Assembly: GCF_004010195.1 (NCBI RefSeq)
Contig: NC_057759.1
Location: forward strand, 2,107,237-2,171,236
Origin: Chiloscyllium plagiosum
Lineage: Eukaryota
Reading direction: 5' to 3'
DNA: 64,000 nt
Positions 1 through 64,000 of this stretch are shown piece by piece. The stretch's first letter is position 1, and every line of letters begins with the position of its first letter. The notes under the pieces are model-generated. The model had not been told where the DNA came from. It saw nothing but the letters and a program-made list of their open reading frames with translations, and searched no databases. The position numbers and the translations under genes are program-made.

Positions 1-197
1 TGCTCATGAGAGAATCCTGAGTAAGGAACAAAGTTTTGAACAGGAAGCCTTCTGTCTAAGAAAGCAATGCAGAACATTCTCCCCTTGTTCAGTTCCACAG
101 AGAGCAGTTAGGGTTGAGTTATCAGCTTAATTTATGCAAATGTAGCCATATATCTTTTTTGATACATAAGGAAGTCTTTGGTTATGGGCGCTAAACA

Positions 198-371
198 TCA
201 AAATGAGATGAAGACCATAACTAAAGCCTTTGTGATCTGTTCTCAGGACAGAGTACACACAGGCAGATAGAAATTCACAGAATTCAAAATGAGATGAAGA
301 CCATAACTAAAGCCTTTGTGATCTGTTCTCAGGACAGAGTACACACAGGCAGATAGAAATTCACAGAATTC
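198..371. repeat. Perfect 86-bp tandem duplication
   Basis: tcaaaatgagatgaagacc...cacagaat occurs at 198-283 and again at 284-369. Confidence 0.95.
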
Positions 372-1102
372 TCATGCTTCTTATGGTCTTCTGCTTTGAG
401 ATATTTAAAGTGACACAAGATTCAAAGAAATTAATAACTACAGCATATACACTGTATCTGCAGCATCATTCACCATACATTTTATCTTTAACTTACTGAT
501 GTGTGTGCTCACAGATCACACTGATCAATTCAGTTATAAGTTACCCTGATGTATCAAGGATGGAGTTAAAAAAAACATGAACCATGCATTTCATCAGAAA
601 CTTTGAGATGTTGAGATATTTGCTCTCTGTCATGTCAGTGATTGAAACTGAGTAAATACAAGATTAGAAACAATAAACTGGCAGTTACAGAATGAAATAC
701 TGAGTCACTTGCAAAGCAATAAATTGTGAGGATATAATACAACTATTGATTAGCTAGAAACTGGCATAAACAATGTAACATCTGCAGTGACATTGCAGAT
801 ATTGTCAGTAACAATATACAAAGTATTATCCTTTATCAAAATGCTGCAGTTATAAATACAAACGCAAATTCAATTTGCAGAAGCTGATATTCATAGGGCA
901 TGGGAGTGGAGGATAGTGAGTTCTATCTGAGTCTGTCCAAAGTGGTATCTGGTACTTTCAATATCTGGTACACCAACAGAGTAAAGCAACAAGGTACACT
1001 TCAGAAGGTTTGAGTTACAGTCCAGTAACATACTGACATGTTAAGACGGTGAAGTAGAGTTTACAAAAATACATCCCAGAAACAGACGGGCACAGATTGG
1101 AG

Positions 1103-1246
1103 TCGAGAGTGCGGTGCTGGAAAAGCATAGCAGTCAGGCAGCATCCGAGGAGTAGGAGAATAGATGTTTCAAGCATAAGCCCTTCATCTCGACCTTTTCG
1201 GCATAAGCCTCTGATCCCCAGCATCTGCAGTTCTCACTTTGTCCTG
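1103..1246 (-). mobile_element. Short Penelope-terminus/SINE-like insertion with degenerate hammerhead motif and internal inversion
   Basis: Reverse-complement match to 11904-12030 and 21448-21542; flanked by 15-bp direct repeat gggcacagattggag (1088-1102, 1247-1261). Confidence 0.7.
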
Positions 1247-2235
1247 GGGCACAGATTGGAGGAATATTTCCAAGTGGTTGACAAATAGTGTAACGTTTTA
1301 CCGCTCACATCAGTGTTTGATGGTTACGGAATAAAACCTGTCTTGGAATAACACTGACTATTAGATGGAGGACCAGAGCCTCATTGGACAGATGTTGAGT
1401 TAATGCAAAATGTGCAAATAAGGACACGACAGATATAAAGTTAAAGTGACGCATATATATAGCATGCTGACAGTTGCTGGTGAACAGGCATTCGCGTAAG
1501 ACTGAGAAATGTTATAAATCCCTACATGAAACTGCAAGACGCCTAATTGAAAAGTGCAGCAACGTGGTTCAGTTACACTGCACGTACTTTCAAAGCCCAC
1601 AGTTATCGATACGTGTCTGGGCCCACAGTTATCAGTCAAGGTCTCAGAAATATATTCATCAATATATGACTCAACAAAAGTATTACATATAAACTTTTTC
1701 TTATAATTTCTCCAACTCCGTGCAGTTGAGAACGAATTGCATCAACCCCAAGTGTAGAAAACTTTCTCAGTCAGGTTCCAGTGGTACGTGTAACTTGACG
1801 ACAAATGTAATCGCAATTTCGAATGGATGAGAGCTTTTTTTTTCACACAGTGAAAAGTTCTGTGTTAATTCCAGCCTATACAGAGGAACAGAAACAGACA
1901 TGCGGAGATAGAAACACATCAGCACAACAACAAGTAAAAGGAAACCGAGCTAATACCACAGTCACTTTCTGTATCACGGACACGAAACACATCTCCCTCA
2001 GTCAGACTGACAGGAACAGAATCACCATCCACTTTACATGTCGTTGCAGATCCAAAGTGGATCTCACACTAACCAATCAGAGAGACTCAATGTTTGGGAA
2101 TGACTCAGTGTAAGCTACCCAATCAGGAGCAAGGCGTTCGCCCATCCCTCATTAGCATTGCTGACGCCGTCAGTCTATAAAGAGGGAACTCCGAGGTCCC
2201 TTTCCCTTATTCTGTGTCTGGAAGTGAGCGGCGCT

Positions 2236-2355
2236 ATGGCTGATGAGAAGAAAACTCAGCAACCCTCCAAGAAGGGCGCGAAGAAAATCATTAAGAAGGC
2301 GCCAGCGAAGGGCGGCAAGAAGAGGAGGCGGTCCAGGAAAGAAAGTTTGAGTTAA
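2236..2355 (+). pseudogene. 3'-truncated histone H2B copy (N-terminal tail only)
   Basis: MADEKKTQQPSKKGAKK...RKES then LS*; no histone fold and no stem-loop. Confidence 0.9.
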
Positions 2356-3009
2356 TGCAAAATGTGTAAATTAGGACACGACAGATATAAAGTTAAAGTG
2401 ACGCATATATATAGCATGCTGACAGTTGCTGGTGAACAGGCTTTCGCGTAAGACTGAGAAATGTTATAAATCCCTGCATGAAACTGCAAGACGCCTAATT
2501 GAAAAGTGCAGCACGTTACACTGCACGTACTTTCAAAGCCCACAGTAATCGATACGTCTCTGGGTCCACAGTTATCAGTCAAGGTCTCAGAAATATATTC
2601 ATCAATATATGACTCAACAAAAGTATTACATATAAACTTTTTCTTATAATTTCTCCAACTCCGTGCAATTGAGAACGAGATGCATCAACCCCAAGTGTAG
2701 AAAACACTCACAGTCAGGTTCCAGTGGTACGTGTAACTTGCCGACAAATGTAATCGCAATTTCGAATGGATGAGAGCTTTTTTTCACACAGTGAAAAGTT
2801 CTGTGTTAATTCCAGCCTATACAGAGGAACAGAAACAGCCATGCGGAGATAGAAACACATCAGCACAACAACGAGCAAAAGGAAACCGAGCTAATACCTC
2901 AGTCACTTTCTGTATCACAGACACGAAACAAATCTCCCTCAGTCAGACTGACAGGAACAGAATCACCATCCACTTCACATGTCGTTGCAGATCCAAAGTG
3001 GATCTCACA

Positions 3010-3125
3010 CTAACCAATCAGAGAGACTCAATGTTTGGGAATGACTCTGTGTAAACTACCCAATCAGAAGCAAGGCGTTCGCCCATCCCTCATTAGCATT
3101 GCTGACGCCGTCAGTCTATAAAGAG
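3010..3125 (+). promoter_or_regulatory. H2B promoter: two CCAAT boxes, octamer variant ATTAGCAT (3092-3099), TATA (3117)
   Basis: Motif order typical of vertebrate H2B promoters; duplicated at ~2071-2183. Confidence 0.7.
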
Positions 3126-3176
3126 GGAACTCCGAGGCCGCTTTCCCTTATTCTGTGTCTGAAAGTGAGTGGGACG

Positions 3177-3557
3177 ATGGCTGATGAGAAGAAAGCACAG
3201 CAAGCCTCCAAGAAGGGCGCGAAGAAAATCATTAAGAAGGCGCCAGCGAAGGGAGGCAAGAAGAGGAGGCGGTCCAGGAAAGAAAGTTACGCCATCTACA
3301 TCTACAAAGTGATGAAACAGGTTCACCCCGACACCGGCATCTCCTCCAAGGCCATGAGCATCATGAACTCGTTCGTCAAAGATATTTTCGAGCGCATCGC
3401 GGGGGAGGCTTCCCGCCTGGCCCATTACAACAAGCGCAGCACCATCAGCTCCCGGGAGATCCAGACCGCCGTGCGGCTGCTGCTGCCCGGGGAGCTGGCC
3501 AAGCACGCCGTGTCGGAGGGCACAAAGGCGGTGACCAAGTACACCAGCTCCAAGTGA
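3177..3557 (+). CDS. H2B: Histone H2B (replication-dependent), 126 aa
   Basis: [26 protein letters not shown]...AVTKYTSSK; true ATG at 3177; intronless; stem-loop downstream. Confidence 0.97.
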
Positions 3558-3598
3558 AGGACCGCACTGCACTGAAACAAACACATCCACAACCCAAA

Positions 3599-3614
3599 GG
3601 CTCTTTTAAGAGCC
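3599..3614 (+). terminator. Histone 3' stem-loop, with HDE-like aaacagctg at ~3631
   Basis: ccaaa-GGCTCTTTTAAGAGCC-accca. Confidence 0.95.
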
Positions 3615-4328
3615 ACCCACAACTTCCCTGAAACAGCTGAACCATTTCTTTAAGAGTTGTTTGTTTTAGTTCACGTGATTTTTGATAAGGCATTTTAACT
3701 TCTCGCGCTATATGTTTTTGTGTTAATAAGTGCTTTGCAAATTATTCGGGAGTGGGGTGGAGAGTGCAGATCAGGCGCCAGTGAGTCATTTTTCATCTTG
3801 TTCATCCCTGGCAGACAAATGCCCACGTCTTTCACCCCCACAGTGGTGTATTTTACCTTCTGATTTACTTTACGTTTCCAATGCGCGGGTTTGATCCGAC
3901 ATTTCACGATGCAAAATAACACTTCATGCTGTCAGTGAGAACTTTCAAATCGAATCGAGAGAACACCAAAACAGCTACCGGGCTGAAACGTGGAGCTTTT
4001 GCTGAATCTGATCGAGAGCGATAAGGGAGGACAGCTTTAAAATATCGTCTGAAAAAAACGGGTGGTACTGAAATGTGAAAAAGAAAGACAGGTTGCAGAC
4101 TGCAGTGTTTGGCCTGTTTTGTTTCGGCTTCTTCTCAAGGTTTAGAAAGTAACCCACTCTCAATATCAGAAATGGATAGATACAGGTCGGCAAATGAGGG
4201 AGAGTAAGACCGTGTGAAGTACACATTTGTAAACTAAAAGTAAATTAACGTGTAGTAATATTTTTTTGAACTTCCTCAGTTTTTTGTACTTCATTTTTCA
4301 GGTAAAACATACTCCTTTATTTGTAAAT

Positions 4329-4969
<641 letters not shown>

Positions 4970-4999
4970 AGAGACGATCCTTGAATCTGACAACCCAAA

Positions 5000-5015
5000 G
5001 GCTCTTTTAAGAGCC
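5000..5015 (+). terminator. Histone 3' stem-loop, with HDE aaaggagctg at ~5032
   Basis: GGCTCTTTTAAGAGCC followed by actca. Confidence 0.95.
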
Positions 5016-6642
5016 ACTCACAGCATCTGTGAAAGGAGCTGAACTCTGTCGGGTTGAATTACTTTTAACGTATAGAGCCCTGGCCGTTGTACCTAACATC
5101 GCTACATTTCTATCTCCTTTTTATTGGATACTGTTACTGTCGGTGGCAGCAGAGGAAGATTATATCATAGATTACGATTGTAAGAGTGCCTGGAACTACA
5201 TTATTTCTCATTACACGGTCACTGCCTGAGTGACCAATGTTCTATGAGTTTAGAATAGTGTCACGGATGTTCCCGATCGGGTTTGGCTTCACATTTCCCT
5301 TAACTGCATCAGTAAGAGCTGAATCCTCCCACTGTCTCTGCATCATTTCCCTCTTCAATTTATTCTCTGCTCGGTTCGTATTCACTTTTCTTTCCCCCCA
5401 GCCTCTGGCGAGAGAGGGTGTTCAACAGCAGTCAGTCATTTTTCAGCTGTAAAAGGAGGGAATGCGGTAAAGTGAGATTGTGTGAAGTTTAGTTTCCTAA
5501 TCGAAAAACCACTCAACGTAGTCGTGCATTCTCCTGCTCGTTTATACGTGATGGCGGGCATTTTCAAATTTGAAAATAAGCCGTTGATCTCTTGGAGCCA
5601 TTTTTTTTTCCCTTTTCCTCTCCTGCCTCCACCTCACCACAAGCCATGTTAACGCAAAGGGAGTCAATGAGGAGAAGGGGTTTTTCCACAACTATCTAAC
5701 CCAATACCAAAATTTGATGTGAACATCACTCTAATTACTATATTTCCGCAATCCCTGAATGAAGATCTCATTATTTGCAAATTCGCTGCCGCTGCTTTCT
5801 GTCTTTGTTATTAACTGAATTCCAAGAGAAATACTGTACGTGTCCCTATCGCTTCCTGCGCTCTCTGGATGAGCAACCAAACTTGTATCCGCTGTGAATC
5901 AATCGAAAAACTGCCAAGTTAAACATCTTATAAGCTAAAACAGTGTACACCGATAAAATTACAGAACCACACTATCAATAACTTTTTATTTTATCCAAAT
6001 TATTGTGCCCGACGACTATTTGTAATCGCTCCCTGAACGGGCAGGTGGAAAGAACGCGCCCCATAACACATTTGCAGCTCCCAGTAACAAAACTGAGCTG
6101 TGTGTTATGCCAGGGAAATGTAACATTAATGTCTGGGTTCCACGATAAATAAAAAGCCAAGTACACACTAATATCATTACTGAAATGGACAGGTATTCAC
6201 GAGAAAGAGGATCAAGGTCACGGAGAGCAGGCACAAGAATAATTATGAGAAATATCAGCCATGATCGAATGGCAGAACAAGCTGGACGGGCAGAATGGCC
6301 GAATGCTGATACTACACCTTACAATTACAAAGATGCGATTCTTTACATGGAATAATCAGGCTGCACAACAGTAGAGTCTCGATTGGCCGAATAGCCTCTT
6401 ATCTACTCTGTAGGAATACTTGCAATTTTAAAATCATTCGCCACGGCAAACAGCAACAAAGTGAACCGGCCACTCCAAATACCGTCTACTGTACCGCAGA
6501 ACACGGTATTGGTACATTTTCGAAACTGAAATAATTTTAAAAGTCGCGATAAACGTGAAATAACCGGCTACAGTAACATTCCCCTCAGTATGCACTGCCT
6601 TCCCCGTCCTCAGGTCTCCGCTCTCTATCGGAGAGTTTGGGT

Positions 6643-6658
6643 GGCTCTGAAAAGAGCC
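6643..6658 (-). terminator. Histone 3' stem-loop of H4
   Basis: Reverse complement GGCTCTTTTCAGAGCC-accca; purine-rich HDE (agagagcgg) follows. Confidence 0.95.
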
Positions 6659-6690
6659 TTTGGGTTCGCTGGAAATGGGTCGCTTTATCC

Positions 6691-7011
<321 letters not shown>

Positions 7012-8547
7012 TCACTCCAATCGCTGCCGAATGAGAGCCGAGCTGCCTCCCCTTCCTTTTTTATACAACCCGGCCCGACCTGGCTGAGAAAGAGCTGACA
7101 GAGAGTGAGAGGCGGCTCCGGAGAGGAAACTGAGTGACAGACAGAGCAGGGAAATGGCTTTGATCATCCAGCTCCGCCTCCAGCCCTCTCCCCCCAACTG
7201 TGTCTGGGACCGAACCTTTTCTCCCCAAAGCTGACTATTCCTGAGCAGAGGAGCGCATCCGTGAGGCCCTCTCCCAGCGGTGCCATTGAGGAGCATTTAC
7301 TCATTGAGTGCAAGAGGTTTGTTTGAAACAGACCGCGATGGAGAGATCAGCGCCCAGGGAAGCGAGGGAACAGCAGGCTCCTTCCAGCAGCACATCGGGA
7401 TGGGAGCCTGGGTCACAGAGGGGGCTCCGAGACCGGGATTGATTCGGGGTGAGTTCAGGGAGAACCGGGGGCTGTTTGTAAGAGGCCGAGCGGAGCAGGA
7501 ACTGGTCCCGGAACTTGGAGTGAGCGGGCTGGGGGGAAGAGAGAGGCCTTTCTCGGGCTGTGTGTGGGCCTGCTGTGGGAGGCAGAGGGGGAAGGAGCTG
7601 CTGTGGGCCATTCTGGTGGTTTACAATCCTCTGAACCTGTTTTAATTTCAATCTGTTTCCCGCTCTTTCTTGAGTTTGGGTGAATCAACTGTAGGAATGT
7701 GATACTCTTGTAAAAAGACATACACTGGAGTCTTGGTAAAAACATTAACAATAGCGCCGTTTTTCCTATTTCTAACAGGTAGTTGGGGAGTTGGATGTTG
7801 AACTGTGTAAGCATCCTGGTGGTTGAGTATTCCCATTCATGGTTCTGCGCAGTTGTCGCTCAGTTTCTGGATCTCACTCAACTGATATCAAGTTAAAAGT
7901 GGCACAACACCAGTTTATAGTCCCAACAGTTTTTTTGGAAGCACTTGATGTATAACATTATGCACCAACATCTCCAAATCAACTGGTATCGAATCACACG
8001 AAAAACAAACACAATCCCCAGACAAGGTGCAGCTCAGAGCAACAATGGAATCAGATCCGTGGTTCTGGTTAAGTTGTTGGCTTTAAAAAAAAACACACAC
8101 ACACATCCTAATTAATATACAATGAATGTGACAATGATCAGTTCAATATTGCCAGTCTAGCCTCATGTTGATTTACAGGTGGTGTCCCTGTGTCTTCCTC
8201 CAGAAAAACACCTGAGGGACTAGGACACTGTAATACTTCCTCAGTTCAAAGCAAAGAGTAACCAGCTGCCTCTAACAAACAGAGGGTATGTAGCCCATTG
8301 ACGTTTACACACCAGTGTTGGACATAGATAAACTGAATCCTCATCCAAAATAAACATTCAGGAACAGCACTAAAATCTGCAGTTATTAAGTGCATTTTCA
8401 AAGTTACAATGAAGGTAGACAATTAGGCCACATTGTTGCATCGTTTCAACAACCATCCGTGAAGGAGGGGTTAAGTACAGAGATGGAGGGAAACTGTGCT
8501 CACCGACAGGGCAAGAGTTACTGAAGAGTCGTCGAGTCATAAAGACA

Positions 8548-10165
8548 GAGAGCATGCAAACAGACCCTTCGGTCCAACTTGTCCAGATATCCTAACCTAA
8601 TCTAGTCCTATTTGCCAGCACTTAACCCATCTCCCTCTAAACACTTCCTATTCATATTGTTAAAGTACAGATTTGAGATGGCCCAGGGAATCCCTTGTAG
8701 ACTCAGACCTATCAGCCTCTCTTTGTTCGTCCTGGAGATGGTACTGTTTGGTAGTCTGGAATAAAAACCTCTTACAAACAGTTTAGTTCAATGTTACCAA
8801 TAGAATCACTGTTACAACGTAACATTGACACCTAAAACCTTAGAAAAGTAGGATACCAACTCTTCCTTTAAGTGCCCTCGCAGGCTATTCCATTCTTCTG
8901 TCTCAAATAGGCTTCCTGTTTACAAAATTTTACAAAAAACACTGCATGTTCTTAATTAGACAGACAGTGGAAAGGCAACAATTCGTAAGGAAGAGAAGTT
9001 AATTAGCAGGTCTGTGCACGCTTAACTGATCACTCCTGTAGGCCCTTAGCCATCCATCAGGGGGAAAAACAGATCCAGCCGAGTCAGTGCCTGTTGGTGA
9101 GCTAAGTCCCTGTCATAAAGAGGTATCAGTCTAAACTAAGTGGAAGAGGTCATAAGGTAACCTTGCACAGCTTGCATGTCAGATATCATTGTTTTACAAA
9201 ATGGCATCTTAGTGAGGAGGGCAAGCTTTGACCATAAAATGGCTTCCTGACAGATAGTGTCAGAATCTCTTCAATGATCAGTTTAGAATAATTTTTAAGC
9301 TCGGGGCAGACTCCTGCTTTTTATCTTAAACACAAAATTATTCTGTACCTGAGGCTGAAAGGTTACATTTTAAATGATTCATTGTCAAATTAAATATGCT
9401 TTTTTTTTCAGGGCTGTGACTCAAATTCAAAGACGACAGAAGATCTGACGAGTTAGAATTGACAGAGGATCAGTTGTGGTGTGTAGGAACACCAAGTAAG
9501 TTAAAGCTTCATCAGTATTACACTTTAGAGTTTGTATTTCATAATCAGCGATGGCTACTCAAAATTACCATAAAGTCCCAAAATGCAAATAAATTCAAAA
9601 CATTCATCTCTCTGTCTCTCACACACACACACCACACACAATAAGAATCCATTATAATTGATAGGATCTGACCGTTTATTACAAGACTTTTGACATGCTT
9701 CTAGGATGACGCCGAGTTTCCGAGATCATGATCAAACACTGTCATTAATTTCATAAGCTAACATCTGTGAATGTTATCACTGTGTCCTTTTTACACAGAT
9801 TCATTGATGTTAAGGCAAATGTTCTTAATTGCTTGAGAGCATCCTGTTATCACTTGGTGAGAATAGATTTTTTTTAATCTTCTGCACATCCTGGGTTCCC
9901 CCTTTTGTGGCCTGATGCCTCCCTGCCTGTCCTGTTTATTTTCTTGTGTTCTATAATTCAACATTACATTTAGTCTAAGTATTTAAGGACAAGTTTCAAG
10001 GCTTTCTCATTATACCCACTCAGATGCCTTTTAAATGTTGTAATTGTACCAGGCTCCACCACTTCTCCATGCGCCTTATGATTTTATAAACTTCTATAAG
10101 GTCACTCTCCAGGGAAAACAGTTCCAGCCTATTCAGCCTCTGCCAATATCTCATTCTCCAACCGG
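8548..10165 (-). mobile_element. CR1 LINE 3' tail split by a 1.35-kb insertion
   Basis: 8548-8657 and 10010-10165 match the CR1 tails at 16280-16830 and 54596-55040. Confidence 0.75.
8658..10009 (+). mobile_element. Putative solo LTR / LTR-like insertion
   Basis: Starts TGTT, ends tttctCA like the ERV LTR at 41019, interrupts a CR1 cleanly; imperfect 4-bp TSD atat/ttat. Confidence 0.45.
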
Positions 10166-10449
10166 GATGAATCATATTTCCACGGAGTTTGTGTGTGACT
10201 GAGAAGGACAGAATTAATCCTTTACTGAATAATTGTCACATACAGAGATGACAATTAAATAATGTGAATTTCAAACACACAATCTATGTAGGTAGCTCAT
10301 GTGCTACTCGCAATATGTCCTTTCTATAACCCACTGGCAATACAACTTGATAAACTTCTGCCCATTTCTCATCTGCCTGAATATGTGATGTTCTCCATTT
10401 CCTCATTAAGACATCATTTTTAAGATAATAACATTGAGGGATACATTTG

Positions 10450-12773
10450 GATTCATTTTGTGTATGCCTGTTGATACAATTGCTTTAAATTTTCGTCTTT
10501 TTGCAGTAACTCAATTAATTTACCTGAGCTAAAGACGTCTGCTTTGTCGTCTATCTGTTCCTGGTTTGTCTCAGCCATATGATCAAACTAATTTGCTAAT
10601 CTGCTAATTTCCCTTCAATTTTATCTGTACTCTTTGATCTTTTCTGTTTCAACTGGTGACTTTGTGACCTCGTTACCACACAGTCAGGAAACATCCTGCA
10701 ATAGCTCAGTTGCCTGAATTTCCATTGGCTTTTCCGCCACAGTCGGCAGCACTCTTATCGGTGAATCAGCAACATCACTACCAACAACAAATTGTATTCC
10801 TGGAGCTAAGCGTTTGTCTAGTACTCCTACTATGACTTTTCCCCTCTTCACTAGGCACTCTAACCTCACATCTTACAATTGAGTATTTCTTGTCTCAATG
10901 TGAATTCCCGTTACTCATACCTTTTCTGGCAATAGTCCTTCAGAGGTACATATATCCACATCTTTTAGCATCACAGATTGAGAGGATCCTTCTATCTCTC
11001 AATATTGTTACCTTTTTGCCTGCTGCTTCTGGCCTATGCGAAAAAACTTTACCTTCACGGTGTATGGTTTAAGAAGATCTGGCACTTCCTCCATAAGCAA
11101 CCTCTGACCAGCTTGTACATTCTGGTGCAGCTTTCTAGTCTCCACAGTGCTCTTTGTTACCACTCCAACAAAATTCACTGGTTTATCCTGTTTTCCTACA
11201 TCTGGTTTCTCAGTGCATTTCCTAACCTAACAACACTGATTTCATGTGGCCTACTTTATTGAAAACATCAGAGCTTTTCACTTCTCTTTCCTTATGATCT
11301 TCACCAAGATCTACTTTTTACTTTCCATGTGAGAATTTCTCTTACCCACAATTATTATCCCTCATAGATAGAAATTGATTTTAGCAGCCCGATTTTGATT
11401 TATTGATCAACTCAATCATCAGCCATTTCTGATGTCAATCTTGCTGTTTTAACACTCTGCTCTTCCCCGTGAGTTCTCATTAATTCAGGAAGCAAACTTT
11501 TGAACTCCTAAGTGCCAATTTCTGATGTTCAAACTCCCTCTTTCTTCCTTTCATCTCTCTCCTTTTCTCTCTTCTCCCTCTCTTCTGCTTTTAATTGTAT
11601 TTCAAACTGTTTCATTTCTGTTGCCCTTTCCTTGACTTTTGCCTCTAACTCAAGTTGCTTCATTTTAAATTGAATGTTAACCATCTCTAAAGATTCTGAT
11701 GGCATTTCCAGCCATTACCTGTTGAGCTATTACTGTCATTATCGCCCTTTTCCTCGTGGATGGAGGCAGGTTGAGCTCCAGCTTGTCGGCTAATTCCAGC
11801 AACTTGGCCTTAATCACTTTTTTGCAAAAATCTGAAGTCACTCCTTCCACCCCCCCAGAAAACTCTTGATGACTCAAATAGCCATTTCTATCCCTAGCAC
11901 TATTTCCTGATGAAGGGCTGATGCCCAAAACATTGATTCTCCTACTCCTCAGATGCTGCCTGACCTGCTGTGCTTTTTCAGCACCACACTCTTGTCACCG
12001 ATCTTCAGCATCCGCAGTCCTCACTTTTTCCAAGCACCGTTAAAACCAATTAAATTTAACACCCAGAACAAAAGACACTAAGACTTACCACTCACTATCT
12101 TCGAGTCCAACAACCTGAATCCCAAATCAGAACTACAGAACAAAACTCTGCAAACAGCCCCCAATCTGTTATGGAAAAGGCCAGACCCCCTTCAAACATT
12201 TCAAGAAAGTAACCCAGACCCTAACTTTGCTAGTTGTTTTAAGCGGATGTAATGAAGATATTCCAGGAGGGATGCAGCTGGTCAAACGACATAGTTTTAA
12301 ACAAAACAGTATTGATTTCCAAAATTACTAAATGATACACAAAAGAGAACAGAATATTGAATTACTTAACAAATCTGATAACCCAACAGATTGTACCAAC
12401 TTAATGATGGTATTTACAAAACTTAAAACAATCCCCATGAACACCCCTTGACACAAAAGGTAAAATCAAACACAGGGTCTTACAAGAGAGATTTTAGAGA
12501 GAGAGAGAGAGAACCATCACGGACCTGCTTCTTTGGGTTCAGCAGCTTTTTCAACTGCCTAACTGCTTTCAGTCAATAGCCAGACAGCCAAAAACCACAT
12601 CAAACCAGAGAAAAGCTGAGCTGGGAAAACTGAGCCACTTATTAAAAATGTGGAAGTTTTTTGCCTGAGGCTTTACCTGTCAGCTAAAATCAAAATAGCC
12701 CTAAAACCCATCGACTCAGTCTTTTTGGAGCCGGTGTCTTTTACAGGCTTGTTAAAGGAGCAGCATCATCACA
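10450..12773 (-). mobile_element. Gypsy-type LTR retrotransposon remnant: LTR (12167-12773), PBS, decayed gag/protease
   Basis: Minus-strand LTR TGTGA...TAACA followed by TGGGGGCT (tRNA-Pro-like PBS, 12156-12163); KAKLLELADKLEL gag-like and VGVL..GIQFVVGSDVA protease-like peptides. Confidence 0.65.
11902..12030 (+). mobile_element. Hammerhead-motif short element (family A), degenerate core
   Basis: cCTGATGAagggc-tgat-gccc-aaaa (GAAA mutated), then the same tail as 21481-21535; TSD-like cctagcac/ccaagcac. Confidence 0.7.
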
Positions 12774-13156
12774 GCAGACTGGTCCAAGAAGTAAAAGCCC
12801 ATGGGATACAGGGTAATGTGTTGAATTGGATCCAGAGTTGGCTCAGTCACAGGAAAGAAAGGATAATGGTCAATGGCGGCCATTGTGAATGGAAAGCTGT
12901 TACAAGCAGTAGGCTGCATGGCTCAGTGTTGGAACAGCTGCCATTTGTTTTATACATTAATGATTTGGAGTTGTATATGATGGGCAGATTTGTGAAATTT
13001 GCAGACAACACAAAAATTGGCCATATAGAGGATAGCTGTAAGCTCCAAAACTATATCGATGGTTTGGTGGAGTGGGCAGGAAAGTGGCAGATGGCGTTCA
13101 GCTCTGATAAGAGGTTGGGGTTGTGTTTCTTGGAACAGAGGTGCCATGATTAAGGA

Positions 13157-13375
13157 ATACCCCCATATCCCCAGGTCTGGTTATCCCAGTTTCACTGACC
13201 TGCGGTTTACTGTCGTCCAAGCATATAAAAGGGAATGTTTCAGATCAAGGGACCAGGAGGCTGCCGGGAACGTATATTTCCATTTAAATTAATGGGTTCA
13301 CACCTATCTAAAGATTTGGGCTTCCTCCATAGGTCCTGGAATGTATCCCCCACAGGTATGGGGGGGTCTACAGTA
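13157..13375. mobile_element. Tc1/mariner (Tigger/MER2-like) MITE remnant
   Basis: Right end reverse complement TActgtagacccccccatacctgtgggggatacattccaggacc resembles Tigger/MER2 termini. Confidence 0.45.
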
Positions 13376-13387
13376 CTAAATAGTGAG

Positions 13388-13471
13388 CTAACTGATGAAG
13401 GAGGAGCACTCTGAAAGCGTGCACTTCCAAATAAACCTGTTGAACTATAACCTGGTGTTGAGTGATTTTTA
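13388..13471 (+). mobile_element. Hammerhead-motif short element (family B)
   Basis: CTGATGA(13392)-aggag..ctct-GAAA(13413); flanked by actaaatagtgag / actaattagtgag. Confidence 0.7.
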
Positions 13472-14606
13472 ACTAATTAGTGAGAGGACGATATTAGAAT
13501 AGACAGGAAGAACCTATTTTCTTTGGCAGAGAGTTCAAAAACCAGGGGTCACAGATTCAAGCCAAGTGGCTGTAGGATTGGATGATAAATGAGGTAAAAT
13601 GTTGTTCATGCAGAAAGTGGTGGGTAGTTGGAATTCGCTGCCTAATTTGGTGTTGCAGACAGAGACCCTAAATTTTTTTAAACAAAAATTCCCTGGAACT
13701 GCACCTCAAGTGTTGTAAACTGCGTGGTTATGGGCTGTGGCAGGAAAGCGGGATGAGAACCTGGGTGTGTTGGCTTTAGCATGGACAAGATGGGCTGAAT
13801 GCCATCCAATGCTGTATTATTTTTATGATTCTCTAGTTATCAATCAGACCCAGTCAGTCCCTGCTGTGTGAAAATGTAAATATATTTACCATATACTGAA
13901 AGTTACAGTTTGATAACTACACCTACGCATTCACCAAACAGGAACTGACAGGTATAGATCAACAACTAAACTTACACATCCACATACTCGCTTGCATCAG
14001 GTGGCCCCATTCATGAAGCTGTATGGGTGTTGTTTAGTTTCTGAATCTCACTCAATGGGTTTTAGAATTTTAAGAAAAAATGGACAAGGAGCAGCTCAGA
14101 GCAGGAGTGGAATCAGACCCGTGGTTCTGTTTAAATTTCTGGCTTTAAACAAAAAAAATCATAATGATCACTAACTGAATGTTACATTGATGTTGCCAAT
14201 CACAGCTGATGTTGAATTACAGGAGGTATCTCCTCTATCTTCCTCCAGGCAAGTACTCAAAGAACCAAGACAATGTAATATTCCCTCGGTACAGAGCCAC
14301 GTGTGACCAGCTGCTTCGAACAAACAGCAGGTATGTTACCGCTATCAGAGTGAAGAACATCCTTTCCACAGTCACAGAATGGATTGAGTCAGACTCACAG
14401 AGCTCTATTTCCAGAGAGACATGTTCAAACCAAGAGTCAAACACCACCAAGGAAGAAGTTGTTTATATTTTTTAATCTATATTCTCAATGCATGCTACCC
14501 AGTTCCAATCAATTTGAAAAGAATCCTCATCCGAAATATACACTGCATTAAATCTGAACATTGAACCACTCTCCACGTCCTTCCTGTAATGTGGCGACCA
14601 TAATTG

Positions 14607-15330
14607 AAAAATCACAATGCCAGATTATAGTCCAGCAGGTTAATTTGGAAATACTAGCTTTCAGAGCGCTGCTCCTTCATCAGGTAGCTGTGAAACAGGA
14701 TCATGAGACACAGAATTTATAGCTAAAGGTTACAATGTCATGCAACTGAAATTATATATTGAATAAATCTGGATTGTTAAGTTTTTCATCTTTTAAAATG
14801 GGCTGCAAGTTTCTGTTCATTAAATGTATATATCCCAGAACTTCTTTAAGTCACATTCTCAAGATGTCTTCAGGTTTTATTTAATAAAGGGTGACATCTC
14901 AGCTCAGGCAATATATTAAAGGTGTGAGGTTAGAGTCTGTCTGTATCCCAATCTTGAGTCAGACTGGCTCTATCATCAAAATAGAAATTTATAAAGTACT
15001 ACATCAATTAACTGCCTGCAGGTTGTGCTCTTTTTGAGTAAAATAGAACGAATCTGCAAATTCACCCCATAGACGTGTGTGTGCGCATGACTGCGCCTGC
15101 GAACGTGTGTGTGTGTGCACGCTTGATAAAGTGTGCGTATGAGTGTGATGGTGTCAGCCTGTGAGTGGGTGTGTGCATGGGTCTGAGTGTGGGAGTTGTA
15201 TGCATGTATGTATGTGGGGAACTGTGTGGGTGAGAGGGGGTCTGCATGAGTGTGTGTGAGTGAGTGTGTAGTGTGCCAGGAACCCAAGATCCCAATTCGA
15301 GGCTGTCCTCATGGGTTCTGAACTTTAGTA
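14607..15330 (-). mobile_element. Penelope-like element 3' end with (CA)n-rich UTR and hammerhead (14652-14686)
   Basis: Reverse complement encodes a KFRTHED...DLGFLAHY-like C-terminus; tac-CTGATGA-aggagc-agc-gctct-GAAAGCTA-gta. Confidence 0.7.
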
Positions 15331-16279
15331 AGGATACTTTTCACTTTATAATAGAGGTGAACAAATAGACAATGCTGTTAGTTTGAACAACCATATACGA
15401 AGTCGATCATGAGTACAGATATTGAAGGAAACATTTCAGCTATCAGGAACAGAGAAGGACAGAATTAATCTTTTGTCACAATACTCTAAGTATGACCTAA
15501 CCAAAGTCTTATAAAGCTGCAATAAGATATCCTGACTCTTGCACTCAATTCCCCAACAAATAAGGCAAGCATGCTAGACACCTTCCTCCAGATACCACCC
15601 TATTGACTTGCATAGCCACTTTCAGGGAGCTATAGACTTGATCCCCAAGATCCATCTGTACATCAACTACTTTCAGAGTCCAGCCATTTACTATATATGT
15701 TTCCTTAACATTTGATCTCCCAAAGTCCAGCATCTTACACTTTGCCAGATTAAGCTCATCTGCCGTTGGTGAGTTTTGAGAAAATTTGTAGCTCAGGTTG
15801 AGGCTTTGGTTGTAGGTTTGCTCACTGAGCTTCAAGATTCATTTCCAGACATTTCATTATCCTACTAGATAACATCTTCAGCGGGCCTCAGGCGAAGCAA
15901 TGCTGAAAATTCCTGCTTTCTATCTATATGTTTAGGAGTCTTTGGTTTGGTGGTGCCATTTCCTGTGGTGAAGTCACTTCCTGTTCCTTTTATCAGGGGG
16001 TGGTAGATAGGGTCTAACTCTGTGTTTGTTGATAGATTTCCGGTTGGAATGCCATGCTTCTAGGAATTCTTGCACGTGTCTTTGTTTGGCTTGCCCTAGG
16101 ATGGTTGTGTTGTTCCAGCCGAAGTGGTGTCCTTCCTCCTCTGAATGTGAGGATACTAATGAGAGAGGGTCATGTCTTTTTGTGGCTAGTTGTGTTCTTG
16201 TATCCTGGTGGCTAGTTTCCGGCCTGCTTGTCCAATGTAGTGATTGTTAGTCCTTGCACGGTATTTTGTTCATGACATT

Positions 16280-16830
16280 ATAGAGTCATAGACATGTACA
16301 ACATGGAAACAGACCCTTCGGTACAACCCATCCATGTCGATCAGATATCCCAACCCAACGTAGTCCCATCTGCCAGCACCCAGCCCATATCCCTCCAAAC
16401 CCTTCCTATTCATATACCTGTCCAAATACCTCTTAAATGTTACAATTGTGCCAGCCTTCACCACTTTCTCTGCCAGCTCATTTCATACTCATACCACCAT
16501 CTGCGTGAAAAAGTTGCCCCTTAAGTCTCTTTTATATCTTTCCCCTCTCACCCTAAACCTACGCCCTCTAGTTCTGGACTCCCTGACCCCAGGGAAAAGA
16601 CTTTGCCTATTTATCCTATCCATGCTCCTCATTATTTTGTAAACCTCTATAAGGTCACCCCTCAGCCTCTGACGCTCCAGGGAAAACAGCCCCTGCCTGT
16701 TAAGCCTCCCCCATAGCTCAAATCCTCCAACACTGGCAATATCTTTGTAAATCTTTTCCGAACCCTTTCAAGTTTCACAACATCTTTCCGATAGGAAGGA
16801 GACCAGAATTGCAGCGATATTCCAACAGTA
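16280..16830 (-). mobile_element. CR1 LINE 3' end nested in the Penelope element
   Basis: QFWSPSYRKDVVKLERV; ctatgactcta tail. Confidence 0.9.
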
Positions 16831-16987
16831 TTAGTTTTGCTTGTTGTCTGTATAAGGTCTTTCAAGTTCATGAGCTGCTGTTTTAGTGTCTGTTGGGTTT
16901 GTGGGCTACCATGATGCCAAGGAGTCTGCCTAGTCTGGCAGTAATTTCTGAGATATCTTTGATGTAGGAGACAGTGGGTGGGGTTTC

Positions 16988-17394
16988 TGGACATGTTTTG
17001 TCTGCTTGTTTGGGTTAGTTGCTGAGAAATTGACGGACTTGTTCATTGGGTACCCATTCTTTTTGAACACACGGTATCAGTGATTTTTCTCCGCTCTGCG
17101 TAGTTCCTCTGTGCTGCAGTGTGTGTTGGCTCATTGAAATAATGTTCTGATGCAGCTCGTTTGTGGGTGTTGGGATGATTGCTTCTGTAGTGGACATGTT
17201 TTGTCTGTTTGTTTGGGTTAGTTGCTGAGAAATTGATGGACTTGTTCATTGGGTACCCATTCTTTTTGAACACACGGTATCAGTGATTTTTCTCCGCTCT
17301 GCGTAGTTCCTCTGTGCTGCAGTGTGTGTTGGCTCATTGAAATAATGTTCTGATGCAGCTCGTTTGTGGGTGTTGGGATGATTGCTTCTGTAGT
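16988..17394. repeat. 203-bp near-perfect tandem duplication
   Basis: tggacatgttttgtctg... at 16988 and 17191. Confidence 0.95.
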
Positions 17395-20300
17395 TCAATA
17401 TTTGGTCTGTACATGTTTTTCTGTAGATGCTGGTTTGAAGCTCCCCATTTGCTGTTTGCTCTAGTGTGACTTCTAGGAATGGCAGTTTGTTCTTGTTTTC
17501 TTCTTTTTAGTGAATTTTATGCCGATAGGGGTATTATTGATGGTCTTGAAGGTTTCCGCTAACATGTTTCATTTAGTGATGACAAAGGTGTCATCCACGT
17601 AGCGGACCCAAAGTTTGGGTTGGATGGTTGGCAGAGCTGTTTGCTCAAGTCACTGCATTACTGCCTTTGATAAGAACCCTGATATTGGATATCCCATGGG
17701 TGTTCCATTGGTTTGTCTGTAGGGTTGTTGTTGTTGAAGGTGAAGTGGCTGGTAAGGCATAGGTCCATTAGCTTGATAATATTCTCCTTGTTGAAGTTTG
17801 TGGTGTTTGATATGTGTCTTTGCATCTTCTAATAGTGTAGTCAGTGTTTCCCTGGCCAGGTTAATGTTGATTGAAGTAAACAGGGCTGTTACATAAAAGG
17901 AGACCAATATTTCATCCTCTTCTACCTTAGTGTCTTTAATGGTCTTCAGGAATTCTTGGGTGGAGTGGTGAGAGTTTTCTACTAAGTGTTTTAGACTTTG
18001 GTGTAGCTCCTTGGCCAATCTGTAAGTTGGTGTTCCAGGTAGTAAGACGATGGGTCTGAGGGGGAGCTCCTGGTTTGTGAATTTTGGGTAATCCGTAGAA
18101 TCGTGGTGTGTTGAATCCATCTGGTTTCATTTTTTTTTAAGTCCGTCTTATTTATTCCTCCAGATTTCTGGAGTTTTCTTTGAGTGGGGCTGTGATTCAG
18201 TTCTCCAGTTATGGAGTCAGGTCTATCACCCTTTGTTAGTAAGTATTGGTATCTGTAAGTAGTGCATTTGCTTTCTTAATGTAGTCTCTTCGATTTAGAA
18301 TGATTGTCAAGGGTCCTTTGTTTGCAGTTAGGATAACAATGTTTTTATCTTTTTTTTAGTCTTTCCAGTGCTTTCCTTTCTTGTGTATTGAGTGTGTTTT
18401 CTTCCTTTTTCCTGCCACTCCCTGAGAAAAGAACAGGAAGTGACTTCACCACAGAAAATGGCATTACCAACCCAAAGAAACCCAAACATATAAATAGAAA
18501 GCAAGAACTTTCAGCATTGCTTTGCCTGAGGCCCAATGAAGATGTTACCTATTAGGATAACAAAATGTCTGGAAATGAATCTTGCAGCTCAGCGATCAAT
18601 CTGCCGTTTTTCCGGCCATATCCTCCTGTATCCTTTGACAAGCTTCCACACTACCCACAAGTCCATCAGTCTTTATGTCGTCTGCATTTAGTAACGATAA
18701 TTTTAATGTTACAATTAAGGCAAACAAATGGCTGATGTGATTACTTTGAGCAACCATATGTAAAATAGATATTGAGTACAAATTTATATTGAAGGAAACA
18801 TTTCAGCTCTCAGGAATTGACAGTGATGGAATTAATCTTTTGTCATGTATATAAACATAGCAATCAAATAACATGAATTCTAAATGCACATTCTCTGCAA
18901 AGCCTGACATAGAATGATTACTGTGTAGGTATGTAACCAATTGTTGCCCCCCAACCTCCCAACACACACACTGTCTCTATCTCTCTGACTTACTTTCCAA
19001 TGTCTAACTGCCTTGCAGTTCAAATGACATTGCAAGTAACAGAAAATGTTACATTCAAAATTATTTCTACCCACAAATCCTTTGTCAGAGAGTGAGAGGC
19101 TGACAGCACAGAATCAGGCCCTTCAAAACTTTTGAGTCTGTACCGATCAGAAACAACCAGCTAACAATTTTCATCCTGATCAGCTAGCATCTATTTGCAT
19201 AAATGTATCACTGTAGCATAGAAGCTGCCATCCCCATCTTTGTCACAACATCATTCACCATTTCTTCATATTGCAGTAGAAGACTTTGTTTTGTCTGTTT
19301 CAGTCCAACCAGAAACTTTTTAACAGATAATTATGTACTACTTTCAAAATTAGTTGCAATTATTTACAAAGAGCTCTGCATTCGTCCTATCCCTCCCGAG
19401 GATGTATCAATAAAATGCATGAGATCTGGCTGCAATTTCACAATTCATCAATGGAATCTAATAACCACCCTTCAAAGCAGTGGAGAAAGGGGGGGATAAA
19501 AGCCAAAATCGGTAGGTTTGTAAAACTGCTCATTTTATTATCAAGTAGAGTTGAACAGTGTTGATTATTCCATAAATTGAATTTGATAATTTACATATTC
19601 TGCACTGCGTGACAAAAAATAAAAATCCTTTTCCTTTCCTCCTTCCTACTATAGAGTAACACAAGAGTACTGTTAATGGTACATCATCACACTACAGAGC
19701 AGGGTAATGTTCTGTCTACATCAGAAAAAAAGTGAATTAGCCAATTGTCTTTTCTGTACAAGGAACATTATGGTCAGTCAGCTCCAATGCAATTGAATTG
19801 TTTGTCACCCTTTCACTTAGTTGCAAATGAATTCAGTTTACACTGATTGTTAGTTCAGCAGTGTTCAGAAAAGTACATCAATATGCACTGAAACAAAACT
19901 AATGGCATTCTGAAGACGAACATTTTATATCAATACTGCTGTTAGATTCTGCATTATACAAGATACAAAAGGTTCATTGTGTATCCTACCTTGACTCTGA
20001 AGAACAGCACAAAATCCTTTCTTTTGGAGTGTGTTACGTTTTCACTACACGTGATTCCTACAGGCACTAACAATTAAAGAACTTTGGCTGTTTCCCATCC
20101 ACTATAGGAGACATCAACTGAGTTACAGAGTGGCAACATAAGAGCAAACTCACTCTCACTCAGCCACTAGATGCTGAAAGGAAAAGAATAAAATTAGGCC
20201 TGAATTATTTCCAGATACGTATTGACTCTCAACATTACTTATCACAGCTGAGGATGTGCAGTGCCCAGCAGCGCTTGATAAAATCTACTATACAGGCATG

Positions 20301-21447
20301 CACACACAATGTAACAATAATCTGAGACTGAAATGCAATACAATTAAGCATCATTGAAAAGAGTTTATTTACAGAGTTTATGCTACACAAACCCACAACT
20401 GAACATAAGTGAACGAGATCAAGTAAATCTCCAATGAACCCTCTCCACAGCTTGAGAATACTGCCTTAAAAAAAGTCCCCAGAACTGAACACAAATGAGA
20501 TCTGACCAATGATCTGTGATTGAGATTGTGGGAAACATATCAAAACTAGCACTATAGTTATTAAAAGTCGGATGACAGCAGAACTGATGCCGCATTCTCC
20601 TTTCCATAGAGACACTGACAACAAGTGGATGAAGTTCACATTCCCAACAATTACTACAGAACTGATGCATAACAGGATGTTCCAGTACAGACACAATAGG
20701 CTGAATGGTCTGCTTCTGAGCTGTGCCATAGCAGTGACTCTGATTTTGATGAGAAAGTAGATGACATGCTGTTGTGTTGCATATTTGTATGAAAAATATC
20801 AGACAGAAATGGACTGACATGTAGAATAAAACTCTCTTTCACAAAATAAACACCAACAATGTCTGGGTACAAATTAAAACTAAATGTCTCAGTGATACCA
20901 CAGATCCCAGACTCTCTACCCAAACAGGAAATGCGTGACCAAATTCAGAATGGTTCTCAGAATAAAGCAGTTTCCCTTCTGCCATTGCCCTTTCTCCTTT
21001 CTCCCCCACCCACCCCGACAGACTGACAGTCAACTAAAAAAAATCAGAAAATGCGGAAAAGATGAAGATCCAGTCTCAACACCCTCATAACAAATATCAC
21101 AGAATGTATCACATAAACACAGAGAATATTACTAGCTTCCACTTTGATACACAAGAGTGGAACCTGACAAGTGCACTCATTCATGTTGCAGAAATAGACA
21201 AACAAATGATGACGGCACAGTTACTGTGATGCAAATCTGGGACAAATAGTCTCCATCGGTCAGTTTCTCTCAACTTAAGTCTCACACTCGCATTGCAATA
21301 ACTGTCAGGGACAGATTAACAACTACACTCTCATTCACGAAGCTAAAACTGACAGGAACAGAATTCACAGAGCACAGTCTCACAGGTACATATTAGTACC
21401 TGCACTGTTCACATTCATCAAACTGGGTCTGACAGGTAGAAATCGAT

Positions 21448-21542
21448 GGGTCCTGATGAAGGGCTTTTGCCCGAAACGTCGATTTTGCTGCTCGTCGGAT
21501 GCTGCCTGAATTGCTGTGCTCTTCCAGCACCACTGATCCAGA
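21448..21542 (+). ncRNA. 95-bp insertion carrying an intact minimal type-I hammerhead ribozyme core
   Basis: CTGATGA(21453)-a-gggc-tttt-gccc-GAAA-C-GTC(21480); perfect 14-bp TSD aggtagaaatcgat. Confidence 0.75.
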
Positions 21543-21789
21543 AGGTAGAAATCGATATTTAAGTTCACATATTGACAAGGCAGAGATTGAGGGGCATAGA
21601 TTGGTAACTGCATTCACATACTGATAGGAGAAATTGACAAGTACAGATTAATATTGACAGTCTCAATTCACAGAGCAGGAACAGACTGGTAAGTCCACTC
21701 ACATTCACAATCGGGGAAACGGACAGGGAGCGATTGATAGTTACATGCATATAGAAAAGTAACTGACATTGATAACTACATTGGTTATA

Positions 21790-22620
21790 TAAATGATTAG
21801 GAGTGGGTGTTGAGGATATAATTTTTGAATTTGCAGTTGATACTGACCCAGGGAGATGAGTGATTGGGAGGATGATGCTGAGTGACTTCACAGGGAGATT
21901 GACAATTTGGCCAAATGGACAGATATTTGGCAATTAATTCCAATGCAGAGAAATGTGAGGTAATGCATTTGCTACCAGAAACACAGAGCAACAATGCAGG
22001 GTCAATGGTACGTCTTTGAAGGGAGCACTGGAGCAGAGGGACCTCGGGGTTATCATTCTCTTAAGTTGGCCAGGCAAGCTGAAACCTTTGTGAAGAAGGC
22101 TGATAGGATCCTTGTGGTTATAGAGGCATTGAGTATAAAACTGAGGAAACGATGCTACACCTCTAAAAATCATTGGTCAGATCGGTTTTGTTCATTTCTG
22201 GGCTTTTATTTAAGATAGGAACATCAAGCTCTGGAGAGCATTCATTGAAGATTTACTAGAATGATAGCAGGAATGCATAATTTTACATACAAGGAAAGAT
22301 TAGTGATATCAGGCTCCTTTTCCTTGGAGCAGAGAAGATTAAGAGGGGAACCTTATGGAGGTGTTCAAAATTATGCAGAATTTTGCCATGGGAAAGAAGA
22401 ATATTTTGTTACCAATAGTTGGTAAGTCAATAACTCAGGGTCACAATTTCAAGATTGTCAGTAAGAGAGCTAGGTGTGAGATGAGGAGAAACGTCTTTCC
22501 ACAGAGTTGTTAGAATTTGGATGTGCAGCCTGGGATCATGGTGGAGGTAGATTCCATATGAGGTATGAAAAGAGAGCTGGATGTGATGAAATTAGAGGGC
22601 AATGAAGAGAGGGCTGGAAA
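21790..22620 (+). mobile_element. Old CR1 LINE 3' fragment
   Basis: Degenerate FADDT...WQ..FN..KC..HF and gagcagagaagattaagagggga 3' motifs. Confidence 0.75.
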
Positions 22621-23134
22621 ACAATCCCACCTTGAATTATTTCCAGCTGACGACAATTTAAACAAAAGATGGAAAGTACAGCATAAAATCTGAAATCTCT
22701 GCCATCAACAGTTAGATTGTGCTACAACGGGATCAACTGACACACTGAGGGTTGTGGGAGAGACAATTATGCAGATGGTTTCTCAAGACAAGTCCATCTT
22801 TGGAACTGACATCTTGCTGAGTGAATTGAGACAAAGCCGAGCTGAGTCACAGAAACGTGACATTGCTCTGCCTTCTCTCCCTTGTCCTCCTTATTTGCTG
22901 GAAGGTAGGATTGCTATTGATCGATTTGTGAAGCTTCACAGGCTTTCTTCTGTACTGTCTCACAATGTCCATGGAAGCCTGGCATAAACGTTTCCCTCTT
23001 CATCTTGACCTGGTTCCTCATCCTCTCCTGTAAATTTGTGCCTCAAGCTGGCGTATGTGAAGAAGGGTGGTTGCTGTTCCACTTGGTCAGCCTGAACACA
23101 GGTCAACACTGAAACGTAGTAGATAGGATCAGGA

Positions 23135-23975
23135 CCAAAATTGTTGGCGTTGTGGACAGAGAAGGTGATCGAAGAGTACAATGGAAATTTGATCAACTGG
23201 GCCAGTGGATCACGGAGTAGCAGAAGAAGTTTAATTTAGATAAATGGGAGTGTTGCATTTTGGTAAGGCAAACCAGGGCAGGACCTATACCGTTCATTGT
23301 ACAAGTCTGGGAAGTGTTTCCGAACAAACAGACCTAGGGCGTGCATGTGGATAGTTCCTTGAATGTGGCCTTGCAGCTAGACACAATGGTGAAGGCAGCG
23401 TTTGGCATGCTTGCCTTCATTAGTCAGAGCATTGACGACAGGAGTTGGGGCATCATGTTACAGCTATACAGGATGTTGGTGAGGCCACTTTTAGAACACT
23501 GTGTACAGTTCTGGTCAACATGCTGTGGAAAGGATGTTCTTCAGCTCAAAAGGGCACAGAAAACATTTTCAAAGATGTTACCACGACTGTAGGGTTTGAG
23601 CTTTAAGAAGAAGCTGCATAATCTGGGAGTTTTTCTCCCCTGAAGCATCAGAAGCTGAGGGGTGACCTCATAGAGGTTATAAAATCACGAGATAAAAGCT
23701 GTGGTCTTTTACCCAGGGAAGGGGTGTCCAAAACAAGTGGGCATAGGTTTAAGGTGAGAGGGAAAGATTAAAAAGGGATCTGAGAGGCAAACTTATCACA
23801 CAGAGGATGCTGCCAGAGAAAGTGGTAGAGGCAAGTGATTTCAGAGACATTTGGAAAGGGACATGGATAAGAAAAGTTGAGAGAGATATGGGCCAAATGC
23901 AGACAAATGGGACTAGTTGAGTTTGGGAAACCTGGTCAGCTTGGGCTGAGGGGCCTGTTTCTGTGCTGTATGACT
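23135..23975 (+). mobile_element. CR1 LINE 3' fragment
   Basis: AFGMLAFISQSI...LVRPLLEHCVQFWS; ctgtatgact tail. Confidence 0.88.
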
Positions 23976-24600
23976 GAATTTGAATGGAAATAACAAACTT
24001 TGCCTGAAAGACAATCAGAATGTACAGGAGGAGCTGTGAATATGTGGGGTCATTATACAGACCAATTTGTCTTGGCAAAGCACATGATTAGAACAAGTCA
24101 AAAACTGATTCTGACACATGTTATTTCTCTGTACTCTGAACAGGATGTGGTCATCTCTGCCAAGGTGGGAAGTGGATGGAATTCCGAAATGTCCTTGAAC
24201 CAATCAACTTGCTCAGCCAGAAGGCAGTGAAGAGTTTGCAAAGGGTTAGGAATCACGTGCAGAGCAGAGTGGGTAAGGAGGTCAGATTTCATTCCCTGAA
24301 GGACCATCACAGACCGGAACAGGAGAAGGCCATTCATTTAATAGCATTGTGGCTGATGCCCCATTCCTCACACTCACTTTGCTGCACTTAACATGTAACC
24401 CTCAATTCCTCGACTGATCAAGAATCTATCTATCCCTGCCTTAAACCTGCTCCCTGCCCCCACACACAGCTCTCTCTGGCAATGAGTTCCAAAGACTCAC
24501 AACCCTCTGAGAGAAGAAATTCCTCCTCACCTCAGTCTTCAATTTTGAACCAGATGGTTGTTTGTTCCTGACAACAGTCATCATTAGAGTCTTAACTCGT

Positions 24601-24808
24601 GGGCAGTACAGTGGCACAGTGGTTAGCACTGCTGCCTCACAGCGCCACAGACCCGGGTTCAATTCCCACCTCAGTTTACACATTCTCCCTGTGTGTGCTT
24701 GGGCAAAGAAGGGGTGAATGTGCAAACTCCCAATAGACAGTCATCCGCAGTTGGAATTGTTGATGGGTCCCTGGTGCTGTGAAGCAGCATTGCTAACCAC
24801 TGTGCCAC
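24601..24808. mobile_element. Two HE1-type (V-SINE) tRNA-derived SINE heads in inverted orientation
   Basis: gtggcacagtggttagcactgctgcctcacagcgcca (24611) and its reverse complement ending at 24808; A and B boxes visible. Confidence 0.85.
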
Positions 24809-26884
24809 TCAACGTTTTTGCCACTGGCCATGTAGGGGTTGGTTAGCTCAGTTGATTCTATAGTTGGCTTTCAATGTAAAGTCACGCTGACAGCATGCGG
24901 TTCAATTGCTGCTCTGGTTGAGATTACTGTGAATAATCATTCCCTGTGCCTTAGATGTGGTGACCCTCAGGTTAAACCATAAAACAGTTGTTGCTTTTTC
25001 TCTCTTTGTCTCCCCCACACCTCTTTCTCCCTCTCTCTAATGAGACAATGGTGAACTTACGTTAACCGCCTACTAAAAACATAACTTTGCTGATTAAAAA
25101 TTAACTGCCCTCTTTTTCACTGCAAAATAACTTATGTGTTTCCTTCCTGATGCAGGATTTCAGTAAACTGTAAATAAAAGACATTTTACCAACAATACAT
25201 ATCTAAATGAACTGGGAGAGTATGCACAGGGAGATTTATCACATATTGCCTTGGGGGCTGGAGAGTTTCAGTGATGGAGAGAGATTGGATAGACTGGGGT
25301 TATTGTCCTTACAGCACAGTAGATTGAAAGAGAGGAATGTATAAAATGATGAGGGGTGAAAACAGGGTAGGCAAGAAGAAACGTTCCCCCCTTGATGGAG
25401 GTGGGGCGACGGGCACAGATTGAAGGTAAGGGCCAGGAGGTTTTGAGGGGATGAGAAGAAAACCTTATTCAAAAAGAGGGTGGTGGGGAATCTGGAACTC
25501 ACTGCCTATAAGTGAGGGAGAGGCAGAAACCGTCATCACATTGAAGGAGGATTTAGATGTGCACTCGTGACACCAAGGTTATGGGGCCAAGTACTGGGGA
25601 AACGGGATTAGGGAATAGTGAGGTGGTTTTACTGACCGGCACAGATTTGATGGGCCAATGGGTCTTTTTCTGGACTGTAGACCTCTTGGAAACTATGACT
25701 AACTCATTTTGAGATGTGTATTCCACATCCAAGATACCATCTAACCGTAACATGATTTTGTACATTTCATGTTCAGAGATAAGGAGCCTGTTGTTGAAAA
25801 AGAGATTGAGCAGTTTAGGCCAATACTCTCTAGAGTTTAGAGGAATGAGGGGAGAGCCAACTGAGGGATATAGGACGCTAAAGGGGGTGGGATTGACAAA
25901 AGAGACAGACAGAGTATGTTTCCTCATGTGGGACAGTTTAGAATGAGAGGATCATTGTTTCAGGAGAATAGGGTGGGACAGATTGAAAACAGAGATGGTG
26001 AGGAATGGCTTCTCTCCAAGGGAGACGAAGTGGGAATCTTTGGAAATTCACCCCCCAGTGTTTGGGGGCCATATGGGGACACTGAATACATTGAAGGAGG
26101 GGACCGTCAGATTATTGATCGGTGAAGGGTGAAAGGGAGCGGGGGCAGGAAATTGGAGCTGAGACTGCAATGAGATCAGCAAAAGCTGTATAGAATCAGG
26201 GAAGCAGGGTCCCGAAGGCTCCTAGCCCGTATGTTGTGTTGGTCATCCAGCTGCCTGAACACTTTTTAGTGTGGGTGACTCATAGCACATGCTCAGAAAG
26301 CTCTGAATCTAAGGGACTAAACTGTATGATGCATCACAATCTCTTCGTCACTTAGTAACCAAGACCATATGATATAGCAACCATTCAGTCCATCAAGTCT
26401 GCTCCACCATTCCATCATTGCAGATTTGTTTCTTAATCCCATTCTCCTGCCTTCTCTCTACTGATCAAGAACCTCTGTCTTAAAGACATAATGACAACCG
26501 TCTGCAGCAATGTTTTCCACAGATTCTCCACTGTCTGGCTGAAGAAACTCCTCCTCATTAAATGGTGGAACTGGGTCAAAGGGCTGAATGACCTCCTCCT
26601 ACTCCTTTATACGAATATTCCACATTAATAAATCTTGGAACCCCTGCAGTTACAAAGTGGCACTTTCACACACCAGAGCAATTAGTGATTTCAAATAGAA
26701 ACTGCAAGTCCAAATGTTTTATTTTCACACATTCCAGATTCCCACCATCTTCTGGGGGAAACAATCCTCAAATCCCTCCTTAAACCTCTTGCCCTTCATT
26801 TTAAAATGATGCCCCCCTTGTTACTGATCTTTTGACTAAGGGAAACATCTGCTTCCTGCCCCCCTGTCCATGTCCCTCATAACA

Positions 26885-27570
26885 GAGTCAGAATCACACA
26901 GCAAGGAAACAGACCCTTCAGTCCAACTAGTCCATGCCGTCCATAATCTCAAACTAAACTAGTCCCACTTGTTTGCACTTGGCCCATATCTCTCCAAACC
27001 ATCCCTATTCTTGGACTTACTTAAATGTCTTTTAAACACTGTAACTGTCCTCATACCTTGCCACTTCCTCTGAAAGTTCAATCTACACATGAACCACAAA
27101 ATGTTGCCCATCATGTCATTTTCAAAAATGTTTCTCCTCTAACCTGAAAAATGTGTCACCTGGTCTTGAAGTTCCCCCACCCTCGGGAAAAGACACCTGC
27201 CATTCACCTCATCTATGACTATCATGATTTCATAAACTTCTATATCCCTCAAACTTCTACCCTCCAGTGAAAATAGTCCCAGTCCTTCTAACTCAGACGC
27301 TCCATTCCCAACAACATTCTGGTATATCTTTTCTGAATCCTCTCCAACTTAATAATGTCCTTCCTCCAACAGGGCAACCAGAACTGGACACAATCTACCA
27401 GGATAGGCTTCACGAGTGTCCTGTACGACCACAACAGGGTGTCCGAACTCTGATTCTCAATTGTGTGAACAATGGAGGCAAGTGATCTAAACACCTTCTC
27501 AAACACCCTGTTTACCTGTGACACAAAATGCAAAGAATTGTGTACCTGAAACCCTAGGGTTCTTTGCCCT
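26885..27570 (-). mobile_element. CR1 3' fragment
   Basis: VQFWLPCWRKDIIKLERIQKRYTRML. Confidence 0.85.
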
Positions 27571-28704
27571 ACACACTACCAGTCTTTCACACCTCTGTCA
27601 TGTCCGCCTCCCCCATCAACCTTCTCTGTTGTAAAGGAAGCAACCCAAACTTCCCTCCAATGCTTCCAGGAAGAGATTTGTTTTTGCGGATCTTAACAAT
27701 CAGAGAAATACCAGTATGAACGCTGACCAATACGTGACGGTGTAAGATCAACAGCTCACAGATTCATACTCACCGTTCAATCAAATTGACTCGATTTCTC
27801 ATCACGTGCCTTGGAATGAAATATTTCCAGACCATTACCCAACCAAGTTCCAATCCCGCTCACGACAACAATTTGCTGCTGTTCACGTATGAAAACCCCT
27901 GGAAACAAGGTCACTGAGCCATGGTCCCAAGGAATGACCTCTTGGAATCATCTAGAATGTGGCTCAGAACTTCTACATTCACAGAATCACAAAACGTTAC
28001 TGCACAGTAGGAGGCCATTTGTGTCTGTACCAGCTGCTGAAACAGCTACCCAGCCAGTCCCACTCTCCAGCCCTATCTCCGTAGCCCACTACCATCATCC
28101 CCTTCAAACTTAAATCCAGCTCTCTTTTTGAACTTCCCGTGGAATCATCCGCCACCACTCTCCCAAGCAGCACATTCCAAACCCAACAACCCAAATAAAT
28201 TTCTCCTCATCTCACTCTCTCACTGACAATCTTGAAATTCTGACCAGCCAATTACTAATTGACCAATGAGTGAGAAACAACAACTTTCTTTCCCCTGTCA
28301 GAATTATTGATAACTTTCAACATCTCAATAAGGTCAACACTTCATCTTCTCTGCTTGAAACAGAATAAGCTCAATCTCTTCAACCACTCCCTCTATCCAA
28401 AATCCCTCATCGTTGGTATCATTCTTGTAAATCTCCTCCACACTGTCTGTAGGGTTTGAACAGCCTTCATTAAGTAACGTGTCCAGAAAAGAACAAAACC
28501 AGCCTGCGTAACAGAAGGCCAACTCTTTTTGTCAAATGTTTTTCTAAATTCAACTTCTGTTGCCTGTGAAGGTAAGGTGTTGCACACATGCAAAGAAATA
28601 CCCAACAGATCAAAGGCTTATCTCCAATCTGATCTAATATTCTCCATTCAATATTTGTGCTGTCGCTGGAATTAATTCCTTTTCTGCTCTACTTTGTTTT
28701 GGGT

Positions 28705-28890
28705 GTTGGGTTAGCTCAGTTGGCTGGATGGCTGGTTTGGAATGTGGAGTAACATCAACAGCATGGGTTTGAATCTCTCACTGCCTGAGGTTACCATGAA
28801 AGACTGTCCTTCTCCACTCCTCCCCTTGTGAGAGACATGGTAACCCTCAGGTTAAACTACCACCTACCAGTTATCACTCTGTCTCTCTCT
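28705..28890 (+). mobile_element. tRNA-derived SINE (second family; copies at ~24836, ~46810, ~53010)
   Basis: A-box tagctcagttgg, degenerate B-box, shared core ggtaaccctcaggttaaac. Confidence 0.65.
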
Positions 28891-30659
28891 GATACTCCAG
28901 CTGGAGGTCCACCAGTGTCTTGTATAAGTTCAACATCACCTCCTGTTCTTTGACTCTTAAACCCCTATTAATAAAGCAGAGAATGCTTTGTGTCTTATTA
29001 ACTGCTCTCCCCCTGTTATGCCACCTTCTCTGATCTGTGAACGTATAACCCCAGCTCCGTCTGTTCCTGCACCCCCTTTAGAATTTTACCCCCCAACTTT
29101 GTATTGTCTTTCTATTTCTTTCAACCATAGTTTTTCACCAAATTTGTTTTGAATTACTGTTGTCTTTATTTGAATGTTCACTTATTAAAACCTATGTTGT
29201 GAAATAAAACTTCATTTTTTCCCTCTGAGTAGATTTGATTCATTTCCTTGCTACTAACGAACAAGAACATACAGGCTAGGATCAGGTTGAGTCCATTTGG
29301 CCCATCAGGAACCTGCTCCTCAATTCCATATGATCGCAGCTGATCCCATCTCAGCCTCAACTCCACTTTCCTGCAAACACTCCCTTTGACCCATCACTGA
29401 TTAACAATCTGTCTGTCTCCTCCTCCAATTGATGCAGTATCTTGGGTGGGGAATGGAGTGGGGTGTTCCCATTGATGTAAAATCCCCATCTCATTTGAGA
29501 GAATTCATTCCTCCTCATCTGTTTCCAATTTGCCCAGCTCCTTATCCTAAAATGATAACCTCTCGTTCTAGATTCTCACACATGAGCAAACATCCTCTCT
29601 CCATCTCCTTTGTCAATATTCCCTTAAGCATCTTATAACCGTCAGTTAGATCTCCTCTCTTCCAAAATCCAGAGAAACTGCTCAATCTCTCATCTAAGAC
29701 AAACCCTTCATCTCTGGAAATGATCGAGTGAACTTCTTCTGACCTGCCTCTGTCCTCAAGTAAAGAGATCAAAATCGTACCAGTCTGTTCTCATAAGACG
29801 AACCTTTCATCTTGGCAATCAATTCAGTGAATCTCCTCTGAAGTCCCCCCAATTCAACTACATCCCTCCTCAAGTAAGGAGATCAAAACTATCTGCAGTA
29901 GTCCGGATGTGGAAACCCACACTGTCCAGTTGCAGTAACACTTCACTATTTTCATATTCCATTCTTTTCGCAACAAATGCTCTCCTTTATGACCTGCTCT
30001 AGCTGTACACTACTTTCTGAGATTCATGCACAAGGACATCCTCATCCCTTTGCACCAAAACAATTTAAACTTTCTCTCCCAATCATATGACATCTTGCCT
30101 TTTTCAATTCTTCCGACTACAATGGATACCCTCACCACTGATGGGACTGAACAACGTTCAGTTCAGTGTCTAATGGAAATTGAGATTGTATCCTCGATTT
30201 GAACTGTTGTGCTTTGGATTTGCAAATGAGTCAGACACAATAGGTCCATTTGCTCCAATTTGTCTAACAAATGTAAAATTGCTGGGTTTGCACCACAGAG
30301 TGATTTTTAGACTATTTGGACAGTGTTTGAATACTGTTTGAAGTTGCTAACCACCTCAATAACTTACCTGTGCCACCGGGAACTGCTGGAAGAATCAGCT
30401 GGAGAAAATGAGAGAAAGAAAATGGGAAAGTTTTATTGTAAATATTCAGCTTCACCTGCTTGCAAATGAATCTGGATGTTTTGACTGATGCGCAAGCAAC
30501 AATTATTCCAATTTTAATCTTTAGTTTATATCTGGGCTAACCATTCCTCTGAACACACAACATTACATTGTATGGCTCACGAAGTAATTTCATCTGCCAC
30601 TTGTTCAGTCTGCCCACATCCTCACAAAAAACATTCCCACAGTGTTTTATTGTTTGTTT

Positions 30660-31110
30660 TTAAATTAATTTTGGATTGTGGGAATCACTGGCCGGGCCGA
30701 GAATTTATTATCCATCCCTCGTTGGCCCCTTGAGAAGGAGGTAGTGAGCTGCCTTCTTGAACCACTGCAGTCCCTGTGCTGTAGGTAGACTCACAATAAC
30801 ATTAGAGAGGGAATTCCAGGATGTTGACCCAGCAACACTAAATGAACAGCTAATATATTTCAAGTTGAGATGGTGAGTGGCTGAGGGGGAAACTTGCAGG
30901 AAGTGGTATTCTCATGTAACTGCTGTCCTTGCCCTTCGAGGTGGAAGTGGTTGTGGGTTTGGAAGGTGCTGTCTGAGAACCTTTGGTGAATGTCTGCCGT
31001 GAATCTCAGGTGGTACACACTGCTGCTACTGAGCACAGGTGATGGAGAGAGTGGATGGTGTGGATGTGGCGCCAATCAAGCAGGGGCTGTGTTGTCCCTG
31101 GATGGTGTTC
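30660..31110 (-). mobile_element. LINE (CR1/L2 clade) 3' end; same family at 49810-50340
   Basis: Shared ccttgagaagg..gagctgccttcttgaacc.ctgcagtcc and gggaattccaggat.ttgaccca blocks. Confidence 0.7.
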
Positions 31111-31859
31111 GGCTTCTCAAGTGTTGCCTACAAGGTGCATTGCAGAAGTGAGTGAGTGTGTGCGTATGTGTGTGCATGTAAAAGTATGTGCGAGTGTCAA
31201 TGAGAATGTGTATCTCTCTCGCTCTCACACACACATGCACACCTTCATACTGTCACCCAAACTCCCACTTATACTCTCTCATACATACACCCTCATAGGC
31301 TCTATGTGAGCAACATTACTTTGAAACCCAAGTGGAGCAGGATCGCCAGGGTTACCTGTCGGAGTGTCTCACCCACCTTGTTTCCTGTTCTGGAGTTTAA
31401 TTGGAAGCAATGTGACGAGAGAAAGGATCAGAAACATTGGGACAATGAGTACTCCCATCTCAGTGCTGTGTTCCTGTGCTGGATTCAGAGAGGGATTTCT
31501 TGTCAATAACATAATTCCTTCAGCAAACATCAACCCCAGTGTTTTCTGTTCCCTGTTGCCCTGCCCCCCTGCCAACACCCGTCCATTTGGAGGGAAACCC
31601 TTGTGTCTGTGAATGTCGTTCCAAACTCTCACCATCGCAATGACATCACTGTTTCTGTGCAGCCTGTCTCAATAATAACATCCTACCAATCCAAGCCAGA
31701 ACATTCGAAGCTAAACTCAAAAGATCACTCTGCATCCACTCTCTCTAAATTGTTGACTGGAAATTACTGTCCCTCACTTTCACTGCCAAGATATATCGAG
31801 GCAAAACTTCCCTGTGTCGTGCACCTGTCAGCGGCAACCGAGCCATTCACAGAGAAACA

Positions 31860-32450
31860 TTGAAAATATCATCGGGAGGAGGCCATTCGGCCCCTCCAGC
31901 CTGCTCTGCCCATTCAATGGGATCATGGCTGATCGCCCAACTTCGTCCTGTGCCTCCCCGCGCTCTCCCTTTTGCCCTCGATCCAACTCCTTCCTGAACA
32001 ACATTCTTGCCCTGACTGCTTTCTGTGACAGAGAATTCCACAGGCTCCCCACTCTCTGGGTAAAGACATTTCTCCCCATCTCAGTCTTGTCACGTCTCCT
32101 TTAGACAGTGACCCCCTGGTTCTGGACCCTCCGCCTGGCACCAGGAACACCCTCCCTGTGTTTACTCTGTCTTGTCCTTGTTCAAATTTAATAGATTTCT
32201 ATGAGATTTCCCCTTAATTCTTCTCAACTCCAGTGAATATCGTCCGAACCGATCCAGTCTCTCTCCACCCGTCAATCCTGCTATCCCAGGAATCGCTCTG
32301 GGAAACCTTTGCTGCACTCCCTACATAGGCACAATGTCCTTCCTCAGATAAGGAAACGCCAAACTGCACACAGGTCTCCAGGGTGTGGTCTCACCCTGTC
32401 CAATTGTAGCAAGCCATCCCTGCTCCAGGACTTGAAACGTCTCTCTGTGA
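31860..32450 (-). mobile_element. CR1 3' fragment
   Basis: RNVFTQRVGSLWNSL; LQL..VRPH...AVW. Confidence 0.85.
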
Positions 32451-33329
32451 AGGTCTCCCTTATCTGAACAAGGATATTACACACTCTCTCTCTCTCTCTC
32501 TCCCTCCCCACACAGCTGCTGCCCAACCTGCTGAGTTTTTTCAGCACTTTCTGTGTTTATAACCTGCAACATTAACTCTGTCTCTGTCTCTCTCCACAGA
32601 TGCTGCCAGACCTGCTGAGTGTCTGAGGCAAATTTTAGAGAGTTCATGTCAAGTCTTCAGCTGCACCCCAGTGAAGAACCAGCATGGATCATGGATGAAG
32701 AATGGATTACCTAGCACCGTGAGGCAGATGGAATTACTGGTTACATTAGATATTATTCCACTGGGACCCCTGTTGATCACGAGACACTGGTACCAGCCTT
32801 TGTACTGAGACTGGAAGGATTAAATGTCCTGTCTGAGCTAGAGTTGTAATTCCCACTGGCATTGTTTAAGGCTTTCTGTTGAAAGTCCCATTAAAAGTAG
32901 GGTCCAGTACCTCGGCTCAGTACACACTCTGGAACAAGACAACTTCCAATCAGAAACTCCATTTTATTGGCTCTGCGGGTGAGGAAAACCCCAGCAACAG
33001 GAACTGAATCAAAACAAGACAAAGAGGAAATGAAAGATCGGACGGTGAAATTTTCTCTCTTGTCACAATGTTACTTTCGATGACTGGATAATAATTGATG
33101 GAAAGGAGAAATAAAACAAGCGAAATTTCACATCATCACAAAGTCTTCCTATGTTGTAAAATCTACATTTCGAAAGATTTGTGTTAATTATGGATGGCCA
33201 AATGGTACATCATCCAACCATGGCCTCTTGATGTTCAATGGTGTTACCACCTCCACTCCACTATCAACATCCTGAAGGTTACCGTCACTGTCCCCACCCT
33301 CTTCCCACGATCAACATCCTGAGGGTTAC

Positions 33330-33867
33330 TGTTGGGAAAGTTGACATGGTTTGCCTGGAAGCCATTTTCCTAATCTGGCTGAGAAACCATTTTGTGTCCT
33401 CAGAACTTTGCTGGCTGTGCATTCCTTACTCTTAGGAAGATAAGGCCTACCTTTCAACGTTACCTAAGGTGTCAAGTTAGTGTTTTTACCACTTTGATGA
33501 ATGATCAGGGCAGGCTGTAGAACGAGTCAAGTGGACAAGTCAATTAGTCCCACTTCCTTTACGTGTTATTGCCACTTCACGGTCGTTCATCTAATTAGGG
33601 ACATCTCTGCTTAGTGTTAGTAATCTGAGTAAATACTTGTGGAATGCATAATGGTGCTTAGTTTTGACCCTAATGACTAACCTCCAATTTAGTACCAAAC
33701 TGTGTAATCAACAATCAGCCTCTATCTGCTTTCTCTATATAATCCTGTAGTATCCGGTGCTATCTGAATAGCACCAAGCCACAGTTAGGATGGTGAATTC
33801 CCCATGATATATCCTGTAATAAACTAATCAGTTCTCAAGGTCTGAGTCTCGAGAGTTTTCTTCAACT
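33330..33867 (+). mobile_element. Solo LTR
   Basis: TGTTG...TCAAC(t) termini, 5-bp TSD gttac (33325-33329, 33868-33872), TATA-like ~33736, AATAAA ~33818. Confidence 0.75.
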
Positions 33868-34263
33868 GTTACCATCACTGTCCACATCCCCACTATCAAC
33901 ATCCTGGGGGTTACCGTCACTGTCCCCATCCCTACTATCAACATCCTGGGGGTTACTGACACTGTCCCCATCCCCACCATCAACATCCTGGGGGTTACTG
34001 ACACTGTCACCATCCCCACCATCAACATCCTAAGGGTTACTGTCACTGTCCCCATCCCTAATATCAACATCCTGGGGGTTACTGACACTGTCCCGATCCC
34101 CACCATCAACATCCTGGGGGTTACTGTCACTATCCCTATCCCCACTATCAACATCCTGGGGGTTACCGTCACTGTCCCCACCCCTACCCTACTGTCAACA
34201 TCCTGGGGGTTACCATCAGTGTCCCCAACCCCACCGTACTATGAACATCTTTGGTGTTACCAT
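33868..34263. repeat. 42-bp minisatellite, ~9 units (plus 2 units at ~33260-33329)
   Basis: Unit gttaccgtcactgtccccatccccactatcaacatcctgggg. Confidence 0.95.
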
Positions 34264-34434
34264 CAGCCTCCCCCAGCTTGTATTGTCTAACTTTCCACCT
34301 TTCTCTGGTGGATCGCTTAACAAGGAATTGTAGGTCAGAGGTCTACAGAACAGAAACAGGATCTTCAGCCGACTGAATCCATGCCAATTAAAAGCAACCA
34401 ACTTTATTCTCGAATATAATTTTCCCAGTAATAG

Positions 34435-34760
34435 GGTCATACAGTACGGAAATAGACCCATCGGCCCAACGCGTCCATGCTGACCAGGTCTCACAAAAGA
34501 AACTAGCCCCATTTGTTTGCATTTAGCCCACATTCGTCCAAACCTTTCCGATCCATGTAACTTTCCAAATGTCTTTTAGATGTTGGTATTGTACCCACTC
34601 TCACCACTTCCTCTGGCAGCTCATTGCAAATATACATCTCCATCTGTGTGAAAAAGTTACCCCTCAGGTCGCTTTTAAATCTTTCCCCTCTCACCTTAAA
34701 TCAATGCCCTCTAGTTTTGGACTCCCCCACCCTGCAGAAAAGACCTTGGCTATTCACCTT
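34435..34760 (-). mobile_element. CR1 3' tail
   Basis: RGERFKSDLRGNFFTQ. Confidence 0.85.
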
Positions 34761-35496
34761 ACTCAAGCCCTTATTTCTGCAGGAAAATACAAGGACTACT
34801 TAATTTGACTCTAGCCTGGCATCACACGTGCACATCTAAATCTTTCTTCAATGTGATGAGGATTTCTGCCTCTCTCACTCTTTCAGGCAGTGAGTTCCAG
34901 ATTCTCCACTACCCTCTGGGTGAAAATGTTTTCCCTCACATCTCCCTCAAAACTCCTGTTTCTTACCTTCAATCTATGCCCCTCCTCCAGTCATTGATCA
35001 ATCCATCAAGGGGGGAAAAGTTTCTTCCTGTCTACCTCCCCCCCCGCATTATTTTATACATCTCAGTCATGTCACCACACTCAATCACCTCTGCTCTCAG
35101 GAAAACAACCACAGTCTGTCCAATCTCTCCATCACTGAAACTCTCCAGCCCCCAAAGCAACATCCTGATAAATCTGCCTCTGCACACTCCCCCAGTGCTC
35201 ATTGCTCAGATAATGTGGATTTGTACAGAGTCACTTACAAACTTACTGATCACTGAAACAGTGAGGAATTTGCTGTCCAGGAGAGACTCTGCATGCTGGT
35301 TAGAAACAACAGTGATAATTGTCCTCTTGGTGTCTGCTGATGTTGATGATTGTGTGTACGGTTCTGCTGTGGTTGGATATTCCCAGTAAACCTCCTCACC
35401 ATCCTTGTAGAAAATATGTTGAATTGGGGTCAAGCCAAGCGGTTTAAAAGGGTGCTGTCTCCCTCCACTACCGTGTTTCCAGGAGGGCACTCAGCT

Positions 35497-38400
35497 CTAG
35501 AACCCTACGCACCCCTCAACTCACTGCTATCCATGTGTATGTCTAGCAGTCGCTTAAATGTTCCTAATGATTCTGCTTCCACTACCACAGCTGGCAACAC
35601 ATTCCATGCATTCAAAACTCTCTGCGTAAAGAACCTACCTCTGACGTCTCCTTTATACCTTCCTCCTAATATCTTCAAACTATGACTTCTCGTACCAGTC
35701 AATCCTGCCCTGAATATATGTCTCTGGCTATTGACTCTATCTATTCCACTCATTATTTTGTGCACCTCGACCAGGTCTCCTCTTTTCCTCCTTCTCTCCA
35801 GAGAGAAAAGTCCGAGCTTATTCAACCTTTCTTCACAAGACAAGCCCTCCAGTCAGCATCCTGGCAAATCTTCTTTGCGCCTTCTCCAAAGCCTCTGTAT
35901 CTTTCCTATAATAGGGTGACCAGAAGTGGACACAATATTCCAAGTATGGTCTCACTAAGGACTTGTAGAGCTGCAGCAAAACCTCGCGACTCTTAAACTC
36001 GATCCCCCTGTTAACGAAAGCCAAAACACCATATGCTTTCTTAACAACCCTATCCACTTGGGTGGCAACTTTGTGAGATCAATGTACTTACACACCCAGA
36101 TCCCTCTGTTTTTCCACACTGCCAAGAATCCTGTCTTTAATCCTATATTCAGCATTCGAGTTCGACCTTCCAAAATGCATCACTTCGCATTTATCCAGGT
36201 TGAACTCCTTCTGCCATTTCTCAGCACAGCTCTGCATCCTGTCTATGTCACGCTGCAGCCTGCATTAGCCCTCTATACTATCAACAACACCTCCAACCTT
36301 TGTGTCATCTGCAAATTTACTAACCCACTCCTCAACCTCCTCATCCAAGTCATTTATAAAAACTACAAAGAGCAGAGGCCCAAGAACAGAGCCCTGCGGG
36401 ACCCCACTCAACACTGACATCCAGGCAGAATACTTTCCAACTACAATCACTCTCTGCCTTCTGTCAGCTAGCCAATTCTGAATCCAGATAGTCAAATCTC
36501 CCTGCATCCCATACTTCCTGACTTTATGAATGAGCGTACCACAGGGAACCTTATCAAATGCCTTGCTGAAGTCCATATGCACCACATCCACTGCTCAACC
36601 ATCATCGGCCTGTCTTGACACCTCCTCAAAGAACTCAATAAGATTTGTAAGACATGACCTGCCCCTCACAAAGCCATACTGACTGCCTTTAATCACACTA
36701 CGCTTTGCCAAATAGTCATAAATGCTATCCCTCAGAATTCTTTCCAAAACTTTGCTGACCACAGACGTAAGACTGACTGGTCTGTAATTGCCAGTAATTT
36801 CTCTATTACCCTTCTTGAAAAGAGGAACAACATTCGCCTCTTTCCAATCCTCCGGTACAACTCCTGTGAAGAAGGAGGAGGCAAATATCCTCGCCAGCAG
36901 CTTAGCAACCTCCTTTCTCGCTTCCCAGAGCAGCCTACGATCAATCTGGTCTGGCCCTGAGGACTTAACAATCTTAATGTTTTCCAAAATTCCAGCACAT
37001 CAACTTCATCAATCTTGATCTGGTCAAGACTGTATCCCAGCTCCTCTAAGCTTTCATTTACAACAAGTTCCCTTTCTTTGGTGAAAACCAAGGCAAGACA
37101 CTGATTTAGAGCTTCCCCTATCTGCTCAGGTTCCACGCACAAGTTCCTTACGCTATCCCTGATCAGACCTACCTTCTCCCTGATCATTCTCTTATTCCTC
37201 AAGTATGAGTAAAATGCCTTTGGATTATCCATAATCCTTCTTGCCAAGCCTTTTTGTACCCCCTCCTGGCTCTCCTCAGTCCTTTCTGAGTTCCTTTCTA
37301 GCAAGCCTGTAATCCTCTAAAGCTGTGCTAAATTCTTGCTTCCTCCACCTAACATAAGCTGCCTTCTCCCTTTTGACAAGAAGTTCCTCTGTTCTCGTCA
37401 TCCAAGGTTCCTTAATCTTACCCCTTCTTACCTGTCTCAGAGAAACAAACTTGTGCATACTCACAACAACTGCTCCTTAAATAGTTTCCACATGTCTGCT
37501 GTGCCCTTTCTGTGGAACAATTGCTCCCAGTCTGTACTTCCCAACTCCTGTCTGATAGTGTCATAATTTCCTTTTCCCCAATTAAATATCTTCCCTCGGT
37601 AACTGCTCCTTTTCCACTCCAAGGCTTTGCCAAATGTGAGGCAGTTGTGATCACTTTCAGCAAAGTGCTTTCCCACCCTGAGAGGTGACACCTGCCCTGG
37701 CTCATTGCCAAATCCAAAATGGCCTCTCCCCTTGTCATGCTGTCGACATACTGAGTAAGGAAACCCTCCTGAATACAGCTGACAAAAATGGCTCCATCCA
37801 AACCATCTGCACTTAGGAGGTTCCAGTCGATATTGGGAAAGTTGAAATCACCCACAATAACAACCCTGCTACCTCTGCATTTTTCCAGAATCTGCCCGCC
37901 TATGAGTTCTTCAATCTCTCTACTGCTATTAGGTGGCCTGTAGAAAACCCCCAATGCGGTGGCTGTTCCCCTGCTGCTCCAAACTTGCACCGGTACTGAC
38001 TCAGTCGACCAACCTTCCTCAACAACCTTCACTTCTGTAGCTGTGATGCACTCTCTGATTAGCAATGCTACACCCTTCCTCTTTATTCACCTTCCCTTTT
38101 TTTAAACGTTCTAAACCCTGGATCATCAAGCAACCATTCCTGCCCCTGTGGAACCCACGTCTCCATTATGACCACAATATCATAGCCCCAAGTACTGATC
38201 CATGCTCTAAGTTCGTCACTTTTATTTCAGACACTCCTTGCATTAAAGCACTTTAACTGATCCCTTTGTTTTAAGTGTGAGAAACCTTCCGGATAAATTC
38301 AATACATCCTGTCACTGCCCCGTCTGCAACTGACCCCCTCTCAGACATGTGGCTCTGATTCCCACTCCCCTGCCAAACTAGTTTGAAACCTCCTGAATCA

Positions 38401-39150
38401 CACAAGCAAATCTCCCATCCAGGACATGTGTGCCCCTCCAGTTCAGGTGCAACCCATCCTTCATGTACAGGTCCTACCTTCCCCAGAAGGTATCCCAATG
38501 GTCTAGGTATCTGAAGCCCTCCCTCCTGCACCAGCCTCGCAGACATGTGCTAAGCTGCATTCGCTGACTGTTCCTCATCTCTCTATCTCGTGGCATCGGT
38601 AGCAAACCTGAGCTCACTTCTTCAGCTTCCAATCTAACTTTTCGGATCCTCAATCCCATTTCTGGCTATATCATTGGTGCCAATATGTACCACGATTTCT
38701 GGCTGCTCACCCTCCTTCAGAAACCCAATCGGCGACATCCTGGACCCTGGCACCGGGGAGGCAACATACCTCCCGGGAGTCCTGTTCCTGACCACAAAAT
38801 CTCCTGTCAATCCGTCTAACTATTGAGTCCCGTACCACTAGCACTTTTCTTTTTTCCCCCCTTCCCTTCTGAGCCACAGTGCCAGAGACCTGACAAGTAT
38901 GGTTTTCTCCTGGTAGGCTATCCCCACCAGCAGTAACCAAAACGGTATACTTATTGCTGAGGGGAACAGCCACAGGGGACCCATGCTCTGACCATCGGTT
39001 CTCTTTCCTCCCACTGACAGTAACTCAGCTGTCCTTATACTGTGTCTGGGGAGTGACCACCTCCCTGTACATCCTCTCAACTTCCCCCTCCATAGTTCAT
39101 CCAGCTCCATCTCTCTAACGCGGTTTTCGAGGAGCTGGAGTTAGGTGCAC
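35497..39150 (-). mobile_element. Near full-length CR1 LINE (ORF1 esterase + ORF2 APE endonuclease/RT), frameshifted
   Basis: RDSIVR, CCLPGARV (ORF1); YRPPN, GDFNFP, SDH (APE); YRPVSLTS, DFSKAFDKV, GVPQGSVLGP, FADD (RT). Confidence 0.95.
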
Positions 39151-39624
39151 TTCCCACTTAAAACCTTCTCAGAAGTCCTTCGCTCCTCCCTCGCACCTCT
39201 CGGCAAAATCATAGAAAGGCAAGGAGAAACAGAGAGATATACAGAGGGGCATGGTCATAAAGAAACATGGTCATACAGAAACATAGAGAAACACAAGATC
39301 ACAGAGTCATCGAGATTAATCAACATAGACAAAGAGTTAAAGCAAGTTATGGGCAGTCAAACACACAGAGAGATAGATGTATAGAGAGACCTCGCGGTTT
39401 GTACAAGGTGCCTCACTGGGAGACGGAACTTTTCCTGTCCCCCTCCACCCCCCAATAACACCATCCTGACCCTCGGGAACGGGACATGTTGACACAGTCC
39501 GCTCTCCCTCGACGCTTTTCCTTCCCGCGTGGCCCCGGCGCCATTTTAGCTTCAGGCCCCGCGCGAGATGGCGGTTAACGGCCGCCTCGTGCCCCAAGTG
39601 ACCGTTAGCCGCTGCTTCAGGGTG

Positions 39625-40284
39625 TGAGAATCAGAACTCACTTATAAATCAGCCGGAGACAAAGCCATGGAAACAAGGTAAATCTATTACAAGTTGACTC
39701 CGCTTTCTCTCTGTCTGTCTCTGGACAGATGCTGCCAGGCCTGAAGCACAAACAAGATCCTCGGGGGTGAGTCCGAGTTCAGGATCCTGTTAAGGTTCGG
39801 TTGGCAGATGGATGACAGTGTGGGAGGGTATGCAATGGGTTTTGAAGAATAGTGGCGGAGACTGTTTCCTAAATGGGGAAAGGTTTCGGAAATCTGAAGC
39901 ACAAAGGTATGAGAAACAAAAGCTCACTCACTTTAATAATTTCAGTCCGAGACCAAATATCTGAATCAGTCGTTTTTTTGTACACATGCAAGTGGGTGCC
40001 CTGTCCAATTGCCAGGTACGGGAATTAGAAATGCACAGTATATCCCAACAAACTCTTGCAATTTATACTGTTTCTTTTCCCATATGTTTTCCTTATTCCA
40101 TTGTTTGTTCCCTGCTTCGCTTACGTCACTCATTTCCTTCAGACTGATCCCACAACTTCTGTTTTTCCTGTCTTGTCCGTGACAAACTCTTATCTCTGAC
40201 TCCCATAAGGGTGTTTGACGTCAGTCTACTGTAGGTCATTGATTAGGCATATCTTTTCTTCTATCAGCATCTATTTCTATTTCA
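39625..40284 (-). mobile_element. Two inverted ERV LTR pieces (39625-39678, 39910-~40284) within a CR1 fragment
   Basis: Reverse complements end aagtgagttctgattctCA and gagtgagcttttgtttctCA, matching the LTR end at 40968-41019. Confidence 0.7.
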
Positions 40285-40433
40285 GTTGGCAGTTAGGAAG
40301 GCAAATGTAATGTTAGCATTCATCTTGGGAGGGTTAGAATACAAGAGCAGGGATGTACTGCTGAGGCTGTATAAGGCTCTGGTCAGACCACATTTGGGAC
40401 ATTGTGAGCAGTTTTGGGCCCCCATCTCAGGAA

Positions 40434-41019
40434 TATGGGAGATTAGAAATGTAGTTTCTGCAAGTAGTGGTGGTTAGAGATGTTATTTTTGCAGATGGGT
40501 GAGGGGGTGTTGTGGGTAAGGGGAAGGGAAACATTACACAAACGGTTGCGGGATTCTTGCAGCATACTTAAGGCTAAGATTTTAACGCATATAGAAGTTT
40601 TTGTTTAAGAAATAATTTTAAACTAAGAAATAACTTTAAAGTGTTGTAGTTGACCACAAAAGAAGCAGTAGGGGCATTTCAGTATAAAGCTTATAGTATG
40701 ATAAGAGAAACTGGATAAAAGAACAAGCTGTAACAAACAAGGAACAAAAAATGCAGACATACAAGGACAGCAGGATGGTCAGATAAGAAAATAACTAGAG
40801 AAAAGAAACAAGTGAGGTAATTGGCTTATGATAGGATGGGAAAAGGGAGGCGTGATTCCACAACTTGCAAACTGAATAAGAATGCTTACGTGCTTTGTAT
40901 TTGTGCGCATTTTTTGCTTGATTGCAGAGACGTCTGGTACTTGCAAGGCTGTAATAAAAGGCCGTTCTTGTTTCCAAGGTTTTGTCTCTGGCTGATTTGT
41001 GAGTGAGTTTTGTTTCTCA
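40434..41019 (+). mobile_element. ERV 5' LTR
   Basis: AATAAA at 40953, ends tttctCA, immediately followed by a PBS; left edge approximate. Confidence 0.75.
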
Positions 41020-41023
41020 AAAT

Positions 41024-41043
41024 TGGGGGGCCTCACCCGGGAT
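41024..41043 (+). other. Primer binding site, tRNA-Pro-like
   Basis: tggggggcctcacccgggat resembles TGGGGGCTCGTCCGGGAT. Confidence 0.7.
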
Positions 41044-41588
41044 CCAAAACTCCAAACGCTCGACACTCTTGGGATGACGGGGAAGGTGCACCTCGCCAAT
41101 TTCGGCGATCTCCAACTCCCTTGTTTGCCATTCGCGGTTTGGGTGAGTACGATCCGGACTGGGAGACCCTGGAAACAAGGCGGGCAGACGCAGCGGGTTC
41201 GGTCAGGCAACTCTTGTGCACAAGACCCGGGTAGGGAAAGGTCTTAAAGGATATATCCGGGCGATCGGGGGCAGCGGTATTTGCTGCAGGAATTGCCGCG
41301 AGAAGGGGCACACCGAAATGACCAGGTAACTCTGTGCATAGACCAAGGTAAGAAAAGAGACCTTTAAGTATTGCCCTGGTGGTCGGGACGTACGGAAAGC
41401 ACGGGGAATTGGCGATATATAAAATAAAGCATATGTCAATGGAAAACAACCCGGGTCAGAAGGGCTAGTATCTGAAGGGCTACTGAGGGTGCACTTCGTA
41501 ACTAACTTATGACCAGACGTCCGTAAAAATATTCAAAAGCTACAGGAGTCGTTGCGGGAAGCTCAAAGTGTCTGTGAGACACGGTGCC

Positions 41589-41627
<39 letters not shown>

Positions 41628-41761
41628 AGAGCTGTACAGTTAGTAGAAAGTTTAACCCTTTGTGATTCGGTTTGAATGCATATTTGTTTGTTGGTGATTG
41701 AATGTTAACAGTTGAAGATTCAAAAAGCGTATAATTGGCTAGATTAATTAAATTTACAATA

Positions 41762-42300
41762 ATGGGAGGCAAGGGGAGTTGCCTGTATAATGATCAATCT
41801 GCAAATAACGTTAAAGGGGGATATATCCCACCCGACAGTTCTTTGGGGAGAATGTTGGGTAACTGGGAACACAACTCCCAGTCGGGGGAGAAAGATAAGG
41901 CTACAATGATAAACTATTGTTGTTTCGTTTGGACAAGAGAAAGTATTAAGGTGCCCTGGTATTTTTTTGGCCCAAATGTGGGTCCGATGAGATTGGCTGT
42001 GTCAAAAACTTAATATATATGTCAATTGAAAAGAACCGTACAGTCAAAAAGAGTCCGATTATGCGGCTTGTTGGATAGGGAGCGCGGGAGTAAAATTATG
42101 TCCCATGAATACGGAGGAATCCGGAAACGAACAGAAAAAGAATGAACAAGGGAAACCACATTGGGATCTCTTAACATGTTTGCCGCCCCCATATACTACT
42201 CCCCGGAACGAACCTACAGCTCCCGAAGTAGAACCGAGTCCAGACACAGAAAGGGGAACTAAAAGATGCAGAACCTAGGGGATAAGAATCACTCGAGCCA
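41762..42300 (+). pseudogene. gag: ERV gag 5' part (matrix + late domains); capsid and nucleocapsid missing
   Basis: MGGKGS myristoylation start, PPDSSLGRML..W, PPPY 42183-42194, PTAP 42213-42224. Confidence 0.8.
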
Positions 42301-42337
42301 CCACACGTAAAGGAGGGGCAGAGATAATGGCGTTAAA

Positions 42338-45300
42338 TTGACTAAAGAGTATCTTAAGGTTTCCGGAGTAAAAGGCGAAGAATTCTTGGTGCCTATTTTT
42401 GAACAAACCCTAATTAGAAGAAATGATGAGGAAGTGATAGGGCAATTACTATATATTCCTGACATTGGAAGTAATCTATTAGGTAGGGATTTGATTATAT
42501 TGCTGGGCTTAAAAATTGGGGTGGAGGATAGTGCAGTAACTGTAACGATGGCTATGTTAACACCTAGTGAAGAAAAACAAATCAGCCCTGACGTGTGGGC
42601 GAAAGCGGATAACACAGGGCATCTAATTATTACTCCGTTGGTCATTACATTGACTCGAGAAGATGAGACGGTTCAGGTTAGACAATACCCTATATCGTTG
42701 GAAGACTGTAGAGGACTGCAACCAGTTATAGATTCTTTGGTAAAAACTGGACTGTTAGAACAATGTATATCGCCCTTTAATACCCCAATACTGCCCGTCT
42801 GCAAACCAGATGGAACCTATCGATTGGTGCAGGATCTTAGGGCATTGAACCAATTGGTTCAAACACGACACCTGGTGGTACCTAATCCATATACTTTGCT
42901 AGGCAAAATACCATGTAACCACCACTGGTTTAGTGTAATAGATTTAAAAGATGCATTCTGGGCTTGTGACTTTCTGGGGCCAGAGCACGACATGTTTGCT
43001 TTTGAATGGGAAAACCCATACACTGGTAGAAAACAACAGTTCCGATGGACGGTACTTCCCCAGGGATTCACAGAATCACCTAATCTATTCGGGCAAGTAC
43101 TGGAACAGGTCCTGGAACAACATAAAATGCCTCGGGGAACGTCATTGTTACAATATGTGGACGATTTACTTGTATCAGGACAAAAAAGAAATGACGCGAG
43201 TTTAGCCATCAATAGACTGTTAAATTTCCGAGGGCAACAGGGTTTAAGAGTCTCTAGGAATAAATTGCAATATGTAGAGAAAGAGGTGAAATACTTAGGA
43301 CATCTTATTAATGAGGGCACTAGGCGCATTAACCCTGAGAGAATTAAAGGGATAGTAGAACTGCCCCTTCCAACCACCAAACGAGAATTACAGACGTTCT
43401 TGGGGCTGGTGGGCTATTGTAGATAATGGATACAAGCATATGCCCAGAAAACGAAGTGGTTATATTACAAATTGACAGAATCTGAACATGAAAGACTGCA
43501 CTGGACAGAAGAAGAAAAGGAAGGGTTACATGAGTTGAAGCGTAGTCTAATATGAGCTCCGGTGTTGGCCCTTCCCTCCCTAGATAAACCATTCCAACTT
43601 TTTGTGACAGTAAATGATGGTGCAGTCTTAGGAGTGTTAACCCAGAAAGGAGGGGGAAAGAGACAGCCCATAGCCTTCCTGTCCAAGATCTTGGACCCTG
43701 TCTCGAGAGGATGGCCTGAATGTATACAGGCAGTAGCAGCCACTGCCATACTGGTAGAGGAAAGCTGTAAACTTACTTTTGGAGGGGCGCTAGTTGTTAG
43801 TATCCCCCATCAAGTTAGAACTGTGTTCAACCAAAAGGCAGGGAGATGGTTGACAGACTCACAAATCTTAAAATATGAAGCCATCCTGATGGAGAGAGAT
43901 GACCTTGTGTTAGCAACAGACACCTGTCTAAATCCAGCCACCTTCCTATGGAAAGGAGAACCTCTGGACAACTGAGAATTAGAACATGGCTGTCTGGATA
44001 TCATAGAGTATCAAACCAAAGTTAGACAGGACCTAAAGGATATCCCCTTACATGACAGGGACAGACTGTTTGTTTATTTATAGACTGGTCATCAAGAGTA
44101 GTACAAGGAAAAAGACACAATGGATATGCAGTAGTGGACGGTAACGAGAATCGAACGGTTGAGGCTGACCGGTTGCCTAACACATGGTCGGCCCAGACTT
44201 GAGTTGTATGCATTAAACCAAGCTTTAAAACAATTAGAGAACCGAGATGGGACAATTTACACCGACTCTAAGTATGCCTATGGGGTGGTACATACCTTTG
44301 GAAAAATATGGCAAGAACGTGGACTAATCAATAGCCGGGGAAAGGAATTAATACATGAAGAGTTGATAGGACAAGTGTTGAAAAATTTGGAATTACCCTG
44401 GGAAATAGCTATGGTCCATGTACCTGTGTATCAGAAGGGCAACACTCTAGAAGCAAGAGGGAATAGGCTAGCAGACAAGGCAGCCAAAGAGGCAGCTATG
44501 AGCCATACAGTAACAAAAATACGGGTTCTCACACCCATAGTCGAGTCCCCTTCCGTGAACCCCGTGTACCCTGAAGAAGAGGAAAAGGAATTCCAGGAAA
44601 TGGGGGCCACTAAGACAAACAAGGAAGATGGATCCTCCCGGATGGAAGGGAGTTATTAAATAAACCAGTCATGAGAAACATCCTAACCACCTTGCACCAA
44701 GGCAGTCATTGGGGCTCCCAAGCTATGTGTAACATAGTATTAAGAAAGTACGGATGTAAAGGGATATACACATTAGCCAAGCAGGTATGCGCAGGATGCC
44801 CCACTTGCCAAAAGATTAATAAGAAAGTAACAAGAGGGGGGCCAAGAGGTGGAAGAAACCCTGAGGTAAGACCTTTTCAAAGAATACAGGTAGATTACAC
44901 AGAATTACCCCCAGTAGGGAAACAAATGTACTTATTAGTCCTAATGGATCACTAACTGGGTGGGTGGAGGCATTTCCAATGTCCTCAGCTACCTCGAAGG
45001 GAGTAGTGAAAATTCTTTTAGAACATATAATTCCTCGATATGGAGTGCTGGAAAGTATAGATTTAGACCAAGGTAGCCATTTTACCTTTAAGATCCTACA
45101 AGAAGTAATGGCGGGATTAGAAATCTCTTGGGAATTCCACACTCCTTGGCACTCGCCTTCAACTGGACGGTTGGAACGAATGAATCAAATCTTAAAGAAG
45201 CAATTGTCTAGGCTTGTCCTAGAGACTCGATTGCCATGGACAAAAGGTTTACCTATTGCGTTGCTACACATTAGGACTGCGCCTAGGCACGATATTGGCC

Positions 45301-45702
45301 TCTCTCCTTATGAGATGATGTTTGGACTACCTTTCTTGGTTGGAAGAGGGGAATTACCAACTGTAGAGTTCAATGATAAGTTTTTAAAGAACTATATTGT
45401 GGCGCTCGGCTCTTCTTTGTCTGTCCTTAGGAAGACGTGTCTGTTGACCCAGACGCCTCCACTTGAGTTCGCAGTGCATCGGATATGACCAGGTGATTGG
45501 GTCCTGATAAAGACCTGGAAAGATACCAAACTGCATCCAAGCTAGGAGGGACCATTCCTAACCCTCCTGACGACTAAAACAGCCATCCGAATTGCTGAAA
45601 AAGGGTGGAGTCATCACACACGTGTTAAGGGCCCCGTGGATGCTCCTTCCCCTTCGGCAGAGTGGCAAGCTCATCCTACAGACAACTCTCTGAAAGTCAA
45701 GC
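42338..45702 (+). pseudogene. pol: ERV pro-pol (partial protease, RT, RNase H, integrase) with stops and frameshifts; class I (gamma/epsilon-like)
   Basis: NLLGRD; YRLVQDLR, DLKDAF, LPQGF, YVDD; YTDSKYA, GNRLAD; HHCC, QVDYT..DQGSHF..GRLERMN. Confidence 0.95.
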
Positions 45703-45832
45703 ACTGAAACAGCCATCCGAATTGCTGAAAAAGGGTGGAGTCATCACACACATGTTAAGGGCCCCATGGATGCTCCTTCCCCTTCGGCAGAGTGGCAAGC
45801 TCATCCTACAGACAACTCTCTGAAAGTCAAGC
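45573..45832. repeat. 130-bp near-perfect tandem duplication at the end of integrase
   Basis: act.aaacagccatccga... at 45573 and 45703. Confidence 0.95.
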
Positions 45833-45978
45833 TGAGCAAAAAGAATGGACTGAGATAAGAGACTATTAAGTATTGGTTAAAAAAACTGTATCCCAAAACA
45901 ATTGTAAGTGTTGCATGGACTCACTTCTTCCTGGCATACAAAGGGTTAGGGAATAGACAGATAGGGTTGTGAGCTGAA

Positions 45979-46330
45979 ATGAGTAGTCAGCTTTATATTG
46001 TCACAATAATATTGGCGCTAGCTGCCAAGGGGGGCGGTGGGAAAAATCATTTTACCGCTTAATGTCAGAATTATGCTAAACTAAAGGGGCATACCGACTG
46101 TTGGGTATGTGCTGAAATCCCACACCATGGGGAATCCGGAATTCCTCTCACGGTAATACCACTTACCAAAGAAGAAGTGTACGATGTACAACAATTTGAC
46201 TCGGGCTCAAATGATACAACTTGGAGATTGAAAGGGGTAATTATAACTTTGCGGGATGGTTCCCTCGACCAGTCCCGAAAACTCTGGGTGCTATCGATGG
46301 CCTTAGAGTTTCCCCACCAAAAGGAGCAGT
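45979..46330 (+). pseudogene. env: ERV env 5' fragment
   Basis: Hydrophobic signal-like start; TDCWVC (CXXC) at 46099-46110; truncated. Confidence 0.65.
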
Positions 46331-46389
46331 AAATACCACCATTCAGCCCATCCAGTCTGTCCCAAGCCAATGAAGAGGATCCCACCCAG

Positions 46390-46780
46390 TCCTGACCCTA
46401 CCCCACCATAACCCTGTATTAACCATGGCCAATCCCCCTAACCTGCACATCATAGTATCCTACAGGGTGGAAGCAGGCCTTTTAGCCCATTGGTTCTATA
46501 TATTGACCCTCTGAATAGCAACCAACCCAGACCCACCACCTCTCCAGTCCCTGTCACACTGCATTTCCCATGACTAATCCTCCTAGCGTGCATAACTCTC
46601 ACACTATGGCAAGGCCAATCCATACTGCATGTCTTTGGACTGTGGGAGGAAACCGGAGCACCCAGAGAAAACCCATGCAGAGAAGGAGAGAATGTGCAAA
46701 CTCCCAATAACAGTCACCTGAGGCTGGAATTGTTCCTGTGTCCCTGGAGCTGTGAGGCAGCAATGCTAACCACTGTGCGA
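46390..46780 (-). mobile_element. HE1-type V-SINE
   Basis: gactgtgggaggaaaccggagcaccc...tgcaaactcc...gctaaccactgtgc. Confidence 0.88.
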
Positions 46781-49700
46781 CCCAATGATTTTGCCACTGG
46801 CTATGCCGGGCTTGGTTAGCTCAGTTGATTCTATAGTAGGCTTACAATGTGCAGTCACATTGACAGCATGCGTTCAACTGCTGCTCTGGTTGAGATTGCT
46901 CTGAGTGATCATTCCCTTTGCTTTAGATGTGGTGTCCTTCAGGTTAAACTATAAAACAGCTGTTTGCTTTTTCTCTCCCACACCTCTTTCTCCCTCTGTC
47001 TAATGAGACAATGGTGACTTTACATTAACCGCCTGCTAAAAACATAACTCTGGTGATTAAAAATTAATTGCCCTCTTTTTCACTGCAAAATAACTTGTAT
47101 GTTTCTTCCCTGATGCATTATTGGAGTGAGCTGTAAATAAAAGACACTTTACCAACGGTACATATCTAAACGAAGTAGATGCACAGGGAGCATTACCAGC
47201 ATATTGCCTTGGGGCCTGGAGAGTTGTGATTGAGAGGTTGGACAGACTGGGGTTGTTATCCTTACAGCAGAGGGATTGAAAGAGAGGGATGTATAAAATG
47301 ATGAGGGATGAAGATAGGGGAGGCAGGAAGAAACTTCCCTGCTTGATGGAGGTGGGGGAGGGGTAGAGCTTGAAGGTAAGGGCCAGGAAGTTTTGAAGGG
47401 ATGTGAGGAAAATCTTGTTCACCCAGAGGGTGGTGTGCAATCTGGAAGTCACTGTCTGTAAGGATGGGAAACACAGAAACTCTCATCACATTGAAGGAGG
47501 ATTTAAATGTGCACTCGTGACGCCAAGGCTATGGAGCCAAGTGCTGGGGAAATGGGATAAGAGAATATTGAGGTGGTTGTTTCTGACCAGCACAGACTCG
47601 GGCCTCTTTCTGGGCTTCAGACTTCTGGGAAATTATGACTAACTAACTTTGAGATGTGTAAACTACATCCAAGATACCATCTAGCGTGATTTTGTACATT
47701 TCGTGTTCAGAGATGAGGGGTTTGTTTTTGAAAGAGAGATTCAGCAGTTAAGGCCAATATGCTCTGGAGTTTAGAGGAATAAAGGAGATCCAACTGAGGG
47801 ATATAGGGTGGTAAAGGAGGTGGGATTGTCAAAGGAGACAGAGAGGCTGTTTCCTCAGGTGTGACAATTTAGAACGAGAGGGCCATTGTTTCAGGAGAAA
47901 GGGGGGGTGGGACAGATTGAAATGAGAGACAGGAGAAGGGGATGGAACAGATTGAAACAGGAGATGTTGAGAAATGGCTTCTCTCCAAGGTAGAAGGGGT
48001 GGGAATCTCTGGGAATTCACTTCCCAGTATGTGGGGGCATGTCGGGACACTAACAATCTGTCTGTCCCCTCCTTCAATTTATTCAATCAGTGAAGGGTTT
48101 AAGGGAGGGGGGCAGGAATCTGCAGTGAGGCTAGGATGAGATCAGCTGCAGCTGTATAGAATGGGGGAAGCAGGGTCCCCAGGGCTCCGAGCCCGCATGT
48201 TGTGTTGATCGTCCAGCTGCCTGAACACTTTTTTTTAGTTTGGCTGGCTCATAGCACATGCTCAAAGTTCTGAATCTGAGGGCCTAAACTGTGTGATGCA
48301 TCACAGGCTATTAGTTTCTTATTAACCAAGACCATAATATACAGCAGGCATTCGGCCCATCAAGTCTGCTCTGCCATTCCGCCATGGCTGATATGTTTGT
48401 TAACCCCATTTTCCTGCCTTCTCTCTGTAACAGTTGATCCTCGTACAGATCAAGAACCTATCTCTGTCTTAAAGACATAATGACAGCCGTTCCACACATT
48501 CCCCACTGTCTGGCTGAAGAAATTCCTCTTTATCTCCGTTCTAAAGGGAGTTCCCTTCACTCTGAGGCTGTGCCTTTGGGTCTTAGTCTCTCCTACTCGT
48601 GGAAACATCTTCTCTATGTACACTCTATCCGGGCCTCTCAGTATTCTCCAAGTTTCAACCAGATTCACCCTCACCCTTCTAAACAAGTCCATACTCATAT
48701 TCCTCAACCTCTCCTCGTATGACAAGCTCTTCATCCCTGGGATTTTTCTTGTAAATCCTTCTCAAAGGGAAACTTGTAGAGGGTGGGTGTTCCCACGTAT
48801 CTGCTGCACTTGTCCTTCTAGATAGAAGTGGTCATGGGTTTCTCCTCGTATGACAAGCTCTTCATCCCTGGGATTTTTCTTGTAAATCCTTCCTCAATAC
48901 TATCTGTCCTTCCACCTATCGTTATGTCATCAAAGAAACACTCAGAGCAATGAAATGAAACACTCCTCATGTGAATGATGCTGGACGCAGAGCAAATGGC
49001 TCCTTGCCCCCAAAGACCAAGGCCAGAAGGGACCATTCTCAAACAATAAGCTGTTGTACTGGGGCAATCTACAGATTGATGTACCAGGGCCTAAAATGTA
49101 GGAATCCCCTGAAAACAAGATGCAAGGTAAAGAAATTAGCCATCAGTGTAAAGTTCCCTATTCCAATTCACATTGCCCTGTTATTAATTTAGTTGACATA
49201 GATGGAACATCTCTATGATTTACATGGTTTACAATCATCATTATTATCGATGATTAATAAATTCAAATGTAAAAAGATTCAAAAAGCTTGGGCAGACCTT
49301 CGCTCCATGCTATAAGCAAGAGAAACACTAGTCTTCTTTAAAAGTGGCTGGGTTTTTAAGGGTTAAGATAAACCAAAGAAAATCTCCACTTTCACTGAAC
49401 CAGAAATGTTATAAAGTATATATATATATTATATTCTTTACCAGCCTTTCTTGGTTTGAGATGGTGAAAACTGAGTACACCAAACTGCTATCTGTTTTGG
49501 AGTCATCTATAATCAAAAAACAATAAGCAAAGTGAACCAAAAGATTTGAGATCAGAATATTAAAATAACAGCAAACAATGCCTCAAAATTAAATATGGAC
49601 TGATAATTAAGGTCACATCCCCAACCCAACAGTAATATAAACCTAAGCTCTTGGCTATATAGCAACATTTTCAAAGCAGTTCATGAATCAGATGACTCAA

Positions 49701-52700
49701 TAGCATTGAATGTGTATTTTGCATCAACATTCACTACAAAGTTTGCGCCTACCCTCTCAAAACAAGCTCACATAGGGAAGGTGGAGGCCCTGGGGTAATT
49801 TACAACCTTTTTTATTACTAATCATTCATGACATATGGGCATCACCCACTAAACCCTATGTTTATTGCCCAACTCATCCCTAGTTGCCTACTTGAGAAGG
49901 TAGGGATAAGCTGCTTTCTTGAACTGCTGCAGTCCATGCACTGTAGATAGATATGCATTGCCCTGAGGGAGGGAATTCCAGGATTTTGACCCAATGACAC
50001 TAGAGGAACAGTGTTATATTTCCAAATCAGGACACTGAGTGACCCAAAGGGAAACTTGTAGAGGGTGGGTGTTCCCACGTATCTGCTGCACTTGTCCTTC
50101 TAGATAGAAGTGGTCATGGGTTTTGAAGATGTTGCCTGAGGATCTTTGTTGTACTTTTGCAGTACATCTTGGTATTGCTGCTACTGAGCACGGGTAGTAG
50201 GGTGGGTAGATGCTTGTGGATGTGGTTCCCAGGAAGTGGGGACTGCTTTTTCCCTTGATGATGTTGAGCTTTTCGAATATTGTTGGAGCTGCAACCATCC
50301 AGGCAAATAGGGAGCATTCCATCACACTCCTGACTTGAGACTAAGATATTTGGAATGGCTCAATCAGGGAAGACTGTGACCGTGTATATCCCTTTTAAGG
50401 AATAAAGGAATAAAATCATGAAGAATCAATATTGTTCTATCTTCCTCAGATGGATCCCAGGGTTTACCCTACAAATTCCAAGTTCAATCACACCCATCGC
50501 GCACAGCCTCCCTCAAATATATGGGAAGCGTTTGATTTTCTGCCGTTTAGTAATAATTCTCAAAGTACCCCCTTGTTCGAGAATCTCGAGGTTTATAAAC
50601 AAAATGATTAGTTGCCATCCTGTATCCCTATGTTCTTCACTGAAGAGTACATGGCTCCAGCACAGCTGAAAACTAAAGGGTCAAAAGAAAAGATGGAAAG
50701 TTGTCTTCAACAGCAGTCAGACAGTCCCCAGGTGGGAAATAATATCTGTCCCTGCTGAGTTTCTCCAACAATTTCTTTTCATTTCTGACATCCATTGCCT
50801 GAAGAAAGCTAATGGAATGCTGGCCTTTATATTGAGAGGACTGGAGTGCAGGGATGCAGAAGGGATGCTGCAGTTATACAAAACCCTGGTTAGACCCCAC
50901 TTGGAGCAGATCTGGGCACCACACCTGAGGAAGGATAGATTGGCCTGGGAGTACAGTGTGAGTTTACAAGATTGATATCTGGGCTTCAGGGGTTAAGTTA
51001 TGAGGTGAGATTACACAAATTAAGCCTTTTCTGTCCAGCATTTACAGTGTTTAGGGATGATCTGATCAAAGATATTAACAGGAGAAAACGGTATAGAAAT
51101 TGACAGCATTTCCACTGGTTGGGGATCCTTGAACGAGGGAGGGCATTGCTGGAGAATTAGGGACAGACTGTTCAGGAGAGATGTTAGGAAGTACTACTAC
51201 GCACAAAGACTGGGAGAGGTTTGGAACTCTCTTCCACAAACAGCAGGCATTGATGGATCAGTTGTTAGTTTTAAATCTGAGACAATTTTTTTTTTTGTTG
51301 TGCAGCAAAGTTATTAAAGGGGATAGGGGCACGGGCAGGTCTATGGAGTCAGGTCACAGATCTGCCATTGAATGGTGGAACAGAAACAAGGGGCTGAATG
51401 GCTTCCTCCTGCTCCTTTATACAAATATTCCACATTAATAAATCATGGAATCCCCTGCAGTTACAAAGTGGCATTTCAAATAGAAACTGAAAGTCCAAAT
51501 ATTTTATTTTCACATGTTCCAGATTCCCACCATTCTCTGGGTGAAACAATCCTCAAATCCCTCTCTCAATCTCTTTCCCTTCACTTTAAAATGATGTCCC
51601 CCCTTGTTACTGACCCTTTTACTAAGGGAAACAGCTGCTTCCTGTCCCCCTGTCCATGTCCCTCATAATAGCATCATAGAGTCATACAGCAAGAAAACAG
51701 ACCCTTCAACTCCAACACTCAATGGTGTGAGCAATGAAGGCAAGTGTTCTAAACACCTTCTCAAACACCCTGTCTACCTGTGACACAAACCCCAAAGAAT
51801 TATATACCTGAACCCGTAGATCTCTCTGCTGTACAAAACTACCAATCTTACAGACCTCTATCATGACCCGTCCACCATCAACGTTCTCTGTTGTTCAGGA
51901 AACAACCCAAACTTCCTTCCAACGCTTCCAGAGATTTGTTTTTGTTGATCTTCCCAATCAGATGAGTACCAGCATGAACACTGACCAAGACATGATGATG
52001 TAGGATCAACAGCTCACAGATTCACATTCACCATTCAATAGACTTGACCCGATCTCTGCATATTCAAAATTTCTTGCAGGTCTGTCCTCACTCATGCCCT
52101 CAGCTCGATTTCTCATCACCTCCCTTGGAATGAAATATTTCCAGACCATTACCCAACTGAGTCCCAATCCCACTCGTGACAACAATTTGCTGCTGTTTGC
52201 GTGCAAAAATCCCTGGCAACAAGGTCACTGAGCCAAGGTCCCAAGGATTGACCTCCTGGAATTGTCCGGAATTTGGTTCAGAACTTCTATGTTCATAGAA
52301 TCATAAACTTTTACTGTACGGAAGAAGGCCACTCGTGTCTGTACCAGCTCCTGAAAGAGCTACCCAGCTAATCCCACTCTCCAGCCCTATCTCTGAAGTC
52401 CTCTAACGTCATCCCTTTCAAATTTATATCCAGCTCTCTTTTCGAACCTCCTATGGAATCTGCCTCCCAAGCAGCACATTCCAAACTCAACAACCCAATA
52501 TGTTTCTCCTCGTCTCATTCTCTCACTGATAATCTTGAAATTCTTTCCAGCCAGTTACTAATATACCAATGAATGGGAAACAATAACTTGCTTTCCCGTC
52601 AGAATTGTTCAAATTTTCAACACCTCAATAAGGTCACCACTTCATCTTCTCTGCTCAAAAGAGAATAAGCTCAATCTCCTGAACCTTGCCCTGTATCTAA

Positions 52701-54365
52701 AGTCCCTCATCATTGGTATCATTCTCATACATCTCCTTCACACTGTCTGCAGGGTCTGGAACATCCTTCCTTAAGTAAGGTGTCCAGAACAGAAGAAAAC
52801 CAGCCTGAGTAATGGAGTGCCAACTCCCTTTGTCAAATGTATTTCTAAATTCAGCTTCTATTGCCGGTGACGATAAGGTGTTATACATTTACAAAGAAAT
52901 ATCCAATAGATCAAAGGTTTATCTCCAATATGATCTACTATTCTCCATTCAATACTTATGCTGTCACCGGAATTAATGTCTTTTCTGCCCTCTGCTTTGT
53001 GTTGGGTGTTGGGTTAGCTCATTTAGCTGAATGGCTGGTTTGAAATGAGAAAGATTGACAGCACGGGTTTGAATCTCTCACTGGCTACGGTTACCACAAA
53101 GGACTCTCCTTCTCTTCTCCTTGTGTGAGGCATGGTAACCCTCAGGTTAAACCACCACCTAATCAGTCAACACTCTCTTCTCCTCTCCCTCTCCCTCTCT
53201 CTCTCTCTCTGACACTCCAGCTGAGGTCCACCAGTGTCTTGAACAACTTCAACATTACCCCCTTGTTCTTGGTCTCTATGTCCCTATTAATAAAGCTGAG
53301 GATGCTGTGCGTTTTATTAACTGCTCTCCCCCTGTTATGCCATCTTCACTGATCTGTGGACATATACCCCCAGGCTCCCTCTGCTCCTGCACCGCTTTAG
53401 TTTTTTTATCCCGCTAAATGTATTGTCTTTCCATTTCTTTCAACCAACGTCATTCGCCAAATTTGTGTTGAATCAATTTTGACTTTATTTTTGAATGTTC
53501 GTGAATTAAAACCTATTTGGTTAAATCAAACTTCACCTTCTCCATCCTAGTTGTTTTGCTACTAACTAACAATATAATTTCACAAGAACATACAGTCGAG
53601 GATCAAGTTGAGGCCATTTAACCCCTCAGCAACCTGCTCTGCTTTCCCATCTCAGCCTCAACTCCACTTTCCTGCAAACACTCCCTTTGACCCATCACTG
53701 ATTAACAATCTGTCTGTCTCCTCCTCCAATTTAAGCAGTGTCCTGGGTGGTGGGTGGTGGTGGGAGTGATCCCACAGATTTACAACCCCTTCCTAATTTG
53801 AGAGAATTCATTCCTCCTTATGTATGTTTTCAATCTGCCCAGCTCCTTATCCTGAACCGATAACCTCTCGTTCTAGATTCTCCCACAAGAGCAAACATCC
53901 TCTCTTCATCTCCTTTGTCAATACCCTCTTTAGCATCTTATACCCTCAGTTAGTTTTCCTCTCTTCCAAACTCCAGAGAAATTGCTCAATCTCTTGTCTA
54001 AGGCAAACGCTTCATCGCTGGTAATGATTGGGTGAATCTCTTCTGAACTGCCTCTGTCCTCAAGAGATCAAAATTGTACCAGTCTCTTCTCATAAGACTA
54101 ACCTTTCATCTTGGCAATTAATTCAGTGATCTCCTTTGAACTCCCTCCAACTCAACTACATCCATCCTCAAGGAATGGGACCAAAACTGTCTGCAGTACT
54201 CCGAATGTGGAATCCCTTGTATAGTTGCAGCAACAGTTACCTACTTCCATACTCCATTCGTTTCATAATAAATGCCTTCCTTGTGACCTGCTGTAGCCTT
54301 TGCACAGACATTTTGAACTTTCTCTCCTATTCAAATGATAACTTCCCTTTTTTAATTCTTCCAAC
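46690..54365 (+). repeat. Segmental duplication, copy 2 (extra ~2.8 kb at ~48530-51365)
   Basis: Colinear with 24720-30120. Confidence 0.9.
50800..51420 (+). mobile_element. CR1 3' fragment
   Basis: gaaagctaatggaatgctggcctttat...ctggttagaccccacttggag. Confidence 0.8.
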
Positions 54366-54595
54366 TTCCTATTACTCCACTTTGACAGAACTGTGAACTT
54401 GAACTCCAAGTTCCCTCTGTTCCACTACACTCCTCCATGAAACTCCTACCTTGATTTGTCTTTCCAAAATACAAGACCTCACACACTCTCAAAGCTATGC
54501 TGTCCATTCCATATCAAACCCAATCTTTCCAAATGCATGTAAATCATATCTCTCAGAAACTTCAAGTAATTTACCTAAGATAGATTAAGGCTTAA

Positions 54596-55890
54596 TGATC
54601 AGAGTCATAGAGGTGTACAGCATGGAAACAGACCCTTCGGTCCTACCCGTCCAGGTCGACCAGATATCCCAACCCATTCTAGTCCCACCTGCCAGTACCC
54701 GGCCCATATCCTTCCAAACCCTTCCTATTCATATACACGTCCAAATGCCTCTTAAATGTTGCAATTGTACTAGCCTCCACCACATCCTCTGGCAGCTCAT
54801 TCCATATACGTATCACCGTCTGTGTGAAAAATGTGCCCCTTAAGTCTCTTTTATATCTTTTCCCTCTCACCTTAAACCTATGCCCTCTAGTTCTGGACAC
54901 CCCTATCCCAGGGAATAGACTTTGTCTATTTATCCTATCCATGCCCCTCATAATTTTGTAAACCTCTATAAGGTCACCCCTCAGCCTCCGACGCTCCACA
55001 GAAAACAGCCCCAGCCTGTTCAACCTCTCCTTATAGCTCAAATCCTACAACCCTGGCAACATCCTTGCAAATCTTTTCTGAACCCTTTCAAGTTTCACAA
55101 CATCTTTCCAACCGGAAGGAGACCAGAATTGCACACAATATTCCAACAGTGGCCTAACCAATGTCCTGGACAGCCACAACATGACCTCCCAATTCCTGTA
55201 CTCGATACTCTGACCAATAAAGGAAAGCATACCAAACACCACCATCCCTATTCTATTTACCTGCGACTCCACTTTCAAGCAGCTATGAACCTGCACTCGA
55301 AGGTCTCTTTGTTCAGCAACACTCCCTAGGACCTTACCATTAAGTGTATAAGTCCTGCTAAGATTTGCTTTCTCAAAATGCAGCACTTCGCATTTATCTG
55401 AATTAAACTCTATCTGCCACTTGTCAGCCCATTGGCGCATCTGTAATCTGAGGTAACCCTCTTCGCTGTCCACTACACCACCAATTTTGGTGTCATCTGC
55501 AAACTTACTAACTGTACCTCTTGTGCTCATATCCAAATCATTTATGTAAATGACAAAAAGTAGAGGACCCAGCACCGATCCTTGTGGCAGTCCACTGGTC
55601 ACAGGCCTCTAGCCTGAAAAACAACCCTTCACCACCACCCTCTGTCTTCTACCTTTGAGCCAGTTCTATATCTAAATGCTTGTTCTACCTGTATTCCATG
55701 CTAATCAGTCTCCCATGGGGAACCTTGTCAAATGCCTTACTGAAGTCCACATAGATAATATCTACTGCTCTCCCAGGTTTTTCTTTGCAACCATTCTTGA
55801 ATAATGGTACATTTGCCACCCTCTATTCTTCTGTGACCTCACCGGTGGCTAAATATCAGCCAGGACTCCCGCAATTTCTTCTCCAGCCTG
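54596..55890 (-). mobile_element. CR1 LINE RT and 3' end
   Basis: SGLPQGSVLGPLLFVIYINDL, FADDTKIGG, YCVQFWSP. Confidence 0.93.
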
Positions 55891-57146
55891 TTGCAGTGAG
55901 GACCTAGAAATTGGACAAACTAACGGATATAAGGGTAGAAAAGTCTCCTGACCCTAACCGATTGCATCTGAGAGGACTAAAAGAGATGGCACGCTTGGTG
56001 ATTTTCTTAACTTAGATGGACTCTGGGGCAGTTCCGCAGATTGGAAAACAGCAAATGTGATGCCACTGTTTAAAAAGGGAGATAGAGAAAACAAATGGGG
56101 AATTATAGGCCAGTTAGCTTAACATATGTCATGGCAAGATGCTAGAGTCTATTATCAAGGAAGGAATAGCAAGGCATCTCGATAGAAATTGTCCCAATCG
56201 CCAGGCACAGCAAGCCATGCTTAATTAATCTTCTCGAATACTATGAAGACATTATAAGTAATCTGACCAATGTGGACCAAGTGGATGTGATATATCTAGA
56301 TTTCCAAAAGGCATTCGACAAGGTGCCATGCAAAAGGCTGCTGCATAAGATGAAGGTGCACGGCGTTACAGGCAATCCATTAGCATGGACAGAGAGTTGG
56401 TTAACTAACAGGAAGCAAAGAGTAGGGAAATTTGAATGCTTTTCTGGTTGGCAATCAAGGACTAGTGGTGTGCATCAGGGATCAGTGTTGTGACCTCACC
56501 GGTGGCTAAATATCAGCCAGGACCCCTGCAATTTCTTCTCCAGCCTGTTGCAGTGAGGACCTAGAAATTGGACAAACTAACGGATATAAGGGTAGAAGAG
56601 TCTCCTGACCCTAACCGATTGCATCCGAGAGGACTAAAAGAGATGGCACTCTTGGTGATTTTCGTAACTTAGATGGACTCTGGGGCAGTTCCGCAGATTG
56701 GAAAACAGCAGATGTGATGCCACTGTTTAAAAAGGGAGATAGAGAAAACGAATGGGGAATTATAGGCCAATTAGCTTAACATATGTCGTGGCAAGATGCT
56801 AGAGTCTGTTATCAAGGAAGGAATAGCAAGGCATCTCGATAGAAATTGTCCCAATCGCCAGGCACAGCAAATCATGCTTAATTAATCTTCTAGAATACTA
56901 TGAAGACATTATAAGTATGCTGAACAATGTGGACCAAGTGGATGTGATATATCTCGATTTCCAAAAGGCATTCGACAAGGTGCCGTGCAAAAGGCTGCTG
57001 CATAAGATGAAGGTGCATGGCATTACAGGCAATCCATTAGCATAGACAGAGGGTTGGTTAACTAACAGAAAGCAAAGAGTGGGGAAATTTGAATGCTTTT
57101 CTGGTTCGCAATCAAGGACTAGTGGTGTGCATCAGGGATCAGTGTT
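55832..57146. repeat. 657-bp tandem duplication
   Basis: tgtgacctcaccggtggct at 55832 and 56489. Confidence 0.95.
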
Positions 57147-58110
57147 AGGACTGCAATTGTTTACAATTTACACAGATGGTGTGGAGTTGGGGACCATATG
57201 TAGTGTGTTAAAGTTTGCAGATGACAAATGGTTTAGAGGCATATGTTCAAATGTGGGGGTGAAGGTCTGGCAGATGGAGTACAATGTTGGTAAATTGGAA
57301 GTCATCCATTTTAGTAGCAATAATAGTAAAAAGGACTATTATTTGAACAGTAAAAATTTGCAGTAAGCTACTGTGCAGTGAGACTTGGGGTTTCCTTGAG
57401 CATAAATAGCAGAACGCTGGTCTGCGAATGCAACAGGTAAATACTAAGGCAAATGGAATATCGTCCTTTATTGGTGGAGGAATTGAGTTTAAAAGCGGGG
57501 TGGATATGTTGTGGCTGTATAGGGTGCTGGTGAGGTCACATCTAGAGTACTGTGTGCAGTTTTGGTCTCCTTACTTGAGAAAGGAGGTATTGACACTAAA
57601 GGGGGTGCAGAGGAGGCTCACTAGGTTCTTGAGTTGAGGGGGTTGCTTTAAGAGGAGATACTGAGTAGGCTGGGATTATAATCATTGGAATTTAGAAGGT
57701 TGGTGGGGAGGAGGGTGGGTGTGTGGGGGAGGAATCTTACAGAGACATATAAAATTAATGAAGGGAATAGATGAGATTGAAGCAGGAAGAAAATTGCCAC
57801 TGGCAGGTGAACCTAGAACAAGAGGGCATTGACTCAAAATCAGGGGGAGCAGATTTAGGACTGAATTGAGAAGGAATTTCTTCACCCAGAGGATTGTGAA
57901 TTTGTAGAATTCCCTACCCAGTGAAGTAGTTGAGGTTTCCTCATTTTATGTTTTTAAAGCTAAGATAATGTTTTGAAGAGTAAAGGAATTCAGGGTTATG
58001 GTGAGAGGCTGGGTAAGTAGAGCTGAGGCTGGGAAAAGATCAGCCATGATCTTATTGAATGGCAGAGCAGGCTCAAAGGGCCAGATGGCCAACTCTTCAT
58101 CCAGGTTCTT
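55895..58110 (+). mobile_element. CR1 LINE RT and 3' end
   Basis: VDVIYLDFQKAFDKVP, GVHQGSVLG, KFADD, LEYCVQFWSPYL. Confidence 0.92.
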
Positions 58111-60438
58111 ATGTTTGTAATTCTTAGTGGTCAATCACCCCAAACCTAGAACATCATTGCAGGAGTTTCTCAGGTTAGTATCCTTGGCCCAATCGCTCTG
58201 AGCTGCCTCGAGGACTTTACGTTTGAATGAAAGTCCAAGTTGGTACTCTGATTACACAATATGTAGCACCATTTGAGACTCCTCAGGCACACAAGCAATC
58301 TCTGTCTTAACACTGTAAAAGAAGATCAGTCACATGGAACACGTTTTGTGTAACAGGACATCTTAAGATCCTTCAGGAGAGTTTGCAAAATAAACATTGG
58401 GCACCGACACATTGAATGGTATTCCCTTGAATGACACAAATTTTGATTGTAGGGCAAGTTTTGAACAAATATTAACCAGGAGCGAGGCAGACTGGTTGAG
58501 GGATGGAATATCAGAACTTCCTGCTCAGGCAAGGCCATAACGGAATAATGACAGTCAGAGATGCTAAAGAGGGCAGAATGAGTGGAATGCAATTATCTCA
58601 GAGTGAGGAAGTGCAGGTAACAAGGACAGGGAGCAACACAGCCCAATATGCAGATATCACAGAGAGTTACAGACTGGATATTTTAGTGAGCAAGAGGGAT
58701 TTTTGCAATTTTTAACTGGAGCAAATTTCTGCTCATGGAGGCAGTACCTTAGTTGTATTGTTAGCAGACTATTAACCTCAGGACCCAGGTCATGTTCGGA
58801 GGATCTGGTTTTAAATTCTACTATGACGGATGAGTTGAATGAAAATCTGGAATTGATTGTTGGAAAATCTCACCTGGTATACTGAAGTCCTTTAAAGGAA
58901 GGAAACAGTGTCCATACCCAGTCTGCTGTATGTGATTCTAGATCTGCAGTGATGTGGTTGACTCTTAGCTGCCCTGGATGAGCAAATGATAGCCTCATCC
59001 TGTGAATCAATAAATCAATAAAACATCCAGTGCTGTCAAATACACAGTCTGATAATTTAGCAACAGTGGAATAATGGAGACATTGGGTTGTCTGATGGGA
59101 TAGAATTGGGCAGCAGACATATGAACCCTCATGCTGAGCCTTTGGATGAGCTCACGTCATGGTGCCGTGTGGTTGAGAATAGCAGAAGCCAGGGATAGGG
59201 TTCTCCCTTGAGGGTTACCAACTTCTAGGTTTTTGGGAAGGAAATGAGGCCACGTTGGTCTTCACTGGATGGATGATGGTGGAATTAAAGTGACAGGGAC
59301 CTTACCAGATGAGAGCAAGAACTGTTAACAATATCAGTGAAAGGGAGGAGGTTGGATGCTCGGCAATTGAATGGGAAAATGGTCAAGAGAGGAGAAGTTG
59401 GTTCTCATGGACATGAGGAGCTCCCAAGGTAGGAGAGGAGCTGGAGGAAGTTGAGTATTCAGGACTCAGACAAGGTGGAACTTCAGAGACAGTTTCAGGG
59501 AAAGGAGGGACACGGAAGAGACGGCTGCTTAGATTATCTCAATCTGAATGACAAAGTAGTTCAATGAGCTCCTTCCAAGATGGAGGAGAGAGAAAGGGAA
59601 CCTTTTCAAAAGGAAGTACTAAGAACATTAGAAAGTGTTAGCAAGCTGGGTGTTTACTACAAATTTGATATAATTGACTTTTTAATCCCTTTGTAAACAC
59701 CTGTAACCAAGCTAGAATTTCCACAAGGTCATTGAAAAAGACTACAATGAATCAAATTGGGTGCTGGATGTGATCAGCAGCAAATTCCAACTCCTTCACT
59801 TATGGAAGTTACTCTGGCAGTTAACTTAGTGTTGTCGTGCATGCCCGGTATCATATTACAGGGCTCCAGTAACAGATAATGATAGTGCATTGTGATAGGT
59901 TAGCCAAATCACTGGTAAATGAGAGAATGCTGACATTACAACATTATCAATCTGATAGGTTAATTGTGATGGAGGGAACCAGTGTGGCAGACGGTGATTA
60001 GTTTAGAAAGATAAAGCGAGCCAGCATGATTGGCTATGCTAATGTTATCCAATAAACGCAGGAAAAACAACTGTATAAGTTGCAGGAGAACAAAGAGCCC
60101 GTGGAGAGACAGGGAAGACATTTCGTTGGCTCCCATAGCTTTGATTTTGCAAGATTAAAGTTTAATTTCACGAAGGATTTTCTGTATCTCCTGGTAATTT
60201 TTAAAACATTGATTCTTCCACAACACACTCAGAGGGAGATCACTTCAATGAACACTTAGAAATAGGTTTGTTACAGTCATCCCTTTAACTGAGCTGGAAT
60301 TCATTAACTTCAGCGGAAACCTGCCCCAGTGGATATCATACAGTTATCAATTACAAAAGTAATTAAGTTCTTTGACATAGCTCCATATCAGGTGGGACTA
60401 TGAAGCGGGGAGATGTTCACGGTAAAAATCAGGTTCTG

Positions 60439-61055
60439 TCATTTCTCATTAATACGCTGGTGTTTCAGCAGCTTGGATTTCACAATGAATCTGTTACCAC
60501 AGTCAGTGCAGCAGAACAGCCTCTAACTTCCGAGAGATCACTGGTGTTTTATGTGAAAATCCTTTCCCGCAGGTGAATGGTCTCTCCCCAGTGTGGATCC
60601 ACTGGTGTTTAATGAGGTTGGATGATGGCTTGAACCCACATCCACAGTGAGAGCACATGAAGGGTCTCTCATCACAGTGAGGATATTGTTAGGATATCAG
60701 TGCCCCAGAGTTTTTAAAGCACCTCCCACATTCTGAGCATTTCAAAGGTCTGTTCTCTATGTGAACTTGCTGGGGTTTCAGCAAGGTGGATGATTAAGTG
60801 AATCCTTTCCCACCCTTGGAACAGATGAGTGGCCTTTCCCTAGTGTGGCTGTATTTATATTGTGACAGAGCAGATGATCTGCTGAAGACTTGTCCACATG
60901 TATAACACACGTCCGGTTTCTCCCCCACTGTGAACGATGCTTTTTTCTGCAAAACCCAATGATATTCAGACAACAATAAACTCGGCAGCTTGGTCAGATT
61001 GGGAATAATGCCTGGTTTTAAGTCTCCTCATTGCAAATCATCTTCTTCCAATACC
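60439..61055 (-). pseudogene. C2H2 zinc-finger pseudogene exon (~5-6 decayed fingers)
   Basis: [70 protein letters not shown]; in-frame stops; acceptor tttgtttcacag at 61056. Confidence 0.85.
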
Positions 61056-61169
61056 CTGTGAAACAAAAGGCAAATCAAGTGAGAACCCAGAAAAAGAAGA
61101 TGTTTAACACCATCAGATGCAACTTAACCCAGCAAGTCTGCTGTCAACATTCAGTGAGATCAGAGCTGA

Positions 61170-61790
61170 TCCAATAATCTTCAGCTCGATTTTCCTGCCC
61201 TATGCCCGCACCCTTGAATTCCTTACTAATTGAAAATCTATTTATCTCAGCCTTGGACAGACTGAGCAGCACAGCCTTTACAGGCCACTGCAGTATTCAG
61301 TACCCAAAGAGAAGGAATTCCTCCACATCTGTTTTTAATAGGTGATTCCTTACTTTGAGATTATGTCCTCAAGTCCTCAACTCTCAAATAAGTAGTAACA
61401 ATCTCCCTGAATCTACAATGTCAAGCTCCTCAGAATCTTTCCATAAGGTCTTGTCTCATTCTTCTGAACTTCAATGAGTACAGAAGCAATCTGCTCAAAC
61501 TCATCTCCTGAGAAATTCCTCCCATATCTGGGATCAATCTCCTGAACACTCTATGGACTGCCTTTCCCAAAACAAGGGACAAAAGCTATTCACAGGATTC
61601 CAAATGTGATCTGACTCATGTCTTGTCCAGTTTTAGCAAAACTTCAATTTTTCTCCCCATTCCCTTTAAATAAAAGCCAACTGACTATTTCCCTCCCTGA
61701 ATACCCACTGAACCTGGATGCTAGCTTATCACCTTTCAAGCAGAAGGACCCACAATTCCATGCTGCAGCTTGCTGCAGAGGTTTTCCCTC
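61170..61790 (-). mobile_element. Old CR1 3' fragment
   Basis: Degenerate match to the other CR1 tails in this window. Confidence 0.6.
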
Positions 61791-62329
61791 GTTAAATAAT
61801 ATTCACCTCTCCTCGTCTTCCTGCCAGAATGCATATATTTTCCCACATTATATTCCATAGTGCTGGAAGGAGGATGACGAGAATGAGAGGGGTTTTATCA
61901 ACCATATCTTGAGTATAACCTCCCACACCAGCCACTTTCACCACCACGAAAGACCGGGGAGCATGTGTTGTGACCAGCACTCTCTTGGAGATCCCTCCAA
62001 ATCACACAACGTCCCAACATCCAGTGCTGGATGAATAGAAATTGCCTCCAATTTAATCAAGAACTTGGGAGCAGAGTCTGTTCGAGAGAGATGTGAGGAA
62101 TGGCTTTGATATGAAAAGGGTGGAAAAGGTTGTTAGTTTTCAGTCTGAGACAGATAAACTTTTGTTCAACAAAGGTATTCAGGGAGATGGGCCAAAGGCT
62201 GAACTCCACACAGCAGCCATGAGTTCATTCAATAGTGGAACAGTTGAAAGGCCTACTCCTGATCCTTTGTTCACTGAAAGCTGCAGGCCTCAGTCCCTGT
62301 TACAGACTTCCTAACTCCAACTGTATTGC

Positions 62330-62830
62330 CATCTCAGGTAACTATCTGGACCAGGCTCTTTCCAACATTAAGGGAGCATCAAACTTGGAGATCAGCTTTC
62401 AGCCACAGAGCCACATTCTCACCAGACATCAAGAGTATTTCCGAACTGACAGCCAGACTACTGCGACCACTAGGACTCATAACAGCACACAAACCAACAG
62501 CCACTCTCAGATAACAACTCACCAGGACGAAGGACCCGATACCCAGCATGAGCAAAACCAATGTAGTGTACAAAATCCCATGCAAGGACTGCACGAAACA
62601 CTACATAGGACAAACAGGAAGACAGCTAACGATCCGCATCCATGAACACCAACTAGCCACGAAACGACACGACCAACTATCCTTAGTAGCCACACACTCC
62701 GATGATGAGCAACGAATTCGACTGGGACAACACTAATATTATAGGACAAGCCAAACAGAGAATAACCAGGGAATTCCTAGAGGCATGGCACTCTTCCACA
62801 GATTCAATCACAGCTCGGCGAATAGAACCA
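62330..62830 (+). mobile_element. Penelope-like GIY-YIG endonuclease fragment
   Basis: NVVYKIPCKDCTKHYIGQTGRQLTIRIHEH; REFLEAWHS. Confidence 0.9.
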
Positions 62831-62879
62831 CAACAACGAGCACCCGAGCTACAAATCTCACAAACTCTGAACATTCTCA

Positions 62880-63300
62880 CCGTGACGTTCTATTTCCATT
62901 TCAGTAACATGGCCTGATTCCAACACAGTCTCAGCTCCAGGTGCTGAAAATCTCATCCAGTCCTTTGTAACCTCGAGACTGAATGACCGTAACACACTCC
63001 TGATCCACCTTCCACTTTCAACCTCCCTGCAATCTTCAGCTCATCCAACACCCTGCTGCCCGTGTGCTCACTCACTCTGAGTTTTGTTCTCCTCACCCTG
63101 AGCTCACTGACCTAAAGAGGTCACAAATTGAAGAAAAGAAACATTTTAACAAATTTCTTGTCCTTCTTTTCAAATCCTATGATAGTGATCATTCCCATCT
63201 CTAATCTCTGCCAGCCATACAATCTTTCAAAATATCTGCACTTACTTAATTTTGGCTTCTTGAGCATGGTCAATTAATCTCCCCAACAATAGTGGATGTT
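62880..63300 (+). mobile_element. L2-type LINE remnant
   Basis: AENLIQSFVTSRL and LQLIQHPAARVLT resemble L2 ORF2 C-terminal motifs. Confidence 0.6.
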
Positions 63301-63379
63301 CTTTCAGTATGAAATGTTTAAAAATCAAGTTAAGCACCAAGTCATTGAAATGGAGGGGGCCAGACCAGGCGAGGTGTTG

Positions 63380-63990
63380 TAACTGCATGATGTCAGAGCT
63401 GGTGGACCCCATTGTGGTTCATAGCTACTACAACCATAACAAGTGTTGGTTGAGGGATTCCAGCTCAGATTGTTGAGCTGAAATCTGAGCTCCGAACACT
63501 TCCACACACCAGGGAGGGGCAGGAGTTACCTGGATGCTCTGTTTCAGGAGGCATTAGATTAACTACCTCAAATCGATCAGTGGTCAGGTGTGACTATGAG
63601 TGATGCAGATAGAGGAAACCAAAGGGTAGTGCTAAATGAGCCTCAGCCCATCAGCTTGCCGAACAGGTTTGAGATTCTTGCTCCCTTTGTGGATGAGAGT
63701 GGGGTCTGTAGGGAGAATGAGCAAATTGACCACAGCACTGTGGGAGAGGGAGCGATTCAAGAGGAAGGAGAAGAGAAATGCAAGTGTAATCGGAAACAGT
63801 GTAGTCAGGGGAATAGAGAGTCCCAAAGGCAGATTTGCCTGCCTGGTGCCTGGCTTCACGCTGCAGAGGAACAATCCAATTGTCAATATAGACAGAACAA
63901 GGGAAGACGTTCTGCTGAAGGAATATGTGCAGCTCATGAATAAATTAAAAAACAGAGTAAAACATCTCTGGATTACTACCTGAGCCATAA
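63380..63990 (+). mobile_element. CR1 ORF1 (esterase) remnant
   Basis: ISLPNRFEIL, VIGNSVVRG, CLPGA. Confidence 0.7.
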
Positions 63991-64000
63991 CATCAGCAAG

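Follow-up and report, generated by a model that had tools for sequence, protein, structure and literature searches.

A 95-bp insert at 21448-21542 of the window (the whole 64-kb stretch of DNA analysed) carries a minimal hammerhead motif between two copies of a perfect 14-bp target-site duplication (TSD). By most of the features tested, it belongs with the truncated ends of Penelope-like elements (PLEs) that bear minimal hammerheads, which are a known kind of sequence. Our preferred explanation, to which we assign a probability of about 0.6, is that the insert is the stub of a PLE end, made by internal initiation of reverse transcription and run-off of a promoter-initiated RNA. Its origin as the hammerhead-bearing end of a PLE terminal repeat (pLTR) is highly probable, and the step in which the enzyme runs off the 5' end of the RNA is somewhat favored.

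The proposed sequence of events is as follows. Transcription would begin about 4 nt ahead of CUGAUGA, directed by a TATA-initiator promoter in the pLTR, and PLE enzymes would copy this RNA, likely uncut by the hammerhead, into a staggered DNA cut. The reverse transcriptase would start at an inner site (+89), copy to the RNA 5' end and add a few G residues after run-off, whereupon the stub would join the target. Such a stub would leave the promoter behind and would probably be dead on arrival. In published systems, DNA is nicked by the PLE enzymes, which begin synthesis at internal positions of an uncut RNA. In an anole PLE initiation occurs at two internal sites that define the tail, and hammerhead mutants insert normally (PMC11167929).

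The insert, its target site and its hammerhead motif

Offsets are counted from the C of CUGAUGA, with 21453 as 0. The features of the insert and of its two paralogues in the window are as follows.

21434-21447, plus strand: left TSD, 14 bp, occurring once in the empty-site contig of run X10
21448-21450, plus strand: GGG outside the family sequence, which reads CAT here in the consensus of loose ends before 21451
21451-21452, plus strand: UC, the part of the 5' side of helix I that the family encodes, which by sequence pairs with GA at 21481-21482; equivalent pairs covary in relatives
21453-21460, plus strand: core CUGAUGA (21453-21459) and bulged A (21460), typical of PLE minimal hammerheads as described in PMC4209133
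21461-21472, plus strand: stem II, GGGC/GCCC, 4 bp with a UUUU loop, from sequence and fold
21473-21480, plus strand: GAAA, palindromic ACGU (21476-21479) and GUC triplet by sequence, with the predicted cut after 21480
21481-21542, plus strand: 3' body, ending at +89 from the core where the family tail begins; the A at 21543 fits family and target alike
21543-21556, plus strand: right TSD, 14 bp, the same as the left copy
11905-12031, plus strand: decayed paralogue (83% over 83 nt) that shares the 5' start and has a tail of about 35 nt
1088-1261, minus strand: decayed paralogue with a 15-bp TSD (1261-1247 and 1102-1088), an inverted tail, a partial hammerhead duplicate and a sense body ending at +87

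Direct comparison showed that 21434-21447 and 21543-21556 are identical at 14 of 14 bp and that identity stops at both edges, leaving the 95 bp of 21448-21542 between them. The chance of a 14-mer repeat in this bracketing position is about 2e-5 when 2,500 boundary pairs are allowed for, and no such repeat was found at a spacing of 60-200 in 30 block-shuffled windows. Empty-site contigs joining 21433 to 21543 were present in all three DNA-type runs (X1, X5 and X10), each skipping 109 bp, the length of the insert plus one TSD copy. Run X1 contributed two such contigs and run X5 one, with 11 letters fitting both sides, and the single contig of run X10 (organism B) contains all 14 TSD letters once. 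Because the empty-site contigs skip exactly 109 bp and the 14-mer occurs once in X10, the 14-mer must have been present before the insert arrived, which makes it a true TSD; the initial annotation, which described an insert bounded by identical repeats with a perfect 14-bp TSD, is thereby borne out. The target (21175-21430 and 21557-21870) is itself a multi-copy repeat with recurring short motifs, and its summed depth is mostly in the hundreds, reaching about 1,800 away from the insert. Since the flank is multi-copy, the empty sites may belong to paralogues rather than to alleles of the 21434-21556 locus. None of the contigs listed bridged the junctions of the insert with this multi-copy flank.

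The insert retains five CpG dinucleotides in its first 80 nt versus zero and two in the two window paralogues and, by this measure, is probably young relative to them, in agreement with the earlier proposal of a recent insertion. A perfect 14-bp TSD would be expected in 23% of cases at 5% divergence per copy. Of the two machineries to which its mobilization had been ascribed, Penelope is the probable one; LINE is unlikely because the insert has no poly(A) or simple-repeat 3' end. Seven TSD bases (21441-21447) match the insert antisense around the predicted cut site, a match to which we give no weight because about 4% of random 14-mers match too and two other TSDs match at only five bases.

On inspection, the hammerhead anatomy is as initially annotated, from CUGAUGA, the bulged A and the GGGC/GCCC stem through GAAA and GUC to a cut after 21480. 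The CUGANGA core, stem II, GAAA and UH triplet stand in type I order, and the motif has a bulged base before stem II, the G10.1-C11.1 pair (G21461-C21472) and a palindromic helix III that a monomer cannot close. With the ACGU palindrome, helix III is possible only between two molecules. Core, bulged A and palindrome match the PLE-type minimal hammerhead with palindromic stem III to which the motif had been assigned. A strict hammerhead descriptor found no match in 30 shuffled windows. The Infernal check against Rfam that had been suggested gave no hammerhead match in a search of the window, either at the gathering score or at E<=10; as these minimal forms reached no Rfam model, this null result is no evidence against a hammerhead. 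In the lowest-energy fold of the monomer (-11.4 kcal/mol) the core is buried, helices I and II alone reach -8.8 kcal/mol, and the fold of the whole region is weak (z = -1.24). Helix I had been described as two Watson-Crick pairs plus G-U pairs. The two pairs stand, but all three G-U pairs use the GGG at 21448-21450; because this is not family sequence, the copy owes just two of its helix I pairs to the family. From its departure from the family sequence we infer that the GGG is untemplated or derived from the junction. The hammerhead is predicted to work only as a dimer or with the help of a protein, in the parent element.

Relatives were sought with a degenerate core pattern, which returned 23 metagenome loci (L001-L023), 22 of them distinct since L018 and L023 are the same DNA. 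Hammerhead pattern scans gave no match in viral contigs and none in prokaryote genomes, and a narrow pattern gave none in metagenomes. The window copy was aligned with 20 of the 23 loci (L004, L020 and L023 were left out), giving 19 distinct rows. The three inner pairs of helix I can form in 19, 17 and 14 of these rows and have changed on both sides in two, seven and six; in stem II one of four pairs has changed on both sides, the other three being fixed by the search pattern. The covariation score was reached by none of 500 shuffles, in an alignment whose rows are related to each other and to which the window contributes one row. A lack of covariation in stem II had been named as a finding that would tell against the hammerhead; helix I covaries across related families and stem II does so in one of its four pairs. 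This says that the motif has, on the evidence of helix I, apparently been under selection in PLE families, cleavage of the 21448-21542 copy being a separate matter.

The insert family and the upstream edge of its copies

At 85% likeness, 24,940, 26,351 and 34,970 contigs matched the insert family in the three DNA runs. Summed depth on the insert is 5-17 million, versus 16-4,243 in flanking bins, and is no measure of copy number; single family contigs have depths of 10-50. With overlap of short contigs allowed for, we infer a copy number of at least 10^4 in two organisms. Depth before and after the predicted cut site was 5.35/6.15, 8.08/8.35 and 16.6/15.6 million, with no step. Since sequence from both sides of the predicted cut is present in the insert and depth does not step at that point, the templates were likely uncut. 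The family runs on beyond 21543 (loose ends in 89, 134 and 206 records), and loose ends at 21533, 21534 and 21543 represent at least three tail variants.

Eight of the 18 evaluable metagenome loci start at -3 to -8, L012 starts near -31 and nine run far upstream, L007 being the least clear. This count leaves out L023 as a duplicate, L004, L020 and L016, whose contigs start at most 9 nt from the core, and L006, which has no family mate; the search pattern required the whole core and therefore misses any copy that begins within it. In the window, the insert starts at -2, preceded by the GGG, and its paralogue 11905 at about -3; 13388, which belongs to a second family, starts at -4. That second hammerhead family has an AGCU-type palindrome; its short copy (13388-13471, plus strand, starting at -4) has a 13-bp TSD with one mismatch, and its long copy (14683, minus strand, to about 14607) has TATAAA at -38. 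Within the insert family, loose ends before 21451 numbered 719, 744 and 771 per run with an agreement of 0.34, only the last 6-8 letters being common to the runs. This suggests that most copies with loose ends before 21451 start just upstream, in a pile that also gathers copies starting further upstream and in which long loose ends favour contigs entering unique flank. The random 5' ends that would have spoken against the initial annotation were not seen; the ends cluster just before the core. A 3' splice site was ruled out as the cause of this edge because most families have no AG there.

The family letters before 21451 read TCATTCC, which we take to fit the initiator consensus with its A at -4; in the insert, the family letters of positions -4 and -3 are missing. 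An exact TATAWA starts between -34 and -38 in six of the 12 long copies (L001, L002, L014, L019, L022 and the window copy 14683), against a background of 0.0044 per 5-nt window and in a search window picked after viewing the data. The 12 long copies comprise nine loci and three window copies of two other families, and those of one family are not independent. For L002, L014, L019, L022 and 14683, the distance from the TATAWA to a following A, itself at -3 to -8, is 30-31 nt. An exact TATAWA is absent from one window copy and from four long copies of a single family, where TACTTAAG stands at -34 instead; in the third window family the box is at -47. Because the Penelope of Drosophila virilis is described as having a TATA-less promoter and an intron between the start and the hammerhead, a TATA rule is not universal. 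In the published literature searched, from which subscription journals were mostly absent, we found nothing relevant on the run-off, TATA or twin-priming readings, nor on a shark family of this hammerhead repeat.

The same edge could also arise on a longer RNA, if a reverse transcriptase of the same PLE origin stalled or dropped off at the hammerhead fold or at a bound protein. The spread of starts over -3 to -8, several of them at head-to-head inverted junctions (L005, L009, L013 and L018), agrees with stalling, and a PLE protein aids hammerhead folding in vitro (PMC11167929). The nine of 18 loci that continue upstream likewise agree with it and count against a run-off start, as does L012, which begins near -31, upstream of the proposed start. 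Stalling would leave unexplained, however, why TATAWA lies 30-31 nt before an A near the short-copy starts in three families that align only in the core. Depth does not fall across the hammerhead, and the fold on which a polymerase would stall is weak in the monomer. We therefore consider stalling unlikely, though worth weighing ahead of the other alternatives.

Downstream ends and the proposed link to Penelope-like elements

The 3' ends are of two kinds. Short ends lie at +89 (insert), +87 (1088-1261 copy) and +88 (L012), and tailed ends at +124 in the 11905 copy and +144 in L018. PLEs have an optional tail of 30-40 bp (PMC8557442), which in an anole PLE is flanked by the two internal positions where reverse transcription begins (PMC11167929). 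The three window copies show just such an optional tail with two 3' ends (+89 and +87 versus +124), as EN+ PLEs do. Two further EN+ PLE characters are a TSD without a poly(A) end, seen in the insert and the 1088-1261 copy, and an inverted piece on the 5' side, seen in the latter. In the 1088-1261 copy and in L012 the tail is inverted on the 5' side, starting where the sense body ends. From these copies it may be inferred that each cut DNA end served as a primer at one of the two start sites (twin priming). The 1088-1261 copy (minus strand) also has a partial hammerhead duplicate at its inner junction, with the inverted tail and sense body inside the 15-bp TSD. TSDs are 13 bp in L012 and 15 bp in L018. 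A short CAGCA-containing motif, picked post hoc, occurs in the tail region (+98 to +117) of 11 of the 23 loci, against a background of 7%, and the insert has it at +71 (21524); it is possibly part of an enzyme binding or start site.

PLE coding sequence lies beside the hammerhead core in six of the 22 distinct metagenome loci. GIY-YIG sequence is found upstream of the core on the same strand in L001, L008, L015 and L019, and L014 has a reverse transcriptase (RT) on the strand opposite to the core. In L016 a 961-aa open frame directly behind the core has an RT match and GIY-YIG by tblastn; this frame (L016:17-2902) appears to be an intact Neptune-type PLE frame, open from inside the hammerhead. 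L015 and L016 have a two-pair cysteine linker before the nuclease, which is a mark of Neptune/Nematis (PMC8557442). The metagenome relatives do not align with the window outside the hammerhead core, and the ORF and upstream pLTR of the insert family were not recovered, so that its link to PLEs is by analogy and the TATA box is likewise indirect. Protein searches with translated frames found no family ORF or upstream pLTR at E<=0.01, and one 96-aa protein ends in a 24-aa piece of the repeat, from which no PLE link follows. In a tblastn search of the 64-kb window with PLE proteins the only match was 62551-62697, far from the insert-family copies.

Several other features of the window were observed. 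At 15881 (minus strand) and 18536 (plus strand) there is a third hammerhead family, decayed and with a longer stem II. The 15881 copy comes after a stretch that resembles the GIY-YIG fragment at 62551-62793, and 17650-18126 (minus strand) is a PLE RT fragment. The window also contains decayed LINE-like frames, PLE-type RT and GIY-YIG fragments and, by the ORF list, retrovirus-like pol sequence split over several frames at 42311-45488; its content is vertebrate-like. What we take, by resemblance, to be histone genes H2B, H2A and H4 lie at 3045-7011. They carry 3' stem-loops, and a 953-bp tandem duplication (1395-3288) precedes H2B.

The abundance of the family could also be due to non-autonomous master loci that consist of the pLTR only (promoter, hammerhead and tail) and borrow PLE enzymes in the manner of SINEs. 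The very high copy number, the three or more tail variants and the want of an insert-family ORF in the window are in keeping with such loci, and non-autonomous pLTR derivatives have been described (bioRxiv 10.64898/2026.07.22.740005). Nevertheless, long copies in related families lead straight into PLE ORFs, and activity of the anole PLE depends on RNA past the tail, namely the first 172 nt of its ORF (PMC11167929). Nor was a promoter of its own found in the insert; a scan for bacterial promoters, which has no bearing on such an element, was also negative. On either strand no Pol III B box was present at one mismatch, and the A box had only loose matches; a Pol III SINE, with internal A and B boxes, was rejected on the same ground. 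Master loci are thus rather improbable.

Family contigs contain head-to-tail joints, for example from 21542 to 21451 (in X1) and from 21482-21492 to 21451, in six of 12 rows among those listed. Duplications of the hammerhead core of about 40 nt, head to tail, were also seen in contigs on 21451-21492 and could form dimeric hammerheads in cis. Non-LTR retrozymes consist of tandem units each with a hammerhead; the locus copy is a monomer with no tandem array of its family in the 64-kb window, and the few head-to-tail joints lie elsewhere in the family. A strict retrozyme, in which tandem units self-cleave, circularize and are reverse transcribed to give a monomer, would account for these joints and for the intact motif, but is very improbable given that neither insert end is at the cut site or permuted around it, that depth has no step at 21480/81, that the window lacks an array and that eight of nine Xenopus retrozyme dimers were uncleaved in vitro (bioRxiv 10.64898/2026.07.22.740005). 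The view of the insert as an independent retrozyme-like unit is not supported: the copy is a monomer without a Pol III B box, includes both sides of its cut site and ends at the point where longer family copies enter the PLE tail.

Our preferred reading, the run-off stub of a PLE end, may extend further. We tentatively propose, at somewhat less than even odds, that solo minimal hammerheads in animal genomes are "strong-stop-like" run-off products of Neptune-type PLEs, with a TATA-initiator start at the front edge of the hammerhead, 90-150 nt copied from one or both tail sites, and twin priming as the source of inverted-tail copies. Taken singly, the insert is of little consequence, since it has very many counterparts and its kind has been described; the value of the family lies in the natural record that it keeps of how PLEs work. 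If the run-off reading is true, each stub records the PLE transcription start and both initiation sites. A fixed 5' edge that is the transcription start would account for solo hammerheads outnumbering coding copies and for cleavage leaving no mark on insert ends, and would allow internal initiation to be tested directly in vivo.

Comparison with known systems

The non-LTR retrozymes (Li, Clavereau and Pollet 2026, bioRxiv 10.64898/2026.07.22.740005) resemble the insert in being non-coding and pLTR-related, with a type I hammerhead and dispersed monomers. They are defined by tandem hammerhead units, whereas the locus described here is a TSD-bounded monomer.

The insertion architecture described for EN+ PLEs (Arkhipova et al. 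2013, PMC3846280; Craig et al. 2021, PMC8557442) comprises a pLTR, a tail of 30-40 bp, an inverted 5'-truncated copy and a TSD. The optional tail, the inverted 5'-side piece and the TSD recur here. Unlike in the rotifer EN+ PLEs, the TSDs are 13-15 bp rather than 8-10 bp and the unit has no ORF. In one rotifer pLTR, an initiator-like TCACT and a TATA box lie 20 bp apart (PMC3846280; PMC8557442).

The Anolis Poseidon element PAc (Frangieh et al. 2024, PMC11167929) likewise has two 3' ends, which are separated by about 35 nt and follow the hammerhead at roughly 90-125 nt, and its template is uncut RNA. It differs in that relatives of the insert core have a Neptune-type Zn-finger linker. The ORF of PAc starts at stem II, whereas the ATG in the core of the window copies meets a stop after 18 codons.

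The solo minimal hammerheads of truncated metazoan PLEs (Cervera and de la Pena 2014, PMC4209133) differ in stem II, which is only 4 bp here, and the copy number here looks far above their 4,000-9,000 for coelacanth and Xenopus. Neither a fixed 5' boundary nor a TATA box figures in the part of their description considered here. The insert shares with these hammerheads the type I core, the bulged base, the short helix I and the palindromic 15.2-16.2 pairs, and they too occur mostly as single dispersed copies.
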